Program-made: the position numbers and the translations under genes
Sequence record: OP172786
Reading direction: 5' to 3' (one strand)
Length of the DNA stretch: 64,000 nucleotides
Source: Escherichia phage ECO07P3
In this document: positions 1 to 64,000 of the stretch, one piece after another
How positions within the stretch are numbered: position 1 is the first letter of the stretch
How the letters are laid out: every line of letters begins with the position of its first letter
The notes under the pieces: model-generated
The model's input: the letters and a program-made list of their open reading frames with translations, nothing else
What the model was told of the DNA's origin: nothing
The model's database searches: none

Positions 1-1470
1 TTCTTCGGCGAACATTTTCTTTTTCCAATCTTTACGCTGGAAAAATACTTTAGCGATTTCCTTTGGAATGATACCTTCTTGATGCTTATCATACATCCAT
101 CCATTCGGAGAACAAGAATATTCATCACTCGGTTTAGGAGCTGTTCCTGCGATATATTCATGAATTGGATGAACTTTAAACTGACCACGAATAGTTTCAG
201 GACTAATGTTAACCTGACGAATAATACTCGGATACAGAGACGTCAAGTCAAAACTCATAATGTATCGACGAGCAATCGCTTTAGGTTCAAATACAAATGC
301 ACCTGGAAAACTCTGTTTAACGTGCGAACCTTGTTGAGGAATAACCTTATGTTCACCTTTCAATGAGTTAAAAATAATAGCATCCCAAGTTTTAATAGGA
401 CTCATTACACCAGAAAAAGGCATTTTAGCGTAATAAGACATACTTAAAACTAGATCGATAAACCCACGAATTTTATCAATTGCTTGAACTGATTCTACGT
501 CAATGATGTTATAACTAATGTATCGTTGATGATTAGTCTCACGAAGTTTATTAATAGGACCATCGTACGGCAATTTACCTTTTTTGGTTTCGTGCTGAGC
601 AACTGATTCCAAAGAGAATGATGGCAAATTAGTAAATGCGAACTTCTTGTACAAATCTAAATAATCAAGAATAGATACGCCATCAATAGAATAAATTTCT
701 TTGCTACCGTACATATTTTGAATTAGTTTAGATTTTACTCGACCGATTGGAGAGAAACGTTTCATACTACGTTCACCGAGAACCATTTTAACACGATTCA
801 TGATATACGGAACGTCAAATCCCTCAATATTCCAACCAGTAAAAATAGCAGGTCGTTTCTGTTCCCAGAGATTAATATATTCCATGAGCATATCGCGCTC
901 ATTATCAAATGGCATATAAATTACTCGGTCAAGAATTTCTTGAGGAACTTCATCACCACCTTCACAGTCAAGCTTAGCAGCTAACTTTGCATCCCATTTT
1001 GATACTGAACCGTACATTGAATTCAACAAATCAAAGACGTAAAAACGGTCGTCAATTGAATCATAATGAGTGATAGCATCAATTTCATATTCTGCTTTCA
1101 TTGGGTCAGGAAATTTATCGCCAGTAACCTCAATATCACAGTTAGCTACACGAACAAATTTTCGGTCATAAACAATTTCTGAACCATATGTATCACTGAT
1201 ATAAGCGAGTTTAAAATCGTTCATACCGAGAGCTTCGAGACCGATGTCTTCCATTCGCTTCATCCAATCTCGAGCATCTTTCATTGATGGAAATTTTTGA
1301 GGAGCGCAGTTTTTACCATAGATGTCTTTGTATTTTGACTCTTCCTTACAATGCCTAAACATAGTTGGAAGATATTCTACTTCACGAGTACGTTCCTTTC
1401 CGTTTTCATCAATATAACGTTCAACAATGTTATTTCCGACTGTTTCGATAGAGATATAAAATTCTTTCAT
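1..1470 (-). CDS. 43: DNA polymerase gp43, N-terminal 490 codons (gene continues beyond window start)
   Basis: Minus-strand ORF cut by the window edge, so absent from the ORF track; ATG at 1470-1468 after an AGGAA RBS; translation begins MKEFYISIETVGNNIVERYIDENGKERTREVEYLPTMF..., recognisable as the T4-family family-B polymerase N-terminus. Confidence 0.93.
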   Translation of the reverse strand, partial: MKEFYISIETVGNNIVERYIDENGKERTREVEYLPTMFRHCKEESKYKDIYGKNCAPQKFPSMKDARDWMKRMEDIGLEALGMNDFKLAYISDTYGSEIVYDRKFVRVANCDIEVTGDKFPDPMKAEYEIDAITHYDSIDDRFYVFDLLNSMYGSVSKWDAKLAAKLDCEGGDEVPQEILDRVIYMPFDNERDMLMEYINLWEQKRPAIFTGWNIEGFDVPYIMNRVKMVLGERSMKRFSPIGRVKSKLIQNMYGSKEIYSIDGVSILDYLDLYKKFAFTNLPSFSLESVAQHETKKGKLPYDGPINKLRETNHQRYISYNIIDVESVQAIDKIRGFIDLVLSMSYYAKMPFSGVMSPIKTWDAIIFNSLKGEHKVIPQQGSHVKQSFPGAFVFEPKAIARRYIMSFDLTSLYPSIIRQVNISPETIRGQFKVHPIHEYIAGTAPKPSDEYSCSPNGWMYDKHQEGIIPKEIAKVFFQRKDWKKKMFAEE

Positions 1471-1488
1471 AGATATTCCTTAGTTTAT

Positions 1489-1506
1489 AGCCCGAGTTAT
1501 TAGGCT
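1489..1506 (-). promoter_or_regulatory. gp43 translational operator hairpin (RNA: AGCCU-AAUAACUC-GGGCU)
   Basis: On the minus-strand mRNA, about 15 nt upstream of the gene 43 start, a 5-bp stem encloses the 8-nt loop AAUAACUC, the loop sequence of the known T4 gp43 autogenous operator. Confidence 0.75.
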
Positions 1507-1530
1507 CTTGATATATTATACTCCAAATAA

Positions 1531-1544
1531 GGGGCCGAAGCCCC
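1531..1544 (-). terminator. UUCG-tetraloop hairpin (RNA GGGGCUUCGGCCCC), regA-43 intergenic
   Basis: Plus strand ggggccgaagcccc; on the minus transcript this is a GC stem closing a C(UUCG)G tetraloop. Confidence 0.6.
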
Positions 1545-1548
1545 TTGC

Positions 1549-1917
1549 TTAATTACCAATCGTATATTTAGGAACGAGTTTCCATTCATGTTTTTGTTTA
1601 AAAGAAATAACTCGGAAGTTATTAGTTAAATCTTTCATAAAAGTTCTTTGACTGGGAGCGATTTCAATCAGTCCCCAATCTTCTAACAGCCATGCAATCG
1701 AATCACGACGAACTTCATCTTCTTCTGTCATTTCAACCTGACGGCCATCCATACGAAGCATTTCTTTAAAATGAACGATATAGTATAGTCCTTTTTTCTG
1801 AAGAATATGACAGGACTGATACAGAACTTTATCTTTATTATTAGCAATTCCCATGCGAGTCAAAGTTTCTTTTACTTTCAGAAAATCTTCAGGTTTTTTA
1901 AGAGTAATTTCAATCAT
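1549..1917 (-). CDS. regA: RegA translational repressor
   Basis: 122-aa ORF MIEITLKKPEDFLKVKETLTRMGIANNKDKVLYQSCHILQKKGLYY... matches remembered T4 RegA in sequence, length and position between 62 and 43. Confidence 0.93.
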   Translation of the reverse strand: MIEITLKKPEDFLKVKETLTRMGIANNKDKVLYQSCHILQKKGLYYIVHFKEMLRMDGRQVEMTEEDEVRRDSIAWLLEDWGLIEIAPSQRTFMKDLTNNFRVISFKQKHEWKLVPKYTIGN

Positions 1918-1918
1918 T

Positions 1919-2482
1919 TTACCATTCCAATGCTAGTTTTTTGAGTTGTTTCTGTTCTTTTACGTTCTTAGTCACTTCTTTCAAAAAATCATCCGTGACT
2001 AATCCTTTAAGTTCTTTTAATACTAAAGGTAGTTTTCCATTTTTAGTAAGAATTGATTTATAGTTAATTGCATCATTTGTATTAACTTGATACCGCTTAG
2101 CAAGTAACTTAATAATCAATACTTCGGTGGAATCTTCAACTAGTTTTGCCCATTTACCATATCTTTTACCACGAGGAACTGCAGCCATTAGATAATTAAA
2201 ATGAGCTTCATCACTTAAGCCTGATCCAATTAAATTCATAGCATATACAGCTGGCATGCACTCAGGAAATTGTGATAATGCATTCTCAACCATGTATTTT
2301 GAATAATCTTTTTGAGCAATAGAGCAATTAGTTTTATTATTAATAGCTCCAATTATTTCAAAAAATTCATTTTCAGCTTTTTCTTTAAAAGAATCAGCAG
2401 CAGATTGGACAGCTGTCCAATCTTTTGAATACCAAGCAACTTGGTGTTCGTTTAATTGAATATCATCTTCAAATAAGCTCAT
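1919..2482 (-). CDS. 62: clamp loader small subunit gp62
   Basis: 187-aa ORF between regA and gene 44, as in T4; stop/start overlap with gene 44. Confidence 0.88.
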
Positions 2483-2483
2483 A

Positions 2484-3443
2484 TCACTTCCACTGCATTT
2501 CGCATGCCAATTGAATGAAAAGATATGCTAAATGTAATTCCGTATTAGCCGCAATTCCATGATACTGGTTATTTTCACCAACAATTTCATACATACGAAT
2601 AATACTTTGCGGAGTTACGCGTGTATAAATTTCTTCGGCAAGTTTACCAACGAACCACGAATAATCAGCCGCATATTTTGGTGCTAAAGCTCTGAGTTGT
2701 TTAACATCTTTATTTTTGAGAGACTCAAGAACATCATCAATAGCACCACGATCGTTAGTAACCAGTGATAAAATACCAGCATCCAAAACACCTTTAGATG
2801 AATAACTATCGAGCTCACCAATAGTTTTACGAAAATCAGGAAAATTCTTTTTAACCAAAGCTGCTACAACTTTCATATCAGCTATAGCAATTCCTTCATG
2901 CTTACAGATTTCAGTCAATCGACGAATCATCTGCTTCATCATTTCAATTTTATCTTCATCGGTCGGTTGACCGAACGTAATAACTCGGCAGCGTGACTGA
3001 AGCGGTTTAATAATACCATCAATATTGTTAGCAGTAATAATAATACTACAGTTTGAACTATAAGCTTCCATAAAGGAACGAAGATGTCGCTGAGACTCTG
3101 CTAACCCTGAACGGTCAAATTCATCAATAACGATTACTTTTTGACGACCATCAAATGAAGCTGCACTAGCAAAATTAGTCAAAGGACCACGAACGAAATC
3201 AATTTTACAATCTGACCCATTCACAAACATCATATCAGCATTTACATCATGACACAATGCTTTTGCTACAGTTGTTTTACCTGTTCCTGGAGAAGGAGAA
3301 TGAAGAATAATATGTGGAATCTTACCTTTACTTGTAATAGATTTAAAGGTTTCTTTATCAAAGGCGGGAAGAATACATTCATCGATAGTAGATGGACGAT
3401 ATTTCTGTTCAAGAATGTGTTCTTTTTCATTTACAGTAATCAT
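2484..3443 (-). CDS. 44: clamp loader ATPase gp44
   Basis: Walker A GTGKTT and the SRC motif (LQSRCRV); track start is TTG, first ATG (3443) follows GAGGAAATT and gives 319 aa as in T4 gp44. Confidence 0.92.
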
Positions 3444-3478
3444 AATTTCCTCATTCAAGTTTTAGTGTAAATTATAAA

Positions 3479-3490
3479 GGGCCGAAGCCC
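3479..3490 (-). terminator. UUCG-tetraloop hairpin (RNA GGGCUUCGGCCC), 45-44 intergenic
   Basis: Plus gggccgaagccc flanked by A/T runs. Confidence 0.6.
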
Positions 3491-3494
3491 TTTA

Positions 3495-4181
3495 TTAAAA
3501 ATCGTGGGTAGAATCAGCTTCAAGAGCTACTACATAATTCGCATGTTCACCTTCAAATTTAGCAGCACCTTGTTTACCTTTTGCCCAGAGCAGAAGTTTA
3601 TAATTTCCTGGTTGCATTTTCATATTTGCCATATTGATAATGAAATTAAATGTATTTTCACCATCATAATCACCAAGAGTCAAAGAATATTTAACACGGG
3701 TCAAAGCAGAATCTTCCACTTTATTAAAACCATTAATTACGATTTTACCTTCTTTTACTGTGATAGCAATTGTATCAATCTGCAGACCACGAGATACACG
3801 CAACAGCTGTTGAAGGTCTTCAGCTTTAATTTCAGTAACAACAGATGCTACCGGGAATGGAATTGGTTTATTAGGAGCAACTACTGTACTCGGATCGGCT
3901 GCTGGCCAAAAAATTGTTGAACGGGCATCAGCAATTTTAATATTACCATCTTCTGACTGGGAAATTTCTGCATCATCATTAACGAGAGACAGAATACCAA
4001 GAAAACCGTTCAAATCGTAAATCGCTACATCAAAATCAATAGTGTCAGAAATATTTGCTTCCGCATAAGTTGTACCATTAACCGCGCGAGTCATAATAAA
4101 TTGACCAGATTTAAGCATAATACCAGAGTTAATAGTAGCGAAATTTTTGAGCAGAGCAGTAGTATCTTTAGACAGTTTCAT
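3495..4181 (-). CDS. 45: sliding clamp gp45
   Basis: 228-aa ORF MKLSKDTTALLKNFATINSGIMLKSGQFIMTRAVNGTTYAEANISDTIDFDVAIYDLNGFLG... matches remembered T4 gp45; ATG at 4181. Confidence 0.94.
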   Translation of the reverse strand: MKLSKDTTALLKNFATINSGIMLKSGQFIMTRAVNGTTYAEANISDTIDFDVAIYDLNGFLGILSLVNDDAEISQSEDGNIKIADARSTIFWPAADPSTVVAPNKPIPFPVASVVTEIKAEDLQQLLRVSRGLQIDTIAITVKEGKIVINGFNKVEDSALTRVKYSLTLGDYDGENTFNFIINMANMKMQPGNYKLLLWAKGKQGAAKFEGEHANYVVALEADSTHDF

Positions 4182-4236
4182 GTAATTTCCTTCAATTCAA
4201 ATGAGATTTAATTTTATAACTAATTTAATAAAGCAA

Positions 4237-4626
4237 TTAACGATTAAAATCAGCAGCAATTGTTTCCGCAACAATTTGAGCAGCAACAATTAGACGTTCA
4301 TCTGCATTACCGCAATAACCATCTTCAAGGCGTTCACCACATGAAGTCATAATAAATTTAGCACCAGCATTTAGAGATTCTGCCGTATGTTTGCGCATCA
4401 GTTCAATCCATTTATCACTCACTTCACGATCGATAGCTTCATAATACGCATGACGAGCAGGTGCAGATTTAATTTTGCTCTGAATAACTTCCATTGCGTT
4501 ATCAGAAAGAGACAAAACCCATGCTCGACGAATTTTATTTTGGTTTTGTGGATTTGATTCAGAACGCACGTGTTTTGGCTGAATATCTTTTACATCAACA
4601 GTATAATTCACAGTAATTTTAGTCAT
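4237..4626 (-). CDS. rpbA: RNA polymerase-binding protein RpbA
   Basis: 129-aa ORF at the T4 rpbA position downstream of gene 45; same length as T4 RpbA. Confidence 0.75.
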
Positions 4627-4635
4627 AATACACCT

Positions 4636-4824
4636 TTAGTCATAATAATCAGTAACAGTCCAAGCTTCATTTCTGTTGGACATTATTTTCGTATATTCTG
4701 ATTTAAATGCATTCTTAAGCATAGATTCAGTAACTATATGCTCTTCATTAGAAAAATTATTTCTCAGAATATATCGTTTTATTTCAGGAATAGTTAATAG
4801 ATGCTGTCCAGTTGAATATTCCAT
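4636..4824 (-). CDS. hypothetical protein (T4 45.2 position)
   Basis: 62-aa ORF, ATG at 4824 after GGAGGAAAAAC. Confidence 0.55.
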   Translation of the reverse strand: MEYSTGQHLLTIPEIKRYILRNNFSNEEHIVTESMLKNAFKSEYTKIMSNRNEAWTVTDYYD

Positions 4825-4879
4825 GTTTTTCCTCCATAGAGATTATACTCTAATAAATTAAAGCATAATCTCTTATAAA

Positions 4880-6562
4880 TTAAACCATTACAGTAAATCG
4901 ACCAACTTTCTTCATTTGAAGATGCTGACCATATGCTTGCGGGTCATGGTCTCTGTGTGAAATAACAAAAACATTAGTATTTTTTAAACTATCTAAAATA
5001 GTTGAAATAGCTTTTACACCTTCAACATCAGTTGCTGAATCAAAAACTTCATCGAGAATTAGTGTGTTTATTTTAACACCTGAAACTTTTTCAGCAATAT
5101 CACGCCAAGTAAATAAAAGAGCAATATCAATTCGTGCTTTTTCACCTTGACTAAATGAAGCATAACTAAAATCTTCACGACCACGGGATTTAATTGTCTC
5201 ATTAAATTCTTCATCTAATGTAAACACATAATCCGCTTCCATTATTTTAAGATAATGGTTAATTTGCTTATTAAATAATGGAATGTACTTTTTAATAATA
5301 GCACCTTTAATACCAGAATCTTTGAGCATATCAGTCAAAATTCCTCTATGGTATTTTTCCATTACTAAATTAGTTTTTGTCTTAACAATTTTATCAAGTT
5401 CTTCTTGAAGCAGTGCTATTTCATCAGCATGGTCAATAAACTCAGATGATGCTTTTTCTATAGCCGCTTTAACTTTTTTAGCTTTATCTACCGTCGTGAT
5501 TAGAGATTGCTTTTTATTGCGAATATCATTCGCCAACGTCTGCTGGGTTTTAATATTATCTCGGTATTCGTCAACAAGAACTTTTAAATTATCACGATGT
5601 GTTGAAAGCTGTTCAAATGAATGCGTACATTCAGAAACTTTATCTTTAATTTTAGAAACAACTTTATCACCGGAACTTAATTGTGACAAACAGGTTGGAC
5701 ATAATCCACCTTCGTGATACATATTAATGACTTTATTATATGAGTCAATTTTTGATTTAATTAAAAATGCTTCTTGACCGATTTTATTAAATGCATCAGT
5801 CGGGTCTTCATCTAAAACAATATTAACTAATCTTTCATTAGCTTCTTCTATTTCCGATTTTAACGTTCTAGCTTCCTTCGCCAAATCATCATACATATTC
5901 TGTAGACGAGTAAGGTTATCACCAGTTAATTTTTTCTGGCGTTCAACGTTATCATTATATATTTTAATTTGCTGGATAATACTATCTTTTTTAACATCAA
6001 GCACTTGGTTTTGTGAATTTAATTCACGTATTAGTGCTTTATTAAGCTTATCCATTTCAGCTAATGTTCCTACCTCAAGCAGGTCTTCCACAAGCTTTCT
6101 TCGCGCAGGGGTCGACAAACCCATGAAAGGGGTATACCCTGCTGTACCAAGGACAACAATCTGCTTGAAACTGGCATATGACATTCCGATAAGCTGTTCA
6201 AATTCTGCTTGGAAATCTTTACTGCTGGCAGATTCATTAAGACGTGTACCGTTAACGGTGATTTCGAAAACGTTTGGTTTTTGTCCTCTTTTGATATAGT
6301 ACTTTTTCTCATCATATTCCATCCACAGTTCAACTAAAAGTTCTTTTTTATTTGTGCTGTTTATTAATTGACCTTTCTTTACATCACGAAATGGCTTGCC
6401 AAAAAGCCCAAATGTGATGGCTTCTAGCATAGTAGACTTACCACCGCCATTTCGTCCAGTAATAAGAGTTTTTTGAACCTTATCTAGTTGAATGTCAATA
6501 GGATTTCCACCTACTGACATTATATTTTGATACCTAACTCGATTTAGTTTAAAATTCTTCAC
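4880..6562 (-). CDS. 46: recombination nuclease subunit gp46 (Rad50/SbcC-like ATPase)
   Basis: 560-aa ORF with Walker A GRNGGGKST, long coiled coil, CPTC zinc hook and C-terminal ABC signature region; apparent GTG start at 6562 after AAGGA. Confidence 0.92.
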   Translation of the reverse strand: MKNFKLNRVRYQNIMSVGGNPIDIQLDKVQKTLITGRNGGGKSTMLEAITFGLFGKPFRDVKKGQLINSTNKKELLVELWMEYDEKKYYIKRGQKPNVFEITVNGTRLNESASSKDFQAEFEQLIGMSYASFKQIVVLGTAGYTPFMGLSTPARRKLVEDLLEVGTLAEMDKLNKALIRELNSQNQVLDVKKDSIIQQIKIYNDNVERQKKLTGDNLTRLQNMYDDLAKEARTLKSEIEEANERLVNIVLDEDPTDAFNKIGQEAFLIKSKIDSYNKVINMYHEGGLCPTCLSQLSSGDKVVSKIKDKVSECTHSFEQLSTHRDNLKVLVDEYRDNIKTQQTLANDIRNKKQSLITTVDKAKKVKAAIEKASSEFIDHADEIALLQEELDKIVKTKTNLVMEKYHRGILTDMLKDSGIKGAIIKKYIPLFNKQINHYLKIMEADYVFTLDEEFNETIKSRGREDFSYASFSQGEKARIDIALLFTWRDIAEKVSGVKINTLILDEVFDSATDVEGVKAISTILDSLKNTNVFVISHRDHDPQAYGQHLQMKKVGRFTVMV

Positions 6563-6774
6563 AAAAGATTCCTTTTAATGTATCTTTTAGACCATTCTAT
6601 CATATCATCATAATCTAAAAAGTATTCATCAAATTCAGCCATGCAAACAACACCTTGTGCTGCTTTTGATGTGATATAAATTATTCCAACATATCTAGAA
6701 TCTTCTTCGGTGTAATCAATATTTGCTATGAATTCATCGTTAATGTCAAATGTCGAAAACTTCACAGTATGCAT
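6559..6774 (-). CDS. hypothetical protein (T4 46.1 position); start uncertain
   Basis: ORF between genes 46 and 47; candidate ATG at 6774 or a nearby GTG. Confidence 0.4.
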   Translation of the reverse strand: MHTVKFSTFDINDEFIANIDYTEEDSRYVGIIYITSKAAQGVVCMAEFDEYFLDYDDMIEWSKRYIKRNLL

Positions 6775-7009
6775 CCTTAATACAAGATACAGCCATATCT
6801 TGTAATGATTTAGGTGTGTCATTATCTAAAATGTTGAAGTTAAAAGATACAGCCCAGTCAGTGCAGACCGTGACCTTTTTAATACAATTATCTTCAACCT
6901 CTAGCGGTTCAAACCAATATTCAATAATTTCTTTATGCCCAATATCATCTTTTACTTCACATTCAAAATGCTGACTCATCATAACATTTTTAAATTCATC
7001 AAAAGTCAT
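6746..7009 (-). CDS. hypothetical protein (T4 46.2 position)
   Basis: 87-aa ORF, ATG at 7009, overlapping the gene 47 stop. Confidence 0.5.
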   Translation of the reverse strand: MTFDEFKNVMMSQHFECEVKDDIGHKEIIEYWFEPLEVEDNCIKKVTVCTDWAVSFNFNILDNDTPKSLQDMAVSCIKDAYCEVFDI

Positions 7010-8025
7010 TGTGTTGCCTCTACATATAACTGATTTGCATATTGAATAAGTGCTTCACGGTCAGAATCAGTGATGTCTGGAATTGCATTAATGTATTCTT
7101 CCATCAACGTCTGAAGAGATTGAACTTCAACTTCTTCACTATCATCTGACTCGACAGAGTTATCAATCTTTGACACAACTCGTAATGAATGCACAACTTT
7201 TTCTAGTTCAGATTCGAACTTTGTCAGATTTTTGTCTACCTCAGTTACTATAACACGTACTGACAGATTTGTAAAATCTTTATAGTCAATTTTTCCTTTA
7301 AATGGATATTGAATTCGACGATGCCAGGTAGTGTTGTTTGGAATAAATTCCATTCGTTCTGTTTCTGTATCAAACATCCAGAACCCACGAGGGTCATTCT
7401 CGTCACCTGCAGTTAGTGTCCATGGTGTCCCAATATATCTGACGTTAGCAGCCTCAGAGATAGTATGGAAGTGACCAGACCACACTTCTTTATAAGTCTT
7501 AAGGAAATCAGGTTCAAGACCGTGAGATTTCATTCCTTTATAAAAATAAAATCCATTCAGTTCCCAGTGACCAACACAAAAAGAAGCAGATGAAGTTTTG
7601 ATGTGTTCAAGAATTTCACCAGTATTTTCTTCACACATCCAAGGAATTAAATCAATCAAACATCCGTCAAAATCTACTGTAGTAGGCTTATCATATACTT
7701 TAACATTAGGATATTTAGCTAAAAGCTCAGTAGAAGCATTTGGAGTTAAAGTATTTTTAAAGTGCATATCATGGTTTCCTACAACAGTATGTAGGGTAAT
7801 ACCAGCATCATCAAGCATTTGAACTATTTCACGTGCGAACTCCATAGTTTTATGCGTGATTGCTTTTCGCACATCAAAAATATCACCGTATTGAATCCAT
7901 GTAGTAATTCCATTTTTCTTAGAATATTCTATCGCCTGCTTAATTCCATCCAACTGGATTGATTGAACCCACTCATCATCGGCTTTAACACCTAAATGCC
8001 AATCACCTAAATTTAAAATTTTCAT
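7006..8025 (-). CDS. 47: recombination nuclease subunit gp47 (Mre11/SbcD-like phosphoesterase)
   Basis: 339-aa ORF with calcineurin-like phosphoesterase motifs (DWHLG, GDIFD, GNHD, GHWE); same length as T4 gp47. Confidence 0.92.
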   Translation of the reverse strand: MKILNLGDWHLGVKADDEWVQSIQLDGIKQAIEYSKKNGITTWIQYGDIFDVRKAITHKTMEFAREIVQMLDDAGITLHTVVGNHDMHFKNTLTPNASTELLAKYPNVKVYDKPTTVDFDGCLIDLIPWMCEENTGEILEHIKTSSASFCVGHWELNGFYFYKGMKSHGLEPDFLKTYKEVWSGHFHTISEAANVRYIGTPWTLTAGDENDPRGFWMFDTETERMEFIPNNTTWHRRIQYPFKGKIDYKDFTNLSVRVIVTEVDKNLTKFESELEKVVHSLRVVSKIDNSVESDDSEEVEVQSLQTLMEEYINAIPDITDSDREALIQYANQLYVEATQ

Positions 8026-8162
8026 ATATCAAGAACCGTCATTGAAATGCAAAATAAAATTATTGAAATAAACCCATCTGGAGTGCTAAAGAACCCAATC
8101 CAGCATGCTTTGGTGAATAGATAAAATGCAAGAAAAAGTATCACATATCCAAGAAATATCAT
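8022..8162 (-). CDS. small hydrophobic peptide (46 aa), putative
   Basis: Unlisted ORF MIFLGYVILFLAFYLFTKACWIGFFSTPDGFISIILFCISMTVLDI; its TGA overlaps the gene 47 ATG (ATGA). Confidence 0.3.
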   Translation of the reverse strand: MIFLGYVILFLAFYLFTKACWIGFFSTPDGFISIILFCISMTVLDI

Positions 8163-8188
8163 TATATCAAACTCCGTATAAAGCTAAA

Positions 8189-8200
8189 GGGCCGAAGCCC
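8189..8200 (-). terminator. UUCG-tetraloop hairpin (RNA GGGCUUCGGCCC) downstream of a-gt
   Basis: Plus gggccgaagccc directly after the a-gt stop. Confidence 0.6.
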
Positions 8201-8201
8201 T

Positions 8202-9404
8202 TTATTTTGTAATAATGTCAAACTGTTCTTTAAAGCAGAAGCTTGAATCTTGATGCTGATACAAAAATTCATAAGCTTTTTCGCGTTCACGGTCATAAAG
8301 AGCTCGGTCAGATGACAGTTCTTTAATACGCTCAAATGTTGATTCCATGTCATTTTCATCAAACCAAATGATACCGCTATCATGCGAGGTCAAAGGAGTA
8401 TTATCAACACGGAATTTCAAATTATCACCTGTTGATTTCCAGAAAACAGGAATTGTACCACAAGCACCTAATTCAAGATGAGTATATTCGAGTGAACGTT
8501 GTAAGTATTTCTGGTTAAGTTTACTCAACTGATATCCAAAGCCAGATTTACTCATTCGTTCAAGCATTTCGCTATTAATATAACAATCTAGGATTTGTGC
8601 CGGTTGATTCGGCGTGAGATTCATTTTATCAATCTCACGATTACCATAATATTCATACGGAATACCTTTTTCCTTAATTGCAATAAAAGCAGGGGAACGT
8701 TCAAGACCTTCCAATACAGTGGATTTACCAGCAGGTTTTAAGAATTTTTCATGAAAATCAAACATCTGATAAAAACCTTTCCATGTAGTCGTACGACCAA
8801 TCCAACGGTTGATATTCATGTTAATTTCAGAAACATCTTTCCAATAAGTTGACCGAACCTTCGCAATATCCATAGGAGGCTGAAAGTTGTATACGGTCGG
8901 TGCTTCTTCAATATCATCAAACAGAGAAACAGTTTCTGGATACCACTCTTTCATCAGAACTTTATTAAAATCGCCATTATCAGAATGGCTAAAAATAACA
9001 TCAGCTCGACGAACAGTTTCTTCTAATCCCAAATTTCGACGCAAAGAAAGAGAAGAATGGTCATGCTGATAAACTACAACACGAACCGAAGGTTTAATGT
9101 TATCAATAATTTTTTTATAGTTATTAATTGTGTCTTCTTCGACTGAAGTAGCAGGAACTGAATTGATAACTAGAATATCACAATCATTTACCAGCTTAAG
9201 CGTTTTATCGTATTCTTTAGCTAAAATAACTGGAATTGAAAATGATTTGTGGTCATGAGAACTTGTACGAGTAAATGATTTATCTTTAGCATAAACCAAA
9301 GTTACTTCATGACCATTTTTAATAAACCAATCACGCTGCTCAAGAGAAAATTTAGTTACACCGCAACCTTCAAGACCCCGAGCCAGAAAAATGCATACTT
9401 TCAT
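8202..9404 (-). CDS. a-gt: DNA alpha-glucosyltransferase
   Basis: 400-aa ORF (track start MKVCIFLARGLEGCGVTKF...) matches remembered T4 alpha-glucosyltransferase; implies glucosylated hydroxymethylcytosine DNA. Confidence 0.92.
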   Translation of the reverse strand: MKVCIFLARGLEGCGVTKFSLEQRDWFIKNGHEVTLVYAKDKSFTRTSSHDHKSFSIPVILAKEYDKTLKLVNDCDILVINSVPATSVEEDTINNYKKIIDNIKPSVRVVVYQHDHSSLSLRRNLGLEETVRRADVIFSHSDNGDFNKVLMKEWYPETVSLFDDIEEAPTVYNFQPPMDIAKVRSTYWKDVSEINMNINRWIGRTTTWKGFYQMFDFHEKFLKPAGKSTVLEGLERSPAFIAIKEKGIPYEYYGNREIDKMNLTPNQPAQILDCYINSEMLERMSKSGFGYQLSKLNQKYLQRSLEYTHLELGACGTIPVFWKSTGDNLKFRVDNTPLTSHDSGIIWFDENDMESTFERIKELSSDRALYDREREKAYEFLYQHQDSSFCFKEQFDIITK

Positions 9405-9455
9405 TTAATATCCTCATTGTTTTGGTTTATTTTACAAAAAAATTTATAAAGCAAT

Positions 9456-9475
9456 ATAGGAGCCGAAGCTCCTAT
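9456..9475 (-). terminator. UUCG-tetraloop hairpin (RNA AUAGGAGCUUCGGCUCCUAU)
   Basis: Plus ataggagccgaagctcctat; 8-bp stem around UUCG. Confidence 0.55.
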
Positions 9476-9645
9476 CCGCATAATACACCATACAGAGGCT
9501 CATTAGAGCTTCTAAATTTTATGCGCTTATACGTTATAGTTCCTTCTGCTTTAGCTTTATCATGAGACTCTTTAAAGCGTCTCATCATTTCTACTTTAGA
9601 GGAACGAATTTTATTATAATCTATTTCAGAAGTCTGGGTGTTCAT
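9472..9645 (-). CDS. small ORF (57 aa), putative
   Basis: Unlisted ORF MNTQTSEIDYNKIRSSKVEMMRRFKESHDKAKAEG... ending at the hairpin; weak RBS. Confidence 0.3.
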   Translation of the reverse strand: MNTQTSEIDYNKIRSSKVEMMRRFKESHDKAKAEGTITYKRIKFRSSNEPLYGVLCG

Positions 9646-9648
9646 CTT

Positions 9649-9852
9649 TCACAGTTGCCACCATTTTTTGACTTGATAAGAATCAACCCACACTTTCATA
9701 TTAGGGTCTGCTCTTACAATAGGAGGATTAACTTCTTTAATTGAACTATCATGGTATTCTTTTTCAGAAATTTTCACACAAAGATGACCGTTCAAAGATT
9801 CAGTAAATCCTGCATTAATTTTAAGACGCTTGAATTTTACGTGTGTAAGCAT
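9649..9852 (-). CDS. hypothetical protein
   Basis: Track start is TTG; ATG at 9852 follows GAGGA. Confidence 0.45.
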   Translation of the reverse strand: MLTHVKFKRLKINAGFTESLNGHLCVKISEKEYHDSSIKEVNPPIVRADPNMKVWVDSYQVKKWWQL

Positions 9853-10138
9853 CAATCATATCCTCAATCTGCGATCTAGTAGTCTTCCAAAGAATACTAA
9901 TGAGTTCATCGTTATATGGCTGTTTTAGAATATCCCGACTTTTCTTGATAGCATATTCGTATTGAGCAAAATTATTGTTTTCAGCTGCAATCTGAGCGTG
10001 TTTATAAAGACGGTTCAGTTCGCGTTTATTTTTAGACAATAACTTATTTGCTTTTCTTTCTGCTTCAAGACGGTTCTTTTCTTCAATAGAAGAAATAAGC
10101 TTTTCCACTTCATCATTAATTTCGGGTTTATCAGTCAT
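9821..10138 (-). CDS. hypothetical protein (coiled-coil)
   Basis: 105-aa ORF, ATG at 10138 after GAGAAATAAT. Confidence 0.5.
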   Translation of the reverse strand: MTDKPEINDEVEKLISSIEEKNRLEAERKANKLLSKNKRELNRLYKHAQIAAENNNFAQYEYAIKKSRDILKQPYNDELISILWKTTRSQIEDMIDAYTRKIQAS

Positions 10139-10139
10139 A

Positions 10140-10358
10140 TTATTTCTCTAATATAAAATAAAAATCATCATCTGTTAAATGATACCGATAGTTTAATTCT
10201 ACACCATTAGATTTAAAAGCGGTATCATACGGATTTTCTGGATCAATATCAATGTCAAGAGCTAAAACTTCCCTGAGATACATTTTAAGTAAATAGGGAA
10301 TAGCTTCAACTTCAGGTATTTCTTCCAAGAATCCGGAGAGGTTAATCGTTAGCCTCAT
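10140..10358 (-). CDS. hypothetical protein
   Basis: 72-aa ORF, ATG at 10358. Confidence 0.5.
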
Positions 10359-10899
10359 ATAAAAAATCCAAACTAGGAGAATCGTCTACAACACTTTTCT
10401 TTTCAGCCCCCGGTGTTCTATAGGTTGATTCTTCGTAATGCGTCATTTTATCGTAGATGTCTTGAATAAAAGTTTCATCTACTAACGCAACCATATCGTC
10501 GTCACGACTGTCATAGACATTGTGAACGAAGTAACTATATTTCTTTGCAACTTCCTTACGTTCTTTTTTAATACGTTGGACGAATGCATTAAAACAAGCT
10601 TGAGTTATATATGCATGTGGGTTTTTATATTTCGTTTCATCAAAATTATGAAGTCCCTTAATAGAAGCTTCTATACCATCTGCAATCATTTCTTGTTTCC
10701 AAGATTGGGTGTATCCTGAAAAGTTGAAACGTTTAGATAAGCCTTCTGCAATAAGCATAATGGCTAATCCGATAGTATCATTCTGACGAACTACTTTATT
10801 TGGGTCTTTATTATTTGCTAATTCTGTTTTCCAATCAATAATAGCTTGTAAAAGCTCTTTATTGTTTACGTAATTATATTTAGGCTTAGTTTCTGACAT
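10342..10899 (-). CDS. 55: late-transcription sigma factor gp55
   Basis: Translation [53 protein letters not shown]... matches remembered T4 gp55; ATG at 10899 gives 185 aa. Confidence 0.92.
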
Positions 10900-10977
10900 T
10901 TTCACCTCTTAGCTCAATTCATAGATCTATTATATCATAATATTTGAAGATCTATCTTAAAGCATAGAGGATATCAG

Positions 10978-11247
10978 TTATCTAAGTAAACAGTATGCTT
11001 GGAACACTTTCTCCATCATCTTTTTAAATTCATGAATATCTATGTAATGACTAGTTAAATCAGCATGATATAAAAAGTCTAAAAACTTTTCATGTGTGCT
11101 AACATATTCGCTTTCATTTAATTCAGAAACATGGCTTTCCCAATATCCAACACCAGTCTTATTTGGGAAAAATGAAATTTTCATATATTGGTCAACATAG
11201 AAAATTCCATAATTTTCAATAGTAATAGAAATATTAATAAATTTCAT
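10978..11247 (-). CDS. hypothetical protein
   Basis: 89-aa ORF, ATG at 11247. Confidence 0.5.
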   Translation of the reverse strand: MKFINISITIENYGIFYVDQYMKISFFPNKTGVGYWESHVSELNESEYVSTHEKFLDFLYHADLTSHYIDIHEFKKMMEKVFQAYCLLR

Positions 11248-11459
11248 GCATTCATCAACTTAGCCGCTTCAAGAGCTGCATCTAGTGAATCAAATTGGTC
11301 AACGTATTCAATCAGTTTGCCGTAATTAGCGTATAACCACCATTGGCTAAATTCATACTCAAGGATGAATCCATTTCCTTCAATTTGAGTTAAACCACTG
11401 CCGTTTGTATTTACTTCATATCCGGCAAGACGTAAATCGTTAATAAGAGCTTCATTCAT
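11244..11459 (-). CDS. hypothetical protein
   Basis: 71-aa ORF, ATG at 11459. Confidence 0.5.
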   Translation of the reverse strand: MNEALINDLRLAGYEVNTNGSGLTQIEGNGFILEYEFSQWWLYANYGKLIEYVDQFDSLDAALEAAKLMNA

Positions 11460-11461
11460 AA

Positions 11462-11788
11462 TTATGCCTTAGTAATTTTCAGATCAGCAAATTTTTTCTT
11501 GCGTTGATTTTTCATACGACGAATAGTTTTATCAGAAATTTCATGCTTTTGATAAGCTTTAGATTCTACGCCAAAAGCTTTAACGTCAAATTCAGACAAG
11601 ATATATTGAACCAACAATTCACGGATAGTATTTCGTCCAATTTTTTGATCATTCTGTTTCATCGTCTGATGAAGCTCTTTTTCCCATTTATCCAAAATTT
11701 GAGGAGTAACAATATCGCCTTTTTCTAGCAGAGAAACTACTTTATCATATGCATAAGAATTGATGGCGTTTTTAATTTGAATAGTCAT
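11462..11788 (-). CDS. hypothetical protein
   Basis: 108-aa ORF, ATG at 11788. Confidence 0.5.
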   Translation of the reverse strand: MTIQIKNAINSYAYDKVVSLLEKGDIVTPQILDKWEKELHQTMKQNDQKIGRNTIRELLVQYILSEFDVKAFGVESKAYQKHEISDKTIRRMKNQRKKKFADLKITKA

Positions 11789-11828
11789 ACATTATCCTCA
11801 ATTACGTTAAAATTTTATTATCCAAAAA

Positions 11829-11840
11829 GGGCCGAAGCCC
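11829..11840 (-). terminator. UUCG-tetraloop hairpin (RNA GGGCUUCGGCCC)
   Basis: Plus gggccgaagccc between two small ORFs. Confidence 0.6.
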
Positions 11841-12041
11841 TTAGCTAAACTGTTTGGCGCCCTTCCAGCCTTCGTACATCATTGCAGCTGATATTAATAT
11901 TGCTCCTGCGCATTTTGAATATTTGTGATTCCAAAACCAGTTCAGAAAAACTTCGTCATCAATACCTTGGGCTATCATATTTTCAAAGAACTGACGACGA
12001 GCTTCGGCAATTCGTTGTGATAATTTAGATTCAGGATTCAT
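11841..12041 (-). CDS. hypothetical protein
   Basis: 66-aa ORF. Confidence 0.45.
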   Translation of the reverse strand: MNPESKLSQRIAEARRQFFENMIAQGIDDEVFLNWFWNHKYSKCAGAILISAAMMYEGWKGAKQFS

Positions 12042-12173
12042 TTAAATTTTCCAGTTACCGTTTTCATCAATGAATTTAATCCAGTCATTTACTGACCACT
12101 TGGTCGTATCGCCTTTTGGAGCAATATTTAAAGTGTATAATCCTTGTTTAAAAAGCATGCGTTTAATATTCAT
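12042..12173 (-). CDS. hypothetical small protein (43 aa)
   Basis: Track ORF trimmed to the ATG at 12173, which follows GAGGAAAAT; avoids overlap with the upstream gene. Confidence 0.4.
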   Translation of the reverse strand: MNIKRMLFKQGLYTLNIAPKGDTTKWSVNDWIKFIDENGNWKI

Positions 12174-12180
12174 ATTTTCC

Positions 12181-12474
12181 TCAGCTGTAACGATAGCACT
12201 CGTTTGATTTACGCTTAGCAACTCGTTGAGAAGTATTATAATCAAAATCGTCATCAATGTAAACTGATTTTTTCAACTTTCTTACTTCACTACGTAATTG
12301 ACGATTTAGCTCATCTTTAACTTCTGAATCAATGCCTTTCATTCTACGCCATTTATCAGAGCGAAAAATGTTTTCAACCATATCTTTATGACTTACGCCA
12401 TCAGGAGCTTTACGCTTTCCGAAATAGTCATAATCACGTACTTTTAAATCTTTACGACGATACGTTTTACCCAT
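12181..12474 (-). CDS. hypothetical basic protein
   Basis: Track ORF trimmed to ATG at 12474 (MGKTYRRKDLKV...); Lys/Arg-rich. Confidence 0.5.
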   Translation of the reverse strand: MGKTYRRKDLKVRDYDYFGKRKAPDGVSHKDMVENIFRSDKWRRMKGIDSEVKDELNRQLRSEVRKLKKSVYIDDDFDYNTSQRVAKRKSNECYRYS

Positions 12475-12643
12475 GGAGTTTAATTTCCTTAGCAACTGAA
12501 CTAAATACAGCACGATCGCAAATCATCTGTTTATTCCATTTAAGTACAGTATAATGAACATCTAGATCATCTACTGCTGTAACAATAACAATATGTCCGT
12601 TAACACGATAATACTGATCCTTTTTAATCTCTTTATCAACCAT
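12467..12643 (-). CDS. small ORF (58 aa), putative
   Basis: Unlisted ORF MVDKEIKKDQYYRVNGHIVIVTAVDD... with GAGGA RBS, just downstream of an early promoter. Confidence 0.3.
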   Translation of the reverse strand: MVDKEIKKDQYYRVNGHIVIVTAVDDLDVHYTVLKWNKQMICDRAVFSSVAKEIKLHG

Positions 12644-12673
12644 ATCAAATCCTCAAAGGCAATTCATATGTTA

Positions 12674-12703
12674 ATAATACCACAGTTTGAACTTCTTGTA
12701 AAC
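12674..12703 (-). promoter_or_regulatory. T4-type early promoter (-35 GTTTAC, 18-bp spacer, -10 TATTAT)
   Basis: Minus strand GTTTAC-N18-TATTAT with an A/T-rich upstream element. Confidence 0.55.
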
Positions 12704-12770
12704 AACTTTGTGAAAATTATTTTAGGGAACGATAGCTTAGAATGGTAATATACAGAATGCGATAAAGAAA

Positions 12771-12783
12771 GGCCCAGAGGGCC
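12771..12783 (-). terminator. GC hairpin downstream of nrdH
   Basis: Plus ggcccagagggcc, followed by a U-rich tract on the minus transcript. Confidence 0.45.
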
Positions 12784-12787
12784 CGTC

Positions 12788-13096
12788 TTAGTCTTCTATG
12801 ATATCTCTATCATATCCAAGTGAAATGAGAGTTTCTTTGAAGTGTTTAATGTTCTTTTGTCTAGAATCATTGATGAAAATGACTGGATAACGAATGTTAA
12901 GAGATGTGAATCCAGCTCGTTTAGCAAGAGATACAATCAGTGGACGATCATACTCAATCTTACCATTATTTGTAAGAACTTTATAGAAAGTAAAAGGAGC
13001 ATTGAGCTCCTTTAGAAGTTTTGTAACTGATTGACATCCAGGACAACGACCTACTTCATCTGGAATTCCATAGACTTCAATCTTGTTTTGTTTCAC
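12788..13096 (-). CDS. nrdH: glutaredoxin-like protein NrdH
   Basis: 102-aa ORF with CPGC redox motif (GRCPGCQS); apparent GTG start after AAGGAA; located next to nrdG/nrdD. Confidence 0.78.
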   Translation of the reverse strand: MKQNKIEVYGIPDEVGRCPGCQSVTKLLKELNAPFTFYKVLTNNGKIEYDRPLIVSLAKRAGFTSLNIRYPVIFINDSRQKNIKHFKETLISLGYDRDIIED

Positions 13097-13098
13097 AA

Positions 13099-13311
13099 CT
13101 ATTCCTTACTAAGAGCAGCATTCAGCTTGTTAGTAATTTTATCCAGACGCTCATTGAACTCGCTAGAAGATAGTCCTTTTTCTGGAGAAATCAAACTAAT
13201 CACGAAAAATATAGCAATAAAAGGAATAAGAAAAATAGCTCCAACTGCCATAAACAAAAAGAATGTTACGGTTGTAAGAAAATCAGCTAAACCTTTACGA
13301 AATTTATACAT
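13099..13311 (-). CDS. small membrane protein
   Basis: Track start is TTG; ATG at 13311 follows AAGGGTAAAT; one long hydrophobic segment (FLTTVTFFLFMAVGAIFLIPFIAIFFVISLI). Confidence 0.5.
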   Translation of the reverse strand: MYKFRKGLADFLTTVTFFLFMAVGAIFLIPFIAIFFVISLISPEKGLSSSEFNERLDKITNKLNAALSKE

Positions 13312-13425
13312 ATTTACCCTTAATTGATTAACCAAGCATTGATAAGTACTAAACTATACTGCGAATAAAATTCTGGACCAAAATGAAAAATCATATCATT
13401 TATAGTATCAATAATATAATTCAAT

Positions 13426-13896
13426 TTAATCATGTTTCCACACCCCATCGGTATTTGACCAAAGTCGCTGATTATCTGATCCTCGCCACAACTTTTTGGT
13501 CGGAAGATTTTTCTCATACTTCCCATCAATAATAACATCAACATATTTAAGCATTTCTAGTTGTTTAATATCCTCAAACTTGTACCCTGTCCACAACCAA
13601 ATGCTTTTATTCGGATAAAGATTTTTTACTGTTTGAACAATGCAATGAACAACATCTCGGTTATCAGGATAAAGAGGGTCACCTCCAGTTATAGTTAATC
13701 CTTCTATATAATCATTATTCAAACATTCAATTAATTGTTCTAGTGTTTCACCAGTGAATGGAACGCCATTTCTAGCATTCCATGTTGATTTATTATAACA
13801 TCCTTCACATTTATGCAAACATCCCGTAACGAAAAGAACGACCCTGCATCCAGGGCCATTCACAAAATCACAGGGATAAAATCTATCGTAATTCAT
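13426..13896 (-). CDS. nrdG: anaerobic ribonucleotide reductase activating protein NrdG (radical SAM)
   Basis: 156-aa ORF with cysteine cluster CLHKCEGCYN; overlaps the nrdD stop. Confidence 0.9.
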   Translation of the reverse strand: MNYDRFYPCDFVNGPGCRVVLFVTGCLHKCEGCYNKSTWNARNGVPFTGETLEQLIECLNNDYIEGLTITGGDPLYPDNRDVVHCIVQTVKNLYPNKSIWLWTGYKFEDIKQLEMLKYVDVIIDGKYEKNLPTKKLWRGSDNQRLWSNTDGVWKHD

Positions 13897-15710
13897 TGGT
13901 GTTTAACCCTATGCATGATTTCTTTATTTTTGCCGAGATTAAATCCGCGTTCGTTCGGATTTCCCAAATAACCACAAGTTCTTCTTATTGTGTTCATCTT
14001 TTTAGGATCAGTTTCTCCACAAATAGAACAAACAAATCCGTTTTCAGTAGGAGTCATTTCATGGGTACTTCCACACGTAAAACATTTATCTACTGGCATG
14101 TTAACACCAAAATAATCTAAATGTTGTGCAGCATAATCCCATACAGCCTCAAGACCTTTTAGGTTATTTTTCATATCAGGAAGTTCAACATAAGAAATGT
14201 GACCACCTGTCGCAATGAAATGATATGGGGCTTCTCGAGAAATCTTTTCAAACGGAGTGATATTTTCTTCTACTGAAACGTGGAAACTATTAGTGTACCA
14301 TCCTTTATCAGTAACATCCTTTACACTTCCATATTTCTCGGTATCAAGTTTACAGAAGCGATAGCACAGGTTTTCAGCAGGAGTAGAATACAAGCTAAAA
14401 GCAAAACCGGTTCTTTCAGTCCACTGCTTAAGATGTGCATTCATTTTAGTTAAAATTTCCTGTCCAATATCACGACCGACAAGAATATTCAATTCGTGAA
14501 TACCGATGTATCCTAGGGACACTGAACTTCTACCATTTTTAAATAACTCAATTATGTCATCATCAGGTTTAAGACGAACCCCAAATGCACCTTCTTGGTA
14601 AAGAATAGGAGCAACAGTCGCTTTAACTCCTTTTAAGGAACTAATTCTACACATCAAAGCTTCAAAACACAAATCCATTCGTTCATTGAACAATTCGGCA
14701 AATTTCTGTTCATTGAACTGTGTTCCAATATAAGAATCTAACGCAATACGAGGAAGATTCAGTGTTACAACACCAAGATTATTACGTCCATCAAGAATTT
14801 CATTACCAGTCGAATCTTTCCATACGCCCAAGAAACTACGACAACCCATTGGAGAAACAGGAATAGATGAACCGGTGATAGCTTTATTGTTCTTAGCCGA
14901 AATGATGTCAGGATACATTCTTTTGCTTGCACACTCTAGAGCAAGCTGCTTAATATCATAGTTCGGATCGTCTTTATAAAGATTAACACCTTCTTCAACG
15001 AACATAACAAGTTTAGGGAAAATAGGAGTTATCCCGTCACGACCAAGACCTTTAATACGATTTTTCAGAATTGCTTTCTGAATCATTCGTTCAGTCCAGT
15101 CAGTTCCCGTACCAAATGTAATTGTTACAAAAGGCGTTTGTCCGTTTGAACTAAAGAGAGTATTTACTTCATATTCATAAGCTTGGAATGCATCGTATAC
15201 GTCTTTTTCTGTTTTAGATTGGGCATAATTCAACGCATCAGTGATTTGCCATTTTTCCGCGTCCTCAATATGTTTTGCGTAGGTGCGTTTAACATAAGGA
15301 GAAAGTACTTTATCTACATTCGCAAAAGTCGTTCCGCCATATTGATGAGAAGCAACCTGCGCAGTAATTTGTGCCATAATTGCAGTAGCAACACCGATTG
15401 ATTTAGGAGTTTCAATCTGTGCATTACCGAGCTTAAATCCATTCTCAAGCATTCCTTTTAAATCTACTAAACAGCAATTAGTAAATGGAAGAGCAGGAGA
15501 ATAATCAATATCATGGAAATGGATAATTCCGCTTTCATGTGCTTTCATAATAAAAGACGGGACCATATTTTTGGCAATGTGTTTAGACACAATACCAGCC
15601 ATAAGGTCCCGTTGAGTTGGAAAAACACGAGAATCTTTATTAGCATTCTCGTTTAAAAGGTCTTTATTAGTTTTATGAATTAATCCTTCAATTTCTTTTT
15701 CAATTGTCAT
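13893..15710 (-). CDS. nrdD: anaerobic ribonucleoside-triphosphate reductase NrdD (uninterrupted)
   Basis: 605-aa ORF ending with the glycyl-radical motif RTCGYLG and a C-terminal Cys cluster; the reading frame is continuous. Confidence 0.93.
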   Translation of the reverse strand: MTIEKEIEGLIHKTNKDLLNENANKDSRVFPTQRDLMAGIVSKHIAKNMVPSFIMKAHESGIIHFHDIDYSPALPFTNCCLVDLKGMLENGFKLGNAQIETPKSIGVATAIMAQITAQVASHQYGGTTFANVDKVLSPYVKRTYAKHIEDAEKWQITDALNYAQSKTEKDVYDAFQAYEYEVNTLFSSNGQTPFVTITFGTGTDWTERMIQKAILKNRIKGLGRDGITPIFPKLVMFVEEGVNLYKDDPNYDIKQLALECASKRMYPDIISAKNNKAITGSSIPVSPMGCRSFLGVWKDSTGNEILDGRNNLGVVTLNLPRIALDSYIGTQFNEQKFAELFNERMDLCFEALMCRISSLKGVKATVAPILYQEGAFGVRLKPDDDIIELFKNGRSSVSLGYIGIHELNILVGRDIGQEILTKMNAHLKQWTERTGFAFSLYSTPAENLCYRFCKLDTEKYGSVKDVTDKGWYTNSFHVSVEENITPFEKISREAPYHFIATGGHISYVELPDMKNNLKGLEAVWDYAAQHLDYFGVNMPVDKCFTCGSTHEMTPTENGFVCSICGETDPKKMNTIRRTCGYLGNPNERGFNLGKNKEIMHRVKHQ

Positions 15711-16180
15711 TTTAAACTCTTTCTAAGCTGCTTCTTAAATGAAGCTATTAATTGTGTTTTAGTGTCAGATTCATTATATTCAAATCCTCTTTGAAGCATC
15801 TCAGCCATCATTTCCTCTTTTCCTAAACGAGAAAATTCCTTTGATTTATCTCCAACGAAGTTAGGGTGAATATTATTTTGGGTGTAATCGGATTTTAAAT
15901 AAGTAAGTAAATTTTCTAGCCATTCAAGATAATCAACACCTTGTCCCTTTAAGCCAGAACGATTGAATTTATGCTTCATTTGACCTTCTGCAGCATTACA
16001 GAGATTACATAGCAACCCACGTACCTTTCCTGCTTTTGGTCCATTTAATTCATGGTCATGGTCAAGGTGATTAGCTTGAACATCAGGATTTAGTTCTCGT
16101 TGGCAAATTAAGCATTTACCGTTTTGTGCATTATAAAATTTTTGTTTTTCTTCTTTGTACAATTTGCCAGTCAATAACAT
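15707..16180 (-). CDS. 49: endonuclease VII (Holliday junction resolvase) gp49
   Basis: 157-aa ORF MLLTGKLYKEEKQKFYNAQNGKCLICQRELNPDVQANHLDHDHELNGPKAGKVRGLLCNLCNAAEG... matches remembered T4 endonuclease VII. Confidence 0.93.
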   Translation of the reverse strand: MLLTGKLYKEEKQKFYNAQNGKCLICQRELNPDVQANHLDHDHELNGPKAGKVRGLLCNLCNAAEGQMKHKFNRSGLKGQGVDYLEWLENLLTYLKSDYTQNNIHPNFVGDKSKEFSRLGKEEMMAEMLQRGFEYNESDTKTQLIASFKKQLRKSLK

Positions 16181-16221
16181 AATAAACCCTTACCTTGAAT
16201 AGATAAGGGTATTTATTATTT

Positions 16222-16707
16222 TCATGTATTGTAAAACATTTGATTCAATCGCTTATATTGCCGAATCTTTTGGTCAGAAAAAGAAATTTGAGTTTCAAGC
16301 CATTCAATATATTCTGCTGCAGCTTGCATCAAATTTCCTTCATAGCCATCGTTATTTTCTTGTGCAGCTAATTTAGCTAATGCATATGAAATACGTTCAC
16401 CCTGAAAAGCGGCTTTAGGTTTATGAATAGCTTGATCAACTCGTTCTACAACTTCTTCAATTTCGCCATTTTCTACTGATTCAGTATTCCACAAGCACCA
16501 ATACGTAATTGGCTTATCATAGATGTTAATAACCTTTCCGTCAGAAAGTTCAATTTCAATAATTCCAGTATCAGGTTCTATATCATCTTCACATTCTTTT
16601 GCAAGTTCACGAACTTTAAAGACAGTACCTGCACTAAGTTCCGGCCAGTAATTACACAGCCCTTTATCAGCACGATTAATTCTAAACCACTTATCTACTG
16701 TAATCAT
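16222..16707 (-). CDS. pin: Pin (inhibitor of host Lon protease)-like protein
   Basis: Track start is TTG; ATG at 16707 gives 161 aa at the T4 pin position after gene 49. Call is positional. Confidence 0.55.
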   Translation of the reverse strand: MITVDKWFRINRADKGLCNYWPELSAGTVFKVRELAKECEDDIEPDTGIIEIELSDGKVINIYDKPITYWCLWNTESVENGEIEEVVERVDQAIHKPKAAFQGERISYALAKLAAQENNDGYEGNLMQAAAEYIEWLETQISFSDQKIRQYKRLNQMFYNT

Positions 16708-16830
16708 GTCCCATCTCCATATCAATTATGTCATTTATTGTAGGTTCATTATATACTGTTTCTTCATCAGTGTAAACCGGTTCTTCCGGCTCTGGCTCTA
16801 CTGTTTCCCATCTAGCCGCCCACCAAGGTT

Positions 16831-17151
16831 TTATAGCGTAATCCATTCTCGTATTGTCTGAGTTACTACACGTTCACGGGGCTCGACTAGTTCAACAGTC
16901 GGAACTGCATAATACCAGTCAGAATGGTAAGAACCTGAGCGAGATTCATTTACAGACACATGTACGTTATGTTTTGGACTAAAATAAACGCACTGCCGAT
17001 ATTGGCATTTGCCATCTTGTACCCAATCTTCTATTTCGACAGGTTTAAGATAATCCGAAAAATCGAAATCATAATTTTCTGAAAATGCATCATGGTCTTC
17101 GATGATTTCACTCAGAACTGCATCAACATCTAATTTATTTTCAATAGTCAT
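16831..17151 (-). CDS. hypothetical protein
   Basis: 106-aa acidic ORF. Confidence 0.5.
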   Translation of the reverse strand: MTIENKLDVDAVLSEIIEDHDAFSENYDFDFSDYLKPVEIEDWVQDGKCQYRQCVYFSPKHNVHVSVNESRSGSYHSDWYYAVPTVELVEPRERVVTQTIREWITL

Positions 17152-17161
17152 TTGTCACCAC

Positions 17162-17371
17162 TTAATTTCGCAATTTATTAAGTTCTTCATAATCAATCCA
17201 GGATTCTAATCCTGATGGCAAATCAGATTCAATTTCCCAAAGAAGCTCTTCAATTTTCTGAAGACGATCTAATTCTTCGGCTGGAATAGTAACCATTGAC
17301 GGAGTTCTTGATACACTAATATCGTAAATCATATTTACCCCAGTTTGACCATGCAATCGCCATATTTCCAT
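17162..17371 (-). CDS. hypothetical protein
   Basis: 69-aa ORF. Confidence 0.45.
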   Translation of the reverse strand: MEIWRLHGQTGVNMIYDISVSRTPSMVTIPAEELDRLQKIEELLWEIESDLPSGLESWIDYEELNKLRN

Positions 17372-17550
17372 TTAGAAATAGACTTTTCACCGTTAGAATA
17401 ATAAACTTCGAGTTTAGCGCGGCCATTTTTAATTTGAATAACCTTTGCTGTCATCAAAGTTCCATACCCATAATAAACTGCAACCTCATCACCCACATAT
17501 ACCGCGCTTCCGCGGTAGTCATGGATATAATCAGTTCCTTCGAGCATCAT
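17335..17550 (-). CDS. hypothetical protein
   Basis: 71-aa ORF. Confidence 0.45.
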   Translation of the reverse strand: MMLEGTDYIHDYRGSAVYVGDEVAVYYGYGTLMTAKVIQIKNGRAKLEVYYSNGEKSISKWKYGDCMVKLG

Positions 17551-17810
17551 TTAAAGTATTCCCGCAATTGGTCAAATCCACCAATATGACTTCCATCAGG
17601 AGCAAATACTTGCGGCATCGTCAGTCCAATTTGAGTATCACGACCCAGTTTAGTTAGAAGCTCAGCGATTTTCTCATCATCAAAAACACCTTTTTCCGGC
17701 ATAATGCTGATAAATTCAAACGGCTGTTTCTTCACAGTCAAGAGACGTTTTGCATTATCGCAATACACACATTTGTGGATGTTGCTATCATAACCATATA
17801 CTTTAAACAT
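17547..17810 (-). CDS. nrdC: thioredoxin/glutaredoxin NrdC
   Basis: 87-aa ORF MFKVYGYDSNIHKCVYCDNAKRLL... with CVYC active site. Confidence 0.9.
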   Translation of the reverse strand: MFKVYGYDSNIHKCVYCDNAKRLLTVKKQPFEFISIMPEKGVFDDEKIAELLTKLGRDTQIGLTMPQVFAPDGSHIGGFDQLREYFK

Positions 17811-17811
17811 A

Positions 17812-18054
17812 TTATTCCTTAATTCCTAGTACTTGTTTAAAAGTCTCGTCGTAATCAAGACTTTGACCTGTTTGTTCTTTATGTTTGTATATAATATCAC
17901 TTACTTCTGATAGCATATTTTTATATGAACGAGTTAAAGCAGATTTAAGCACGCTATATCTATCAGGAAATTTACCATGTTCATTATAATACGCTATTGC
18001 TAATTCACGGACTGCCTTTTCAGCAGTCTCCATATATTCTTTACGCTTTGTCAT
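17812..18054 (-). CDS. hypothetical protein
   Basis: 80-aa ORF. Confidence 0.5.
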
Positions 18055-18358
18055 TTTCTTCTCGGTTAAATCGGTGTTTGCAATGACGGCATTTATAACG
18101 AAGATTACTAGTCTGCCAATGGACTAATTGAACCTGTTCAGTACCGCATTTTGGACAGTTCGGAACATTCTTAGAAGCCCTTTCGCGACGTTCAACCATA
18201 GCCATAATAGCATCCCAAGCAGGAGGTTTAAAGTCTAGATCGTCACAACCATGAATCTTTCCGCGCATTTCTAGATCGTCTTCTTCACCAGCCATAATAA
18301 TTTTAATTAGACTGGAATTACTTGAAGCTGCAATATCTTCTAATAAACGCTTTTTCAT
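18041..18358 (-). CDS. zinc-ribbon protein
   Basis: 105-aa ORF with CPKCG...CRHCKH four-cysteine motif. Confidence 0.5.
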
Positions 18359-19284
18359 TTCAGTACCTCAATAGCATCACGTAAACCATTTGCTTTTGCA
18401 TTAAGAGCTTTTAACAATTTGGTATGTTCGGCAATCTGGGCTTCAACTTCAATCAAACGAGCACTGAGATATTCGCGTTCTTCGCTCAGGTTATCAACCT
18501 TTTCTACTTTAGGTTCTTTTACAACTGGCTTATATGTATTAGGATTCTTCAGTTTAATTAGAATGCGTGAACTGTATAGCATTGAACCATTATCTTCGGT
18601 TTCGTCATACATTTCCACTACGTCCATCATCTCCACCATCGTGCAGAGTTTATAAGACAACGAACGAATAGTTTTGTTGTGCTTATTAATTTCTCTAGCT
18701 GTCATGGTGCCGAGATTACGTGAGTAATAATAAGGAACCTGGATATTAATTAATACTGATGAACCACCTGGCTTGTGTGTTACTTCATCAGCAATAACCC
18801 AGTCCTTAACATGAACTGTATTTGTACGGTCATCGCCTGCGGTAAATAGTCTGCGAGCATGCTTAAAAAGCATATTCACTTGGTCGTTGAATTGACAAGC
18901 AAATTTATCAGCAAATTTAGTTTCAGGAATGGTAGATAACCAATCAGCCAAATGGGTCTTTTTAACATCGTTAACAATAGTAAATTCAACCAAATCAGTT
19001 ATAGATGTCTCAGATTTAATAAAGCTCGGCTTCATAAAGTTTTTAATGTTATCACGAGCTATCACAGAAGATAGTAATCGGGAACGTTTGAACCACTCTA
19101 GCAAAGAACCAAGAGAATGTGAATACGCATTTTGTGTATCTTTACAAATATGGTTTTCCCATCCAATATAGTCTAAAAAATCACGAAGAATATTATTGAT
19201 TACTGCTCTATGTCCTATCTGATAATTACGATGTTTAGTAATAAGACTGTCAAAATAATCAATATAATGTTTACGAGTTTTCAT
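18355..19284 (-). CDS. paralogous coiled-coil protein, family member 1
   Basis: 309 aa; N-terminus MKTRKHYIDYFDSLI, internal SRLLSSVIARDNIKNF, C-terminal heptad-rich region; shares these blocks with the next three ORFs. Confidence 0.6.
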   Translation of the reverse strand: MKTRKHYIDYFDSLITKHRNYQIGHRAVINNILRDFLDYIGWENHICKDTQNAYSHSLGSLLEWFKRSRLLSSVIARDNIKNFMKPSFIKSETSITDLVEFTIVNDVKKTHLADWLSTIPETKFADKFACQFNDQVNMLFKHARRLFTAGDDRTNTVHVKDWVIADEVTHKPGGSSVLINIQVPYYYSRNLGTMTAREINKHNKTIRSLSYKLCTMVEMMDVVEMYDETEDNGSMLYSSRILIKLKNPNTYKPVVKEPKVEKVDNLSEEREYLSARLIEVEAQIAEHTKLLKALNAKANGLRDAIEVLK

Positions 19285-19317
19285 GTTCTTCTCACTTGGT
19301 TAATGATTTATACTCCG

Positions 19318-19331
19318 AGCCATCCTTGGCT
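19318..19331 (-). promoter_or_regulatory. intergenic hairpin AGCCA-TCCT-TGGCT (recurrent NCCA-TCCT-TGGN family)
   Basis: Perfect 5-bp inverted repeat around TCCT (AGGA on the transcript) between two paralog genes. Confidence 0.4.
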
Positions 19332-19336
19332 TTAAA

Positions 19337-20338
19337 TTACTTAATTAACTGTAAAGCTTGTTCAAGACGATCCAGACGATTAACAGATTCTTCCCAAATC
19401 CTTTTAGCCTGCTCATATTCTTTCTGCGCTTTATTAGAAATTTCTAGAACTTCTTTATAAGCCTTTTCTAGTGCAATAACTTCTGGACGAATTTCTACAG
19501 GTTCAGGCGAATCATCAAGATTATCCATTAGTTCCTCAAGTGTAATTTCTTCTTTAGGAGTATTCACAATTTCATCACATTTTTGTTGGTAAATTTCTTT
19601 ATTAGTCGGTGAGTACGCACATTTCACTTCACGAAGACTAACTACAATTTTATATCCTTCCCAACCGCATATATTCTTAAAAGGATACGTATGAATATTT
19701 TCTACTGTTTCCATACAAAGTAATGCGGTTTCTAATTGACGAGTTATAGTGCTAGCAATTGAGAAAAATTTATTAATGTTCTTTTGGTTAGTTTCTGGTG
19801 TAAAAAATCCATAATTCACAAAAATAGATACTTTATTTTTATCAAGTTCATATTCTTTTATGATAATCATATCAGAAGCCAAAGGATGAATTTGACGATA
19901 ATCGCCATAACATAATTTAGAAGCTGATTTTAGAATCTGTCCTTTGAAAAGCCTGAAATTACTAATCCAACGACGAGTAAAAATATTCTCAGGGTCTTCT
20001 TTATTATTAAGATGATAAGAATTAACATCACCGAACCAATTATATCCTACTACATCTTTGGTTCGTTTAATTTCTTTCCCAAAATTACCAAGAATATCCC
20101 GATTAACCAAATATGAAAGAAGACGAGACTCTTTAAAGGTTTTCTTGATAACATCTTTATCTACACGACTAGAAATTTTACGAATTTCATGAATAAATTT
20201 AGTAGAAGAAACAATACCTGCATCAACACTATTGAGCCATTGATTGATAATAGAAATAACGCTATTTTGGCCAAACATCGGTATAGCTTTATCATCAATA
20301 ACGCTGTTGAATGATTTGATATATTCGTTACGAGTCAT
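19337..20338 (-). CDS. paralogous coiled-coil protein, family member 2
   Basis: Track start is TTG; ATG at 20338 follows GAGGAGATTAAT; MTRNEYIKSFNSVI..., ESRLLSYLVNRDILGNF, GQILKSASKL; 333 aa. Confidence 0.6.
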   Translation of the reverse strand: MTRNEYIKSFNSVIDDKAIPMFGQNSVISIINQWLNSVDAGIVSSTKFIHEIRKISSRVDKDVIKKTFKESRLLSYLVNRDILGNFGKEIKRTKDVVGYNWFGDVNSYHLNNKEDPENIFTRRWISNFRLFKGQILKSASKLCYGDYRQIHPLASDMIIIKEYELDKNKVSIFVNYGFFTPETNQKNINKFFSIASTITRQLETALLCMETVENIHTYPFKNICGWEGYKIVVSLREVKCAYSPTNKEIYQQKCDEIVNTPKEEITLEELMDNLDDSPEPVEIRPEVIALEKAYKEVLEISNKAQKEYEQAKRIWEESVNRLDRLEQALQLIK

Positions 20339-20366
20339 ATTAATCTCCTCAGTAGAAAGTAAGAAC

Positions 20367-20396
20367 ATTATACCACATCCTTGTGGCAAAGTAAAC
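20367..20396 (-). promoter_or_regulatory. T4-type early promoter (GTTTAC-N18-TATAAT) with CCACA-TCCT-TGTGG hairpin in the spacer
   Basis: Minus strand GTTTAC ... TGGTATAATG; the 14-bp inverted repeat 20373-20386 lies inside the spacer. Confidence 0.55.
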
Positions 20397-21424
20397 TAGT
20401 TCAGTGCATTTAGTGCATTGTTCAGTTTAGAACGTTGCTTTGTCAGATTTTGAACCCTTGACTGAGCTTGTTCTAACACCTTTTCAGCTTCTAGCACTTC
20501 ATTTGTCGCTTTAACGAGTTCATCATCTACTGCCTTAAGAGACTTCTCAATCGCGTCAGCGTGCCATTTTTCTACAGGTTTAAAATTTGAATTTTCAGTA
20601 GGAAGAAAACTCACTTTATTAAGTTTACATGCATCTATATTGCTTGAGCTATACATCCAAAATTTAGGATCGTTTGATGAGTAATTGGATAAATTTAAAT
20701 TTAAGTTATCTTGCACTTCCTGCTTTTTCTCTTGCGTGACTTCGTCCTTTCTCAAAAAATCGTATTTAAATGAAACGATCATATCAAGTTCATACGTTGT
20801 TGTGTCTAATTTAAATCGTTCAAAACGAGGTAAAATCTTAGATTGAACAGCAGCAACAACATCCATATACTTAAATGCTTCTGTCAACTGCGATTTAAGG
20901 CATTCGCAAATTGAAAGAGAATTTTTTGTATTAGGTTTAAAGCTAATTCGTGCAGTTCTGTTATTTTCTTTTAATGGTCTTACTTCCATCTGAAGAGTAT
21001 AACCATCAAATTTCAGGTTCTTTAAGTTAATATCAGAACCTTTCAATCGACTCGCAGTTGATAAAATTTGCTTTAATTGTCTACGGAACAGAGCAATAAA
21101 TCTCCATTCAATACGATAATGATTTGGATTGAAAAATCCAGATGATAAATCGACCTTACTTTGACCAACGCCTTGAACAAATAGAGGATTTTTATAATCA
21201 ATAGTTTTACAGAAATCGGTGAGTTGCTCACGAGCCGTCATTTGTGTAATATACCCCGCTTTACTAAAATTACTCACCCATTCACTGCTATTTAGATACT
21301 TAAAGTGATGAATAACACGATTAACTTTATCAGGGTCTAAATTATTTTCACACAAAAATGTCATAACATCACGAGTATAGCTGGCATTACGAACCATATC
21401 TTCAATTTGAGAACGAGTTTTCAT
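20396..21424 (-). CDS. paralogous coiled-coil protein, family member 3
   Basis: 342 aa; MKTRSQIEDMV..., QMTAREQL, KQILSTASRL; C-terminal coiled coil. Confidence 0.6.
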   Translation of the reverse strand: MKTRSQIEDMVRNASYTRDVMTFLCENNLDPDKVNRVIHHFKYLNSSEWVSNFSKAGYITQMTAREQLTDFCKTIDYKNPLFVQGVGQSKVDLSSGFFNPNHYRIEWRFIALFRRQLKQILSTASRLKGSDINLKNLKFDGYTLQMEVRPLKENNRTARISFKPNTKNSLSICECLKSQLTEAFKYMDVVAAVQSKILPRFERFKLDTTTYELDMIVSFKYDFLRKDEVTQEKKQEVQDNLNLNLSNYSSNDPKFWMYSSSNIDACKLNKVSFLPTENSNFKPVEKWHADAIEKSLKAVDDELVKATNEVLEAEKVLEQAQSRVQNLTKQRSKLNNALNALN

Positions 21425-21432
21425 GGTATTCC

Positions 21433-22323
21433 TTAAGATTTAAGTAAATCAACAATTTTAATTAACTTTTCACGCTCAGATTTAGCTTTACTACTCAGTC
21501 CAGATAGTCTGAAAATTTCATCGTCATATTGTTGAATAGAAATATTCAGCTCTTCAATCTGCTTATTAAAATAATCAATTTGTTCAGAATGTTTTTCGTT
21601 ACTACGAACCGATACAGGTTTTGTAGGCAATGTAGTTGAACTGGATTCATCCGGGCGATAAATTAAAATACAATTTGAACCAATAGGGCATTTTGCACCA
21701 GATGAATATTCTAATGTTCCAGCTTCTTTTAAAACTTCAAAAGCTAAACAGAGATGATGCCCCATATTAACATAATCTGTAGAGTGAGCTCTGATGTAAT
21801 AATCATCTCCACGAATACTAAATTTAAAGCATTTAAGGTCTTCTGTATTATTGGTCTTAAAAATCATTTGTTTATCTAGACCTTTAGCTAATCGAGCGCC
21901 CAATGCTAATAATCGTCGTTGATTTTCCCACAAATCCGCAATCATTTGGTCAAATGATAATTTCGGCATTAGTCGACCATAAAGGTCATATCCTTTATTA
22001 TAATTACGAAGGATTTCACTCGCATTAATACGAGACAACGCTCCAATTTTATTAAGGGCTTTCATAATGCGATTAGATAAACTCATTCCAGACCCGGTTG
22101 TTCGCTGCAAATGTTTTTCTAATCCAAATCCAATATCAACTTTAAACTTATCTAAAATTTCTGCATGAACATCTTTGTCGATAACATTCAAATCCAAAGT
22201 TGGGTTAAATCTATGAAAAAATTTATCTGGCTCTCCACGGCGAAGTACAGTCCATTCATTCATCATTTTTTTATTAACTAATGATTTAATTACTACATTG
22301 ACATTATTAATTACTATTGACAT
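21433..22323 (-). CDS. paralogous coiled-coil protein, family member 4 (more divergent)
   Basis: Track start is GTG; ATG at 22323 follows GAGGAAAAT; RRLLALGARLAKGLDKQ block and C-terminal coiled coil. Confidence 0.55.
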   Translation of the reverse strand: MSIVINNVNVVIKSLVNKKMMNEWTVLRRGEPDKFFHRFNPTLDLNVIDKDVHAEILDKFKVDIGFGLEKHLQRTTGSGMSLSNRIMKALNKIGALSRINASEILRNYNKGYDLYGRLMPKLSFDQMIADLWENQRRLLALGARLAKGLDKQMIFKTNNTEDLKCFKFSIRGDDYYIRAHSTDYVNMGHHLCLAFEVLKEAGTLEYSSGAKCPIGSNCILIYRPDESSSTTLPTKPVSVRSNEKHSEQIDYFNKQIEELNISIQQYDDEIFRLSGLSSKAKSEREKLIKIVDLLKS

Positions 22324-22330
22324 ATTTTCC

Positions 22331-22738
22331 TCACTCAATTTCAATTTTACTAAATACACAGAATATGATTGAACAGACTACATAAGCGCCACACACGGAT
22401 TGAACTAATACCATTCCAAAGAACCAAACAATATTATCAAACAGTGTCTGTTTTACGTCGAAAGGACGTAAACTTACAGTAATATTATCACCTTTTTCTA
22501 TTGAAGAATACATCTCTGGGGAAATATATTCACTAAATCTATAACCGTCTTTGAGTTCATATACGGCAATAAACGATAAACTAGACCCTTTTCCTTGTGT
22601 TCCTGTAATGGTATTAACTACAGTAACATCATAATCTTTATAATGCATATAATCATTAATTGCGTAATAACCATATGCAACTACTACACATAAACAACAT
22701 ATCAATAAATTCAATCTTTTAATTATCAACTGTTTCAT
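22331..22738 (-). CDS. membrane protein
   Basis: 135-aa ORF with hydrophobic segments at both ends. Confidence 0.5.
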   Translation of the reverse strand: MKQLIIKRLNLLICCLCVVVAYGYYAINDYMHYKDYDVTVVNTITGTQGKGSSLSFIAVYELKDGYRFSEYISPEMYSSIEKGDNITVSLRPFDVKQTLFDNIVWFFGMVLVQSVCGAYVVCSIIFCVFSKIEIE

Positions 22739-22767
22739 AATAATCTCAATTAAAAGGGCTTAGAACC

Positions 22768-22795
22768 ATTATACCATCCTTGGTATAAAGCGGTT
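22768..22795 (-). promoter_or_regulatory. candidate middle-type promoter (CGCTTTA box about 18 nt upstream of TATAAT) overlapping TTATACCA-TCCT-TGGTATAA hairpin
   Basis: Minus strand ACCGCTTTATACCAAGGATGGTATAATGG; 8-bp inverted repeat 22769-22788. Confidence 0.35.
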
Positions 22796-23321
22796 ATGCG
22801 AGTACCGTCTTTAACCGTTCTTCAAACTTCCGAAGAGTGTTCTGGCGTTCAGCTCTTTGTTTTTTGTAAGTTTCAATACGCTCTGAAATGAGAGTGTATC
22901 GTTCATTTACTGATTCTTTCATAAAATCAGGAATTTCACGAGAAGCTTTAATCTCGTCAAATTTATCAATAACAGCTTGCTCTTCAGCAATTAAGTTATC
23001 ATACATCAAAATATCTTTCTTGATGAACTCAATATCTTCTTGAGTTACACGAGATAATTTAGATGCTTTATCCTTTTTGTACTGTTCGTTAGTATCACGA
23101 GACCAGTGTAATGTACGATTTTTATTCGTATTTTTGTAAATTTCTACAATACCAATCTCATCGATAATAACGATCCAATTCCAACGAGATTTGTAAATTT
23201 GTCCTCCATCAACAGTGATTTCACCTCCGATTGAGATGTCATTAAAGAACTTGCTTTGTGCTTCAGATTTAAATTTACCATCGTTGTAATTTACCAAGTT
23301 GAAAATATCTTTAGCGTTCAT
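22794..23321 (-). CDS. hypothetical protein
   Basis: 175-aa ORF, ATG at 23321 after GGAGGAACACAAA. Confidence 0.55.
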   Translation of the reverse strand: MNAKDIFNLVNYNDGKFKSEAQSKFFNDISIGGEITVDGGQIYKSRWNWIVIIDEIGIVEIYKNTNKNRTLHWSRDTNEQYKKDKASKLSRVTQEDIEFIKKDILMYDNLIAEEQAVIDKFDEIKASREIPDFMKESVNERYTLISERIETYKKQRAERQNTLRKFEERLKTVLA

Positions 23322-23349
23322 TTTGTGTTCCTCCGTAGTTGATAGTTGT

Positions 23350-23379
23350 ATAGTACCACAGAGGAACAGTCTTGTAAAC
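23350..23379 (-). promoter_or_regulatory. T4-type early promoter (GTTTAC-N18-TACTAT)
   Basis: Minus strand GTTTAC AAGACTGTTCCTCTGTGG TACTAT. Confidence 0.55.
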
Positions 23380-23381
23380 CA

Positions 23382-23684
23382 CTAAAAGAAACTTCTTTCA
23401 CAATTTTTTCCACTGAACCATGCGCTCACTGCTTTCTTAGTCTCAGGAGCAGTGTTATCCATAAACCATTCAAAGGCAGCCTTTTTATGATTCTGGAGGG
23501 CTTCTCGGGCTTTAATCTGCTCACGGTCTATTAACACTAACATATGAGCCTTTCTTGTCACCATGGGCTTCTTATGATTTTTTGAATACTCCCAGTCATT
23601 TGTCCATCGCATTGTCGTTGCGAATTGAAATACAGCTTCTTTAATCTTAGTTTCGTAAATTTCACGAGCCTTTGAGTATAACAT
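23382..23684 (-). CDS. hypothetical protein
   Basis: Track ORF trimmed to the ATG at 23684, which follows GGAGGT. Confidence 0.5.
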   Translation of the reverse strand: MLYSKAREIYETKIKEAVFQFATTMRWTNDWEYSKNHKKPMVTRKAHMLVLIDREQIKAREALQNHKKAAFEWFMDNTAPETKKAVSAWFSGKNCERSFF

Positions 23685-23785
23685 CACTACCTCCATTCAC
23701 CAGTTTAATTCTAGTCATCTTTTTGATGGCAGTCCATATAATCTATTTCTGAACTGCCTTTTTGTCATAGAAGTCCTCTTATGAA

Positions 23786-24754
23786 TTATTTCAGAAGAGT
23801 AACCTCAGCAATTTCTTCCCAACCGTTTTTGTCGGTCATAATAAAGTCAGCAAGATAAAGAGCAGTACGCAGTGAAACATTGCGTAAACGATTAACATTG
23901 ACTTTCATCCATGATAATGCTTTATAAGTTTCTTCATCAGAAAGACCGCGCTTTTGCATCATGTCAGTTGAAAGAATAACATCTTCAACCCTGACCATAA
24001 TTTCTTCATTAGTGTGAACACCCAAATCCAAATAAACTGAGCGGGACACCAATGCTTGTAAGTGTGGGGCAAGTTTAGTACCACGGTCTAATTCGCGGTC
24101 AATGTCAACGTTTGTGATAAAAACAATCGTTCCTTTAAATTCAAACTCACGGTCAATGCCTTTTTCTTCTAAGTAAGAAGATGCAGTGCTCCAGCAGACT
24201 TTACGGGTCTCTCCAGTGTCCAGAGCAGCTTTTAGAAGATTAAGAATGTCCATATCAGAGAAAACATCCACATCATCAATCAAAAGGACAGAATTCTCTT
24301 CACGATTATTCCAAAGCTGCTCATAAAGACCAATACCAGAGATTTTACCATTAATGCTTTTATATTCAATGTATCCAATATCATTTGCTTTATTTAAAGC
24401 TTTATCTAAAGAATACGTTTTACCAATACCTGCTGCGCCAGAGATAATCAATGAACGAATATTTCCGTTAATAATACCGTTCGTCATCATTCCCATAACA
24501 TTAAATCTTTTATTAATGCGGGTTTTCATATCTTCATACGATTCTTTAACTTCTTCAACTTTTACACCATCATATGAAATATCTGATTTGTAAACCCAAA
24601 CACCGCGACGTTTACCGTCAATTTCAACAAAAACTTTACCATCTCCTTGTGCATCTACCGGAGCATTATCTGGGAACCATTCTCCTAAGAGCTCAAAAGT
24701 TCCAGAGATTTCTTTACCAAAGTAGATACCCTTATTGATAGTTACAGTTTTCAT
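23786..24754 (-). CDS. P-loop/AAA-type ATPase
   Basis: Walker A GAAGIGKT and Walker B VLLIDDVD; track start is TTG, ATG at 24754 follows GGAGAATAAA. Confidence 0.6.
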   Translation of the reverse strand: MKTVTINKGIYFGKEISGTFELLGEWFPDNAPVDAQGDGKVFVEIDGKRRGVWVYKSDISYDGVKVEEVKESYEDMKTRINKRFNVMGMMTNGIINGNIRSLIISGAAGIGKTYSLDKALNKANDIGYIEYKSINGKISGIGLYEQLWNNREENSVLLIDDVDVFSDMDILNLLKAALDTGETRKVCWSTASSYLEEKGIDREFEFKGTIVFITNVDIDRELDRGTKLAPHLQALVSRSVYLDLGVHTNEEIMVRVEDVILSTDMMQKRGLSDEETYKALSWMKVNVNRLRNVSLRTALYLADFIMTDKNGWEEIAEVTLLK

Positions 24755-24788
24755 TTTATTCTCCAAATCCGTATCAGTTGATAGTTGT

Positions 24789-24818
24789 ATAGTACCATAA
24801 AGCTTTATGCTTGTAAAC
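24789..24818 (-). promoter_or_regulatory. T4-type early promoter (GTTTAC-N18-TACTAT)
   Basis: Same GTTGATAGTTGTATAGTACCA core as the promoters at 23350 and 40418. Confidence 0.55.
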
Positions 24819-24849
24819 CGTTTTGTGAAAAAATTTTTTGAAATAAAAA

Positions 24850-24867
24850 GGGGACCTCTAGGGCCCC
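24850..24867 (-). terminator. GC-rich hairpin (ggggacc tcta gggcccc) flanked by A/T runs
   Basis: Directly downstream of the 24880-25365 ORF; U-run follows on the minus transcript. Confidence 0.5.
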
Positions 24868-24879
24868 CTTTGTGTTGAT

Positions 24880-25365
24880 TTATTCCATTTCTACTATATG
24901 CATGTTCTTTTTGCTATCAAAATATATGTTTTTAACTATTAACTCAGAATTAATTGGCAGTAAAAACTCTCTTTCATAATCTACCATACAAAGATTATCA
25001 TAAAGCTTGTTAAGCTTATCATCGTCAGTTTGGCCAGATTCTTCAATTGCGATTAAATTTTCTAAAATGTCAATCATAGCAGTCGAATAGTCGAAAACGT
25101 TTGCATTTTTTAACACTACTAAAACATTAGTCATATAGCGTTCTGCCGCAAACGTTTCAGCTATATGAGACTCACTGCTAAAGGAAGTTATTCTTTTAAA
25201 TTTGATTCTCCTATTAACTTCAAACTTATAAGATAGCACTTCCTCTATTGTAAGTCCTCTAAAAAGTATGTCTTTAATCTCAAGTTTGTCTTTAATGTAA
25301 TCATTAACACGCTTATGATTAAAATCATTAATTTTGTTGCCAAGGCATTGCATTAAAATATGCAT
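24880..25365 (-). CDS. putative mono-ADP-ribosyltransferase (R / S-x-S / E-x-E motif order); function inferred
   Basis: 161-aa ORF with strong RBS GAGGAGAA; motifs LFRG (R36), ITSFSSES (S61-x-S63) and YEREFLLP (E131-x-E133) in the order and approximate spacing of ModA/ModB-type enzymes. Confidence 0.4.
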   Translation of the reverse strand: MHILMQCLGNKINDFNHKRVNDYIKDKLEIKDILFRGLTIEEVLSYKFEVNRRIKFKRITSFSSESHIAETFAAERYMTNVLVVLKNANVFDYSTAMIDILENLIAIEESGQTDDDKLNKLYDNLCMVDYEREFLLPINSELIVKNIYFDSKKNMHIVEME

Positions 25366-25411
25366 TGTATTCTCCTCAATTTTTAAAGAGCAATTAATTA
25401 ACTACACATAT

Positions 25412-25441
25412 ATTATAATATGCTTTGCGATAGAAGTAAAC
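25412..25441 (-). promoter_or_regulatory. T4-type early promoter (GTTTAC-N18-TATAAT) for the 161-aa ORF
   Basis: Minus strand GTTTAC TTCTATCGCAAAGCATAT TATAAT. Confidence 0.55.
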
Positions 25442-25470
25442 AACTTTGTGACGTCATTTTAAACAAAAAA

Positions 25471-25490
25471 AGGGAGCCCGAAGGCTCCCT
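25471..25490 (-). terminator. UUCG-tetraloop hairpin (RNA AGGGAGCCUUCGGGCUCCCU) followed by U-run
   Basis: Plus agggagcccgaaggctccct preceded by aaacaaaaaaa; directly after the nucleotidyltransferase stop. Confidence 0.65.
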
Positions 25491-25491
25491 A

Positions 25492-26505
25492 TCATTTATA
25501 ATAACTTCGGTGGTTTTCAAGATAAACCCTCTCAAGGAAGTCATCCCAGAAACTCATGTCTACTTTTTGCTGCATACCGTTCTTAGAAGCTTCAATGGAT
25601 GCTGCTTCTACTTGATCGACCACATCTTCCAAAAACTCTTGAACAGTTTTAAATGGATGCTTACCCAACTTCACGTCGAGAATAAATGAAGCATCTTGGA
25701 GTGGATAAACCAAGTCACCAGTTTTGTAAATTTCCAATAGTTGGAGTCCACCACGACAAGCATGACTCAAAGCTTTCCAGTCAATGCCCTCATTCGCTTC
25801 AGCTTTACGGGCGCGTTCACCGTATTCGGCATCAAGTTTATTCAGAGATTGCTTAAGCTCAATAAGAGAAAGTGTTGTCTGATATTTACGACCCAACACA
25901 GTGTAAAACGTTTGTGGACCTGTTTTCTCATGATTATGGAATACCCATTCGCAGAACTCGTTTTCTGGAAGACGATGCTTAATATCTTCAACTTTAGTGC
26001 GACGCTGCTTAATGGAACCGTCTTCTTGGTAATCAACCCACTGGTCAGGGATTTGATTAACTACTTTCAATACATCACGTAATGCAGCCAAACGAGAACC
26101 CTTGACACCATATTTAGAAGCTTGCTTGCGGACATATCCTAAATAAGATTTCATGTTAGTTGTATAAAAACGAGAACGATTGTCTTGGATAAATTTCCAT
26201 ACATCAGGTAAATCAGATTTAACCACTAGCTCAGGTGGAGTGTGAAGCATATCCAATGCTACAGTTTCACCATCTGCTGCTAATTTAAAGAAATACTTAA
26301 GACTATACAATTCGTGGTCAATATCATCTTTAGTGTTTTTAGATGATGTGTTGTTAGTGTTTTTACTCATATGCTCTTTAACATTTCCAATAAGAATATC
26401 GCGAGCAGGAGGAACAAAGATTTCTTTAAAATCTACATCAGATTCTGGAGTAGAAGTTCCATAAAGATGACTACCAAAATAGCTTTTCATTACTGTTTTC
26501 ATCAT
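25492..26505 (-). CDS. predicted pol-beta-superfamily nucleotidyltransferase
   Basis: N-terminal signature YFGSHLYGTSTPESDVDF (GS-x10-DVD) followed by about 280 aa of unknown function; 4-nt overlap with the upstream membrane-protein gene. Confidence 0.55.
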   Translation of the reverse strand: MMKTVMKSYFGSHLYGTSTPESDVDFKEIFVPPARDILIGNVKEHMSKNTNNTSSKNTKDDIDHELYSLKYFFKLAADGETVALDMLHTPPELVVKSDLPDVWKFIQDNRSRFYTTNMKSYLGYVRKQASKYGVKGSRLAALRDVLKVVNQIPDQWVDYQEDGSIKQRRTKVEDIKHRLPENEFCEWVFHNHEKTGPQTFYTVLGRKYQTTLSLIELKQSLNKLDAEYGERARKAEANEGIDWKALSHACRGGLQLLEIYKTGDLVYPLQDASFILDVKLGKHPFKTVQEFLEDVVDQVEAASIEASKNGMQQKVDMSFWDDFLERVYLENHRSYYK

Positions 26506-26963
26506 TCAGCCTTATATTCAATAACAGGACATACTTTAGCTTTACGCGCTTTTAAAAATTCGACGATAATAGATTTCTTTGGTTGAATAGGAGGTAAACC
26601 TTTATACGCCCTATCAATATTTTCTACATGTAAAGCATAATCCTTTTTCCATTTATAATCTTTATATTTTTCATGCAGTTGTGCAGGAATAACAAATGAA
26701 CCAATAATAAGTAAAACAAGCAAAATAGCAAGTATAAATGCTGATGGAATAAGAGTCCATAAACTACCAAAAATAAGCCATTTCTGCATGATTTCTGCGC
26801 AGATGATAGTTAGACCTGCGAGTATAGTACATCCGAAAAAAGAAACGAAAAATGTAGGAATAACAATAGACCAAAAATACTCGCACAGTGTCTTAGGTCG
26901 TTTCCATTCATCATTAAACATTTTGAATAATTTATAGTGCCAAGAGTTTTCATTAATAATCAT
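26502..26963 (-). CDS. membrane protein (two predicted TM helices)
   Basis: 153-aa ORF with hydrophobic segments IVIPTFFVSFFGCTILAGLTIICA and LIPSAFILAILLVLLIIGSFVI. Confidence 0.55.
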   Translation of the reverse strand: MIINENSWHYKLFKMFNDEWKRPKTLCEYFWSIVIPTFFVSFFGCTILAGLTIICAEIMQKWLIFGSLWTLIPSAFILAILLVLLIIGSFVIPAQLHEKYKDYKWKKDYALHVENIDRAYKGLPPIQPKKSIIVEFLKARKAKVCPVIEYKAE

Positions 26964-26965
26964 AA

Positions 26966-27487
26966 TTATCCTTTCATTGAAGGTGTAACAGTTGTTAAAT
27001 ACTTAATCATAGCTTCAGCTTCTGATTTTGATAATGAAATTTCTCCATTGTTTTGACGAATAGAAATAAAATCCGGATGACGGTCACCACCAGCTTTTAA
27101 AACACACATATAAGTATCAGTTTCATCTTCAATATTTGAAATAATTGAAGCAGTTCCGCATGAATGCGGTTTTTGATAAATCAATACGGCTTTTCTTCCA
27201 CCGTTTGACTGTTCATAAACTTTTAACACATCAAACAAATCACTTCTTTTATCAATAGCTAAGATGTTGTTTTCATCTTCAATGTTAAATCCTTCGGATA
27301 CTTCATAAAGCGTCACCCATAAATCACCTATATCGATAGTAGCATTTTCCTTTCCATGACTTTCAAGAGTATGACAAATTTTCTTGATTTCGTCATAACT
27401 CATTTTAATAATATCATCTCCTTGAATAAGGAAGATGTCATTTTTAAATTCAACACGAATTAAACCACTTTCACTTGAAATAAACAT
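26966..27487 (-). CDS. hypothetical protein, paralog A of a tandem pair
   Basis: 173 aa; shares EGFNIEDENNILAID and C-terminal SEAEAMIKYLTTVTPSM with the next ORF. Confidence 0.55.
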   Translation of the reverse strand: MFISSESGLIRVEFKNDIFLIQGDDIIKMSYDEIKKICHTLESHGKENATIDIGDLWVTLYEVSEGFNIEDENNILAIDKRSDLFDVLKVYEQSNGGRKAVLIYQKPHSCGTASIISNIEDETDTYMCVLKAGGDRHPDFISIRQNNGEISLSKSEAEAMIKYLTTVTPSMKG

Positions 27488-27493
27488 ATTTCC

Positions 27494-28051
27494 TCACTTT
27501 GAAATCATAGTTGGAATGACAGAATCAAGATAAGTCTTTAGCGCAATAGCTTCGTCTTTGGTAAATGTGACAATATGTGATCGAAAATCGTCAATTTGGC
27601 GAATAGTTAAGACATCTCCCTCTTCATAACATTTTGATACATTTAAAAGAGTTTCATCATTCTGATTGCAAGCGTTAGTAATAATAGCATTGCAATTTTT
27701 GAGCCATTTTAAACTATGTTTTCTTTCATTAGAATAATAAAAATATTTAATCTTAGCTATAAAATTATCCCAATTATTAATTGATAAGCATATCGACTCG
27801 CTTTCAATATTAAATCCTGGGCATAAAGAATAAAAATGAATTTTATGCTCATCATTAATGCTTACAATTTTATCAGTGTAAGGTTTTTCAATTTGGGTCA
27901 AATGAATAATTTCACTAGGAGTAAAATACAGCATATCGTCTTCTTGCGTCAAACGATACATATTATTTACTTTTTCTATAGCCAATTCACCAAAAAGTGA
28001 ACTAACTTCTAGTACTAATCGTTTCATATTGATTCTCTTCGGCTCACTCAC
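27494..28051 (-). CDS. hypothetical protein, paralog B of a tandem pair
   Basis: 185 aa by track (GTG start; alternative ATG at 28027); PGFNIESESICLSIN and C-terminal TKDEAIALKTYLDSVIPTM. Confidence 0.55.
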   Translation of the reverse strand: MSEPKRINMKRLVLEVSSLFGELAIEKVNNMYRLTQEDDMLYFTPSEIIHLTQIEKPYTDKIVSINDEHKIHFYSLCPGFNIESESICLSINNWDNFIAKIKYFYYSNERKHSLKWLKNCNAIITNACNQNDETLLNVSKCYEEGDVLTIRQIDDFRSHIVTFTKDEAIALKTYLDSVIPTMISK

Positions 28052-28053
28052 AA

Positions 28054-28158
28054 TTACATACTCCTTTGAATAATATCAATAATATTGTTCACCAGATTAT
28101 AAGTAAACATTGGGTAATTATATTGAATCATCACATACACAACAAACAAAACTTTCAT
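28054..28158 (-). CDS. small hydrophobic leader peptide (34 aa), putative
   Basis: Unlisted ORF MKVLFVVYVMIQYNYPMFTYNLVNNIIDIIQRSM after AAGGAG, between the early promoter and paralog B. Confidence 0.25.
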   Translation of the reverse strand: MKVLFVVYVMIQYNYPMFTYNLVNNIIDIIQRSM

Positions 28159-28186
28159 TCTCTTCTCCTTGGCAGTTGGCAAAATT

Positions 28187-28216
28187 ACTATACCATAACC
28201 TTGCCAACTTGTAAAC
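28187..28216 (-). promoter_or_regulatory. T4-type early promoter (GTTTAC-N18-TATAGT) for the nucleotidyltransferase operon
   Basis: Minus strand GTTTAC AAGTTGGCAAGGTTATGG TATAGT. Confidence 0.5.
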
Positions 28217-28381
28217 CATTAAATGACGTTTTCAATAAAATTCTGGAGTTTTGTGTGAGCATCAACCATGATTTTCATTTCTTCCTTTGCGAAAGCTGTA
28301 CCTCTTTCCCGAGAAGAATACTCATAGTCAGAAACTGCATTAGCGTATTCTTCAATTAGCTTCATTAAAAACATCTGCTTT

Positions 28382-28576
28382 TCAGTTTTCATTATTCCAC
28401 CTAATCATTTCAAGATATTGAACTAACTTAGCTTTGGATTTATCCAAATCCTTTTTAGCCGCTTCTATACCATCGTATGAATATCCTTCACAATGCTCAA
28501 CTGCCAATTGGTATGAATCTATTTCAATATCACGTGCTAATTTAATGATTTTTTCAAACTGTTCACGTGTTAGCAT
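28382..28576 (-). CDS. hypothetical small acidic protein
   Basis: 64-aa ORF, ATG at 28576. Confidence 0.45.
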   Translation of the reverse strand: MLTREQFEKIIKLARDIEIDSYQLAVEHCEGYSYDGIEAAKKDLDKSKAKLVQYLEMIRWNNEN

Positions 28577-28578
28577 AC

Positions 28579-28782
28579 TTAAACTCTCGTATTATGATCG
28601 ATAATTTCATCAAGAAACATATCTAAAGCTTCTACAGCATTATCAACTTTAGCTTCAAGTTCTTCAGCGCCTTTATTTGCAATGCCTGCCGAAAACCAAG
28701 CAAAGTCACTAAGTTCCTCGTCTGCTTTGCGAATTAAAGCTACCAATTCTTTAATTTTATCTGCTTGTTCAATACTAATCAT
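28579..28782 (-). CDS. hypothetical small acidic protein
   Basis: Track start is GTG; ATG at 28782 ([13 protein letters not shown]...) overlaps the upstream stop. Confidence 0.45.
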   Translation of the reverse strand: MISIEQADKIKELVALIRKADEELSDFAWFSAGIANKGAEELEAKVDNAVEALDMFLDEIIDHNTRV

Positions 28783-28970
28783 TATTCCACCACATATGAA
28801 AGAGAGAATATTGCACACGCCATATGAGTTGCAGCTTCATCACACATATCATAACGTTTCTTAAGAAGTTCTACAAGCTCTTCACTGGTAACTTCATCCA
28901 TGTCGACGAAAAAATCACCATTAATGATGACGTAGATATTTCCTTCTTGATTAAGTGCTTCAATTTTCAT
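28782..28970 (-). CDS. hypothetical small acidic protein
   Basis: Track ORF trimmed to ATG at 28970 after AGAGGAGAACATC; the longer track ORF would overlap the promoter. Confidence 0.45.
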
Positions 28971-28998
28971 GATGTTCTCCTCTTTATCTGATGGTTGT

Positions 28999-29028
28999 AT
29001 AGTATCACAGCTCAAATAGAAAGTAAAC
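28999..29028 (-). promoter_or_regulatory. T4-type early promoter (GTTTAC-N18-TACTAT)
   Basis: Minus strand GTTTAC TTTCTATTTGAGCTGTGA TACTAT. Confidence 0.5.
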
Positions 29029-29044
29029 CGGTAAAATGAAAAAA

Positions 29045-29060
29045 GTCTCCCGAAGGAGAC
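29045..29060 (-). terminator. UUCG-tetraloop hairpin (RNA GUCUCCUUCGGGAGAC)
   Basis: Plus gtctcccgaaggagac after the 29066-29452 ORF stop. Confidence 0.6.
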
Positions 29061-29065
29061 TAATG

Positions 29066-29452
29066 TTATTCGAGGGAAAGAAGATATTTACTTTGATAAA
29101 ACATTCCAGTAATATCATCTATTGTGCTTTGAATGGCTGGAGGCATTTCTTTGTAAATGCTGTTAGATTGGTCTAATATGCGATCAATCATTTTAATTGT
29201 GTCGGTAGGAAGTTTACTGGCATCCGGAATTGACGGCGTGTATTTTCTACCAGAATACCCCAAATATTGCTCACCAAATTTATCAATCAAATCTGGTAAC
29301 TCAGAGAAAATAAAATCGTATGCTTTGTGTCTAGCATAACTTTTAGTTTCAAAATGCGCAGAATGAAAATAAGCTTGTGCGGCCATTAATAAACCTAAGT
29401 ATTCATCTGCCTTTGAAGGTTTTCCACTTTGTGAAAAGTCGCTGAATTTCAT
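29066..29452 (-). CDS. hypothetical protein (T4 rI.-1 position)
   Basis: 128-aa ORF immediately downstream of rI. Confidence 0.55.
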
Positions 29453-29742
29453 TCAGTCTCCAATTTAATGTTCATAATTCTAGCGTATGATTGTGCCATC
29501 TCCGCGCCTCGCTCTATACATTCAAAATCGGAAGAGCACGGGTCATTTTTATAGGTCGTTCTCATAAAACTATAGAATTGTTCAGACGATTCTACGCTTT
29601 TATTTTCAAAAAGTGTATAAACGTGCCTAATACCAGATTCCATAAATTTATCAAAATGAGGATCGACATTCGCTTCAATCGATGGAGATAAAACAAATGA
29701 CAATCCTAGCATGGCAAAAAGTGCCGTTGCTTTTAAGGCCAT
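29449..29742 (-). CDS. rI: lysis inhibition regulator RI (secreted)
   Basis: 97-aa ORF MALKATALFAMLGLSFVLSPSIEANVDPHFDKFMESGIRHVY... matches remembered T4 RI, with N-terminal signal-anchor. Confidence 0.9.
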   Translation of the reverse strand: MALKATALFAMLGLSFVLSPSIEANVDPHFDKFMESGIRHVYTLFENKSVESSEQFYSFMRTTYKNDPCSSDFECIERGAEMAQSYARIMNIKLETE

Positions 29743-29754
29743 AAAGGCCTCCTA

Positions 29755-29967
29755 TCATTTTTGTCCTGTATTTACTTTATGCCGATGCACGGCCTTAACT
29801 TTATCAAGGTATTTTTCAAAATTTCGCAATCTAGTATAGTCTGCCGGAGATTGGTTGAGTGATACTTCTCGACGCAAAGCTGAAATGATATTTCCAACTT
29901 CCCTACGAATTTCATCTAATTGAAGAACAGTAAGATTGCGAAGTTGCTTTTCAGTTAATTGTAGCAT
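29755..29967 (-). CDS. hypothetical protein (T4 rI.1 position)
   Basis: 70-aa ORF. Confidence 0.5.
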
Positions 29968-30009
29968 ATATACCCCTTTAGTTAGATAAACCTATTTATA
30001 ACTTTTGCA

Positions 30010-30591
30010 CTAACCGAGCTTTTTAGTTAATTCATTCCAATGTTTTCTGCACAAAGAAACATAAATTTCATCACCAATACAGATTTGATTACCTTCTTTA
30101 ACTGGTGTTCCATCTTCCATTAATCGAGCCGTCATAATCGCTTTTTTACCACAATGACAAACTGCTTTTAGTTCAATAAGTTTATCTGCAATCGCCAAAA
30201 GTTCTTTAGAACCTTCAAATAATTTTCCGGCGAAATCAGTCCTTAGTCCATAAGCCATAACAGGAACATTATATGTATCAACAATTCGGCTTAATTGATG
30301 CACCTGTTCAGTTTTTAAAAACTGAGCTTCATCTACAAATACACAATGAATATCTTTTTGTGCTTCAGCCCATTTATAGAACTCAAAAATATCCATATCA
30401 TCCGTAATAATATTCGCTTCCTGTTTAATTCCAATGCGAGAAACGACTTCACAAACAGAATCGCGAGTATCAATAGCCGGTTTAAGAACTAATACACCCA
30501 TGCCACGTTCTTTATAGTTATGGGCGGCAGTCAAAAGAGAAGCAGATTTTCCAGCATTCATTGCTGCATAAGTAAAAATTAAACTCGCCAT
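30010..30591 (-). CDS. tk: thymidine kinase
   Basis: 193-aa ORF with P-loop MNAGKSASLL and C-terminal CHCGKKA...C zinc motif. Confidence 0.93.
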   Translation of the reverse strand: MASLIFTYAAMNAGKSASLLTAAHNYKERGMGVLVLKPAIDTRDSVCEVVSRIGIKQEANIITDDMDIFEFYKWAEAQKDIHCVFVDEAQFLKTEQVHQLSRIVDTYNVPVMAYGLRTDFAGKLFEGSKELLAIADKLIELKAVCHCGKKAIMTARLMEDGTPVKEGNQICIGDEIYVSLCRKHWNELTKKLG

Positions 30592-30592
30592 C

Positions 30593-30781
30593 TTAGTCCT
30601 TAGTTAAATTTTCTAAATATGTTTCTAAATCATTTTCAGCTTTATCGATAGATTTTACTAATTCGTAGTATGTTTCAGCATCTCCATAATCCGAAGCCAA
30701 TTCAAAAGATAAATCTCGTTCTAAACTAATAATTTCGCTGATTAAAAATCGTATTTCATTCTTTTGTTCGCGAGTAATCAT
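30593..30781 (-). CDS. hypothetical small acidic protein
   Basis: 62-aa ORF. Confidence 0.5.
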   Translation of the reverse strand: MITREQKNEIRFLISEIISLERDLSFELASDYGDAETYYELVKSIDKAENDLETYLENLTKD

Positions 30782-30969
30782 AAGGAATCTATATAATCAA
30801 TAAGTTCTTGTTCTTTATCGTCTAAATCTTTACACAGTTCTTCATATTCATCGGTATTAAAAGGACCGCATTCATCGCAAACTTTTTCCAATTCACTATT
30901 TTTATCCATAACTTCGTGAATAAGAGAAAACAGTCTGTCTTTTTGTTCTTTACTCAGACTCATAACCAT
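30778..30969 (-). CDS. hypothetical small acidic protein
   Basis: Track start is TTG; ATG at 30969 follows AGGTG. Confidence 0.45.
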   Translation of the reverse strand: MVMSLSKEQKDRLFSLIHEVMDKNSELEKVCDECGPFNTDEYEELCKDLDDKEQELIDYIDSL

Positions 30970-31172
30970 TGCACCTTTAAGCAATATTCTTCTACGTGTT
31001 GTTTACGTTTATTTTTATCTATAAAAGTATATTCAACATATTCACCGATATACCATTTATCAGTGTTGTGTTGACTTTTTATAGGACATTTGGTTACTCG
31101 AGTTTCGGTCCAGCGTCGAATAATTTCCGCTTTGTTTTTAGGGTCAAACGGATGCGGGTAATGTGCTTTCAT
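30960..31172 (-). CDS. hypothetical protein
   Basis: 70-aa ORF. Confidence 0.5.
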   Translation of the reverse strand: MKAHYPHPFDPKNKAEIIRRWTETRVTKCPIKSQHNTDKWYIGEYVEYTFIDKNKRKQHVEEYCLKVQWL

Positions 31173-31623
31173 AATCCACCACTATTAAATCAATATCAGG
31201 AGTAAACATGTCGATTAATTTAGAAACCTTATCCCAATCACCGCCAGCAATACCACAACCTATGCGTGGAATGTAAATTACTGGTTTAAACAAAAGGGTT
31301 TCTGCTTGTAGATTTAATTCTATCATGCAGTTTACTAAAGCACCATAATCAAGATTAGGACCCGGTTCGTATTGCGTATACAGGTTATAGCATATACCAA
31401 ATCCTGTAGGATTATGTTTAAAAACAATAGACATATCGCCTAATTTATCACGAGAACCGTACTCAGTAGTGGTTTTATCTATTTCTAAAATTTTAGGATA
31501 GGCTCTTGCTAATTGACCCGCTACACCTGAACCCATAGTATGAAAACAGTTGCACCCGTGCGCAATAATATTACCTTGAAGAAATAGGGCGACAATATCG
31601 CCCTTGATATATTTTACAATCAT
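31144..31623 (-). CDS. macro-domain protein (putative ADP-ribose binding/hydrolase)
   Basis: 159-aa ORF with IAHGCNCFHTMGSGVAGQLA and IPRIGCGIAGGDWDKV blocks resembling the two glycine-rich macro-domain motifs. Confidence 0.55.
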   Translation of the reverse strand: MIVKYIKGDIVALFLQGNIIAHGCNCFHTMGSGVAGQLARAYPKILEIDKTTTEYGSRDKLGDMSIVFKHNPTGFGICYNLYTQYEPGPNLDYGALVNCMIELNLQAETLLFKPVIYIPRIGCGIAGGDWDKVSKLIDMFTPDIDLIVVDYESTLPASV

Positions 31624-31961
31624 CTAGTACTCAATCCTCGATTATAAGAATCTACCAAACGGTCAACCATTGAATGACAAGCGGCTTTATCTTTCTCCTC
31701 CGCAACTGAACATTCTAAGGTATTCCACTTTTTAGCATATCGTTTTAATAAAGTATCGTTCTTGTATCTACTTGTTTTATCTCTTTCTCCGTCTTTATAT
31801 GCATATATTAATTTCTGCGCAAATTCAGCTTGGCATGCTTTATTTTTCCCACAATAATCCGCGGCAGTACGGTTTACATACTCTCTAACTTCAGAATATG
31901 ATATATCTGCTAACGCAGAAAATGAAATTAATCCTATACATAAAACCAAAATTTTAGTCAT
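31620..31961 (-). CDS. secreted cysteine-containing protein (signal peptide)
   Basis: 113-aa ORF with N-terminal MTKILVLCIGLISFSALA and four cysteines. Confidence 0.5.
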   Translation of the reverse strand: MTKILVLCIGLISFSALADISYSEVREYVNRTAADYCGKNKACQAEFAQKLIYAYKDGERDKTSRYKNDTLLKRYAKKWNTLECSVAEEKDKAACHSMVDRLVDSYNRGLSTR

Positions 31962-32499
31962 TTACTATTTCCAGTAGTTTATTATTTTTAAGGTAGTTAG
32001 CCTTTTCTAGGACTTCAGAAGCATATTTAGAACCAGCTTTAACATTCCATCCCGAATTATAAGAGGATATTGCCTTTCTTATATCGCCCTTATGTATATT
32101 TAACCAATAAGAAAGTTCAATGTACGCCCAGGAAGCTGAATTGGACCGTTTATTCAACATTCTTTTTATTTCAGCATCAGTCATATTATAACCAAGTTCC
32201 TTAACTCTTGCTCGCATGGTCGGCAAATAATTTTGGAACATTCCATAGGCATGATGCTTTGGTTTAGATTTTAAATTAACTCCGGCAGAGCTTTCTTGCC
32301 ATAAAATAGCAGCCATTATATGACCTAATCCGCTCTTATGGATATTTTTGTGTGTTTTATATTTTCCATCCTTAGAAAATTGTTCCCCGAATTGATACGC
32401 GTAACGCATGTTATCGAGTTGGACATTACTGAAAGTATGCTCGGAGCTATGCGCCATCATTGAAATGGCCAATAGACCAGCGAGTAGTGCTTTTCTCAT
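31954..32499 (-). CDS. secreted lytic transglycosylase-like protein (SLT domain)
   Basis: 181-aa ORF with signal peptide MRKALLAGLLAISMMA and SLT-like blocks ILWQESS, YGMFQ, AISSYNSG. Confidence 0.5.
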   Translation of the reverse strand: MRKALLAGLLAISMMAHSSEHTFSNVQLDNMRYAYQFGEQFSKDGKYKTHKNIHKSGLGHIMAAILWQESSAGVNLKSKPKHHAYGMFQNYLPTMRARVKELGYNMTDAEIKRMLNKRSNSASWAYIELSYWLNIHKGDIRKAISSYNSGWNVKAGSKYASEVLEKANYLKNNKLLEIVND

Positions 32500-32506
32500 G
32501 CTTACC

Positions 32507-32968
32507 TCATTGAGTTTTAATTACTGCTTTAGAAGCCTTTCCTGGTAAACGACGACTGTTAATAATTGCCATCCTGCATTGAAGCGACGGGTCTTTGAAC
32601 TTCGCATTAGGTTTACAAACTGTAAATCCAAGCCAAAGATTTCCATCTGTGATTTCTAAACGCCCAGGACGATATTCAACCCCATCAATAAAATCCTCGT
32701 CAATGTCAGGACGCGGAGGCATACTCAGGAATTCATTAACTTCTAAAACATGGTCTTTTATTTTATGGAATAATTCAAAAACATATGTCTCATCAATCTC
32801 CCGTTGAATTGCACGATCAAGAAGATGCTGAGAATATTTTAGATGAAACGATGAGACCCCTGCTGCTTTTGATGCCTCACGAATCTCATTGTTAATTTGA
32901 CGAAACTCCGACTCAAAGTGACGACGGAGCTTATTTCGACGGATAAAAACTTCTGTGTTGATAGTCAT
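32507..32968 (-). CDS. regB: endoribonuclease RegB
   Basis: 153-aa ORF MTINTEVFIRRNKLRRHFESEFRQINNEIREASKAAG... matches remembered T4 RegB. Confidence 0.9.
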   Translation of the reverse strand: MTINTEVFIRRNKLRRHFESEFRQINNEIREASKAAGVSSFHLKYSQHLLDRAIQREIDETYVFELFHKIKDHVLEVNEFLSMPPRPDIDEDFIDGVEYRPGRLEITDGNLWLGFTVCKPNAKFKDPSLQCRMAIINSRRLPGKASKAVIKTQ

Positions 32969-32995
32969 GTTATTCTCCTCTTAACTGATAGAAAA

Positions 32996-33025
32996 ATTAT
33001 ACCACAGTCAAGAGGAAAAGTAAAC
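32996..33025 (-). promoter_or_regulatory. T4-type early promoter (GTTTAC-N18-TATAAT) upstream of regB
   Basis: Minus strand GTTTAC TTTTCCTCTTGACTGTGG TATAAT. Confidence 0.55.
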
Positions 33026-33027
33026 AA

Positions 33028-33306
33028 TTATTCTTTAAATCTAATCAATTTATTCATAGACTTTGAAACTTCTGCACGAACATCATGTAGGTTTTTGAGC
33101 TGTTCAAGACGCTGCTCATAGTAAGCAATTTCATCTTCTTCGAGACAGTCCTGTGAATCTTCTTTAAGATAACGCGCATAGTCCTGGAAAGCTTTACGGA
33201 CTACTTCCTGGAAGTCATCAAGACTTTGAATTTTCTTAGGAGCAACAGATACACGACGAGGGGCAGTATAATACTCATAACCAAACCCTGCGCTTAATTG
33301 AGCCAT
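33028..33306 (-). CDS. hypothetical small acidic protein
   Basis: Track start is GTG; ATG at 33306 follows GAGGAAAAA; 92 aa. Confidence 0.5.
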
Positions 33307-33572
33307 TAATATTTTTCCTCTGGTTGGAACACAGCACGACAAGCCCACATACTGGCTTCTTTGAGTTTCGTTTTAGCAATAGTTAACTGATCGAGGCTTT
33401 CAGCATAATTCTTCGCGAATTCACAGTCTTCACAATTATCTAGTGCTTCCCAGAATTCGTCATATAAAGCATCAAAGATAAGTCCTAAACGAACTTCAGC
33501 ATCTTTGATAGCATTCACTTTACCGATTTTCTCTTCAGTATGTGGTTTATAACCTTTAATGTCTTCAATCAT
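33306..33572 (-). CDS. hypothetical small acidic protein
   Basis: 88-aa ORF after GGTGAGGAAG. Confidence 0.5.
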
Positions 33573-33786
33573 ATTCTACTTCCTCACCAGTACATAAATC
33601 ATATTCAACTAAACGAATAGGTTCATGAATGCCATATCCTTGAACAGAAATTTCTGTCGTAGGATAAATTCCACTAATATCACCCATGTTCCACGCTTCA
33701 TTAAATTGTTGTTCGCCTGAATTACTAAACCATTCGGCGAAAGCATTTAGCACATCTTTAGAACCTTCAATAATTATTTTTGCCAT
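33565..33786 (-). CDS. hypothetical protein
   Basis: 73-aa ORF. Confidence 0.5.
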   Translation of the reverse strand: MAKIIIEGSKDVLNAFAEWFSNSGEQQFNEAWNMGDISGIYPTTEISVQGYGIHEPIRLVEYDLCTGEEVEYD

Positions 33787-34148
33787 TACAAGCTCTCAGT
33801 AAAGGTACGAGCGATAACGTCGCGCTGCTGTTCCGGAGTCAGAGAGTTAAAGCGAACTGCATAACCGGATACACGGATGGTCAGCTGCGGATATTTTTCC
33901 GGATGCTTAACTGCATCTTCCAGAGTTTCACGACGCAAAACGTTTACGTTCAGGTGTTGACCACCTTCAATTTTAACCGTAGGCTGTGGTTCAATTTCAA
34001 TTTCACGGGCATGCAAACCGTAGAAAATTTCCGGATCTACAAAAGAGTCCTCTTTAAAGGTTTTAGAGACAATAATTCGTGCTTGAATACCATCTTCAAA
34101 ATAAATAGTACCTTTATGTGTGCCTTCAAGAATTTGATATGCTTTCAT
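33786..34148 (-). CDS. autonomous glycyl-radical cofactor (GrcA/YfiD-like; T4 Y06I homologue)
   Basis: 120-aa ORF whose C-terminal about 60 residues ([59 protein letters not shown]) match the remembered E. coli YfiD/GrcA C-terminus, including the RVSGY glycyl-radical motif. Confidence 0.85.
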
Positions 34149-34154
34149 ATAACC

Positions 34155-34484
34155 TCAATTAGAAAATAAATTTATCCAAGATTGTTCTTTAATTAAAAAT
34201 GGCTCAGAATCATATGCCATTAAACTTTGGGTGATTAGTCCTTTAAAAGGCCCATCAATAAATTCCATGGTAAAATATGGAATTTTATTCATTAATCTTG
34301 CATTAGGAGCAGTGCACAAAACTCTACATCCTTTGAATACGCCTTTTTGTAATTTGTATTGCTTAGGATAAAATTCGCTCAAGACGTTGTTATTTGCCAA
34401 AATTTCAAAATGATTCACCAATTTATTTTTAATAGTTTTTGGCGAAAAATAAAGATATTCGAAAAGTTGCGTATCTGTCATCAT
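34155..34484 (-). CDS. hypothetical protein
   Basis: Track ORF trimmed to the ATG at 34484, coupled to the upstream stop (ATGATGA). Confidence 0.45.
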   Translation of the reverse strand: MMTDTQLFEYLYFSPKTIKNKLVNHFEILANNNVLSEFYPKQYKLQKGVFKGCRVLCTAPNARLMNKIPYFTMEFIDGPFKGLITQSLMAYDSEPFLIKEQSWINLFSN

Positions 34485-35020
34485 TGCATTCCGATTACGA
34501 AAAACTGTGGACGAGTAATACCACCAGTACAGCATTTACTATTGCAGCAGTGTTGCACAGTTTCAATATGAATATCGTAAATTTTATCCATATCAGGAGA
34601 TTTAACAGGCTCATCGATTATATACAAAATTCGAGAAAGCGATAAACCTCTGAACTTGCTACCTCTATTACCAACAAAACTACGGACAGAATCGGTAAAT
34701 AAGCGGAATCGAATATCATCGCCAGAATAACGAGAAAATTCTTTTTTAATGTGGCCCGCAGAAATTTTAGCGTAAGCTGAAGTATTAGAAAGAACAATAA
34801 CTGTTCCACCATCATACAGCCAATTAGCAGCAAAGTTAGTCACAACAGTTGATTTACCAGATTGACGTCCACCATCTAGTCGAAGTGTGCAATACTGCTT
34901 AAGTAAGTCTTCAAATGGTGGGATATAATCGTTTTTACAAATTTCTTCTACTCTAGCATCAGAATGGTGTGTAAAAGCATTCATCAGGGATAGATAAGGA
35001 CCAGTTAAAAATGTTCTCAT
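34481..35020 (-). CDS. small P-loop NTPase with C-terminal cysteine cluster
   Basis: Walker A GGRQSGKST, Walker B-like ILYIIDEP, C-terminal HCCNSKCCTGG; start set at the ATG after GAGAGAATAAA (35020); track gives 35068. Confidence 0.5.
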   Translation of the reverse strand: MRTFLTGPYLSLMNAFTHHSDARVEEICKNDYIPPFEDLLKQYCTLRLDGGRQSGKSTVVTNFAANWLYDGGTVIVLSNTSAYAKISAGHIKKEFSRYSGDDIRFRLFTDSVRSFVGNRGSKFRGLSLSRILYIIDEPVKSPDMDKIYDIHIETVQHCCNSKCCTGGITRPQFFVIGMQ

Positions 35021-35176
35021 TTTATTCTCTCTAAATTTGGGCCATTCCATGGCGCATGAATTGTCCATTTCTGTATTTACCCATTACCGCACTTGGGCTC
35101 GACCTTATTACAGGTTGGCGGGAATCCCTCAGAATCATGAGGTCCAGCTTGTTCCCATGTTATTTGAATGTAAATA

Positions 35177-35194
35177 GGCCTAAGTATAGGCCTT
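35177..35194 (-). terminator. hairpin AGGCCT-AAGTAT-AGGCCT
   Basis: Inverted repeat immediately downstream of the 81-aa ORF stop. Confidence 0.4.
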
Positions 35195-35195
35195 A

Positions 35196-35441
35196 TTAAT
35201 TACCACGGGCTGCATTAGCAACGGCATAAGCGTACTGAACATTAGCGTCCTTAAACGTACCTTTAGAGGTATCTATTTCTGCCTTAAAGCCGCCTTTAGC
35301 CATAACATCAGCAAATTCTTTACGGAAGGCCATTGCATCAAGACCTTTCCATGATGATTTGTGCTTAGCGAATTCAAGACCAGCGTAGTTGACAGCTTTA
35401 GCCAATTTATTATCAATGACCCATTTACCGGCTTTAGGCAC
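35196..35441 (-). CDS. hypothetical protein (81 aa, GTG start) occupying the place of the denV 3' half
   Basis: ORF VPKAGKWVIDNKLAKAVNYAGLEF... with no similarity to the DenV C-terminus in any frame. Confidence 0.35.
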   Translation of the reverse strand: MPKAGKWVIDNKLAKAVNYAGLEFAKHKSSWKGLDAMAFRKEFADVMAKGGFKAEIDTSKGTFKDANVQYAYAVANAARGN

Positions 35442-35473
35442 AAACTTCGGGCCTTTTTGTTTAGAGAACAGTT

Positions 35474-35710
35474 TTAAATTCCAGCGATTAACTCGATTTG
35501 GCGTAAACGTAAAAATTCGAGTTTGTTGTAAAAGAATGTTACGTGGCCTGTGCCTAAGATAAATGTTGGAGAGATTTTAAAATCCTTTACACGTTTACCG
35601 TTTTGAACATGTTTACGGACTGCACCAAATACGCGTGGTAATTCACGATACTCAGCCATAAGATGTTGGTCGGTCAGTTCGGAAACGAGTGTTAAATTGA
35701 TACGAGTCAT
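35474..35710 (-). pseudogene. denV: denV (endonuclease V, pyrimidine-dimer glycosylase), 5' fragment only (about 78 codons)
   Basis: [76 protein letters not shown] matches remembered T4 DenV residues 1-74, then diverges and stops (GI*); T4 DenV is 138 aa. Confidence 0.6.
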
Positions 35711-35737
35711 AATTTCCTCCAAGTAGTTGATGAATGT

Positions 35738-35767
35738 ATAGTATCAAAACCCTTGGAGGAAGTAAAC
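35738..35767 (-). promoter_or_regulatory. T4-type early promoter (GTTTAC-N18-TACTAT) upstream of the denV fragment
   Basis: Minus strand GTTTAC TTCCTCCAAGGGTTTTGA TACTAT. Confidence 0.5.
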
Positions 35768-35769
35768 AA

Positions 35770-36051
35770 CTATTTTTCTGAAGCGCCTGAAATATATTTT
35801 TCAAGACGTTGTTTCATCAGCGAGCCGTTCTTAGCGATTTCTTCCGGTTTGTCGCACATACGCAACAAGGCTTCAAGCTTAACGATATCACTGGTGCGCT
35901 CAAATTTGCGAGTATCTATCTTACTAGCAAGTTCAGAAATACGTGCTAATAGACTTTCAGCTTCAACCAAAGCTGCACCTAGCTTAGTTGCAAATGTGTC
36001 AGTAGCTTCGTTAAGAATAGATTCTGATAAAAATTCACTATATGTTTTCAT
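35770..36051 (-). CDS. internal protein (IPII-like) with capsid-targeting sequence
   Basis: Start set at [10 protein letters not shown] (36051); the LSE tripeptide at residues 8-10 fits the prohead-protease cleavage pattern; position upstream of e as for T4 ipII/ipIII. Confidence 0.6.
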
Positions 36052-36536
36052 ATATACGCTTTCCAAGTTCCTGTTTTAAATGTTGAGATTACGCGTTTAG
36101 CGCGATTAGGTGTCTGACGGTACCATTTAGATTGGGCTAGATTTACTGCCGCTTCGTCCCAGCGTTTCTGTTGAAGCATACGAAGAGAATTAGTAAAACC
36201 AGCGACGCCTGCTACGCCCATTTGGAAGACCATATTGACCAACGCACATCGACGAACTGCATCTAAAGAATCATATACCGGTTTAAGTTTAGCATTACCC
36301 AAGATTCCGCGAACGGCTTTATCAACGTCTTCATTAAATAGCTTTTCAGCCTCATCAAGGGTAATTGTACCGTTGCATTTACGTCCGATCATTCTGTCAA
36401 GTTCAGCTTTAGCTACGGCTAAAGACGGGTTCTTTGTTACTAAATGGCCTATGCCAATCGTCCAAAAGCCTTCAGTGTCTTTGTATAAAGTCAGTCTAAG
36501 ACCTTCATCTATACGCAACATTTCAAATATATTCAT
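36048..36536 (-). CDS. e: endolysin (T4 lysozyme family)
   Basis: 162-aa [35 protein letters not shown]... with catalytic Glu11, Asp20 and Thr26 conserved; clearly homologous to T4 lysozyme but with many substitutions versus my recollection of it. Confidence 0.94.
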
Positions 36537-36570
36537 AATACCTCCTAAGTATTTATAGAAGGTATTTATA
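36537..36570 (-). promoter_or_regulatory. lysozyme RBS-sequestering hairpin with two TATAAATA late promoters
   Basis: Minus RNA AAUACCUUC-UAUAAAUACUUA-GGAGGUAUU-AUG pairs the GGAGG RBS; late-promoter consensus TATAAATA occurs in the loop (36550-36557) and again at 36563-36570. Confidence 0.7.
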
Positions 36571-36572
36571 AA

Positions 36573-37013
36573 TTAAAAGAGGTTGTTCATTATTCGGTAA
36601 AGTGAAGAACCCATCACATATTGCCACTGAGTACGAGGAATAAGAGCAAAAGCATCCATCTCTGGAATCATAACGCCATCTTTATTTTCAAAATAAGACT
36701 CACAATGGCAATTTCTAAACATCTCATGCTCTACTGGAATCGTATAATAAAACAACTGTAAGTCTTTATTACTAGAATATTTAAATACACCTAGGTCTTC
36801 TAGAAGGTCTGGATTATAATTGCTAAAACCGGTCTCTTCTAAGCATTCTCTTCGTGCTGCATCTAGTGCGCTCAAATCAGAATTTTCTACACGGCCTTTT
36901 GGAATATCCCAGCGATGTGCCATCATTCCAGGCTTACGAGAACCAGTAACTCGTCCCATAAATAAATCTTTATCTTCTGTCATAAAGATAATACCAGCTG
37001 ATAGTGTTTTCAT
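36573..37013 (-). CDS. nudE: Nudix hydrolase NudE
   Basis: Nudix box GRVENSDLSALDAARRECLEETG; start set at the ATG after AGGAAA (37013); track gives 37028. Confidence 0.85.
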   Translation of the reverse strand: MKTLSAGIIFMTEDKDLFMGRVTGSRKPGMMAHRWDIPKGRVENSDLSALDAARRECLEETGFSNYNPDLLEDLGVFKYSSNKDLQLFYYTIPVEHEMFRNCHCESYFENKDGVMIPEMDAFALIPRTQWQYVMGSSLYRIMNNLF

Positions 37014-37498
37014 TTTAATTTCCTGCATTCAGTGATAAAGTTATTTAAATTTTGAGCATATTTCTTTTCATCAAAAATCTTTTGCTGCCTACGTAAACGC
37101 CATGGCATTTCAATGAACACGCACCATATTCCTGATAGTACTGCTGCTGTAAAAATATTAACAAGTATGATTAAAAGAATCCAATCTCCCGTTCTGCCTA
37201 CTGGACTTTCTCCAAAGAAGCAAAATACAAATGATGTCACAGGAAAACTAATAATATACCACAGAATCATAATCTTATCTGTGAACCAATCAGCGTTCGT
37301 TAATTTAGCGCGACCATTATGAATACACACGAATTTATCATCTGTTGCAGTAGATGGCTTAACTGGTTGATATCCCATTCTAAACTCCCTAATCAGCAAA
37401 TTTTTCATATCTTCGGAACAGCCATTCCAGTCAACTCTATCAACTGAAATGCCATCGTCCCCATCATCTAAATCATACCAGCGAGTTTTTAAAATCAT
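37010..37498 (-). CDS. membrane protein
   Basis: 162-aa ORF with several hydrophobic segments. Confidence 0.5.
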   Translation of the reverse strand: MILKTRWYDLDDGDDGISVDRVDWNGCSEDMKNLLIREFRMGYQPVKPSTATDDKFVCIHNGRAKLTNADWFTDKIMILWYIISFPVTSFVFCFFGESPVGRTGDWILLIILVNIFTAAVLSGIWCVFIEMPWRLRRQQKIFDEKKYAQNLNNFITECRKLK

Positions 37499-37869
37499 CT
37501 GATTTTCCTACAATCACTCACAAACTCTTTCATTGATTCATTTTCAATATAAGACATGTAGCTATTATATTCTTTTAATTGTATTTTGTAATCCTTTTTT
37601 CTTTGCCAATTTATTTTAAAATTATCATAATGAAAATATAACATGGTACCAAAGAATGAAAATAATGAAATTGCTATAGTATAACGAAGTTCACTCCAAA
37701 CTTCTATTATATCTACTATACCACTGACATTACTGCGGATGTTTAAAATAATACAATCAATCATTAATCCAATAAGACTACCAGCAAGAGCTGCAGCCAA
37801 CGCCACAGCAAAAATTAAAAATGACTCAGAAAAAGAATATTTAACTTTATTTAGTTTTGGCTTTTGCAT
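37495..37869 (-). CDS. membrane protein
   Basis: 124-aa ORF with two hydrophobic segments. Confidence 0.5.
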   Translation of the reverse strand: MQKPKLNKVKYSFSESFLIFAVALAAALAGSLIGLMIDCIILNIRSNVSGIVDIIEVWSELRYTIAISLFSFFGTMLYFHYDNFKINWQRKKDYKIQLKEYNSYMSYIENESMKEFVSDCRKIR

Positions 37870-38243
37870 CGTGATTCCTTAACAAATTTCATAATTTCGT
37901 TAAATTCATGCATATCTAATTTAAGCTGGTGTTCCTTTTTAATCTTTTTACACTGAGCTTTCCATTCGCGTACACGTTTACGATAATGTCTTCCTTGATA
38001 CCAATATCCTACCCAATTTACAGGTACCAATAAAAATGGAACTACTAATGGAAGAATTAATACTAACAAAAATATTACGCCAGATTCAATATCAGTCATA
38101 AAGTCTATAACCATTCCAATAATCAATAGAATTACAAATGATATAGCTGTCACAGGACCTATTAATACATCAGTAGGAATTAGCTGGCGCTTTAATTCAT
38201 ACTTCAACGGTTTACTTGGAAGGTATAGTGATGGTTTTGACAT
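37851..38243 (-). CDS. membrane protein
   Basis: Track start is TTG; ATG at 38243; hydrophobic core. Confidence 0.5.
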   Translation of the reverse strand: MSKPSLYLPSKPLKYELKRQLIPTDVLIGPVTAISFVILLIIGMVIDFMTDIESGVIFLLVLILPLVVPFLLVPVNWVGYWYQGRHYRKRVREWKAQCKKIKKEHQLKLDMHEFNEIMKFVKESRCKSQN

Positions 38244-38820
38244 ATTCTCTACATTCCTTAACAAATTTTTCTAGTAATAAATCACTTTCAAAATTAGGAT
38301 TTTCCACTAATTTATCAAAAAGATCATCAACAATATTCAAGATATTTCTTTTACTAAGAATACGTTTATTTTCATGTTTCGTTTCAGAATCAACTATAAG
38401 AGTAAAGAAATATTTCTTTCCCTGAAATTTTACTGTAGTATCAATATAGAATAAATTTGACTTTTGTAAGTTACGTTTAAACCATGCGTCACTTAAACTA
38501 TAAACACCGAGATAATCAAAATCGTCGTTTAAATAACATACTGTCCATTCAGGAGAAATGAAATCAGTAAATTCAACATCAAAATCACACGTCAATGAAT
38601 GAATTGATTCAATACTGTTAATAAGTATTCCAGGGCGTATTAAAGACTTTTTACCTCTAGAAAATCTTCCAGAAAGACTTTCATCAGTTTCATATGAAGA
38701 CCCCCAATAGTAATTACGTCCTTCTGCCATACGTTTAAGAGCATTTAGTAATTGGTCTGGAACATCAACCTGTCTTTGGAACTCTTCAAACATTGAATTG
38801 AAATCACTTTGCATTTTCAT
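38212..38820 (-). CDS. hypothetical protein
   Basis: 202-aa ORF. Confidence 0.5.
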   Translation of the reverse strand: MKMQSDFNSMFEEFQRQVDVPDQLLNALKRMAEGRNYYWGSSYETDESLSGRFSRGKKSLIRPGILINSIESIHSLTCDFDVEFTDFISPEWTVCYLNDDFDYLGVYSLSDAWFKRNLQKSNLFYIDTTVKFQGKKYFFTLIVDSETKHENKRILSKRNILNIVDDLFDKLVENPNFESDLLLEKFVKECREYVKTITIPSK

Positions 38821-38842
38821 TCCTATTTACTCCAAGTAATAG

Positions 38843-38856
38843 GGGCCGAAGCCCCT
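38843..38856 (-). terminator. UUCG-tetraloop hairpin (RNA GGGGCUUCGGCCCC)
   Basis: Plus ggggccgaagcccc between two genes. Confidence 0.6.
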
Positions 38857-38861
38857 TATCA

Positions 38862-39455
38862 TTATTTCAGAGAATTAATGTATTCCTGAACATCGGCAGA
38901 GGTAGTTTCAACCCCAGAAATATTACCATTAAAGGTTTCAACTCGAGCAAGGGTATCTTCAATATCAACCTTAGTCAGTGCTGCAATTTCAACTACATCA
39001 TCAGCAGTACTAATTCCAAGGGCATTTGCCGCACGAGTTTCACGGATATATTCCAATTTAACTGCAAGTTCTTGGCGAGCATCATCTAACTCAACTACTT
39101 TCTTGGCGATTTCAATTCGCATTTCAGCATAACCGTCAGCTTTAGTAGTCAACCGTTCAGCTGTTCGACGATATAGTAAACCGAGTTTAGCATGCATTGT
39201 TACATCTTGACCTTCGGAAAGAAGTTTTCGAATTTCACGCTCTTTTGATTCAGCCTGTCGATTCTTTTCGATAACAAGTTCACGAATACGTTTTTCTTCA
39301 TTAATAGATTTAACAGAAGCAGTTTTTAGATCTTTAATTTTATCAAGCAGTTTTGCTGCTGCAGCAGTATACTGTTCTTCAACAGATAGATTTTTAGCCA
39401 TAGCAGAACCAAGTTTAGTGCGAATAAACTCAACAATTTTCTTCAGTGTGTTCAT
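38862..39455 (-). CDS. alpha-helical coiled-coil protein (weak PspA/IM30-like resemblance)
   Basis: 197-aa ORF, ATG at 39455 after AAGGAAATACT; largely heptad-repeat sequence. Confidence 0.5.
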
Positions 39456-39498
39456 AGTATTTCCTTAGGTTAATTGAGATTTAAAATCCGTGGGAGTA

Positions 39499-39675
39499 TT
39501 ATACTCCAAAGAGTTTATAAACTATTTCGACATCGCCTTTTGCTGCTTTATAACCTTCAGCCCAGGATACAACCGAATTTTTATCTGAAGATTCAAACTC
39601 TGGCATTGGGCTTTCACCAATATTCACGCAGTATGTTTCTTCATTCTCGTCGAACCAAATAATTAAAGTAGTCAT
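39499..39675 (-). CDS. small ORF (58 aa), putative
   Basis: Unlisted ORF MTTLIIWFDENEETYCVNIGESPMPEFESSDKNSVVSWAEGYKAAKGDVEIVYKLFGV after GGAGAAATAA. Confidence 0.35.
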   Translation of the reverse strand: MTTLIIWFDENEETYCVNIGESPMPEFESSDKNSVVSWAEGYKAAKGDVEIVYKLFGV

Positions 39676-39716
39676 TTATTTCTCCGTTTCTGTATTTGTT
39701 TTGATAAGTCTATAAT

Positions 39717-39734
39717 AACACCATCCTTGGTGTT
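39717..39734 (-). promoter_or_regulatory. intergenic hairpin AACACCA-TCCT-TGGTGTT
   Basis: Perfect 7-bp inverted repeat around TCCT; fourth member of the NCCA-TCCT-TGGN family. Confidence 0.4.
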
Positions 39735-39749
39735 TGTACATCATTATTT

Positions 39750-40082
39750 TTAATTTTTCCAACTTAACAACTTGTAGTGTCCTTCATTCATACGTGGTTT
39801 ATCCCAAGAAATACTAATATATGATTCACTGTCAATAGAAGTCGCCGGGTTTTTCTCTACCGTAAGACCTTCACTTTCCAGCCATTCAATAGTATTTGCG
39901 CATAAATCGGAAGAACACCTCATCGGAAACCGGCAAGATTTTTCACCTTTAGATGCAGCGTTATACATCTTTTCTAAAATACGCTTTTGCACGTTTTTAA
40001 AAATAGTTTCAGCGGATTCTTCAGATTTTTTATTCAGTTCAATATAAAGACTCATAACATTCTTCTCATTAATAGGGCTCAT
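39750..40082 (-). CDS. hypothetical protein
   Basis: 110-aa ORF. Confidence 0.5.
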   Translation of the reverse strand: MSPINEKNVMSLYIELNKKSEESAETIFKNVQKRILEKMYNAASKGEKSCRFPMRCSSDLCANTIEWLESEGLTVEKNPATSIDSESYISISWDKPRMNEGHYKLLSWKN

Positions 40083-40110
40083 AATATCTCAATCATGAGC
40101 CTGTGTAAAC

Positions 40111-40374
40111 TTATTTCATATTATTGAAATATTCTTCTGCGATTTCGTCGTTATCATGGTAAACTTTAGAAGACAGTTTAACATAACCTTCAGCAGTGAA
40201 CATGTTAATCACAACCTTTACAGTATACCACTGACCATCTTCATTACCCATTACTGCATAGGTTTCAAACATCGGATGGTCAGGACCGATAACTTTAATA
40301 TCATTCACTGTACGACCGAAATCTTCTGAAACGCATTTCATAAAGAAGTTGAACAGTTCGCCGTAATTATCCAT
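40111..40374 (-). CDS. hypothetical protein
   Basis: Track ORF trimmed to the ATG at 40374 after GGAGAATAAA; the longer form would overlap the promoter. Confidence 0.5.
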   Translation of the reverse strand: MDNYGELFNFFMKCVSEDFGRTVNDIKVIGPDHPMFETYAVMGNEDGQWYTVKVVINMFTAEGYVKLSSKVYHDNDEIAEEYFNNMK

Positions 40375-40417
40375 TTTATTCTCCAAGTTGTTTTCTGTAT
40401 CAGTAGTTGATAGTTGT

Positions 40418-40447
40418 ATAGTACCACGGAAGAACATGGATGTAAAC
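40418..40447 (-). promoter_or_regulatory. T4-type early promoter (GTTTAC-N18-TACTAT)
   Basis: Minus strand GTTTAC ATCCATGTTCTTCCGTGG TACTAT. Confidence 0.55.
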
Positions 40448-40584
40448 AGTTTTGTGAAAAAATTTTAAAAAGTTTTAGGGAATTCTAGGGAAGGGATGGG
40501 CAATTAAAGGATAGGATAATATATTATAAAGGGTATAAACTAAATGATGCCTAGAGAGGCGCGGAAAGGCCTAGATACCAAAAA

Positions 40585-40607
40585 GCCCCAACCTTTTGGT
40601 CGGGGTT
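40585..40607 (-). terminator. intrinsic terminator (RNA AACCCCGACC-AAAA-GGUUGGGGC + U5)
   Basis: Plus gccccaaccttttggtcggggtt preceded by taccaaaaa. Confidence 0.65.
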
Positions 40608-40795
40608 AAGAATGTTATTTGATTTGTTTAGCAGACCAAATGCGGTCTTTAATAATTTTTTGGATGTCTTCAACATACTCAAGAGAGTGAACATGTGGAT
40701 TATCTTTGAAACTATAGGCACGGGCTAACTTTTGGCCTTCGGTTTTGATTACTAAAAGCTCTTTAAGGATAGCTTCATACTTAGCGATAATTCCT

Positions 40796-41089
40796 TTAAC
40801 AATATTTTTTTTCTTGTGTAGCTTTAGGATCTGCTTTAGGAGCAGGTTTACCCGAAGCCTTTGCAAAAGCAGCACCAGTAGCAACTAAACTTTTCCAGGC
40901 CATACTAACCGCATTTCCCGTAAATCCTTCGGCTTTCATATCACGAGCAAATTGGAATCGTGATTCATCGGAAGCATCTTTATAGGAATATTTACCCGCG
41001 GCAATGGCAGCTTTTGCAACAGCTTGAATTTCAGTGCTAGATGCTTCATTTAACACCGCTTCATTTAAAAATTGAGCATATGATTTCAT
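40796..41089 (-). CDS. internal-protein-like protein with capsid-targeting sequence; possibly frameshifted
   Basis: MKSYAQFLNEAVL... with LNE at residues 8-10; the ORF ends just after an A8 run (plus T8 at 40805-40812) and a 63-codon ATG-less ORF (40615-40804) continues in the +1 frame. Confidence 0.55.
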   Translation of the reverse strand: MKSYAQFLNEAVLNEASSTEIQAVAKAAIAAGKYSYKDASDESRFQFARDMKAEGFTGNAVSMAWKSLVATGAAFAKASGKPAPKADPKATQEKKYC

Positions 41090-41140
41090 CTTATTTCCTG
41101 TTTTAATTCGTGGTTTTAATATACTTATTTATACTAAAAA

Positions 41141-41162
41141 GCCCCAACCTTTCGGTCGGGGC
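41141..41162 (-). terminator. intrinsic terminator (RNA GCCCCGACC-GAAA-GGUUGGGGC + U5)
   Basis: Plus gccccaacctttcggtcggggc preceded by ctaaaaa; near-duplicate of the 40585 element. Confidence 0.65.
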
Positions 41163-41164
41163 TA

Positions 41165-41470
41165 AGCCTTGCGGCAACCTTGTCGGGGTTCCACCTGCTA
41201 AGGCAAGTGTTTGTACGAAACGCCGGGATTCGAACCCGGTTATTAAGCAGTTGACGCTACTTAATATTTTTAAAAGGCCATATCTCGACCATATCCGAAC
41301 GTTCCGTCAAAAACGCTACTCGGCTTACGGCAAAGATATTTCCTCGAATCGATAATTCTGTGCGCCGTTTCTGCTGTGATGTAAGGGGATATTAATAAAT
41401 CATAAAGATTTATTAAGACCAGTCCTTACACAGGGAACATCAGTCCGACGACTTACCGGTAGCGACCCGG
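41165..41470 (-). ncRNA. candidate stable structured RNA(s) distal to the tRNA cluster (position of T4 rnaC/rnaD)
   Basis: About 300 nt with no ORF between the 41475 ORF and a terminator; contains a canonical T-arm mimic (CCGGG-UUCGAAU-CCCGG) and a perfect 10-bp stem (UUAAUAAAUC/GAUUUAUUAA), but no complete tRNA cloverleaf. Confidence 0.45.
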
Positions 41471-41474
41471 TTTC

Positions 41475-41825
41475 TTAATATTCTTTTAAAGCATCAATCT
41501 GTTCACGACGTTTACGCCATAAATCAATTGCTTCATACGCAGATTCAGCATTTCGAATTGGACGGCATTTATATAAAGACTCGTGATTTTGATATTGCGT
41601 AGATAACGTAATTTTATCTAAAAGGTCTTTACGTTCAAAGTATTCGTAACCATCTAAGCCAAATGAACGATTTTTGAGAAATTGCCAATGACCATATTCG
41701 TTTTCGACATAAACATAATCCGCGTGTTGATAAAGCAAATTAATTACACGTTCAGAAATAACAGTGTCATTGTGATTAAAATAAAATGTTAAATCATGAA
41801 CTACTAAATAAACATTACCTTTCAT
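41475..41825 (-). CDS. hypothetical protein
   Basis: 116-aa ORF, ATG at 41825 after GAGGAAAAT, between tRNA-Arg and the ncRNA region. Confidence 0.55.
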   Translation of the reverse strand: MKGNVYLVVHDLTFYFNHNDTVISERVINLLYQHADYVYVENEYGHWQFLKNRSFGLDGYEYFERKDLLDKITLSTQYQNHESLYKCRPIRNAESAYEAIDLWRKRREQIDALKEY

Positions 41826-41841
41826 ATTTTCCTCACTTAAT

Positions 41842-41917
41842 TGGTCGAGGCAGTAGGGATCGAACCTACGACCTAGGACTTAGAAGGTCCTTGCTCTTCC
41901 TTCTGAGCTATGCCCCG
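41842..41917 (-). tRNA. tRNA-Arg (anticodon UCU)
   Basis: 76 nt incl. CCA; manual cloverleaf: acceptor CGGGGCA/UGCCUCG, D-stem GCUC/GAGC, anticodon loop CUUCUAA, T-arm GUAGG-UUCGAUC-CCUAC. Confidence 0.85.
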
Positions 41918-41921
41918 TAAT

Positions 41922-41997
41922 TGGGGTGACCGATGGGAGTCGAACCCATGACTACGAGAATCACAATCTCGAGTTCTACCAACTGAACTACGGCCAC
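41922..41997 (-). tRNA. tRNA-His (anticodon GUG)
   Basis: 76 nt incl. CCA; acceptor GUGGCCG/CGGUCAC, discriminator C73, anticodon loop UUGUGAU, T-arm AUGGG-UUCGACU-CCCAU; no encoded G-1. Confidence 0.75.
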
Positions 41998-42111
41998 ATT
42001 AATACCTACTCCAACAATCAAGATGTCTTCACACGAAATTAAGAGAAGAGTGATCAGTTCAACCCCGATAATCGCGTCAAGTAGATATTAATGTGACAAT
42101 TGTCACAAATT

Positions 42112-42186
42112 TGGCGGACGTGATAGGATTCGAACCTATAACCAATCGCTTAACAGGCGATCGCTCTGCCATTGAGCTACACATCC
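42112..42186 (-). tRNA. tRNA-Asn (anticodon GUU)
   Basis: 75 nt incl. CCA; acceptor GGAUGUG/CACGUCC, anticodon stem AUCGC/GCGAU with loop CUGUUAA, T-arm AUAGG-UUCGAAU-CCUAU. Confidence 0.8.
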
Positions 42187-42190
42187 AAAT

Positions 42191-42277
42191 TGGTGGGGAG
42201 TGATGGAGTCGAACCACCCGAGTCGCAATGACAATGGATTTACAGTCCACACCGCTACCTCTACGGGATAACTCCCC
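42191..42277 (-). tRNA. tRNA-Tyr (anticodon GUA), long variable arm
   Basis: 87 nt incl. CCA; acceptor GGGGAGU/ACUCCCC, anticodon stem GUGGA/UCCAU with loop CUGUAAA, long variable arm, T-arm GGUGG-UUCGACU-CCAUC. Confidence 0.7.
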
Positions 42278-42290
42278 TTAATTCTTAATT

Positions 42291-42365
42291 TGGTGGCCCT
42301 GGGTGGAATTGAACCACCATCTGGCGATTATGAGTCGCTTGCTTGAACCTTCCAGCTACAGGGCC
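42291..42365 (-). tRNA. tRNA with CAU anticodon (Ile-type as in T4, or Met)
   Basis: 75 nt incl. CCA; acceptor GGCCCUG/CAGGGCC, anticodon loop CUCAUAA, T-arm GGUGG-UUCAAUU-CCACC. Confidence 0.75.
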
Positions 42366-42366
42366 T

Positions 42367-42442
42367 TGGTGCTGATTGACGGAATCGAACCGCCGACATC
42401 CTCATTACAAGTGAGTTGCTCTACCTACTGAGCTAAATCAGC
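42367..42442 (-). tRNA. tRNA-Thr (anticodon UGU)
   Basis: 76 nt incl. CCA; acceptor GCUGAUU/AAUCAGC, anticodon loop CUUGUAA, T-arm GGCGG-UUCGAUU-CCGUC. Confidence 0.85.
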
Positions 42443-42447
42443 AAAAC

Positions 42448-42537
42448 TGGCGGAGGCGATAGGATTTGAACCTATGAGTCGCCGGAGCGACTGCCGGTTT
42501 TCAAGACCGGTGCATTAAACCACTCTGCCACGCCTCC
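42448..42537 (-). tRNA. tRNA-Ser (anticodon UGA), long variable arm
   Basis: 90 nt; sequence GGAGGCGUGGCAGAGUGGUUUAAUGCACCGGUCUUGAAAACCGG... with anticodon loop CUUGAAA and T-arm AUAGG-UUCAAAU-CCUAU. Confidence 0.85.
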
Positions 42538-42539
42538 AG

Positions 42540-42613
42540 TCTCCATACAAGGATTTGAACCTTGGGCCTCCTGATCCCAAATCAGGCGCTCTACCAAACT
42601 GAGCTACACGGAG
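42540..42613 (-). tRNA. tRNA-Pro (anticodon UGG), CCA not encoded
   Basis: Acceptor CUCCGUG/UAUGGAG, anticodon loop UUUGGGA, T-arm CAAGG-UUCAAAU-CCUUG; abuts tRNA-Ser as in the T4 Pro-Ser dimeric precursor. Confidence 0.85.
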
Positions 42614-42623
42614 TAAATTAAAT

Positions 42624-42697
<74 letters not shown>

Positions 42698-42702
42698 AAA
42701 TT

Positions 42703-42789
42703 TGGTGCGAGAAGTGGGACTCGAACCCACAAGGAAATCATTCCGCAGCATTTTAAGTGCTGTGCCTTTACCAATTTGACCATTCTCGC
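42703..42789 (-). tRNA. tRNA-Leu (anticodon UAA), long variable arm
   Basis: 87 nt incl. CCA; acceptor GCGAGAA/UUCUCGC, anticodon stem CAGCA/UGCUG with loop CUUAAAA, T-arm GUGGG-UUCGAGU-CCCAC. Confidence 0.85.
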
Positions 42790-42790
42790 G

Positions 42791-42863
42791 CTGGGAATAA
42801 AGGACTCGAACCTTTGCATCCTGGAATCAAAATCCAGTGCCTTACCAACTTGGCTAATTCCCA
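42791..42863 (-). tRNA. tRNA-Gln (anticodon UUG), CCA not encoded
   Basis: Acceptor UGGGAAU/AUUCCCA, anticodon loop UUUUGAU, T-arm AAAGG-UUCGAGU-CCUUU; 1 nt from tRNA-Leu as in the T4 Gln-Leu precursor. Confidence 0.85.
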
Positions 42864-42960
42864 ATTATTAACAAAGGCTCTCTAACAAGAACCCTTGATG
42901 ATAGAGGGTATTAATCAGTGCGATATGAGTTAATAATAACAAATAATTCTTAAAGCATAT

Positions 42961-43248
42961 TTACCATTTATGATAATACATATTTACGATGCATTCAAGA
43001 CCCAAAGGATTCTTGAAAATATCATATTCAAGAGGACCTTTTTCTGTTTCAATAAAGAAATCAAAATTTACTGTATTAAATTTACGGTCTTCCTTTACTA
43101 ATTTAACTTGAGAAGATGAACGGTCAATGTAAACCTTTTCAACTTCAAAACATGTTAAAATGCCATAATCATCAATCAAGGCTTTAGCCGCATCTTGATC
43201 ATATTTATATCCATTTTCAATGGACGATACTTTCGCATAAAGAATCAT
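42961..43248 (-). CDS. hypothetical protein
   Basis: 95-aa ORF upstream of the tRNA cluster. Confidence 0.5.
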   Translation of the reverse strand: MILYAKVSSIENGYKYDQDAAKALIDDYGILTCFEVEKVYIDRSSSQVKLVKEDRKFNTVNFDFFIETEKGPLEYDIFKNPLGLECIVNMYYHKW

Positions 43249-43250
43249 TA

Positions 43251-43655
43251 TTAACCTTTATCAACAATAGTATGTGTATGGGCATTTACAATTTGCCACC
43301 AGTCGAAACTATCGCCAAATCGTTTTGATTTATTGTCTTCAATAATTTGGCGTAATTCATCTTCTGTTTCAGCATACGCAATCAAATCATCATATCCACC
43401 GCAAGGATAGTAATTATCGCCTGCGAACAAAAGAAAATTTACTTTAGATGGGTCTACATAATAATGCTCTTTAGGATATTTAGTTCCTTTCCAATCAGTT
43501 ACTTCAACATAACGGTAAGAAAATCCATTTTTACTTTCAACCCAACTCCACGCTTCAAAAGGAGTATTAAAAACTCTATCAGGTATTAAATTACCTTCAA
43601 AATGAGAAGGATTTGCATAATCCCCAGCATAAACATAATATTCGTTAATATTCAT
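43251..43655 (-). CDS. hypothetical protein
   Basis: 134-aa ORF, ATG at 43655 after AAAGGTGAATAA. Confidence 0.5.
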   Translation of the reverse strand: MNINEYYVYAGDYANPSHFEGNLIPDRVFNTPFEAWSWVESKNGFSYRYVEVTDWKGTKYPKEHYYVDPSKVNFLLFAGDNYYPCGGYDDLIAYAETEDELRQIIEDNKSKRFGDSFDWWQIVNAHTHTIVDKG

Positions 43656-43841
43656 TTATTCACCTTTAGAAATTTTATCCATAACGATAGCAATTAAACC
43701 AATTAAAAATGCTACTACAAGTGAAAAAACATTTTCTGCTGTAGTTAATAATCCGCATATAAATCCAACAAACATTGAAAAACTAAAAGCGGAAGCAGAA
43801 ATTGCAATAGCAACATTTCGAATTAATTCACAACGTTTCAT
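43656..43841 (-). CDS. small membrane protein
   Basis: 61-aa ORF after GAGGAGAATAAA; hydrophobic. Confidence 0.45.
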   Translation of the reverse strand: MKRCELIRNVAIAISASAFSFSMFVGFICGLLTTAENVFSLVVAFLIGLIAIVMDKISKGE

Positions 43842-43869
43842 TTTATTCTCCTCTGTAGTTGATAGGGTA

Positions 43870-43899
43870 ATAGTATCACTACCCCATCTAAAAGTAAAC
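43870..43899 (-). promoter_or_regulatory. T4-type early promoter (GTTTAC-N18-TACTAT)
   Basis: Minus strand GTTTAC TTTTAGATGGGGTAGTGA TACTAT. Confidence 0.55.
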
Positions 43900-43911
43900 T
43901 GTTTTTATAAA

Positions 43912-44220
43912 CTATTTTATTCCGCGTGATGCAATTGTGTTCTGCCGTTTAACACCAGTTTGTTTAAAGTCATGATTGTCGATTTGATCGGTACGAGCAA
44001 CACCGAATGATGATTTAATCTTAGCTTTAGATCCTTTAGTTATAGAAATAAACATCTCGGAAGCCCCTTTCTTAAAGTCCGAGGCGATTACTTCAACGCC
44101 GTTCTTAGCAAGTGACCTCAGAATTGCCTCCGCGTACTCATCATCAAGACTCGCCTGAGTATTAATAACGAATGTCTTTGGTGCAGCCGCTTCATTGATA
44201 AATTCTTGATATGTTTTCAT
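43912..44220 (-). CDS. internal protein (IPI-position) with capsid-targeting sequence
   Basis: Start set at MKTYQEFINE (44220); INE tripeptide at residues 8-10; track ORF begins 4 codons upstream. Confidence 0.6.
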   Translation of the reverse strand: MKTYQEFINEAAAPKTFVINTQASLDDEYAEAILRSLAKNGVEVIASDFKKGASEMFISITKGSKAKIKSSFGVARTDQIDNHDFKQTGVKRQNTIASRGIK

Positions 44221-44254
44221 TTTGATTTCCATTTAGTTTTGTTTTGATAGGGTA

Positions 44255-44284
44255 ATAGTATCACAACTAAACCACCGTGTAAAC
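44255..44284 (-). promoter_or_regulatory. T4-type early promoter (GTTTAC-N18-TACTAT)
   Basis: Minus strand GTTTAC ACGGTGGTTTAGTTGTGA TACTAT. Confidence 0.55.
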
Positions 44285-44287
44285 AAT

Positions 44288-44560
44288 TTATTTTAAATAA
44301 ATTGCATATTTTTTATAACCAGCCGTCTCGTGACGCAGACCTTTTTCATTAGCAAAGCGTTCAATATTATTAATTTGATTCTGATCAAGTTCTGAAATAT
44401 CAAATACAAAAAAGTTTCGTTTATTTCCTAACGTTACATGATTCGTCAAATCAATGTTATAAAGATGATTTATATTATCAATCATAGTCTTAACAGATTT
44501 GCTAATTTTTACTTCTTCATTAAGAGCAGATTCAACGATAAACTCTTTGAAAGTTTTCAT
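44288..44560 (-). CDS. internal-protein-like protein with capsid-targeting sequence
   Basis: MKTFKEFIVESAL... with IVE at residues 8-10; ATG after TAGGAAAATAAA. Confidence 0.55.
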   Translation of the reverse strand: MKTFKEFIVESALNEEVKISKSVKTMIDNINHLYNIDLTNHVTLGNKRNFFVFDISELDQNQINNIERFANEKGLRHETAGYKKYAIYLK

Positions 44561-44580
44561 TTTATTTTCCTAATTAATTT

Positions 44581-44620
44581 TGATGAGGTAATAGTATCAC
44601 TACCTCATCAACGTGTAAAC
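44581..44620 (-). promoter_or_regulatory. T4-type early promoter (GTTTAC-N18-TACTAT) whose -10 sits between a perfect 10-bp inverted repeat
   Basis: Plus tgatgaggta-atagtatcac-tacctcatca, then gtaaac at 44615-44620. Confidence 0.55.
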
Positions 44621-44632
44621 AACTTTGTGAAA

Positions 44633-45329
<697 letters not shown>

Positions 45330-45330
<1 letters not shown>

Positions 45331-46043
45331 TATAGTACCTTTAGTGTATTTTTAATTTTAGAAAAAAGTTCTTCAAGAGAACCATCGTTTGTAATTACTA
45401 AATCGCCATCACGAATTGGCAATCCAGCTTCTGTAATATGAGTATCATTGGATTTTTGACCAGGACGAACTACATGAATTACTGTAGCACCCATCGCCCT
45501 AGCCGCATCCATTTCATGATCTTGACGAGTATCAGGAACGATATAATAATCATAACCTGAGTTAAATTTATCAAGATAATCTAAAGCAAATAATTTTACC
45601 CAATACATGCGGTCGAAGTTATTAACAATCAAATCCGTACCTAGGGCTTGCATCAGACGACGGACTGACCATTGATCTTCAATATTATTTATAACGTCAG
45701 CAATCTTGTTAAATGCTACGAAATTAACTGCGTCATCAAAAATAAACACACCTTTAATTGGGCTTTTACTATTAAGATAGCAAAATGCTTGTTCCATAAT
45801 CGTAATTACTTCTAATTTAGTCAGATTTAAATTAGTCTCACGATCATAGTCAATTCCTTCAAACTCTTTACGAGTTAAACAAGGATAGCCAGTGTTTGCT
45901 GCAAATACACCCCATGCATAAGCCAATGCATCCTTAATAGGACCAGCAAGTTGATATTTAACTGCAGAATAATTATTCATAATAAAATCTGCAGTAGTAT
46001 CTTTTCCACTACGCTTTACACCACTTAAAAAGATTAGTTTCAT
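45330..46043 (-). CDS. 1: deoxynucleoside monophosphate kinase gp1
   Basis: 237-aa ORF with P-loop GVKRSGKDT; ATG at 46043 after GAGGAGAAAC. Confidence 0.92.
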
Positions 46044-46068
46044 ATGTTTCTCCTCAAATTTAGTTAAG

Positions 46069-46094
46069 ATTATAACACATGAAACTGAAGCATT
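46069..46094 (-). promoter_or_regulatory. middle (MotA-dependent) promoter upstream of gene 1
   Basis: Minus strand AATGCTTCA (MotA-box-like), 11-nt spacer, extended -10 TGTTATAAT. Confidence 0.5.
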
Positions 46095-46623
46095 AAACTT
46101 CTGCTATAATTTTTCCATCTTTTTCTACTTGAAAATACGTATAAGGAATCGTTGCTGTGCATACTAAGGCTGGGTCTGAATCTTCTGTGTAGCTAAATTC
46201 TACTTCAGACAGGTCAGAAACCCAAGGCTTATAAAAATTTATTGACATCACGATTTCAGTTTTACTGTTATCTAAAATGTAAAGCGTAATGTATTCAGGA
46301 CCTGTTTTTTGGGCAGTATTTTCGCCTGTAAGATAGTTACTAGTTCCTAGCATCCATTCATACATTCCTATCCACGACTTAAGCTCTTCATCAACTATAA
46401 ATCTCACAATGAGTGGGTCGTACTCAAATGTAACTCCTGGACGCTGTGCTCTACCTAGTCCAAACGGCCCAGTCACGGTATCAGTAACAGGTATTCTAAT
46501 TCCCGGAATAGGAACTGACTGAGCATTTAAAGTAAAAGCAGATGTAGTATTACTATGCGGTATTGATACTACAAAGTTAGTTGTATTTGCTTGGTTAAAA
46601 ATTTGTTGTAGTGCTTGCGACAT
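46093..46623 (-). CDS. 3: tail completion/sheath stabiliser gp3
   Basis: Start set at MSQALQQIFNQANTTNFVVSIPHS... (ATG 46623 after GAGGAATAT), 176 aa as in T4 gp3; track ORF starts upstream. Confidence 0.9.
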   Translation of the reverse strand: MSQALQQIFNQANTTNFVVSIPHSNTTSAFTLNAQSVPIPGIRIPVTDTVTGPFGLGRAQRPGVTFEYDPLIVRFIVDEELKSWIGMYEWMLGTSNYLTGENTAQKTGPEYITLYILDNSKTEIVMSINFYKPWVSDLSEVEFSYTEDSDPALVCTATIPYTYFQVEKDGKIIAEV

Positions 46624-46729
46624 ATATTCCTCATAATGCTTCATAAATGTTGGTGGTATAATGGGTCTAAGTCCCTTCCATTCAATTCCAATTAGAACAA
46701 ACAATAGAAAAGAATGGAAGATAATAGAA

Positions 46730-47554
46730 TTAGATATTTGACCAGACTTTGTTTGCAGAGAAACGTTTTCCTTTTGAAACGAACTGCTGAAGTGGCATCA
46801 ACACAACGTTCGCCCAGTCTTTCGGGGCGATTTCAACAAGGCTACCCATAATATTACCAGGTATATATGCCTTAATCATTTGGTCTGCACCCCTAAATCC
46901 TTTCACTTGACTCCAATCAATTTTTAATTTCGTTTTATTAGTAATAGTAGGTGTATTTGAATATTGCTTTAAAAGCTCTTCTAGAAATTGCTGACGAGCT
47001 TTAGGTGGAATATAGTGCAAGTTCAATCCGTACATTAAATTATGTTTACCTAAACCAAGGTAAATTATCAAAGGAAATTTATCCCAGTAAGGAAGAGTTT
47101 CCTTGTGTTTAGCATCATAAGCAAAAGCATATATTCGTCCCGGCTGCGGGCGAACAACTTTATGTCCTTTTACTTGCTTAATAGTTTCAGCAAACCACTT
47201 TCTGGTTTTATTATTAATTGCTGCACCTTCATTACGAATTTTATCACGCAACGTTTGCCTGAATGAATTTATCATAAGCAGTTGTCTTTCTTGCTTATTG
47301 AGTTTATTCATTGGTTTTGATTCAAGCTTTTGAATCTTTTCAGCCGTTTTAATTCCTGAAGCATATTTTGACATTGCCGAAGTAAACGTAGAGTATTTGA
47401 TTCCTCTTTCTTCAGCAAATTGCTTTCCTGTCATTCCTTTTGCTTTGGCCTTTCTGTATTCAAGACCTATCTGAATCCATTTCTTTTCGTTTAATGATTG
47501 CTTAACCTTTGGAACTTGGGGAGTGCTTTCATTAATTATTTGAAAAATAGCCAT
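46730..47554 (-). CDS. 2: DNA end protector gp2
   Basis: 274-aa ORF at the gene 2 position; same length as T4 gp2. Confidence 0.9.
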
Positions 47555-48006
47555 TATGCCCCCTTAAAGCCAAGAGCTCGTAATCCATCTTCTGTTAGAA
47601 TTCTAAATTTTATTCCACGCTTTTCAGCTAAAGCTTGAGCTGCTTTCCATTTGTCAGTATTAACGGAATATGTATAAATTTCATTCATAAATCTTTTCTT
47701 CGCTGCAGTTGTTAGATGTGCTGGTTTAACTGGTGGTTGTGTTTCTTTTTTAGGCTTTATTTCAATAAAAAATTCTTGTCCAGAAGAATCTTTCATCCAA
47801 ATATCCATGAAGTATCTACGTTTTTTCCCTTCTGCATTACAAAAATAAGGAATTACTGCTGTTTCACTACCCCATGCAATAATTTCTGGATTTTTATCTA
47901 ACCATTCAAAAAAGAATTTTTCCCAATTTGATCTATACGTAATTTTTTTAGGGTCACCTCTATATTTTGATATATTTTTAGGAACCCATTTTCCAGAATA
48001 TGCCAT
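47554..48006 (-). CDS. 4: head completion protein gp4
   Basis: 150-aa ORF at the gene 4 position; same length as T4 gp4. Confidence 0.9.
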
Positions 48007-48017
48007 TGGATTCTCCT

Positions 48018-48025
48018 TATAAATA
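48018..48025 (+). promoter_or_regulatory. late promoter TATAAATA for gene 53
   Basis: Exact TATAAATA 29 nt upstream of the gene 53 ATG. Confidence 0.7.
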
Positions 48026-48032
48026 GATAATA

Positions 48033-48040
48033 TATTTATA
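48033..48040 (-). promoter_or_regulatory. late promoter TATAAATA (minus strand) for gene 4
   Basis: Plus tatttata; TATAAATA on the minus strand 27 nt upstream of the gene 4 ATG; divergent from the gene 53 promoter. Confidence 0.65.
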
Positions 48041-48053
48041 AACAGGAGGGCCC

Positions 48054-48644
48054 ATGCTCTTTACATTTTTTGATCCGATTGAATATGCGGCCAAAACGGT
48101 GAATAAAAACGCGCCGACTATTCCTATGACAGATATTTTTAGAAACTATAAAGACTATTTTAAACGCGCTCTTGCGGGATACCGCTTACGTACTTATTAT
48201 ATCAAAGGTTCACCACGCCCGGAAGAATTAGCAAATACTATATATGGAAATCCACAGTTGTATTGGGTTTTATTGATGTGTAATGATAATTATGATCCGT
48301 ATTATGGATGGATTACTTCGCAAGAAGCTGCTTATCAAGCATCTATACAAAAATATAAAAATGTAGGTGGAGACCAAATAGTATATCACGTGAATGAGAA
48401 TGGTGAAAAATTTTATAATTTAGTATCATACGATGATAATCCATATGTTTGGTATGACAAAGGCGATAAAGCTAGAAAATATCCTCAATATGAAGGAGCA
48501 CTTGCTGCTGTTAATACGTATGAAGCTGCTGTTCTTGAAAATGAAAAACTTCGTCAAATAAAAATAATAGCAAAATCAGACATCAATTCATTTATGAACG
48601 ACCTTATACGTATAATGGAGAAATCTTATGGAAATGATAAGTAA
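48054..48644 (+). CDS. 53: baseplate wedge protein gp53
   Basis: 196-aa ORF after CAGGAGGG; same length and position as T4 gp53. Confidence 0.92.
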   Translation: MLFTFFDPIEYAAKTVNKNAPTIPMTDIFRNYKDYFKRALAGYRLRTYYIKGSPRPEELANTIYGNPQLYWVLLMCNDNYDPYYGWITSQEAAYQASIQKYKNVGGDQIVYHVNENGEKFYNLVSYDDNPYVWYDKGDKARKYPQYEGALAAVNTYEAAVLENEKLRQIKIIAKSDINSFMNDLIRIMEKSYGNDK

Positions 48645-50355
48645 TAACCTTAATTGGTTTGTTGGTGTTGTTGAAGATAGAATGGACCCATTAAAATTAG
48701 GTCGTGTTCGTGTTCGTGTGGTTGGTCTGCATCCACCACAAAGAGCACAAGGTGATGTAATGGGTATTCCAACTGAAAAATTACCATGGATGTCAGTTAT
48801 TCAACCTATAACTTCTGCAGCAATGTCAGGAATTGGAGGTTCTGTTACTGGACCGGTAGAAGGAACTAGAGTTTATGGTCATTTTTTAGACAAATGGAAA
48901 ACTAACGGAATTGTCCTTGGCACGTATGGTGGAATAGTTCGCGAAAAACCGAATAGACTTGAAGGATTTTCTGACCCAACTGGGCAGTATCCTAGACGTT
49001 TAGGAAATGATACTAACGTATTAAACCAAGGCGGAGAAGTAGGATATGATTCGTCTTCTAATATTATCCAAGATAGCAATCTAGACACTGCGATAAATCC
49101 TGATGATAGACCGCTATCAGAAATTCCAACTGATGATAATCCAAATATGTCAATGGCTGAAATGCTTCGCCGTGATGAAGGATTAAGACTAAAAGTTTAT
49201 TGGGATACTGAAGGATATCCGACAATTGGCATTGGTCATCTTATCATGAAGCAACCAGTTCGTGATATGGCCCAAATTAATAAAGTTTTATCAAAACAAG
49301 TTGGTCGTGAAATTACCGGAAATCCAGGTTCTATTACAATGGAAGAAGCGGTAGCTTTATTTGAACGTGATTTGGCTGATATGCAACGTGACATTAAATC
49401 ACATTCTAAAGTTGGCCCAGTTTGGAAAGCAGTTAATCGTTCTCGTCAAATGGCGTTAGAAAATATGGCATTTCAGATGGGTGTTGGTGGTGTAGCTAAA
49501 TTTAACACAATGTTAACTGCTATGTTAGCAGGAGATTGGGAAAAAGCATATAAAGCTGGTCGTGATTCATTGTGGTATCAACAAACAAAAGGCCGTGCAT
49601 CCCGTGTTACCATGATTATTCTTACGGGAAATTTGGAATCATACGGTGTTGAAGTGAAAACCCCAGCTAGGTCTCTATCAGCAATGGCTGCTACTGTAGC
49701 TAAATCTTCTGACCCGGCTGACCCTCCTATTCCGAATGATTCAAGAATTTTATTCAAAGAACCTGTTTCTTCATATAAAGGTGAATATCCGTATGTTCAC
49801 ACAATGGAAACTGAAAGCGGTCATATTCAAGAATTTGATGATACCCCTGGGCAAGAACGATACAGATTAGTTCATCCGACTGGAACGTATGAGGAAGTAT
49901 CACCGTCAGGAAGAAGAACAAGAAAAACTGTTGATAATTTGTATGATATAACAAATGCTGATGGTAATTTTTTGGTAGCTGGCGATAAAAAGACTAATGT
50001 CGGTGGATCAGAAATTTATTACAACATGGATAATCGTCTTCACCAAATAGATGGAAGCAATACGATATTTGTGCGTGGCGATGAAACTAAGACAGTTGAA
50101 GGTAATGGAACTATCCTAGTCAAAGGTAATGTTACTATTGTAGTTGAAGGTAATGCTGACATTACAGTTAAAGGAGATGCTACCACTTTAGTTGAAGGAA
50201 ATCAGACTAATACAGTAAATGGAAATCTTTCTTGGAAAGTTGCTGGGACAGTTGATTGGGACGTTGGTGGTGATTGGACAGAAAAAATGGCATCTATGAG
50301 TTCTATTTCATCTGGTCAATACACAATTGATGGATCGAGGATTGACATTGGCTAA
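48628..50355 (+). CDS. 5: baseplate hub/tail lysozyme and cell-puncturing protein gp5
   Basis: 575-aa ORF MEMISNNLNWFVGVVEDRMDPLKLGRVRVRVVGLHPPQRAQG... with central lysozyme domain (EGLRLKVYWDTEGYPTIGIGHL) and C-terminal VxGxxxxx beta-helix repeats. Confidence 0.95.
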   Translation: MEMISNNLNWFVGVVEDRMDPLKLGRVRVRVVGLHPPQRAQGDVMGIPTEKLPWMSVIQPITSAAMSGIGGSVTGPVEGTRVYGHFLDKWKTNGIVLGTYGGIVREKPNRLEGFSDPTGQYPRRLGNDTNVLNQGGEVGYDSSSNIIQDSNLDTAINPDDRPLSEIPTDDNPNMSMAEMLRRDEGLRLKVYWDTEGYPTIGIGHLIMKQPVRDMAQINKVLSKQVGREITGNPGSITMEEAVALFERDLADMQRDIKSHSKVGPVWKAVNRSRQMALENMAFQMGVGGVAKFNTMLTAMLAGDWEKAYKAGRDSLWYQQTKGRASRVTMIILTGNLESYGVEVKTPARSLSAMAATVAKSSDPADPPIPNDSRILFKEPVSSYKGEYPYVHTMETESGHIQEFDDTPGQERYRLVHPTGTYEEVSPSGRRTRKTVDNLYDITNADGNFLVAGDKKTNVGGSEIYYNMDNRLHQIDGSNTIFVRGDETKTVEGNGTILVKGNVTIVVEGNADITVKGDATTLVEGNQTNTVNGNLSWKVAGTVDWDVGGDWTEKMASMSSISSGQYTIDGSRIDIG

Positions 50356-50389
50356 TATACTTCCAATGAGCGCTGATTTAGGAGAATCC

Positions 50390-50884
50390 ATGGAAGGTTC
50401 TTCTATCGACGTCACCTTTACCGCTCAATTAGAAACAGGTGAAACGTTAGTATCTATAAATATAACTAGTTACGAAGAAACTCCTGGGGTTTTAGTAGAA
50501 GAAAATCGTTTATATGGAACGTATGAATCTGTATTTGGATTTGGAAATGATGCGTTGAAATATCGTTTAGATAATGAATTTAAAACTGCTGCTTCATGGG
50601 AAGACCTTCCAACTGATTCTAATACTCAATTATATTTATGGAAAGCTCCTCAAAACCTCCAGAAGACATTCACTTACGAAGTAACATTAATATATGACTA
50701 CCAAGAACAAAGTGAATCCGGAGGTTCTGACAGTAATTCTAGGTCATCTTCTGATACTACTGAACCAACGAATCCTCCAGCTCCAATAAGAAAAACTCTT
50801 GTTAAAAATTACACAAAAACTATAGTTGGAAATTGGAGTCGTTGGGCTAATAAATTGAGAAGCTATGTGTATGAGAGGCCATAA
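50390..50884 (+). CDS. hypothetical protein (gene 5.1 position)
   Basis: Start set at the ATG after AGGAGA (50390); the longer track ORF overlaps the gene 5 end. Confidence 0.5.
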
Positions 50885-51178
50885 ATGTCAGGATTAAGTT
50901 ATGATAAGTGTGTTACTGCCGGCCATGAAGCATGGCCTCCAACGGTTGTGAATGCTACACAAAGTAAAGTATTCACCGGAGGAATTGCTGTTCTTGTAGC
51001 AGGCGATCCAATTACAGAACATACAGAAATTAAAAAGCCATATGAAACACATGGCGGAGTGACACAACCTAGAACTTCTAAGGTATATGTCACTGGAAAG
51101 AAAGCTGTTCAAATGGCTGATCCAATATCATGCGGTGATACTGTGGCTCAGGCATCATCTAAAGTATTCATTAAATAG
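50885..51178 (+). CDS. 5.4: PAAR-repeat spike-tip protein gp5.4
   Basis: 97-aa ORF between gene 5.1 and gene 6; size and position match T4 gp5.4. Confidence 0.85.
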
Positions 51179-51186
51179 GATTTAAA

Positions 51187-53169
51187 ATGGCAAATACCCC
51201 TGTAAATTATCAATTAACAAGAACAGCAAATGCTATTCCCGAGATATTCGTCGGGGGCACATTTGCTGAAATAAAACAAAACCTCATTGAATGGCTTAAT
51301 GGCCAAAATGAATTTTTGGATTATGATTTTGAAGGCTCAAGATTAAACGTTCTGTGTGACCTTTTGGCTTATAATACGCTGTACATTCAGCAGTTTGGTA
51401 ATGCTGCCTTGTATGAAAGCTTTATGCGTACTGCTAACTTACGTAGTTCAGTAGTTCAAGCTGCACAAGATAATGGATATTTACCTACTTCAAAATCAGC
51501 TGCTCAAACTGAAATTATGCTAACTTGTACAGATGCATTGAATAGAAATTACATTACTATTCCTCGTGGTACTCGCTTTTTAGCATATGCAAAGGATACT
51601 TCCGTTAATCCTTACAACTTTGTATCTACCGAAGATGTTATTGCTATTCGCGATAAAAATAACCAATATTTTCCACGTTTAAAATTGGCCCAGGGACGTA
51701 TAGTAAGAACTGAAATCATTTATGATAAATTAACACCTATTATCATTTATGACAAAAATATTGATAGAAACCAGGTTAAATTATATGTTGATGGAGCGGA
51801 ATGGATTAACTGGACAAGAAAGTCAATGGTTCATGCTGGTTCTACATCAACAATTTACTACATGCGTGAAACTATTGATGGAAATACTGAGTTTTATTTT
51901 GGTGAAGGTGAGATTTCTGTTAATGCGGCAGAAGGAGCATTGACTGCTAATTATATTGGGGGTCTTAAACCTACCCAGAACTCTACGATTGTTATTGAGT
52001 ACATCAGTACTAACGGCGCAGATGCGAATGGCGCAGTCGGATTTTCATATGCAGATACATTGACAAATATAACTGTCATCAACATTAATGAAAATCCAAA
52101 CGATGACCCAGATTTTGTTGGGGCAGATGGCGGCGGCGATCCAGAAGATATTGAACGTATTCGCGAATTGGGTACTATTAAACGCGAAACCCAGCAACGC
52201 TGCGTAACTGCGACTGACTATGATACATTCGTTTCAGAGAGATTTGGTTCTATTATTCAAGCCGTTCAGACTTTCACTGATTCTACTAAACCTGGTTATG
52301 CATTTATTGCTGCTAAACCTAAATCAGGATTGTATTTAACTACTGTACAGCGCGAAGATATTAAAAATTATCTCAAAGACTATAATTTAGCTCCTATTAC
52401 GCCATCAATTATTTCTCCTAATTATCTTTTTATTAAGACTAATTTAAAAGTCACATATGCTTTAAATAAGCTACAAGAATCCGAACAGTGGCTTGAAGGT
52501 CAAATAATTGATAAAATTGACCGCTATTATACTGAAGATGTAGAAATTTTTAACTCGTCTTTTGCCAAGTCTAAGATGTTAACTTATGTAGATGATGCAG
52601 ATCATTCTATCATTGGTTCATCAGCGACTATTCAAATGGTTCGTGAAGTACAAAACTTCTATAAAACGCCTGAAGCAGGTATTAAATACAATAATCAAAT
52701 AAAAGATCGTTCTATGGAATCTAATACGTTTTCATTTAATTCTGGACGAAAGGTTGTGAATCCTGATACTGGTTTAGAAGAAGATGTATTATATGACGTT
52801 CGCATAGTATCAACAGACCGAGATTCTAAAGGAATTGGTAAAGTTATTATTGGTCCATTTGCTTCTGGCGATGTTACAGAAAATGAAAACATTCAGCCGT
52901 ATACAGGCAACGATTTTAACAAATTAGCAAATTCTGATGGACGCGACAAATACTATGTTATCGGTGAAATAAATTATCCAGCTGATGTGATTTATTGGAA
53001 TATCGCTAAAATTAATTTAACATCTGAAAAATTTGAAGTTCAGACCATCGAATTATATTCTGACCCAACCGATGATGTTATCTTTACTCGCGATGGTTCA
53101 CTGATTGTATTTGAAAATGACTTACGTCCACAATACTTAACTATCGATTTGGAGCCTATATCACAATGA
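51187..53169 (+). CDS. 6: baseplate wedge protein gp6
   Basis: 660-aa ORF; same length and position as T4 gp6. Confidence 0.92.
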   Translation: MANTPVNYQLTRTANAIPEIFVGGTFAEIKQNLIEWLNGQNEFLDYDFEGSRLNVLCDLLAYNTLYIQQFGNAALYESFMRTANLRSSVVQAAQDNGYLPTSKSAAQTEIMLTCTDALNRNYITIPRGTRFLAYAKDTSVNPYNFVSTEDVIAIRDKNNQYFPRLKLAQGRIVRTEIIYDKLTPIIIYDKNIDRNQVKLYVDGAEWINWTRKSMVHAGSTSTIYYMRETIDGNTEFYFGEGEISVNAAEGALTANYIGGLKPTQNSTIVIEYISTNGADANGAVGFSYADTLTNITVININENPNDDPDFVGADGGGDPEDIERIRELGTIKRETQQRCVTATDYDTFVSERFGSIIQAVQTFTDSTKPGYAFIAAKPKSGLYLTTVQREDIKNYLKDYNLAPITPSIISPNYLFIKTNLKVTYALNKLQESEQWLEGQIIDKIDRYYTEDVEIFNSSFAKSKMLTYVDDADHSIIGSSATIQMVREVQNFYKTPEAGIKYNNQIKDRSMESNTFSFNSGRKVVNPDTGLEEDVLYDVRIVSTDRDSKGIGKVIIGPFASGDVTENENIQPYTGNDFNKLANSDGRDKYYVIGEINYPADVIYWNIAKINLTSEKFEVQTIELYSDPTDDVIFTRDGSLIVFENDLRPQYLTIDLEPISQ

Positions 53170-56100
53170 CAGTAAAAGCACCTTCAGTCACTAGTCTCAG
53201 AATTTCCAAGTTATCCGCAAATCAGGTGCAAGTACGCTGGGATGACGTTGGTGCTAATTTCTACTATTTTGTAGAAATCGCTGAGACAAAAACAAACTCG
53301 GGGGAAAATCTCCCGAGTAATCAATACAGATGGATTAACTTAGGATATACTGCAAATAACAGCTTCTTTTTTGATGATGCTGACCCGTTGACATCATACA
53401 TTATCAGAGTAGCTACTGCTGCGCAAGATTTTGAGCAGTCTGATTGGATTTATACCGAAGAGTTTGAAACTTTTGCTACAAATGCTTATACATTTCAAAA
53501 CATGATTGAAATGCAATTAGCTAATAAATTCATTCAGGAAAAATTTACTCTTAATAATTCTGATTATGTCAATTTTAATAATGACACTATAATGGCTGCA
53601 TTGATGAATGAATCATTTCAGTTCAGCCCATCATATGTTGACGTTTCATCAATAAGCAATTTTATTATTGGTGAAAATGAGTATCATGAAATACAAGGTT
53701 CTATTCAGCAAGTATGTAAGGATATTAACCGAGTTTATTTGATGGAATCAGAAGGGATTCTATACCTTTTTGAGCGTTATCAACCTGTAGTTAAAGTATC
53801 CAATGATAAAGGACAAACTTGGAAAGCTGTAAAGCTCTTCAATGACCGCGTAGGATATCCTTTATCTAAGACAGTATATTACCAATCTGCGAACACAACA
53901 TACGTTCTAGGATACGACAAGATTTTCTATGGCCGCAAATCGACTGATGTTAGATGGTCAGCTGATGATGTCAGATTTAGTTCTCAGGATATTACATTCG
54001 CTAAACTTGGCGACCAATTACATTTAGGATTTGATGTAGAAATTTTTGCCACTTACGCAACTTTGCCAGCGAATGTATACCGTATTGCAGAAGCTATTAC
54101 TTGCACCGATGATTACATTTATGTTGTCGCCAGAGACAAAGTTAGATACATAAAAACAAGCAATGCACCCATAGATTCTGATCCATTATCTCCAACATAT
54201 TCGGAAAGGCTTTTTGAACCTGATACAATGACTATAACCGGAAATCCTAAAGCAGTATGCTATAAAATGGATTCTATCGGTGATAAAGTTTTTGCTCTTA
54301 TTATTGGTGAAGTTGAAACATTAAATGCTAATCCTAGAACATCAAAAATAATTGATTCTGCTGATAAAGGAATATATGTTTTAAATCATGACACAAAAAC
54401 ATGGAAAAGAGTTTTTGGCAACACTGAAGAAGAAAGAAGACGTATTCAACCAGGGTATGCGAATATGTCAACTGATGGTAAATTAGTTTCTCTATCATCG
54501 AGCAATTTTAAATTTTTAAGTGATAATGTTGTTAATGACCCTGAAACTGCAGTAAAATATCAGTTAATCGGTGCTGTTAAATATGAATTTCCTCGTGAAT
54601 GGTTAGCTGATAAGCATTATCATATGATGGCATTTATAGCAGATGAAAAGTCTGATTGGGAAACTTTTACTCCTCAGCCGATGAAATACTATGCAGAACC
54701 ATTCTTTAACTGGTCTAAAAAATCTAACACACGTTGTTGGATAAACAACTCTGATAGGGTTGTAGTAGTTTATGCTGATTTAAAATATACTAAAGTTATA
54801 GAAAATATTCCGGAAACATCACCAGATAGATTAGTTCATGAATATTGGGATGATGGCGATTGTACTATAGTAATGCCAAATGTTAAATTCACTGGATTTA
54901 AAAAATATGCATCTGGGATGCTTTTCTATAAAGCCTCTGGCGAAATAATTTCTTACTATGATTTTAACTATCGTGTTAGAGACACTGTCGAAATTATTTG
55001 GAAGCCAACTGAAGTATTTTTAAAAGCATTTTTACAAAACCAAGAGCATGAAACTCCTTGGTCGCCCGAAGAAGAGCGTGGATTAGCTGACCCTGATTTA
55101 AGACCATTGATTGGCACAATGATGCCTGATTCTTATTTGTTACAGGATTCGAATTTTGAGGCATTTTGCGAAGCATATATTCAGTATCTTTCTGATGGAT
55201 ATGGAACCCAGTATAATAATTTACGAAATTTAATTCGTAACAAATATCCACGAGAAGAGCATGCATGGGAATATTTGTGGTCAGAGATATATAAAAGAAA
55301 CATTTATTTAAATGCTGACAAACGCGATGCTGTTGCAAGATTTTTCGAATCACGTAGCTATGATTTTTATTCTACTAAAGGAATTGAAGCATCATACAAA
55401 TTTCTTTTTAAAGTTCTTTATAATGAAGAGGTTGAAATTGAAATTGAATCTGGGGCTGGTACTGAATATGATATAATCGTTCAATCTGATTCTTTGACTG
55501 AAGACTTAGTAGGACAAACGATTTATACAGCCACAGGAAGATGTAATGTTACTTATATAGAAAGAAGCTATTCTAATGGTAAATTGCAATGGACCGTAAC
55601 TATTCATAATCTTTTGGGAAGATTGATTGCCGGTCAAGAAGTTAAAGCAGAAAGACTTCCTAGTTTTGAAGGCGAAATTATTCGTGGCGTTAAAGGAAAG
55701 GATTTGCTTCAAAACAATATAGACTATATTAATAGAAGTAGATCATACTATGTAATGAAAATTAAATCCAATTTACCTTCTTCCCGCTGGAAATCTGACG
55801 TTATTCGTTTTGTTCATCCAGTAGGATTTGGATTTATAGCAATTACCCTTTTAACAATGTTTATTAATGTTGGTTTAACTCTTAAACACACAGAGACTAT
55901 AATTAATAAATACAAAAACTATAAATGGGATTCTGGATTGCCTACTGAATACGCTGATAGAGTAGCTAAATTGACTCCAACTGGAGAAATTGAGCATGAT
56001 TCAGTAACAGGCGAAGCAATTTATGAGCCTGGCCCAATGGCTGGCGTAAAATATCCTCTTCCTGATGACTATAATGCTGAAAATAATAATTCAATATTTC

Positions 56101-56264
56101 AAGGTCAATTGCCGTCTGAACGACGTAAATTAATGAGTCCTTTATTTGATGCATCTGGAACAACATTTGCACAATTTAGGGATTTAGTTAATAAACGTCT
56201 AAAAGATAATATAGGAAATCCAAGAGACCCTGAAAATCCAACACAGGTTAAAATAGATGAATGA
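53166..56264 (+). CDS. 7: baseplate wedge initiator gp7
   Basis: 1032-aa ORF; same length and position as T4 gp7. Confidence 0.92.
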   Translation: MTVKAPSVTSLRISKLSANQVQVRWDDVGANFYYFVEIAETKTNSGENLPSNQYRWINLGYTANNSFFFDDADPLTSYIIRVATAAQDFEQSDWIYTEEFETFATNAYTFQNMIEMQLANKFIQEKFTLNNSDYVNFNNDTIMAALMNESFQFSPSYVDVSSISNFIIGENEYHEIQGSIQQVCKDINRVYLMESEGILYLFERYQPVVKVSNDKGQTWKAVKLFNDRVGYPLSKTVYYQSANTTYVLGYDKIFYGRKSTDVRWSADDVRFSSQDITFAKLGDQLHLGFDVEIFATYATLPANVYRIAEAITCTDDYIYVVARDKVRYIKTSNAPIDSDPLSPTYSERLFEPDTMTITGNPKAVCYKMDSIGDKVFALIIGEVETLNANPRTSKIIDSADKGIYVLNHDTKTWKRVFGNTEEERRRIQPGYANMSTDGKLVSLSSSNFKFLSDNVVNDPETAVKYQLIGAVKYEFPREWLADKHYHMMAFIADEKSDWETFTPQPMKYYAEPFFNWSKKSNTRCWINNSDRVVVVYADLKYTKVIENIPETSPDRLVHEYWDDGDCTIVMPNVKFTGFKKYASGMLFYKASGEIISYYDFNYRVRDTVEIIWKPTEVFLKAFLQNQEHETPWSPEEERGLADPDLRPLIGTMMPDSYLLQDSNFEAFCEAYIQYLSDGYGTQYNNLRNLIRNKYPREEHAWEYLWSEIYKRNIYLNADKRDAVARFFESRSYDFYSTKGIEASYKFLFKVLYNEEVEIEIESGAGTEYDIIVQSDSLTEDLVGQTIYTATGRCNVTYIERSYSNGKLQWTVTIHNLLGRLIAGQEVKAERLPSFEGEIIRGVKGKDLLQNNIDYINRSRSYYVMKIKSNLPSSRWKSDVIRFVHPVGFGFIAITLLTMFINVGLTLKHTETIINKYKNYKWDSGLPTEYADRVAKLTPTGEIEHDSVTGEAIYEPGPMAGVKYPLPDDYNAENNNSIFQGQLPSERRKLMSPLFDASGTTFAQFRDLVNKRLKDNIGNPRDPENPTQVKIDE

Positions 56265-57261
56265 TTCAAGTGTTATCTATCGTGCGATAGTTACTTCAAA
56301 ATTTAGAACAGAAAAAATGTTGAATTTTTATAATTCAATTGGAAGTGGTCCGGATAAAAACACTATCTTTATCACATTTGGAAGATCAGAACCATGGTCA
56401 TCAAATGAAAATGAGGCGGGCTTTGCCCCGCCTTATCCCACTGATTCTGTATTAGGTGTAACTGATATGTGGACACATATGATGGGAACAGTAAAGGTTC
56501 TTCCATCAATGCTTGATGCTGTTATTCCTCGCAGAGATTGGGGAGATACTAGATATCCGGATCCATACACATTTAGAATTAACGATATTGTAGTGTGTAA
56601 CTCAGCTCCTTACAATGCTACTGAATCAGGCGCAGGCTGGCTAGTATATCGTTGTTTAGATGTTCCTGATACTGGAATGTGTTCAATAACATCTTTAACT
56701 GATAAGGATGAATGCCTCAAATTAGGTGGAAAATGGACTCCTTCTGCTAGGTCAATGACTCCTCCTGAAGGTCGAGGAGACGCGGAAGGAACAATCGAAC
56801 CCGGCGACGGATATGTTTGGGAATATCTTTTTGAGATTCCGCCTGATGTATCTATAAATAGATGCACGAATGAATATATCGTGGTTCCTTGGCCTGAGGA
56901 ATTAAAAGAAGACCCGGCCAGATGGGGGTATGAAGATAATCTCACTTGGCAACAAGATGATTTTGGATTAATTTACCGTGTTAAGGCAAATACTATCCGT
57001 TTTAAAGCATATTTAGATTCAGTTTATTTTCCTGAAGCTGCATTGCCGGGAAATAAAGGATTTAGACAAATATCAATAATCACGAATCCTCTTGAAGCTA
57101 AAGCTAATCCAAATGACCCAAACGTTAAAGCTGAAAAGGATTATTATGATCCGGAAGATTTAATGAGGCATTCGGGCGAAATGATTTATATGGAAAATAG
57201 GCCACCTATTATCATGGCAATGGATCAAACAGAAGAAATCAATATTCTGTTTACATTTTAA
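56257..57261 (+). CDS. 8: baseplate wedge protein gp8
   Basis: 334-aa ORF; same length and position as T4 gp8. Confidence 0.92.
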   Translation: MNDSSVIYRAIVTSKFRTEKMLNFYNSIGSGPDKNTIFITFGRSEPWSSNENEAGFAPPYPTDSVLGVTDMWTHMMGTVKVLPSMLDAVIPRRDWGDTRYPDPYTFRINDIVVCNSAPYNATESGAGWLVYRCLDVPDTGMCSITSLTDKDECLKLGGKWTPSARSMTPPEGRGDAEGTIEPGDGYVWEYLFEIPPDVSINRCTNEYIVVPWPEELKEDPARWGYEDNLTWQQDDFGLIYRVKANTIRFKAYLDSVYFPEAALPGNKGFRQISIITNPLEAKANPNDPNVKAEKDYYDPEDLMRHSGEMIYMENRPPIIMAMDQTEEINILFTF

Positions 57262-57264
57262 CTT

Positions 57265-57286
57265 AAGGGAGCCCATGGGCTCCCTT
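57265..57286 (+). terminator. intrinsic terminator after gene 8 (aagggagccc-atgggctccctt + T-run)
   Basis: Perfect GC palindrome followed by tttttctt on the plus strand. Confidence 0.7.
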
Positions 57287-57292
57287 TTTCTT

Positions 57293-57300
57293 TATAAATA
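57293..57300 (+). promoter_or_regulatory. late promoter TATAAATA for gene 9
   Basis: Exact TATAAATA 25 nt upstream of the gene 9 ATG, just after the gene 8 terminator. Confidence 0.7.
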
Positions 57301-57324
57301 CTATAAACTCATAAGGAAACCGCT

Positions 57325-58191
57325 ATGTTCATTCAAGAACCAAAGAAATTGATTGATACCGGCGAAATTGGTAACGCTTCTACTGGTGATATCTTATTCG
57401 ACGGTGGTAATAAAATTAATAGTGATTTTAACGCAATTTATAATGCGTTTGGCGATCAACGCAAAATGGCAGTAGCAAATGGCACTGGAGCAGATGGCCA
57501 AATTATCCATGCTACTGGATATTATCAAAAACACTCTATTACAGAGTACGCAACTCCAGTAAAAGTTGGCACTAGGCATGATATTGATACCTCTACTGTA
57601 GGTGTTAAAGTTATCATTGAAAGAGGCGAACTCGGCGATTGTGTTGAATTCATTAACTCAAATGGATCAATATCAGTTACTAATCCTTTAACAATTCAAG
57701 CTATTGATTCAATTAAAGGTGTTTCGGGTAATTTAGTAGTAACTAGTCCATATAGTAAAGTTACTTTACGCTGTATTTCATCTGATAATTCTACATCGGT
57801 TTGGAACTATTCTATTGAAAGTATGTTTGGGCAAAAGGAATCACCAACTGAAGATACATGGAATATTTCTACAACCGGATCAGTTGATATTCCACTATTT
57901 CATCGCACTGAATACAATATGGCTAAATTGTTAGTTACATGCCAATCAGTAGATGGAAGAAAAATTAAAACAGCAGAAATAAATATTCTTGTGGATACTG
58001 TTAATTCAGAGGTAATTTCTTCTGAATATGCTGTCATGCGAGTTGGTAATGAAACCGAAGAAGACGAAATCGCTAATATTGCATTTAGTATTAAAGAAAA
58101 TTATGTAACGGCGACTATAAGTTCTTCAACTGTCGGTATGAGAGCAGCAGTTAAAGTTATCGCTACGCAGAAAATCGGGGTGGCTCAATAA
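57325..58191 (+). CDS. 9: baseplate wedge/long tail fibre socket protein gp9
   Basis: 288-aa ORF; same length and position as T4 gp9. Confidence 0.92.
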   Translation: MFIQEPKKLIDTGEIGNASTGDILFDGGNKINSDFNAIYNAFGDQRKMAVANGTGADGQIIHATGYYQKHSITEYATPVKVGTRHDIDTSTVGVKVIIERGELGDCVEFINSNGSISVTNPLTIQAIDSIKGVSGNLVVTSPYSKVTLRCISSDNSTSVWNYSIESMFGQKESPTEDTWNISTTGSVDIPLFHRTEYNMAKLLVTCQSVDGRKIKTAEINILVDTVNSEVISSEYAVMRVGNETEEDEIANIAFSIKENYVTATISSSTVGMRAAVKVIATQKIGVAQ

Positions 58192-59999
58192 TGAAACAAA
58201 ATATTAATATCGGTAATGTTGTAGATGATGGTACCGGTGACTACCTGCGTAAAGGTGGTATAAAAATAAATGAAAACTTTGATGAGCTTTATTATGAACT
58301 CGGTGATGGTGATGTTCCATATTCAGCCGGTGCCTGGAAAACTTATGATGCTTCATCAGGACAAACATTAACAGCAGAATGGGGAAAATCATACGCTATT
58401 AATACATCTTCTGGAAGAGTGACTATAAATCTTCCAAAGGGTACAGTTAATGATTACAACAAGGTAATTAGAGCCAGAGACGTATTTGCTACATGGAACG
58501 TTAATCCAGTTGCACTAGTAGCTGCTTCCGGTGATACGATTAAAGGGTCTGCAGTACCAGTTGAAATTAATGTTCAATTCAGTGATTTAGAACTAGTGTA
58601 TTGTGCCCCAGGACGTTGGGAATATGTCAAAAATAAACAAATTGACAAAATTACCAGTTCAGACATTAGTAATGTAGCTCGCAAAGAATTTTTAGTTGAA
58701 GTTCAAGGACAAACGGACTTTTTAGATGTTTTCCGTGGAACTAGTTATAATGTAAATAACATCAGAGTAAAACATCGCGGTAACGAATTGTATTACGGTG
58801 ATGTATTTAGCGAAAACAGCGATTTTGGCTCTCCGGGCGAAAATGAAGGTGAATTAGTTCCTCTTGATGGATTTAATATTCGATTAAGACAGCCTTGTAA
58901 TATTGGTGACACTGTTCAAATCGAAACATTTATGGATGGTGTATCGCAGTGGAGAAGTTCATATACAAGACGTCAAATTAGATTGTTAGATTCAAAATTA
59001 ACGTCAAAAACTTCTCTAGAAGGAAGTATTTACGTTACTGATTTATCAACAATGAAATCAATTCCATTTTCTGCTTTTGGATTAATTCCAGGAGAACCTA
59101 TTAATCCTAACTCTCTTGAAGTTCGTTTTAATGGAATTTTGCAGGAATTGGCTGGCACAGCTGGAATGCCATTATTTCATTGTGTTGGTGCCGATTCAGA
59201 CGATGAAGTAGAATGCTCTGTTTTAGGTGGAACTTGGGAACAATCTCATACCGATTATTCAGTTGAAACTGATGAAAACGGCATACCGGAAATTTTACAT
59301 TTCGATAGAGTATTTGAGCATGGTGACATTATCAATATCACCTGGTTTAATAATGATTTGGGTACATTATTAACAAAAGATGAGATTATTGATGAAACCG
59401 ATAATCTCTATGTATCGCAAGGGCCGGGAGTAGATATTTCTGGTGATGTAAATTTAACAGACTTCGATAAAATTGGTTGGCCAAATGTAGAAGCAGTTCA
59501 ATCTTATCAACGCGAATTTAATGCTGTTTCAAATATCTTTGATACGATTTATCCTATTGGAACTATATATGAAAACGCTGTTAATCCAAACAACCCTGTT
59601 ACATATATGGGATTCGGCTCATGGAAATTATTTGGGCAAGGAAAAGTTTTAGTTGGATGGAATGAAGATATTTCGGACCCTAACTTTGCTCTAAATAACA
59701 ATGATTTAGATTCTGGTGGAAATCCTTCGCATACTGCAGGTGGAACAGGTGGTTCTACTTCTGTTACATTGGAAAATGCTAATCTTCCTGCAACTGAAAC
59801 AGATGAAGAAGTTCTAATAGTTGATGAAAATGGATCAGTCATTGTTGGTGGGTGTCAATACGATCCAGATGAATCCGGTCCAATTTACACTAAATACCGT
59901 GAAGCTAAAGCATCTACTAACTCTACTCACACTCCGCCAACATCAATAACTAACATTCAACCATATATTACAGTTTATCGTTGGATAAGGATTGCATAA
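58191..59999 (+). CDS. 10: baseplate wedge protein gp10
   Basis: 602-aa ORF; same length and position as T4 gp10. Confidence 0.92.
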
Positions 60000-60658
60000 T
60001 GAGTTTACTTAATAATAAAGCGGGAGTTATTTCCCGCTTAGCAGATTTTCTTGGTTTTAGACCTAAAGCTGGTAATATAGACGTAATGAATCGTCAATCA
60101 GTTGGGTCAGTGACAATTTCTCAATTAGCGAAAGGATTTTATGAACCTAACGTAGAATCAGCTATTAATGATGTTCATAATTTTTCTATAAAAGACGTTG
60201 GTACAATTATTACTAATAAAACTGGTGTTTCTCCTGAGGGTGTTTCTCAAACTGATTATTGGGCATTTTCAGGAACTGTGACAGATGATTCGCTTCCTCC
60301 TGGTTCTCCTGTTACTGTATTAGTATTTGGTCTTCCAGTTTCAGCAACAACCGGAATGACAGCTATCGAGTTTGTTGCCAAAGTTCGCGTTGCACTGCAA
60401 GAAGCTATTGCGTCATTTACTGCTATCAACTCATATAAAGACCATCCAACAGATGGTAGTAAATTAGAAGTTACTTATTTAGATAATCAAAAACATGTAT
60501 TAAGCACATATTCTACATATGGAATAACTATTTCGCAGGAAATTATTTCTGAGTCTAAACCTGGCTATGGTACATGGAATTTATTAGGCGCACAAACTGT
60601 AACTTTAGATAATCAGCAGACTCCTACAGTATTTTATCATTTTGAGAGAACAGCATGA
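59999..60658 (+). CDS. 11: baseplate wedge protein gp11
   Basis: Start set at [20 protein letters not shown]... (ATG 59999, TAATG overlap with gene 10), 219 aa as in T4 gp11. Confidence 0.92.
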
Positions 60659-62238
60659 GTAATAATACATATCAACACGTTTCTAATGAATCTCGTTATG
60701 TAAAATTTGATCCTACCGATACAAATTTTCCACCAGAGATTACTGATGTCCAGGCTGCTATAGCAGCCATTTCTCCTGCTGGCGTAAATGGAGTTCCTGA
60801 TGCATCGTCAACAACAAAGGGAATTTTATTTCTTGCCACTGAACAGGAAGTTATAGATGGAACTAATAATACCAAAGCAGTTACACCAGCAACGTTGGCA
60901 ACAAGATTATCATATCCAAACGCAACTGAAACTGTTTACGGATTAACAAGATATTCAACCGATGATGAAGCCATTGCTGGAGTTAATAATGAATCTTCTA
61001 TAACTCCTGCTAAATTTACTGTCGCCCTTAATAATGCCTTTGAAACTCGTGTTTCAACTGAATCATCAAATGGGGTTATTAAAATTTCATCTCTACCACA
61101 AGCATTAGCTGGTGCAGATGATACTACTGCAATGACTCCATTAAAAACACAACAGTTAGCTGTTAAATTGATTGCGCAAATTGCTCCTTCTAAAAATGCT
61201 GCTACAGAATCTGAACAAGGCATAATTCAGTTAGCTACAGTAGCACAGGCTCGTCAGGGAACTTTAAGAGAAGGATACGCAATTTCTCCTTATACGTTTA
61301 TGAATTCTACTGCTACTGAAGAATATAAAGGCGTAATTAAATTAGGAACACAGTCAGAAGTTAACTCGAATAATGCTTCTGTTGCGGTTACTGGCGCAAC
61401 TCTGAATGGTCGTGGTTCTACGACGTCAATGAGAGGCGTAGTTAAATTAACTACAACCGCCGGTTCACAGAGTGGAGGCGATGCTTCATCAGCCTTAGCT
61501 TGGAATGCTGACGTTATCCACCAAAGAGGCGGTCAAACTATTAATGGAACACTTCGCATTAATAACACACTTACAATAGCTTCAGGCGGAGCAAATATTA
61601 CCGGAACAGTTAACATGACCGGTGGTTATATTCAAGGTAAGCGTGTTGTAACGCAGAATGAAATAGATAGAACTATTCCTGTCGGAGCTATTATGATGTG
61701 GGCCGCTGATAGTCTTCCTAGTGATGCTTGGCGTTTTTGCCACGGTGGAACTGTTTCAGCGTCAGATTGTCCATTATATGCTTCTAGAATTGGAACAAGA
61801 TATGGCGGAAGCTCATCAAATCCCGGATTACCTGACATGCGTGGTCTTTTTGTTCGTGGTTCTGGTCGTGGCTCTCACTTAACAAATCCAAATGTTAATG
61901 GTAATGACCAATTTGGTAAGCCTAGATTAGGTGTAGGTTGTACCGGCGGATATGTTGGCGAAGTACAAAAACAGCAGATGTCTTATCATAAACATGCTGG
62001 CGGATTTGGTGAATGGGATGATGCTGGAGCATTTGGTAATACCCGCAGATCAAATTTTGTCGGTACACGCAAAGGACTTGACTGGGATAACCGTTCATAC
62101 TTCACTAATGACGGATATGAAATTGACCCAGCATCACAACGAAATTCCAGATATACATTAAATCGTCCCGAATTAATTGGAAATGAAACACGTCCATGGA
62201 ACATTTCTTTAAACTACATAATTAAGGTAAAAGAATGA
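60655..62238 (+). CDS. 12: short tail fibre gp12
   Basis: 527-aa ORF; same length and position as T4 gp12. Confidence 0.92.
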
Positions 62239-63698
62239 CAGATATTGTACTGAATGACTTACCATTCGTTGACGGCCCTCCTGCAGAGGGCCAGAGCCGC
62301 ATTTCCTGGATTAAAAACGGCGAAGAAATATTAGGAGCTGACACACAATATGGAAGTGAAGGCTCAATGAATAGACCTACAGTTTCTGTACTAAGAAATG
62401 TTGAAGTTCTTGATAAAAACATTGGAATACTTAAAACATCTTTAGAAACCGCAAATAGTGATATTAAAACAATTCAGGGCATCTTAGATGTATCTGGTGA
62501 TATTGAAGCTTTGGCCCAAATAAGTATCAATAAAAAGGATATTTCTGACCTCAAAACGCTAACCAGTGAACACACAGAAATATTAAATGGAACTAATAAT
62601 ACGGTTGACAGTATTCTTGCCGATATTGGTCCATTTAACTCCGAGGCCAACTCTGTATACAGAACAATCAGAAATGATTTACTGTGGATAAAGCGTGAAC
62701 TTGGACAATACACTGGTCAAGATATTAATGGTCTTCCTGTTGTAGGAAATCCTAGTAGTGGAATGAAGCATCGCATTATTAATAATACCGATGTCATTAC
62801 TTCACAGGGAATACGTTTAAGCGAATTAGAAACAAAATTTATTGAATCTGATGTAGGTTCTTTGACTATTGAAGTTGGTAATCTCCGTGAAGAGCTTGGA
62901 CCTAAACCACCGTCATTTTCACAAAACGTTTATAGCCGCTTAAATGAAATTGACACTAAACAGACAACAGTTGAGTCTGACATTAGCGCTATTAAGACCT
63001 CAATAGGATATCCAGGAAATAATTCGATTATCACGAGTGTTAATACAAACACTGATAATATTGCATCTATTAATTTAGAGCTAAATCAAAGTGGAGGTAT
63101 TAAACAGCGTTTAACCGTTATTGAAACTTCTATTGGTTCAGATGATATTCCTTCGAGTATTAAAGGTCAAATCAAAGATAATACAACTTCAATCGAAGCT
63201 CTAAATGGAATCGTCGGTGAAAACACTTCATCTGGTTTAAGAGCGAATGTTTCGTGGTTAAACCAAATTGTTGGAACTGATTCTAACGGTGGACAACCTT
63301 CTCCTCCTGGGTCTCTTTTAAACCGAGTTTCTACAATTGAAACTTCTGTTTCAAGCTTGAACAACGATGTTCAGAACCTACAAGTAGAGATTGGTAATAA
63401 CAGCACAGGAATTAAAGGGCAAGTTGTAGCATTAAATACTTTAGTAAATGGAACTAATCCAAACGGTTCAACTGTCGAAGAACGTGGATTAACCAATTCA
63501 ATAAAAGCTAACGAAACCAACATCGCATCAGTTACACAAGAAGTGAATACAGCCAAAGGTAGTATATCTTCTCTGCAAGGTGATGTTCAAGCTCTACAAG
63601 AAGCAGGTTATATTCCTGAAGCTCCAAAAGATGGTCAAGCTTACGTTCGTAAAGACGGCGAATGGGTATTACTTTCTACCTTTTTATCACCAGCATAA
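62235..63698 (+). CDS. wac: fibritin (whisker antigen control) Wac
   Basis: 487-aa [46 protein letters not shown]... with coiled-coil body and C-terminal foldon [27 protein letters not shown]. Confidence 0.95.
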
Positions 63699-63701
63699 CA
63701 T

Positions 63702-63717
63702 GGGGCCGCAAGGCCCC
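63702..63717 (+). terminator. GNRA-tetraloop hairpin after wac (ggggcc-gcaa-ggcccc)
   Basis: GC stem with GCAA loop, followed by aaaggattttt. Confidence 0.6.
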
Positions 63718-63730
63718 AAAGGATTTTTAA

Positions 63731-64000
<270 letters not shown>

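Follow-up and report, generated by a model that had tools for sequence, protein, structure and literature searches.

The minus-strand open reading frame at positions 31144..31623 of the Escherichia phage ECO07P3 DNA analysed here (a stretch of 64,000 nucleotides from record OP172786, hereafter the window) is a real gene and not a chance ORF, and its product is a macrodomain of the ALC1/TARG1-like class, stand-alone and made up of one domain. Judged by sequence and gene order it is the orthologue of T4 tk.4, recently renamed adfM; fold, class, residue pattern and orthology are established in this analysis. We consider it rather probable, taking our comparisons together with published genetics, that the function of the product is to remove DarT2-added ADP-ribose from phage DNA by Gln-type hydrolysis. 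The gene and its role were already known from the literature and from GenBank annotation; what is added here is that the two AdfM families differ as Gln and Lys types, together with an account of an allelic cassette.

Identity, fold and class of Tk.4

The 3 kb surrounding the gene are 98.2% identical to Escherichia phage UFV-AREG1 and match 824 phage records, mostly Tequatrovirus; the source phage is T4-like, a Tequatrovirus. On the minus strand the local order is regB, vs.1, vs, tk.4, tk.3, tk.2, tk.1, tk, identical to that of T4 and T2, so that the ORF can be named as gene tk.4. The slot between vs/vs.1 and tk.3/tk is the one that tk.4 holds in Tevenvirinae, with synteny to regB, vs.1 and tk in T4-like viral loci. 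A full-length BLASTP comparison with T4 Tk.4 (NP_049723) gave 58% identity over 155 aa, ungapped (E 1e-70), and a profile search matched phrog_335 (E 1.6e-71). Homologues number 795 in a large protein database, and tblastn matches to tk.4 were found in 2777 phage records. The CDS begins with ATG and specifies 159 aa and a stop codon (N-terminus of the translation MIVKYIKGD); since M1 hardly varies across the family alignment, the start codon is right. Two glycine-rich blocks, on which an earlier reading made from the sequence alone had based its assignment to the macro domains, are indeed present in the translation, HGCNCFHTMGSGVAGQLA at residues 22-39 and IGCGIAGGDWDKV at residues 121-133.

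Profile, predicted structure and fold search all fully bear out that assignment. The Pfam Macro profile (PF01661) scores 33.1 bits against a gathering score of 22 (E 5.8e-8) over profile positions 2-117 of 118, and an AlphaFold2 model built from 42 homologues (pLDDT 94.1, pTM 0.88) displays the three-layer alpha/beta/alpha arrangement of the macro fold. The leading Foldseek matches in the PDB were TARG1 (top), BT1257, Poa1p, DarG and SCO6735, and the Tk.4 family profile searched against the PDB retrieved BT1257 (7e-19), TARG1 (3.9e-17), SCO6735 (6.8e-16), Poa1p (1.8e-14) and DarG (4e-11). These five proteins, rather than the MacroD, PARG or macroH2A types, are the nearest neighbors in structure and sequence. 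Tk.4 has both Gly-rich loops and a putative adenine-contacting residue, D9 (D or N in the family), and ADP-ribose binding is predicted.

The active site and its relatives

Alignments of 42 and of 121 homologues agree on the invariant residues G8, H22, G23, N25, C26, G33, A35, D49, G62, N80, Y82, Q84, G88, P119, G122, G124 and W130, and all of these (17/17) are common to T4 Tk.4 and the allele in the window. Within loop 1 (residues 22-35, HGCNCFHTMGSGVA; 31519..31560, minus strand), H22, G23, N25, C26, G33 and A35 are invariant in 119-121 of the 121 homologues. N25 is the active-site Asn of almost all enzymatically active macrodomains; it aligns with N23 of PhiKZ AdfM, where the N23A mutant has reduced activity, and corresponds by motif pattern to Asn27 of SCO6735 (G-C-N-C-F here, V-x-N-x-L there). 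The N80-L-Y-T-Q84 motif (31372..31386, minus strand) places Q84 at the position of the catalytic Lys, K84 in TARG1 and K80 in DarG. N80, Y82 and Q84 are invariant in 121/121 homologues and in 79/79 aligned sequences of a bacterial set, and together with D49 they are again invariant in the 78 bacterial relatives of that set, the 79th sequence being Tk.4 from the window and all four residues lying outside the pattern used for the search.

Three methods agree on the position of Q84, namely MAFFT, hhalign (98.5% probability, with NLYTQ on NFPTK) and a profile-to-PDB alignment. The residue aligns to DarG K80 (FPTKKHW) and to the Lys of PhiKZ gp104 (FPTKDNW), and the profile-to-PDB alignment sets the Gln of NLYTQ on the Q of BT1257 NMIGQ. 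Its equivalence to SCO6735 Gln85 is drawn from the BT1257, TARG1 and DarG alignments combined with a published structure-based alignment (PMC9411070), the direct residue alignment to SCO6735 being confined to loop 2. This second loop, the phosphate-binding Gly-rich one (residues 119-130, PRIGCGIAGGDW; 31234..31269, minus strand), is near-identical to SCO6735 PRIGCGLAGGTW. The second catalytic residue of TARG1, D125, is A126 in Tk.4, and no Lys is invariant in the 121-homologue alignment of the family. With Q84 and A126 in place of Lys and Asp, Tk.4 is neither a DarG-type nor a TARG1-type enzyme. Its residue pattern, in which Gln replaces the TARG1/DarG Lys alongside the loop-1 Asn and both Q84 and N25 are invariant, fits the Gln-type (SCO6735/BT1257-like) branch of macrodomains.

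SCO6735 of Streptomyces coelicolor (PDB 5E3B) has Gln85 in place of K84/K80 and is inactive as Q85A and nearly so as N27S. In ssDNA it efficiently strips thymidine of the ADP-ribose that DarT has added, and cells exposed to DarT toxicity are rescued by it (PMC9411070). Its activity with Gln85 proves that Gln-type chemistry is possible; a backbone-positioned water has been proposed as the catalyst, with Asn27 locking the catalytic Gln (PMC9411070). SCO6735 is a cellular and Tk.4 a phage gene product, Val25 there is G23 here, and the SCO6735 mobile loop, reportedly five residues longer than that of DarG/TARG1, has basic residues (PMC9411070), whereas in the profile-to-PDB alignment no extended basic mobile loop was found after the Gln of Tk.4, where the loop has TARG1 length. 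BT1257 (PDB 2AFC/2FG1) has the same Gln (NMIGQ), but a 6-residue insertion follows it there, in contrast to the short, TARG1-length loop of Tk.4. Human TARG1/OARD1 (PDB 4J5R), the top Foldseek match, aligns over the full length of both proteins, with residue numbers that nearly coincide, and also hydrolyses thymidine-ADP-ribose, but does so with the K84/D125 dyad that corresponds to Q84/A126 in Tk.4. Yeast Poa1p (PDB 6LFQ) shares the H-x-C-N-C motif of loop 1 and has good sequence and structure scores, but is larger (about 170-180 aa) and is an ADP-ribose-1''-phosphate phosphatase with a small-molecule substrate.

A different picture emerges for the Lys-type proteins. DarG (PDB 5M3I, 5M31, 7OMU) and PhiKZ gp104 carry FPTK(K/D)xW with the catalytic Lys where the Tk.4 family has NLYTQ. 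DarG has in addition a C-terminal DarT-binding domain and a darT neighbor, and Tk.4 has neither: no darT was found beside tk.4, its neighbors being vs and tk.3, and the DarG equivalog NF048014 gives 27.8 bits against a cut-off of 250, with positions 2-142 of its 338 matched. PhiKZ gp104, also named AdfM, de-ADP-ribosylates DarT2-modified DNA in vitro (Cell Rep 2026, PMC13309987). It matches M. tuberculosis DarG with E 9.4e-25, as opposed to only 4.8e-5 for Tk.4 from the window, and by these alignments gp104 is a true DarG homologue of Lys type. On the same grounds the T4-type and PhiKZ-type AdfM proteins are judged non-orthologous, belonging to different branches of one macrodomain class. Net charge was also tried as an indicator of a DNA substrate and set aside: Tk.4 is acidic (pI 5.0), but PhiKZ AdfM, a proven DNA de-ADP-ribosylase, is equally so (pI 5.05), which leaves any net-charge argument against a DNA substrate without weight.

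Genomic setting of tk.4

The gene lies between vs, the valyl-tRNA synthetase modifier (31620..31961, minus strand; phrog_1256, E 3.9e-39), whose stop codon overlaps the tk.4 start (ATGA), and tk.3 (30960..31172, minus strand; 70 aa, DUF7202, Pfam PF23832, E 2.5e-37), which the 3' end of tk.4 overlaps by 29 nt. From ~22.8 to 33 kb all genes share the minus strand and their stop and start codons overlap, and gene order and overlaps fit one regB-vs.1-vs-tk.4 run. A sigma-70-like site 5' of regB (32996..33024, minus strand; TTTACT-17-TATAAT with an upstream TG) is the best match in the scanned region and a likely candidate promoter for this run, to be read as a consensus match only, the total of sigma-70-like matches in the region being not above shuffles. 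The T4 counterpart of the block is prereplicative on the T4 map, and to regard tk.4 as an early gene, as the sequence-only reading did, is reasonable. In T2 the Tk.4 protein has been detected by proteomics, and the tk.4 mRNA is reported to pair with the host sRNA ArcZ (2026 T2 preprint).

A partner of tk.4 was considered in tk.3, which co-diverges with it here, yet adjoins the macro gene in only 21/43 syntenic T4-like loci; being absent from beside it in about half of them, it was rejected as an obligatory partner. All of tk.3 and most of tk.4 together form a divergent cassette (30960..31590, minus strand), in which sliding identity to T4/T2 falls to 47-73% at the DNA level, whereas the flanks tk, vs, vs.1 and regB are 95-100% identical to T4 and T2. 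Compared with a 170.5 kb T4-like phage (L088), it is the cassette that is similar (about 77-100%, mostly 90-97% DNA identity) and the vs gene that is not (only about 50-60%). About 312 phage records carry the window-type tk.4 allele at >90% identity. The first ~35 nt of tk.4 (31589..31623) are identical to T4 and T2 and mark the upstream junction of the cassette. Within this patch, which is identical between divergent alleles, sits a perfect 19-nt palindrome, AGGGCGATATTGTCGCCCT (31586..31604, minus strand), covering codons 7-13 (KGDIVAL) of tk.4 and giving a terminator-like match. It is exact in the 14 loci compared, whose alleles are 57-100% identical and which include phages with divergent flanks. 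The idea of a structured RNA or terminator was dropped, as the local fold does not stand out from shuffles (z -1.0). The palindrome may serve as a recombination patch or form a regulatory hairpin, and the conserved KGDIVAL codons, taken with the first of these roles, account more simply for its exact conservation. The swap of tk.3-tk.4 is mosaicism of the ordinary phage kind, here affecting a counter-defence locus.

Further along the run of minus-strand genes, an ORF of 161 aa (24880..25365, minus strand) matches phrog_832, 'RNA polymerase ADP-ribosylase' (E 1.4e-23). Residues R36, S61 and E131-x-E133 are retained, in alignment with the R, S-x-S and E-x-E motifs of T4 ModA/ModB; the first ~38 residues of ModA/ModB are missing, and the ORF is, on this sequence evidence, a genuine Mod-family member. 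The sequence-only reading had placed a candidate ADP-ribosyltransferase 6 kb upstream of the macro gene; the ORF is there, about 5.8 kb away, but since both genes are on the minus strand it lies downstream of tk.4 in the direction of transcription. Its insertion site is between nrdC.10 and nrdC.11; T4 has no such ORF there, and T2 does have the ORF. Of the genes flanking this insertion, nrdC.11 (25492..26505, minus strand) has a product that matches the nucleotidyltransferase RlaP, of the 'RNA repair pathway DNA polymerase beta family' (PF10127, E 2e-11), and the product of nrdC.10 (23786..24766, minus strand) has weak AAA/STAND-type NTPase matches, all under the Pfam cut-offs (best AAA_14, 23.0 bits vs 27). 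At 26502..27487 (minus strand), where T4 has the homing endonuclease mobD, the window has two ORFs of 153 aa and 173 aa, counterparts of unnamed hypothetical proteins in UFV-AREG1, the 153-aa one with hydrophobic stretches by eye.

Relatives of Tk.4 are also encoded in 388 bacterial genome stretches. In the best 80 of these 388 loci no DarT2 match was found within +/-5 kb, every tblastn match having E>0.9, in a search whose sensitivity is limited by its single query, P. aeruginosa DarT2. A bacterial partner gene of any kind was likewise sought and discarded, no neighbor being conserved beyond lineage synteny (max 9/80 loci, Ruegeria-type). In these about nine Ruegeria-type loci (L015, L017, L021, L026, L031, L051 and L067 among them) the homologue stands beside rpoC, rpsL, rpsG and fusA, genes named here from reading representative ORF sequences, in a housekeeping neighborhood without an ADP-ribosyltransferase nearby. 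The Pelagimonas copy lies among unrelated housekeeping genes. As the bacterial members are stand-alone and without a DarT neighbor, the ancestral role of the family need not be related to DarT. Unlike the Tk.4 family, PhiKZ AdfM has the look of an orphaned antitoxin, as does the NADAR protein AdfN.

Proposed function, alternatives and significance

The T4 orthologue has been linked to DarTG2 by genetic evidence from a 2025 preprint (HIDEN-SEQ). When T4 transposon mutants were screened on a host carrying DarTG2, tk.4 was the single significant hit, and a clean T4 tk.4 knockout proved sensitised to this system; the gene received its new name adfM (anti-DarT factor Macrodomain) there, with the proposal that its product takes ADP-ribose off DNA (bioRxiv 10.1101/2025.11.20.689424). 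The suggestion of the sequence-only reading that the protein may counter ADP-ribosylation-based host defences such as DarTG thus finds support in published genetics, although for an allele to which the one here is 58% identical, and for the T4 allele the deletion mutant that it proposed to examine on a DarTG host is already published, the outcome being positive. T4 Tk.4 occupies the same slot (regB-vs.1-vs-tk.4-tk.3-...-tk), is of the same length class and shares the family-invariant residues, but the DarTG2 phenotype belongs to the T4 allele, which differs in its tk.4 + tk.3 cassette and in details such as loop 2 (IGAGIGKGNW in T4, IGCGIAGGDW here). Given the allele swap, the DarTG2 function, and with it the same activity, is one that we infer for the allele in the window.

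Under the reading that we favor, Tk.4 would be made before DNA replication from the minus-strand regB-vs.1-vs-tk.4 run and would bind ADP-ribose on thymidine N3 in single-stranded phage DNA, a mark set by host DarT2 at TNTC motifs. It would then hydrolyse the glycosidic bond, by which replicable DNA would be restored and the DarTG2 defence neutralised. Catalysis would proceed without the DarG/TARG1 Lys, through a Gln-type mechanism as in SCO6735: Q84, held by loop-1 N25, would position the distal ribose, and water would do the chemistry. Hydrolysis rather than binding would be the protective step, as we infer. Some observations speak against this reading and should be kept in mind: Tk.4 is without the long basic mobile loop tied by the authors of the SCO6735 work to efficient DNA handling, the bacterial members stand alone without a DarT neighbor, the closest characterized relatives by single-sequence search include Poa1p, and in the view of Iyer et al. 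the main targets of phage macrodomains are small ADP-ribose derivatives.

The main rival takes up these last points. Tk.4 could be a hydrolase of small ADP-ribose derivatives, either Poa1p-like or destroying ADP-ribose-based immune signals or toxic metabolites, with DarTG2 protection as an indirect effect or side activity. We regard this as unlikely, because the only known phenotype of Tk.4 is a specific sensitisation to DarTG2, a DNA-modifying system, because the Gln/Asn pattern of the active site is that of SCO6735, a proven DNA thymidine-ADP-ribose hydrolase, and because the label 'phosphatase' is an old annotation carried over from the A1pp motif and no measurement. The 42% of positions that differ from T4 and the swapped cassette mean that the specificity of the allele here could differ, and it is conceivable, if rather doubtful, that the two tk.4 alleles, exchanged as a cassette across T4-like genera at the 19-nt palindrome, are not interchangeable but tuned to different ADP-ribosylating defences or linkages, so that the substrate range here departs from that of T4 AdfM; candidates would then be different DarT2 variants, the CmdT adenine-N6 mRNA mark or uracil/RNA ADP-ribosylation. 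It is improbable that Tk.4 acts as a non-catalytic binder, a reader or stoichiometric inhibitor that binds DarT2 or shields ADP-ribosylated DNA. Catalytically dead SCO6735, DarG and TARG1 do still inhibit DarT in vitro by 'interaction-inhibition' (PMC9411070), and both the catalytic Lys and Asp of TARG1 are absent (Q84, A126). However, Q84 and N25 do not vary across about 200 family members, the pattern expected for an enzyme, mutation of their equivalents kills catalysis in SCO6735 and reduces PhiKZ AdfM activity, and a single domain of 159 aa has no room in its architecture for the DarT-binding C-terminal domain of DarG, which is missing. The pure 'reader' role that the sequence-only reading had allowed for is accordingly unlikely, N25 and Q84 being needed for catalysis in relatives and invariant in the family.

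A writer/eraser pair, also raised by that reading, would have Tk.4 remove the phage's own marks, set by Alt, ModA, ModB or the Mod-like ORF at 24880..25365. That ORF is a real Mod-family member by its phrog_832 match and catalytic motifs, and ADP-ribosyltransferases and the Tk.4 macrodomain are both general in T4-like phages. The two genes do not co-vary, however: the ORF is sporadic, with only 43 phage records having it at >90% identity and 2777 having the macro gene, T4 has tk.4 without it, T2 has it with a T4-type allele, and most phages with the window-type allele are without it, so that across T4, T2 and the phage here all combinations of its presence or absence with the tk.4 allele occur. 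The genes are moreover 5.8 kb and about 18 genes apart, and the bacterial loci have no partner gene conserved beyond the lineage synteny described above (max 9/80). Alt/Mod-type enzymes make arginine-ADP-ribose, a linkage reversed by ARH-type enzymes and not known as a macrodomain substrate, so the pairing is not supported from this side either. The two genes are independent of each other, and we consider an eraser of the phage's own marks highly improbable.

Removal of DarT2-added ADP-ribose from phage DNA therefore stays our preferred reading, and the practical value of the analysis is a correct annotation, the field's picture being refined and not changed. GenBank labels for tk.4 include 'macro domain-containing protein', 'phosphatase' and 'hypothetical protein', the T4 reference record notes that it 'contains A1pp phosphatase motif', and the 2026 T2 preprint calls it 'putative thymidine kinase'. 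The gene is the adfM anti-DarTG2 candidate and neither a 'phosphatase' nor a 'putative thymidine kinase'. The name AdfM in turn covers two mechanistically different enzymes, T4 Tk.4 of the Gln type, backed by genetic evidence, and PhiKZ gp104 of the Lys type, backed by biochemical evidence. The cassette that carries tk.4 shows a counter-defence locus that is actively exchanged among T4-like phages.

Follow-up and report, generated by a model that had tools for sequence, protein, structure and literature searches.

The early region of Escherichia phage ECO07P3 (sequence record OP172786), a T4-like (Tequatrovirus) phage, very probably bears the scar of a single microhomology-mediated deletion of about 0.81 kb on the minus strand. 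This deletion, which affects dispensable genes, would have truncated denV, removed one internal protein (IP) gene and beheaded ipIII. We analysed a stretch of 64,000 nucleotides of this genome (the window), and coordinates below refer to it unless another sequence is named.

Organization of the locus

In transcription order, the minus strand carries nudE (37028..36573) first, then the lysozyme gene e (36536..36048) and, between e and the truncated endonuclease V gene (denV'), a gene for a 93-aa internal protein with a capsid-targeting start (36051..35770). The denV' frame, recognized by tblastn, Pfam, PDB and PHROGs comparisons, comprises 78 codons from ATG to TAA (35710..35474), and a strong Shine-Dalgarno sequence, GGAGG, lies directly 5' of its ATG at 35710. 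Further 5' is a minus-strand region (35738..35767, GTTTAC ... TACTAT) that matches the annotated 'promoter' feature at positions 1634-1663 of the phage Lutter locus (L001), as mapped through the coordinates of a pairwise BLAST alignment. A simple sigma-70 scan did not flag this promoter-equivalent region, and we regard it as putative on the basis of the Lutter annotation.

The deletion junction, with its single kept copy of TCGCTG, was placed at 35482..35487 (minus strand) by base-by-base comparison with relatives. It leads into a minus-strand remnant of ipIII, delimited by comparison with the ipIII genes of phages Lutter and GRNsp7, that consists of codons 97-192 plus the stop codon (35196..35486). 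Inside this remnant, BLASTP and PHROGs comparisons identified an 81-codon GTG ORF (35441..35196, minus strand). Directly 3' of the ipIII stop codon, on the same strand, stands an intrinsic-terminator-like hairpin (35176..35193; AGGCCTATACTTAGGCCT, then a T-rich tail), where the ipIII transcript natively ends. On the minus strand 3' of the hairpin come a homologue of vs.8, then vs.7 and a gene for a Gly-radical protein.

The vs.8 homologue (34481-35138, minus strand) occurs in ECO07P3 as two ORFs of different frames. Its N-terminal ORF (35138..35031, 35 aa) corresponds to residues 1-32 of T4 Vs.8, and the second (35068..34481, 195 aa) to Vs.8 residues 26-219. The same split was seen in ECO07P2 and GRNsp7, and vs.8 is a single ORF in T4 and ECO07P1. 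Elsewhere on the minus strand, 11 tRNA genes (Arg, His, Asn, Tyr, Met, Thr, Ser, Pro, Gly, Leu and Gln) are clustered at 41842-42863, more than the 8 tRNA genes of T4. A motif scan located three intact minus-strand genes for small proteins with a capsid-targeting start in the window (36051..35770, 44560..44288 and 44220..43912). ECO07P3 keeps several internal proteins, with at least three IP genes in the window that bear a capsid-targeting sequence (CTS), despite the loss of two.

The truncated denV gene

The original prediction for this locus was that denV is cut to its 5' half, and every comparison agreed. The 78-codon ORF corresponds to T4 DenV residues 1-76 with 92% identity (tblastn), to residues 1-76 of the 138 in PDB 2END (E=3e-42) and to positions 1-76 of the 139 in phrog_1183 (E=6e-39), and it passes the Pfam family Pyr_excise (PF03013) with 40.3 bits against a cut-off of 23. 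About 74 matching residues followed by four divergent codons had been expected; the total of 78 was correct, but the split is 76 + 2, with codons 1-76 native and Ala76 followed by Gly-Ile and TAA from out-of-frame ipIII sequence. Thr2 and Glu23, both named in the same prediction, are present in the alignment with 2END, as are Arg3, Arg22 and Arg26, and the N-terminus aligns with 2END residue for residue. In endonuclease V the alpha-amino group of Thr2 and Glu23 are catalytic, and Arg3, Arg22 and Arg26 have roles as well.

A complete DenV domain has approximately 138 residues, of which denV' encodes only those at positions 1-76 of 138 (2END) or 139 (phrog_1183), and tblastn detected no DenV C-terminal half anywhere in the window. 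On these grounds denV', as judged from its sequence, is filed as a truncated pseudogene and not as a functional member of the endonuclease V family. From work on the 2END and 1VAS structures we assume that a 78-aa DenV fragment stops halfway through helix 2 and has neither helix 3 nor the C-terminal aromatic WYKYY segment, and that this segment is needed for dimer binding in endonuclease V. The denV' product is almost certainly non-functional.

One substitution in the fragment, D62N (35525-35527), is private to ECO07P3, as the residue is Asp in T4 and in every relative compared. It may reflect relaxed constraint once the gene was inactivated, or chance. The frequency of half-genes was surveyed by tblastn with the N-terminal and C-terminal halves of DenV in three phage groups, and the respective counts were nearly equal (463/468 in Escherichia, 64/64 in Shigella and 27/27 in Yersinia phages). 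Truncations of denV are therefore rare.

The 81-codon ORF as the 3' part of ipIII

The GTG ORF was originally described as lying in another frame than denV and as having no similarity to the DenV C-terminus. Both points hold: the ORF occupies the -1 frame with respect to denV, and the possibility that it is a diverged DenV C-terminus was ruled out by BLASTP (E=0.24). It had also been called unrelated sequence, which is not the case, as it equals residues 112-192 of IPIII. The 81-aa product is 94% identical to this part of T4 IPIII (BLASTP, E=7e-55), matches positions 112-192 of the 192 in phrog_5341 ('internal virion protein', E=2e-42) and is identical (100%) to the IPIII protein of phage Lutter. 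In the ipIII frame, homology begins at Arg97 (window position 35486), and the protein is identical to Lutter IPIII from there through to the stop codon. The number of non-synonymous differences between the remnant and the ipIII genes of Lutter or GRNsp7 is zero. The ORF gave no match to the local Pfam-A collection, and the identical 81-aa product on other contigs carries PF26861 (Phage_T4_IpIII) as a precomputed assignment.

The GTG start of the ORF is the Val112 codon of ipIII and the first possible start in the remnant; from the upstream stop codon at 35576 as far as the GTG, the ipIII frame contains no start codon. Because no good Shine-Dalgarno sequence precedes the GTG and there is no earlier in-frame start, the remnant is probably untranslated, or at best not efficiently translated. 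It is also without the ipIII start codon, ribosome-binding site, promoter and 10-residue CTS. The CTS motif (MKTYxEFIxE) belongs to the deleted codons 1-96, and a scan of the window found the motif only on three other genes and not on the ipIII remnant. The CTS directs the packaging of IPIII into the prohead, and gp21 cleaves it. For incorporation into the head, the first 10 residues are required (PMC9026906). Any product made from the remnant would consequently be expected not to enter the capsid. IP genes are non-essential, with the burst size of an IPIII mutant reported as ~40% of normal (PMC9026906).

Two metagenomic T4-like scaffolds from ENA (L009, positions 2501-2746, and L010, positions 2026-2271) have an intact denV, and the sole ipIII call in them is the identical 81-aa GTG ORF. 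The 5' part of ipIII is disrupted in these scaffolds too, whether by real disruption or by sequencing error, and L009 differs across approximately 100 nt near the ipIII start.

Junction and extent of the deletion

Window positions 35000-35900 were used as a 901-bp megablast query against 50,697 phage records. Coverage of 80% or more of the query was reached by 52 records, in every case through two or three pieces that together spanned ~1.6-2.2 kb and not 0.9 kb. The denV' and ipIII pieces had 97-99% DNA identity to the genes of related phages, so the arrangement of the two ORFs is not due to chance.

Lutter and GRNsp7 are both annotated with the gene order e, a 93-aa IP, denV (137 aa), an IP of ~84 aa, ipIII (192 aa) and vs.8. 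ECO07P1 has the same genes plus ipII between ipIII and vs.8, and the gene order of T4 differs from that of the Lutter type. By pairwise BLAST, the minus strand of the window from 35900 to 35484 corresponds to positions 1501-1917 of the Lutter locus L001 (98% identity), and that from 35487 to 35000 corresponds to positions 2723-3212 (97%). A base-by-base check of the joint showed no unaccounted or inserted nucleotide; the flanks are colinear and are separated by one clean gap.

The joint was compared with denV and ipIII of Lutter, GRNsp7, JS09, ECO07P1 and T4. GRNsp7, JS09 and ECO07P1 have AATCGCTGAATGC on the denV side and CGTCGCTGGAATTT on the ipIII side, with 6 bp (TCGCTG) common to both; on the Lutter-type denV the microhomology shrinks to 4 bp (TCGC). 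The missing segment measures 806-809 bp, varying with the relative that is compared, and both the exact deleted length and the repeat length (6 or 4 bp) are taken from relatives that are 96-98% identical and not from the true parent. By our own approximate calculation, the chance that two randomly joined ends would share at least 6 bp is ~0.1%. The joint therefore displays what characterizes a microhomology deletion, namely colinear flanks without insertion and a short direct repeat of which one copy is left. The original prediction favoured sequence replacement over a simple frameshift; a simple frameshift is indeed not involved, but in place of a replacement there is one clean gap of this length at TCGCTG.

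At the joint, denV nucleotide 227 is followed by ipIII nucleotide 291. The two frames differ by one, which brings a stop codon two codons past the joint. The deleted material comprises denV codons 77-137, the small IP gene together with spacers and a promoter, and the first 96 codons of ipIII, among them those for the 10-residue CTS. No second copy of the deleted segment was found in the window, where the blastn hits were limited to weak ones (~80%, 48-75 nt) at 44176-44584 and one of 14 nt at 52724-52737, and tblastn detected no second DenV or IPIII match in the window.

We propose that the parent locus was of the Lutter/GRNsp7 type, with e, the 93-aa IP gene, denV, the ~84-aa IP gene, ipIII and vs.8 in that order. 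One copy of TCGCTG would have been located in denV codons 75-77 and the other in ipIII codons 96-98, and illegitimate recombination or replication slippage between them would have caused the loss of ~0.81 kb. As the joint is out of frame, translation of denV would proceed two codons into ipIII and stop, yielding the 78-aa fragment, and the 3' half of ipIII would be left stranded without start codon, ribosome-binding site, promoter or CTS.

A 120-mer spanning the junction was compared with the same 50,697 phage records, none of which covered more than 57% of it, and a 26-mer junction pattern gave no match in three contig collections (viral, metagenome and genome). Decay of the remnants is minimal, with no non-synonymous change in the ipIII part and one in the denV part, and the deletion therefore looks recent. 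Taken from these sequence comparisons, the deletion appears to be an independent and recent event.

Alternative explanations

That the junction was found in no other searched sequence, that T4 readily yields such deletions in the laboratory, and that the essentially undecayed remnants fit a very recent origin could all be accommodated if the deletion were an assembly or consensus error, or a variant swept during laboratory amplification, and not a feature of the wild phage. We consider this improbable. The 6 bp shared at the junction are far too short for an assembler to collapse as a repeat, and on either side the sequence is otherwise clean and colinear with that of relatives. The window also agrees exactly with the GenBank proteins WAX13406.1 and WAX13405.1, so that it reproduces the published assembly. 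The locus is also highly polymorphic among T-even phages, T4 and Lutter-type gene orders differ, and ECO07P2, a close relative, has a different CTS-type ORF at the position of denV; such variation would be in keeping with replacement of the denV 3' half by foreign or unrelated DNA, with a new GTG-start gene, in a T2/T6-like lineage. Against this, the supposedly new ORF consists of ipIII codons 112-192 and its protein is identical to that of relatives, every base at the junction is accounted for, and T2 and T6 are without denV and ipIII sequence at the locus. Replacement, refuted by the alignments with relatives, is extremely unlikely.

Several features of the locus bear on whether the remnants are functional new products, either a CTS-less IPIII fragment made by re-initiation at the GTG or a DenV(1-~70)-IPIII(97-192) fusion made by a -1 ribosomal slip. 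The GTG sits 32 nt past the denV' stop codon. With the putative promoter of denV and its ribosome-binding site still in place, transcription probably continues through the remnant as far as the native ipIII terminator. Relative to denV, ipIII is read in the -1 frame, which stays open from 35576, 30 codons upstream of the joint, and in the ECOR17 cytoplasm IPIII shows activity without its CTS (PMC9391042). However, a canonical slippery heptamer is missing, the GTG is not preceded by a good Shine-Dalgarno sequence, each protein is reduced to a half, the arrangement is conserved in no other genome searched, and the pattern is as expected from a random out-of-frame deletion. We give functional products almost no credence. 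Scarcely more plausible is that the deletion was selected and not neutral, for example because it offsets a gain of DNA elsewhere under the headful packaging limit or sheds an IP that sets off a defence of the isolation host, and that in addition a CTS-less 81-aa IPIII fragment with cytoplasmic anti-defence activity is produced from the transcript of denV. Our preferred explanation remains that dispensable genes were lost in a microhomology-mediated deletion, and the event is ordinary decay of such genes, of a kind known in T-even phages, with no new gene gained.

Predicted phenotype and annotation

A deletion of this kind would strike UV repair and, at the same time, an injected protein with a suggested part in counter-defence, both of them accessory functions. 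The sensitivity of ECO07P3 to UV is predicted to be approximately two-fold higher, as in T4 v mutants, and its virions would be expected to contain no IPIII. IPIII, even without its CTS, is required for infection of ECOR17 (PMC9391042), and ECO07P3 would possibly fail on this and other hosts that need IPIII and have a narrower host range. A phage that is predicted to be UV-sensitive, with a possibly narrower host range, matters for therapy or for UV-exposed use.

In GenBank, the two ORFs, on an ECO07P3 contig of 166,565 bp, are named 'endonuclease V' (WAX13406.1, 78 aa) and 'internal protein III' (WAX13405.1, 81 aa). As both appear to be halves of one deletion scar, they should be marked as pseudogenes. 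The main value of the present analysis is correction and annotation, and it opens no new question.

Comparison with other phages and known deletions

T2 and T6 are classically more UV-sensitive than T4, and the original prediction took the state of denV to fit a T2/T6-like lineage. This assignment did not stand. The architecture of T2 and T6 is different: in T2 (AP018813) the interval consists of e, a gene for a 158-aa IP-like protein and a frameshifted vs.8, and in T6 (AP018814) e directly adjoins regB. By tblastn, neither DenV nor IPIII was found in the 14-kb stretches around e (58-72 kb) of T2 and T6, nor in T2 at 1-50 kb. The flanks in the ECO07P3 window are of the Lutter/GRNsp7 type, and the event is therefore independent of T2 and T6. 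A full-text literature search on the denV status of T2 and T6 gave nothing usable. Like ECO07P3, these phages are expected to have no functional DenV, and denV is dispensable in nature; unlike ECO07P3, which keeps the denV 5' half and the ipIII 3' half, they have no denV or ipIII sequence in the interval between e and vs.7/regB and a different gene order. In the T2 record (AP018813.1; L005, positions 3757-4400 and 4430-4903), vs.8 is broken into three frames and the 158-aa gene beside e, which has weak IPII-like similarity, is labelled 'valyl tRNA synthetase modifier'; many product names in this record look unreliable.

The closest relative over 20 kb, ECO07P2 (OP172785.1, 97.4%), is without denV through yet another arrangement. 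Homology in ECO07P2 (L003, positions 3023-3512) ends approximately 20 nt into denV (window position 35690), where a 105-aa ORF with a CTS-like start is found. ECO07P2 and ECO07P3 were isolated on the same host strain.

The locus is prone to rearrangement and deletion, as seen in a T4-like contig and in a Mosigvirus. A 170-kb T4-like contig in the 'E. coli' assembly GCA_027337125.1 (ABJZEZ010000005.1; L011, positions 2501-2899, and also L012) has an independent deletion of 1265 bp that produces a 132-aa in-frame fusion of residues 1-31 of the 93-aa IP, with the CTS kept, to IPIII residues 93-192. It affects the locus deleted in ECO07P3, takes away denV and the small IP gene, and ends only four codons from the ECO07P3 breakpoint in ipIII. 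In contrast to ECO07P3, the deletion is 1265 bp long, is in frame and makes use of approximately 24 nt over which two IP genes match imperfectly. Because the fusion keeps the CTS, the C-terminal half of IPIII may still be packaged in that phage. Mosigvirus JS09 (KF582788.2; L007, positions 2637-2744) has a 36-codon remnant of the denV 5' end beside vs.8 at the T4-type position, annotated as similar to DenV of phage Pol, which is evidence that denV was once rearranged with respect to the IP genes. JS09 resembles ECO07P3 in having a denV 5' fragment left by rearrangement in the IP/denV region, but its remnant is shorter, and an intact denV is also present, so that function is retained.

The nearest laboratory counterpart comes from the evolution of T4, in which deletions of 0.7-6 kb arose between short microhomologies (Srikant, Guegler & Laub 2022; PMC9391042). 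Microhomology recombination at 2-10 bp is cited in the same study, and ipIII was removed in three of the five evolved T4 lines (PMC9391042). Spontaneous losses designated 'vs.3-denV' and 'ipIII' were likewise reported during T4 genome reduction (PMC9825161). Unlike the deletions in evolved T4, that of ECO07P3 is found in the deposited genome of a sewage isolate, starts inside denV and has no known compensating amplification or driver. It is like them in its size, which falls in the 0.7-6 kb range, in its short repeat with one copy kept, in affecting ipIII and in involving only dispensable genes, and it would represent a natural example of the microhomology deletions known from laboratory evolution of T4.

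Follow-up and report, generated by a model that had tools for sequence, protein, structure and literature searches.

Why should a small open reading frame (ORF) of a T4-like phage end inside a run of eight A residues, with a further 63 codons lying open in the +1 frame directly behind it? The window analysed here, a stretch of 64,000 nucleotides from Escherichia phage ECO07P3 (sequence record OP172786), contains such an arrangement, and a sequence-only reading of it had left three explanations side by side, namely a homopolymer sequencing error, a genuine pseudogene, and slippage-prone expression. Comparison with related phages and metagenomes now places these in order: a genuine frameshift allele is the most likely, a sequencing error is possible and less likely, and expression by slippage would amount to a minor leak at most. 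In our judgement the locus probably carries a real, recurrent +1A allele at a Streisinger-type hotspot in a late accessory gene, as opposed to a site of programmed recoding. The arrangement is real and had been read correctly, but a frameshift allele at a probable slippage hotspot in a dispensable, putative internal-protein gene is an ordinary finding.

Anatomy of the locus

The window is Tequatrovirus (T4-like coliphage) DNA, in which the local genes are encoded on the minus strand downstream of a cluster of 11 tRNA genes, and the gene under study is located between rnaC and e.8 (Table 1). The 97-aa ORF starts MKSYAQFLNEAVLNEA and ends ...ATQEKKYC*, its last codons lying within the A8 run, and the extent and sequence of this ORF and the position of the run are as the sequence-only reading had described them. 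From position 40806 the +1 frame reads NIVKGIIAKYEAILKELLVIKTEGQKLARAYSFKDNPHVHSLEYVEDIQKIIKDRIWSAKQIK (beginning NIVKGIIAKYEAIL and ending ...RIWSAKQIK), and the first start-type codon in that frame, TTG, lies at 40884 on the upstream side of the run. Reading of the window sequence finds no ATG, GTG or TTG in the +1 frame after the run, in agreement with the earlier description of a continuation without a start codon, and a separate start for the downstream piece was rejected on this basis. A plus-strand gene at the locus was likewise discarded, the only candidates being ORFs of 38-47 aa without homologues.

Table 1. Features of the split gene and its surroundings, in window positions.
Feature	Position	Strand	Content or basis
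Truncated ORF, 97 aa and stop	40796..41089	(-)	Leader, three-helix N-terminal domain, Lys/Pro/Ala linker, then out-of-frame YC
A8 tract (frameshift site)	40805..40812	(-)	T8 on the plus strand, A8 in mRNA sense
+1-frame continuation, 63 codons and TAA stop (40617-40615)	40615..40806	(-)	Encodes the C-terminal helical hairpin of the ancestral product (157 aa)
First 10 codons, MKSYAQFLNE, a capsid-targeting-like leader with an L-x-E protease motif	41060..41089	(-)	Sequence
AGGA, Shine-Dalgarno-like, 6 nt before the ATG	41096..41099	(-)	Sequence
TATAAATA, match to the T4 late-promoter consensus, 36 nt upstream of the ATG	41126..41133	(-)	Motif match only
Upstream intrinsic-terminator hairpin (AGCCCCGACCGAAAGGTTGGGGCT then T run), left repeat copy	41140..41163	(-)	Terminator scan
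Downstream intrinsic-terminator hairpin after the fused gene, right repeat copy	40586..40605	(-)	Terminator scan

The signals around the gene are shared with annotated relatives. The same late-promoter motif is annotated as a T4-late promoter in SA21RB, and terminators are annotated at the upstream site in G28, SA21RB and Kha5h and at the downstream site in G28 and SA21RB; the terminator scan finds none between the two ORF pieces. The RB32 record describes the orthologue as 'flanked by 34 bp imperfect direct repeat'. The two bracketing terminator hairpins in the window are near-identical, each reading CCCCGACC-rAAA-GGTTGGGG followed by a T run. The gene, lying with its own late-promoter motif between repeats, has the look of a self-contained cassette, open to gain or loss through recombination between them.

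Upstream of the cassette, the stretch at 41170-41470 on the minus strand, which separates it from an ORF at 41475-41825, corresponds to rnaC (species 1 RNA) as annotated in RB68 and Kha5h. Some tRNA-like features can be made out in this stretch by eye; ARAGORN makes no call in 41170-41470, and a search of 40400-41900 with Rfam 15 returns only tRNA, the rnaC/rnaD region being without an Rfam model. The content of the tRNA cluster (41842-42863, minus strand) varies among relatives. The window holds 11 tRNAs, including those for His, Asn and Tyr, and G28 and others have a GIY-YIG homing-endonuclease gene between tRNA-Met and tRNA-Arg and fewer tRNAs.

The two pieces belong to one protein family. 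In a PHROG search, the 97-aa ORF matches phrog_2280 (annotated function unknown) through its residues 1-95, at profile positions 1-90 with E = 7e-37, and the 63-aa continuation matches the same profile at positions 90-172 with E = 7.6e-17. A single 474-nt ORF is annotated in AR1, fFiEco06, SA21RB, RB32, RB68, phiD1, pSs-1, HP3 and many others, with orthologues that include RB32ORF133c, AR1_137 and fD1 g140. Because both halves fit one PHROG family end to end and the ORF is fused in relatives, chance does not account for the arrangement. The tract is A7 in AR1 and SA21RB and takes the interrupted form GAGAAAAA in fFiEco06, RB32, RB68, phiD1, CHD2BS1 and Kha5h, all of which have the 157-aa ORF. 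Since relatives carry A7 or the interrupted form where the window carries A8, the window holds a +1A frameshift allele of the 157-aa gene. Deletion of one A from the window sequence gives a 157-aa protein that differs by only two residues from common in-frame alleles; the suggestion that loss of one A would fuse the pieces thus stands, as the single ORF of these relatives indicates, with the length amended from about 158 to 157 aa. The comparison with related phages that had been proposed finds hundreds of Tequatrovirus records with one 157-aa ORF, and in none of the relatives compared is there a further gene downstream that begins at a start codon of its own, an arrangement that had been named as evidence against a split gene.

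It follows for annotation that the 97-aa 'hypothetical protein', called in the window and in no fewer than a dozen GenBank phages, represents the beginning of a 157-aa gene that has been frameshifted, and that the 63-codon tail is not a separate gene; the value of this result lies mainly in annotation and curation.

Tract length in isolates and metagenomes

The gene is present in 400 GenBank phage records (Tequatrovirus). An 81-nt query placed across the junction matches 330 records, and the length of the matched stretch serves as a readout of tract length. In an evenly spaced sample of 60 of these 330 records, 56 have the in-frame length, two have A8 and one has A9 (ECO4), the remaining record being unscorable with a match that covers 79 of the 81 bases. 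Among the best 60 of the 330 junction matches, ten have the A8 length, and all nine of those that were fetched carry A8 together with the 97-aa ORF (G28, SF2-1, AUBRB02, PYps55T, ph0021, PsgM02F, T4_ev240, teqhal and EC128). In-frame alleles are found in every lineage examined and make up ~95% of records, while out-of-frame tract lengths account for ~3-5%. An IMG/VR pattern scan across the junction returned three contigs, all A7, which are too few for allele frequencies.

Frameshifted tracts are found well beyond isolate genomes. The exact 97-aa protein of the window is encoded by 15 contigs, among them metagenome scaffolds that stem from six samples or more (sources include MUNK18 SAMEA104467247, four LIXU21 samples, SRR14000879 and ERR2241744), and 8/8 fetched copies have A8. 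A8 is also present in a divergent lineage on a MEGAHIT metagenome contig. The A6 form is found in SfPhi01 (LC465543), in PP355091 and in the independent Logan assembly DRR175055, as well as in a lineage of 77% protein identity from two metagenomic datasets, and A9 is found in ECO4 (NC_054911), a record labelled 'partial genome'. Out-of-frame lengths are therefore a real minority state that is not tied to one laboratory or sequencing platform.

These data bear directly on the suggestion that the phage truly carries A7 with an intact 157-aa gene and that the extra A is a homopolymer miscall in the record. There are good grounds for raising it. The A8 tract is the only homopolymer of eight or more bases in the 64-kb window, and the longest run is where miscalls concentrate; moreover, the repaired protein is so close to common in-frame alleles, the downstream frame is perfectly open, and the in-frame state prevails in ~95% of records. 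Nevertheless, A8 is not confined to the window record, and independent data on related genomes carry it: at least nine independently sequenced isolates and Illumina metagenome assemblies of several samples have A8, and ph0021 and PsgM02F are two separate records of the same A8 haplotype. Genuine A8 thus circulates at a few per cent, which is probably above the consensus-error rate at an 8-mer. In addition, the other 64 A/T runs of six or seven in the window show no comparable split, most of them lying deep in long ORFs or in intergenic DNA. We consequently regard a miscall in the window record as unlikely, and we would like to emphasize that some of the GenBank A8, A6 or A9 records could themselves be errors.

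Two further observations concern individual records. PsgM02F (OR584013, our L008), recorded as a 'Pseudomonas phage' of Pseudomonas coronafaciens, is identical across the gene, A8 included, to ph0021 (L007), a Tequatrovirus of E. coli from Brazil, and its host assignment looks doubtful. One homologue (P0007) looks like a further disrupted allele, with a frameshift within the N-terminal domain.

The homopolymer content of the window as a whole is also of note: runs of 5, 6, 7 and 8 bases number 314, 59, 5 and 1. The number of A/T runs declines over lengths 5-8 much faster than the roughly threefold step that separates shorter runs, and this strong depletion of long A/T homopolymers would fit selection in this genome against slippery runs.

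Recurrence is evident from the sequences that surround the tract. Frameshift alleles occur on four immediate flanks (GCTACACAAG/TATTG, GCTGCACAAG/TATTG, GCTGCACAAG/TATCG and GCTACGCAAG/TATTG), and A7 counterparts that match two of the four are present in the sample. The frameshifted copies represent ten downstream haplotypes, with a synonymous divergence of 0.23, and 11 distinct full haplotypes. Some copies differ at the tract alone. The A7 copy L047 and the T4_ev240-type A8 copies have 0 differences at the 465 positions compared outside the tract; among the metagenome samples listed, none contains both the A7 and the A8 form of one haplotype. Similarly, SfPhi01 (L020, A6) and ECO4 (L022, A9) have 0 differences at 465 other positions, and ph0021 and PsgM02F, as noted, share an identical A8 haplotype. 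The A6 and A9 tracts of SfPhi01 and ECO4 differ by three bases and lead into the same wrong frame, with products of 111 and 112 aa; this pair could reflect stepwise growth of the tract without reversion, or an error in one of the records. Of 23 in-frame copies sampled, 12 have the GAG-interrupted form and 11 have A7, and the interrupted form was not found among the frameshift alleles.

Replication slippage, as we infer it to be the cause of this variation, would act as follows. At the start of the C-terminal module, Glu-Lys-Asn is spelled GAA AAA AAT, which gives a run of A7, and strand slippage during DNA replication (the Streisinger mechanism) would repeatedly add an A to this run or remove one. 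In T4, simple repeats are known hotspots for frameshifts, and the longer the run the stronger the hotspot (Streisinger, summarised in PMC4120765). In the A8 allele of the window, translation would stop after two wrong residues (...QEKKYC*), leaving a 97-aa precursor that keeps the leader, the N-terminal domain and the linker and lacks the C-terminal module. The continuation would then be neither a separate gene nor the product of a programmed mechanism, and slippage of RNA polymerase or of the ribosome on the run would supply a trace of full-length protein at most. The truncated product may retain the function of the N-terminal domain.

The state of the tail indicates how long such alleles last. 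The 63-codon downstream frame is open in 22/22 frameshifted copies, its pN/pS is 0.078 in frameshifted copies compared with 0.087 in in-frame copies, and every amino-acid variant of the frameshifted copies also occurs in in-frame proteins. An open downstream frame and an unchanged pN/pS imply that each frameshift is young or reversible. Frameshift alleles that arise often, are young, and revert or vanish before the tail decays are what a fast-mutating tract would be expected to produce. Unchanged purifying selection on the downstream part would be equally expected if the C-terminal module were still being made.

Protein modules and a candidate head internal protein

In the AlphaFold model of the 157-aa protein (pLDDT 75), the leader forms a helix and residues 18-71 form a domain of three helices; the Lys/Pro/Ala linker is disordered, and residues 88-154 fold as the C-terminal helical hairpin. 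The tract encodes residues 93-95, at the start of the C-terminal module. The N-terminal domain alone is common to the homologues P0010, P0011 and P0013, and the C-terminal module alone to P0014. As the modules are independently shuffled, the A8 product amounts to a clean loss of the C-terminal module and not to a scrambled protein. In P0013 the N-terminal domain is joined to a different tail of 120 aa, while in P0014 (94 aa, precomputed Pfam assignment PF26894) the last ~30 residues of the C-terminal module follow an unrelated N-terminus without a targeting leader. Judged from these sequences, the gene appears to be modular as well as repeatedly damaged.

The family is narrow. A profile search of 1.84 billion representatives yielded 11 matches, all of them in one small T4-like family; a Pfam search returned only sub-threshold noise (Shikimate_dh_N, HEAT_ECM29); and comparison of the AlphaFold model with BFVD and the PDB gave matches to the family itself and no structural analogue at E < 1.

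The most likely role of the gene product is that of an internal protein of the head, packaged and then injected, a reading drawn from its leader, the late-promoter motif, its composition and a virion-detected orthologue. Positions 4 and 7 of the T4 IPIII capsid targeting sequence are critical for targeting, and positions 8 and 10 for cleavage (PMC9026906). The leader of the present gene carries Y4, F7, L8 and E10, and in the family alignment M1 and F7 are invariant and Y4 is nearly so; a second LNE motif lies at residues 13-15 of the 97-aa ORF. The protein is also basic and lysine-rich, as expected of internal proteins, with a pI of 9.46 and 21 Lys in 157 aa for the repaired form and a pI of 9.24 for the truncated form. 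The orthologue fD1 g140 (157 aa, 67942-68415) is flagged PPAP by LC-MS/MS in Table S3 of PMC8309999, in a virion preparation of low specificity, which contained 137/277 phage products and included enzymes such as thymidine kinase. In the same supplementary table (PMC8309999) this gene has 'No' in the last column, which, read without a header, we take as 'no T4 homologue'. The designation of the ORF as an internal-protein gene with a capsid-targeting sequence is thus plausible, given the four leader residues and the presence of an orthologue in fD1 virion preparations. Its position between rnaC and e.8 is presumably not one of the T4 ip loci.

Three further leader-bearing ORFs are found in the window on the minus strand, at 35770-36051 (its 16 leading protein letters are not shown), 43912-44220 (MKTYQEFINEAAAP...) and 44288-44560 (MKTFKEFIVESALNEE...), and two of the three have a second L-N-E motif a few residues past the first. 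By the same leader signature, the window would encode at least four candidate internal proteins.

T4 Ip1, Ip2 and Ip3 each specifically inhibit a distinct GmrSD type IV restriction enzyme (PMC12373910), and an anti-defence role for the present protein, by analogy with these three, is only a guess. The flagging of phrog_2280 as a candidate internal protein adds a family to a class that is of current interest through the GmrSD inhibitors (PMC12373910), and the natural A7, A8 and A6 variants provide ready-made, isogenic-like material on the role of the C-terminal module.

Recoding, switching and comparison with known systems

An undecayed tail in every frameshifted copy also invites the thought that the A8 allele still yields a useful 157-aa protein, either because RNA polymerase drops one A or because tRNA-Lys slips by +1 on AAA-A. 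Either process would find A8 slippery, and slipping by +1 on the first Lys codon would restore the exact wild-type ...QEKNIVK... sequence. Against this, the split layout is not conserved, ~95% of relatives being in frame, and the A6 and A9 alleles would require a correction opposite to that of A8. Stimulatory elements are likewise missing from the places where they were sought: the fold of 40730-40850 has an energy of -15.7 kcal/mol (z = -0.28 versus shuffles), which gives no sign of RNA structure near the tract, and no Shine-Dalgarno-like (GGAGG-like) stimulator is seen in the sequence upstream of the A8 run. It is the host polymerase that transcribes T4 late genes. A systematic reporter study found that E. 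coli RNA polymerase did not slip on runs of fewer than eight A, and that rescue by deletion, the event needed on A8, was undetectable for the same enzyme on the poly(A) runs tested (PMC6260861). The locus therefore has the slippery sequence of a recoding site and lacks both its conserved split layout and its stimulatory element. Programmed recoding is not supported, nothing indicates more than a background of full-length product, and productive slippage on A8 strikes us as highly improbable.

The recurrence of the tract variants suggests a different possibility, in which the tract is a reversible switch between a full-length injected protein and one without the C-terminal module, of benefit across hosts with differing defences. 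Several features are in keeping with such a contingency (phase-variable) locus. A6, A7, A8 and A9 all exist, and identical haplotypes differ in tract length only; frameshift alleles arise in many different backgrounds and last in natural populations; the tract marks the border between two independently shuffled modules, so that the 'off' state is a clean domain deletion; the inhibition of distinct GmrSD enzymes by T4 Ip1, Ip2 and Ip3 (PMC12373910) offers a setting where variable expression could pay; and downstream constraint is kept, as expected if lineages switch back. However, about half of the sampled in-frame alleles carry the synonymous GAG, which removes the switch. Furthermore, A7 is the likeliest spelling of Glu-Lys-Asn by the codon usage of the genome (p = 0.67 for GAA-AAA-AAx), leaving no sign of selection for the tract, and an out-of-frame share of ~3-5% fits mutation-selection balance. 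Recurrent tract polymorphism among identical copies is thus observed, and selective maintenance of the tract is not, and we consider a contingency locus quite unlikely.

One specific form of this idea is that A7 acts as a switch whose A6, A8 and A9 states deliver the N-terminal domain alone, being favoured on hosts in which the C-terminal coiled-coil module is a disadvantage (for example, if a defence system senses it) and reverting elsewhere. If true, it would explain the repeated natural frameshift alleles without decay, and a switch of this kind would be somewhat new as an idea for T-even phages; none of the data call for it, and we hold it to be very unlikely. The preferred reading, a frameshift allele produced by replication slippage, makes this a site where a Streisinger hotspot can be observed in nature, as standing variation among wild T4-like phages.

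The locus can accordingly be set beside four kinds of known system. With recoding sites such as those of dnaX, IS elements and Citrobacter tssM, it shares an A run at the junction of overlapping frames whose fusion is a conserved protein; it differs from them in that the split is rare and derived and that no stimulatory element is present.

The poly-G tracts reported in Campylobacter phages exemplify the hypermutable homopolymers of phage genes. As in those tracts and in bacterial contingency loci, tract length here toggles the frame, variants have recurred independently, and haplotypes differ at the tract only. In contrast to them, codon usage accounts for the tract, which at 7 bases is short, a synonymous change has removed it from half of the alleles, and there is no evidence of selected switching.

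With the internal proteins of T-even phages (T4 Ip1/IPI, Ip2 and Ip3, and the polymorphic Ip genes of related phages) the candidate shares the MK[ST]Y..F[IL].E leader and the L/I-x-E prohead-protease motif. It resembles them as well in being a small, basic, lysine-rich protein from a non-essential accessory gene that is patchy in T-even phages, in its upstream late-promoter motif, in the presence of several such genes per genome, and in having an orthologue flagged as particle-associated in a virion preparation. Beyond the leader, however, it has no sequence or fold similarity to Ip1, Ip2 or Ip3.

Finally, the Streisinger hotspots of the T4 rII and e genes show the same single-base gain and loss at a homopolymer, in both directions, with events limited to the uninterrupted run and in a T4-type phage with a T4-type polymerase. 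The difference is that they were laboratory mutants, whereas the variation described here is a natural polymorphism of wild isolates and metagenomes.

Follow-up and report, generated by a model that had tools for sequence, protein, structure and literature searches.

Counterparts of the T4 species 1 and species 2 RNAs next to the tRNA genes of Escherichia phage ECO07P3: predicted structures, distribution and a possible tRNA mimic

Gene content and identity of the locus

The window analyzed here, a stretch of 64,000 nucleotides of Escherichia phage ECO07P3 (OP172786), is a Tequatrovirus genome, on whose minus strand 11 tRNA genes are followed by an ORF of 116 aa, rnaD, a 5-nt spacer, rnaC, a trailer and an intrinsic terminator (Table 1). 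Sequence comparison supports the interpretation of the ORF-free stretch as the counterparts of T4 rnaD (species 2 RNA) and rnaC (species 1 RNA), as the initial annotation had supposed. A BLAST search with a 421-nt stretch against 50,697 phage records returned matches in 806 of them, nearly all from Tequatrovirus and its relatives, and curated records annotate the matching region as ncRNA: rnaC appears as 'small stable RNA; species 1 RNA' in T4 and Kha5h, while the RB68 record holds both rnaD ('species II RNA') and rnaC. The alignment with the T4 region, which had been proposed as a check, gave 136 identical positions out of 139 for rnaC (97.8%, gap-free), 103 out of 119 for rnaD (86.6%) and 77 out of 78 for the trailer and terminator together (98.7%). 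The three differences in rnaC fall on a bulge or preserve a pair, and those in rnaD are confined to its apical domain. Covariance model R1 scored rnaC at 156.5 bits, as the sole copy in the window, and model R2 scored rnaD at 145.5 bits. An Rfam scan, also proposed as a check, was run at gathering and at permissive thresholds and was uninformative, because Rfam 15 has no family for either RNA; its matches to nse_sRNA, tRNA-Sec, isrK, mir-251 and anti-hemB were at chance level, far under the gathering scores.

The order tRNA-Arg, rnaD, 5 nt, rnaC, trailer and terminator is common to T4 and to the present phage. T4 has no gene between tRNA-Arg and rnaD, whereas here the 116-aa ORF lies between them, a difference from T4 of which the initial annotation had rightly cautioned. 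The ORF matches phrog_3355, to which no function is assigned, and no Pfam family; it occupies the same place in T2, RB68 and one Mosigvirus, and its stop codon directly adjoins rnaD at the 5' end of the latter. The tRNA cluster counts 8 genes in T4 as compared to 11 here, where segB is absent.

Table 1. Position of the features of the stable-RNA locus in the window (MFE, minimum free energy).
Feature	Position	Strand	Remarks
tRNA cluster, 11 genes (Gln, Leu, Gly, Pro, Ser, Thr, Met-CAU, Tyr, Asn, His, Arg)	41842..42863	-	
116-aa ORF between tRNA-Arg and rnaD	41475..41825	-	
rnaD, orthologue of T4 species 2 RNA, ~119 nt	41476..41358	-	Alignment to annotated RB68 rnaD and T4
rnaD 5' hairpin, ACCGG-GUCGCUA-CCGGU, 5 bp, 7-nt loop	41455..41471	-	
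rnaD apical perfect 10-bp hairpin	41392..41416	-	
Spacer AAUUA, 5 nt, between rnaD and rnaC; presumed processing site	41353..41357	-	RB68 annotation and alignment
rnaC, orthologue of T4 species 1 RNA, 139 nt, predicted tRNA-like four-way junction	41214..41352	-	Maps exactly onto T4 rnaC
P1 5' strand, acceptor-like stem, CGAUUCG	41345..41351	-	Pairs with 41222..41216; in MFE fold
P2, long arm, five helical segments, 3-nt 5' bulge beneath 6-bp apical stem	41275..41344	-	
L2, apical hexaloop of P2, UUGACG	41305..41310	-	Complementary to L3
P3, 10-bp hairpin directly 5' of T arm	41241..41266	-	
L3, hexaloop of P3, CGUCAA	41251..41256	-	Proposed kissing partner of L2
P4, T arm, CCGGG-UUCGAAU-CCCGG	41223..41239	-	
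Acceptor-like stem 3' strand CGUUUCG with U-A tail	41214..41222	-	
Conserved 3' trailer, 50 nt	41164..41213	-	Comparison with T4
Intrinsic terminator of the tRNA/stable-RNA operon	41136..41163	-	

The sequence elements first noticed in this region were all recovered: the T-stem-loop, the perfect 10-bp hairpin in rnaD (UUAAUAAAUC-UUUAU-GAUUUAUUAA, all Watson-Crick) and the terminator, a 10-bp stem with 7 GC pairs followed by a U run. The second 10-bp hairpin, P3, is made of nine Watson-Crick pairs and one G.U. No sense-strand ORF of at least 30 aa occurs in 41136-41474, in agreement with the description of the stretch as ORF-free, the only ORF on that strand being a TTG ORF of 24 aa that spans the terminator. 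The stretch had also been called highly structured, and a 351-nt segment at this locus folds indeed at -132.7 kcal/mol against -93.4 +/- 5.7 for shuffled sequences (z = -6.9), with z values of -4.1 for rnaC, -4.0 for rnaD and -3.7 for the trailer with the terminator when taken alone. Within the trailer lie a hairpin, CACUUGC-CUUA-GCAGGUG (41209..41192), and a stretch that repeats part of the terminator stem.

Predicted structures and covariation

rnaC is predicted to fold as a cloverleaf-like four-way junction, resembling an oversized tRNA with a 7-bp acceptor stem, an arm of ~70 nt, a 10-bp arm and a T arm, and the fold is supported by covariation. The MFE fold of the single sequence is already a four-way junction closed by CGAUUCG/CGUUUCG, with two central U.U. 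The initial statement that no cloverleaf can be completed holds for a canonical tRNA, for which ARAGORN and the Rfam tRNA model returned nothing, and does not hold for the 139-nt rnaC. Twenty-two of 24 homologues folded independently into the same junction with both hexaloops kept free. In the alignment of the 24 sequences 90.8% of cells are paired and 12 pairs are changed on both sides; the covariation score is 0.284, compared to 0.143 for shuffles and to 0.096 or less when the partners are slid by 1-3 columns. Within P1 the third pair is A:U in nine sequences and G:C in 15, and the central tandem U.U is invariant (24/24). Both sides have changed in nine of the ten pairs of P3, and the middle pair of P4 alternates between G:C and U:A. 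The T loop is replaced by UGCAUGC in the ZX14-type Kanagawavirus phages, so the UUCGAAU loop is not strictly required.

P2 occurs in a second, unrelated sequence type with the same architecture and length, in which three of the four apical-stem pairs covary, and both types are found within Karamvirus; analyzed apart, they have 98.4 and 91.9% of cells paired. The total length of rnaC is 138-142 nt throughout, and the exchange of P2 at constant length indicates that shape is kept rather than sequence. The AGGA/GGCC junction is invariant among the homologues, and substitutions across rnaC preserve base pairs and not codons. At the 3' side the genome continues with CA, giving the end U-ACA and not U-CCA; the annotated mature end in T4 is U-A, and the homologues of Klebsiella phages encode U-CCA after the stem. 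Two other structural readings were tried and set aside. A pairing of the rnaC segment CGUUUC with GAAACG at the 3' end of rnaD was dropped because other genera have rnaC without an adjacent rnaD, and because the co-varying partner is the 5' end of rnaC itself. A K-turn at the base of P2 was rejected, the A-A/G-G mismatch found there not being the tandem sheared G.A of a K-turn.

The hexaloops L2 and L3 are complementary in each of the 27 distinct homologues aligned, with 100% standard pairs, and at least eight genera have UUGACG and CGUCAA as the exact hexaloops of two hairpins that otherwise diverge. In the Marfa-like Klebsiella phages the two loops change jointly to UUGGCG and CGCCAA (A:U to G:C), a double change carried by four closely related sequences of the 24-sequence alignment and by Marfa itself. 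Such conservation and joint change in the aligned loops suggest a kissing-loop lock between the two extra arms. The geometry appears feasible, because P3 (10 bp), the kiss (6 bp) and apical P2 (6 bp) make up ~22 bp against ~20-23 bp for the remaining P2, on condition that P2 turns back at its conserved 3-4-nt bulge. TTGACG was also considered as part of a sigma-70 promoter, a reading rejected for the lack of a -10 element at the right spacing and for the co-variation of TTGGCG with the other loop in the Klebsiella phages. The kiss rests on the invariance of the loops and on one single evolutionary event, and no second L2/L3 variant turned up when IMG/VR, metagenomes and genomes were scanned further.

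Three parts make up rnaD: the 5' hairpin, a long hairpin of imperfect pairing whose core (AAGUCGUCGG ... UGUUCCCUG ... AUCACAGCAGAAACGGCGCAC) is conserved, and an apical domain that varies. RNAalifold yielded a consensus structure, and in the model-fitted alignment 95% of cells are paired and 14 of 24 pairs show compensatory change, with such changes in all helices save the invariant 2-bp helix 4; both the sequence and the pairing of the core are conserved. The closing A:U of the 5' hairpin becomes G:C in five close homologues and G.U in two more, and all five of its pairs covary once distant homologues are included, among which the loop sequence is not conserved. In other phages the apical domain gives way to one of at least three different hairpin variants. 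Lines of BW-1 that had been evolved on E. coli ECOR34 (PMC12685909) have a single fixed SNP, at position 164264, and it falls in rnaD, where on the sense strand it is an A-to-G change restoring a C:G pair of the apical hairpin. The change may reflect either selection on ECOR34, and then possibly hint at a role in counter-defense, or an error in the reference sequence.

Distribution and likeness to known RNAs

rnaC occupies tRNA slots within the tRNA clusters of at least eight Tevenvirinae genera. In Moonvirus, Karamvirus, Gelderlandvirus, Kanagawavirus and an Erwinia phage it lies between tRNA-Trp and tRNA-Gly or after tRNA-Met, with spacers of 2-13 nt. Dhakavirus JS10 and JS98 have no rnaC, and there the trailer directly follows rnaD. 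Within tRNA clusters, model R2 matched stretches of 93-125 nt at 19-30 bits (E ~1e-5 to 1e-2) in Moonvirus, Karamvirus, Kanagawavirus and Klebsiella phages, and such rnaD-like relatives beyond the T4 type are detectable by the covariance model only. Outside this group, model R1 was run over 1.8 Mb from ~190 additional phage loci and found no new members beyond Tevenvirinae. Metagenome contigs and 185,579 species genomes were scanned by pattern, which yielded phage contigs only, besides chance matches: L126 was a GC-rich chance match that did not match model R1, and L123 and L129, the latter in a Gallionellaceae MAG, were judged by model R1 alone and did not match it. Neither similarity nor extended complementarity appeared when the whole region was compared by BLAST with 5,426 E. 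coli genomes, and at BLAST sensitivity there is consequently no host homologue.

rnaC shares with canonical tRNAs (RF00005) a 7-bp acceptor stem set without linker on a 5-bp T stem, the 7-nt UUCGAAU loop, a single discriminator-like U, the location in tRNA slots, tRNA-like spacers and probably the same processing enzymes. It differs from them in its length of 139 nt, in the two invariant U.U mismatches of its acceptor stem, in its encoded end, ACA instead of CCA, and in the absence of a D arm and of a 7-nt anticodon loop, and tRNA finders did not detect it: ARAGORN reported neither tRNA nor tmRNA within 41136-41480, and the only match of the tRNA clan in the region was tRNA-Sec, which scored 17.3 bits (E = 2.6), the gathering score being 47.

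An acceptor/T-arm mimic mounted on a large non-tRNA body and serving protein recognition instead of decoding is found in the tRNA-like domain of tmRNA and in YrlA, to which rnaC is alike in principle only. It has no tag reading frame, pseudoknots or encoded CCA, and gave no tmRNA match in Rfam; the closing stem is a Ro-binding one in YrlA and the acceptor stem in rnaC, and the only match of the YrlA model (RF02553; 17.7 bits, gathering score 69) lay on the tRNA-His/tRNA-Arg genes and not on rnaC or rnaD. Fully complementary loops, such as the 6 nt of rnaC, also characterize the hexa- and heptaloop kisses of HIV TAR-TAR* and ColE1 RNA I/II and the phi29 prohead RNA, and in rnaC the loop-loop pairing has been maintained by a double change. 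Unlike in these systems, the two loops of rnaC belong to one tRNA-like molecule of 139 nt and probably close an internal ring, and rnaC has no known link to packaging or to antisense control.

Biogenesis, possible function and significance

In T4 the stable RNAs derive from a long tRNA-cluster precursor, whose transcript terminates after the species I gene (PMC2330249), and RNAC has been detected by Northern blot (PMC9697503). We propose that rnaD and rnaC would likewise be transcribed within the long tRNA-cluster transcript and then excised as discrete, stable non-coding RNAs, most likely by the tRNA-processing enzymes. The part that these enzymes recognize would be tRNA-shaped in rnaC, with its 7-bp acceptor-like stem on a genuine T arm. 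RNase P most likely makes the 5' end, given the acceptor-like stem and T arm, the U usually present at position -1 and the short tRNA-like spacers on either side. The predicted 5' end is either U1, as annotated, or C2, as from RNase P. The 3' end would most likely arise when an endonuclease cuts and exonucleases then trim the RNA as far as the stem, so that U-A remains and not N-CCA. In the mature molecule the ~70-nt and the 10-bp arms may stand in for the D and anticodon arms, and the L2:L3 kiss probably locks the body as a rigid two-helix bundle, while rnaD, a separate molecule, would form one long hairpin whose core is conserved in sequence and whose tip can be exchanged freely. Taken jointly, the identity of the two RNAs, their biogenesis context and their secondary structure are held with high confidence.

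As regards function, rnaC may be a trans-acting, non-decoding and non-chargeable tRNA mimic that occupies a protein recognizing the acceptor/T-arm half, a tentative proposal that we consider rather unlikely to be right as it stands. The protein could be a defense toxin directed at tRNA ends or a tRNA-processing or -modifying enzyme, of host or phage, and rnaC would not act through base pairing; shape and context hint only weakly at a decoy of this kind. It is doubtful that the kissing-locked mimic, together with rnaD traveling in Tevenvirinae tRNA clusters, serves as a decoy or inhibitor of a host factor attacking or handling the acceptor ends of tRNAs. T4 phages from which the entire tRNA region is deleted remain viable on laboratory strains, and any function would accordingly be conditional.

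Alternatively, the two RNAs may have no function in trans and be cis-acting, stably folded modules of the operon that organize the endonucleolytic processing of its polycistronic precursor and shield the neighboring tRNAs and the ORF mRNA from 3' exonucleases, the stable RNAs accumulating merely as by-products. This is possible, if clearly short of probable: both RNAs always lie inside tRNA clusters or end them, on the same strand, in T4-type phages the pair is flanked by the last tRNA or ORF on one side and by the terminator on the other, P2 of rnaC and the rnaD tip can both be exchanged freely, and published reviews list no function. A mere spacer, however, would need neither co-varying complementary hexaloops conserved across genera nor a tandem U.U and an AGGA/GGCC junction that never vary, nor a length kept at 138-142 nt; moreover, rnaC also sits in internal tRNA slots, where 3' protection is unneeded, and conservation in the core of rnaD extends from the pairing to the sequence. 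With much less likelihood the region is protein-coding or holds a decayed tRNA pseudogene. An antisense GTG ORF of 81 aa (41110..41355) is present and many GenBank phage records place a 'hypothetical protein' here, but in T4 itself a stop interrupts this frame, none of the frames of either strand stays open across homologues, substitutions preserve base pairs rather than codons, and the RNA was detected directly in T4 (PMC9697503); nor would a pseudogene keep 139 +/- 3 nt and compensatory changes over at least eight genera. We regard both of these last readings as extremely improbable.

rnaC, rnaD or both could also be base-pairing regulatory small RNAs acting on host or phage mRNAs, given that they are at times loosely termed regulatory RNAs of unknown function (PMC9697503; PMC12685909) and that rnaD has conserved unpaired stretches (the loop GUCGCUA and a CCC bulge). 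Yet the two best seed loops of rnaC are probably occupied, because they are complementary to each other and co-vary, and the mature molecule lacks the usual Hfq-binding terminator hairpin with U tail at its 3' end, because it ends ~50 nt upstream of the terminator. The 5' loop sequence of rnaD is not kept in distant homologues, BLAST revealed neither similarity nor extended complementarity to E. coli genomes, and the literature reports no characterized trans-acting T4 small RNA, all of which leaves regulation by base pairing improbable. Nearly as improbable, in our estimate, is a pairing of the loops between molecules, with head-to-tail dimers or rings of rnaC as in phi29 prohead RNA and the multimer as the active form. 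Two perfectly complementary, co-varying loops on one RNA would suit such an assembly, and P2, at ~26 bp against ~10 bp for P3, needs a sharp turn for an intramolecular kiss. Nonetheless the lengths suit intramolecular closure (10 + 6 + 6 bp vs. ~20-23 bp), and a conserved 3-4-nt bulge lies at the required turning point in both P2 types. Further, we know of no role for RNA in T4 packaging.

The rnaC and rnaD genes, annotated in T4, RB68 and Kha5h, have been known since the 1970s, and their recognition here is not a discovery. In the papers covered by a literature search for their function or a published structure, the only statements found were of the type 'function unknown'. New in this work are the predicted four-way junction of rnaC, the co-varying L2/L3 loops, the multi-genus range in tRNA slots and the diverged rnaD-like RNAs. 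In many deposited genomes the locus is blank or labeled 'hypothetical protein', which adding both covariance models to annotation pipelines would correct. Few orphan RNAs in molecular biology are as old as the species 1 and 2 RNAs, whose families both extend well past T4 and are absent from Rfam. Their covariation-backed structures offer testable mutants in the junction, the tandem U.U and the kissing hexaloops of rnaC and in the core of rnaD. If the tRNA-mimic proposal were true, rnaC would represent RNA-based counter-defense, e.g., against a tRNA-directed anti-phage toxin, a role that would explain its dispensability on laboratory strains.

The tRNA operon and its terminal RNAs

The genome of the window is T4-like (Tequatrovirus), and its 11 minus-strand tRNA genes, recognized by ARAGORN and Rfam, are followed in order by a 116-aa ORF, the RNA stretch (41470..41165) and an intrinsic terminator. 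A 421-nt query had matches in 806 phage records, and in the curated ones the match carries ncRNA features: rnaC is annotated as 'small stable RNA; species 1 RNA' in T4 and Kha5h, and in RB68 rnaD, labelled 'species II RNA', is separated from rnaC by 5 nt. Identity with T4 reached 136/139 positions in rnaC, 103/119 in rnaD and 77/78 in the trailer (the conserved stretch between rnaC and the operon terminator) plus terminator, the trailer being more conserved than rnaD. One of the three rnaC differences lies on a bulge and two preserve pairs (A:U to G.U; U.G to U:A). The 116-aa ORF, a phrog_3355 member (function unknown), is also present in T2, RB68 and a Mosigvirus, while the T4 interval from tRNA-Arg to rnaD holds no gene. 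The ncRNA annotations, the identity with T4 and the ORF distribution thus support the initial annotation, which had proposed a counterpart of the T4 species 1 and 2 RNAs with the caveat that the intervening ORF differs from T4. An Rfam scan returned no family for rnaC or rnaD.

Features of the RNA region in the window and rnaD-like RNAs in other phages
Feature	Position	Strand	Description
tRNA cluster	42863..41842	-	Gln, Leu, Gly, Pro, Ser, Thr, Met-CAU, Tyr, Asn, His, Arg
116-aa ORF	41825..41475	-	downstream of tRNA genes, same strand
rnaD	~41476..41358	-	mapped from RB68/T4/Kha5h features
Perfect 10-bp hairpin	41416..41392	-	
Spacer AAUUA	between rnaD and rnaC	-	mapped annotation
rnaC	41352..41214	-	mapped annotation
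rnaC P1	nt 2-8 / 131-137	-	CGAUUCG/CGUUUCG, 7 bp, two central U.U
rnaC P2	nt 9-78	-	long arm
P2 apical hexaloop	41310..41305	-	UUGACG
rnaC P3 (second 10-bp hairpin)	nt 87-112; 41266..41241	-	10 bp, one G.U
P3 hexaloop	41256..41251	-	CGUCAA
rnaC P4 (T arm)	nt 114-130; 41239..41223	-	CCGGG-UUCGAAU-CCCGG, abuts P1
Trailer	41213..41164	-	
Intrinsic terminator	41163..41136	-	AGCCCCGACC-GAAA-GGUUGGGGCU then U5
81-aa GTG ORF	41110-41355	+	antisense
rnaD-like RNAs (model R2)	L004:1116-1214, L007:329-427, L017:6807-6905, L130:240-337, L005:1156-1280		phage records or contigs
rnaD-like RNA (model R2)	L027:2278-2370	-	phage record or contig

The T arm, the perfect hairpin and the terminator described initially were all found, together with a further 10-bp hairpin, and the description as highly structured holds (351 nt, z = -6.9 vs shuffled sequence; three parts folded singly, z = -4.1, -4.0, and -3.7). 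The sense strand has no ORF of at least 30 aa; on the antisense strand an 81-aa GTG ORF is present. This ORF was rejected as a gene: it is not conserved and meets a stop in T4 itself, and no reading frame is open throughout the homologues. Many GenBank T4-like genomes carry one to three 'hypothetical proteins' annotated over rnaC and rnaD, of the same kind as this ORF.

Other elements were observed around the operon. The trailer carries AACCCCGACAAGGUUG, a partial copy of the terminator stem AGCCCCGACCGAAAGGUUGGGGCU, and some 550 nt further downstream (40586-40605, minus strand) there is another, almost identical terminator. The T4 late-promoter consensus TATAAATA lies immediately past the operon terminator (41126-41133, minus strand), preceding a 97-aa ORF (41089..40796, phrog_2280), and a further copy is found ahead of the tRNA cluster (43202-43209, minus strand); with 11 occurrences in the window the motif shows no excess over chance. 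In the otherwise tightly packed array, the tRNA-Asn/tRNA-His spacer (~41998-42111, minus strand) is unusually long at 114 nt, with a perfect palindrome, UGUGACAAUUGUCACA, close to its start; neither tRNA-His nor this spacer is present in Kha5h or RB68.

A cloverleaf-like junction in rnaC

Although the initial annotation held that no cloverleaf could be completed, the minimum-free-energy fold of the 139-nt rnaC is a four-way junction, in which P4 abuts P1 exactly as the T arm of a tRNA abuts the acceptor stem. We aligned 24 distinct homologues from phage records, IMG/VR and metagenomes, and 22 folded independently into the same architecture (with the two hexaloops held unpaired). Paired cells amounted to 90.8%, vs 32-48% with partners slid by 1-3 columns, 12 pairs changed on both sides, and the covariation score was 0.284 (shuffles 0.143 +/- 0.010). 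The third acceptor (P1) pair is A:U or G:C and the middle T-stem pair G:C or U:A depending on the homologue, P3 shows covariation at nine of its ten pairs, and the two U.U of P1 are unchanged in 24/24. P2 occurs as two unrelated sequence types, both found in Karamvirus, which taken separately are 98.4% and 91.9% paired (with apical-stem covariation in 3/4 pairs of type 2); they share the segment pattern, with a 3-4-nt 5' bulge below a 4-6-bp apical stem, and rnaC measures 138-142 nt with either. Fold, pair counts and both P2 types together indicate that a cloverleaf-like junction can be completed, but it is no canonical tRNA cloverleaf. ZX14-type Kanagawavirus (L005, L125, L160, L233) retain the T stem with UGCAUGC replacing the UUCGAAU loop, which is normal in Kosakonia phage 305 of the same genus.

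The P2 and P3 hexaloops are perfectly complementary in all homologues despite the divergence of the stems that carry them, and in Marfa-like Klebsiella phages, where they read UUGGCG and CGCCAA, a compensatory double change has put G:C in place of A:U; further scans for more loop variants gave no second one. Comparison of the loops thus makes a kissing interaction well suggested, although short of proof, as the double change is one evolutionary event. The helix lengths can accommodate a kiss within one molecule: P3 (10 bp), the kiss (6 bp) and the apical P2 stem (4-6 bp) sum to ~20-22 bp, against ~20-23 bp for the remaining P2, and the conserved bulge sits at the turning point needed. An intermolecular kiss resembling that of phi29 pRNA is a less likely alternative.

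A second family in tRNA clusters

Among close relatives, the rnaD 5' half is invariant (AAGAAACCGGGUCGCUACCGGUAAGUCGUCGGACUGAUGUUCCCUG) and the 3' strand nearly so (AUCACAGC(A/U)GAAACGGCGCAC, with variation limited to the start of the strand and the A/U position), the closing pair of the 5' hairpin covaries, and the apical domain is exchanged among at least three variants. These sequences served to build a covariance model (R2), which matched 93-125 nt within the tRNA clusters of Moonvirus, Karamvirus, Kanagawavirus and Marfa-like Klebsiella phages (19-30 bits, E ~1e-5 to 1e-2). The six loci have no annotation in their records and were not detected by BLAST; every match lies upstream of rnaC, and where neighbors are annotated (fGh-Ecl01, ZX14) it begins 2-7 nt past a tRNA gene. 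These distant matches have UAAU/AUUA in place of UGUU/AGCA, and their main stem has its inner pair switched from G:C to C:G; in the alignment fitted to R2, compensatory change was seen at 14/24 pairs overall, with 95% of cells paired. These matches and compensatory changes make rnaD a second RNA family housed in tRNA clusters, with a broader distribution than BLAST reveals by itself.

A published polymorphism falls within rnaD. A T to C SNP at 164264, termed a 'convergent regulatory SNP', was fixed in 3/3 lines of phage BW-1 evolved on E. coli ECOR34 (PMC12685909). In the BW-1 record (OR125554.1) it replaces A with G, on the sense strand, at rnaD nt 74, in the apical domain equivalent to ~41392-41430 of the window. 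It converts CUAUG to CUGUG, the T2-type consensus, restores a C:G pair in the hairpin CACAG-UUUUA-CUGUG and lowers the predicted minimum free energy from -25.9 to -31.0 kcal/mol, an effect on rnaD pairing that was not pointed out in that study. Selection on ECOR34 to keep the rnaD helix intact may lie behind the SNP; an equally good account is a difference in the reference or the stock, which would give the same pattern of one SNP fixed in every line.

Processing and possible roles

In genera other than Tequatrovirus, Mosigvirus and Gaprivervirus, rnaC occurs within tRNA arrays, between tRNA-Trp and tRNA-Gly (Gelderlandvirus, Karamvirus, an Erwinia phage) or after tRNA-Met (Moonvirus, Kanagawavirus), with spacers of 2-13 nt. 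The nucleotide preceding the stem is usually U, and the stem is followed by U-ACA in most homologues and U-CCA in the Klebsiella-phage versions. Dhakavirus JS10/JS98 lack rnaC, and their trailer directly follows rnaD. Processing by tRNA enzymes would have RNase P cutting the rnaC 5' end, the 3' end being presumably produced by trimming. The rnaC model also matched two unrelated IMG/VR phage contigs weakly but over its full length (L058:1408-1518, L062:2936-3050; 17-19 bits). At 111-115 nt, these loci resemble tRNA-like genes of unusual size; in each, a 7-bp acceptor stem and a T arm are accompanied by an additional hairpin of 8-10 bp beside the T arm.

In a 2022 omics study, T4 RNAC was seen by Northern blot, and both RNAs were classed as late RNAs of unknown function (PMC9697503); a 2010 review likewise gave their roles as unknown and reported no characterized trans-acting regulatory RNA in T4. 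Our literature search found no paper assigning rnaC or rnaD a function. Tentatively, rnaC might be a non-decoding tRNA mimic occupying a protein that recognizes the acceptor/T half of tRNA, a reading we hold as possible though doubtful. Its main rival is that the RNAs are purely cis-acting, serving processing and stability. Action as a base-pairing small RNA is less probable, since the candidate seed loops are probably engaged with one another and the region has no BLAST match in 5,426 E. coli genomes. The RNAs themselves had been described before, and in kind this is an ordinary finding; with the structural model and the extension of the family, an old question becomes easier to test.
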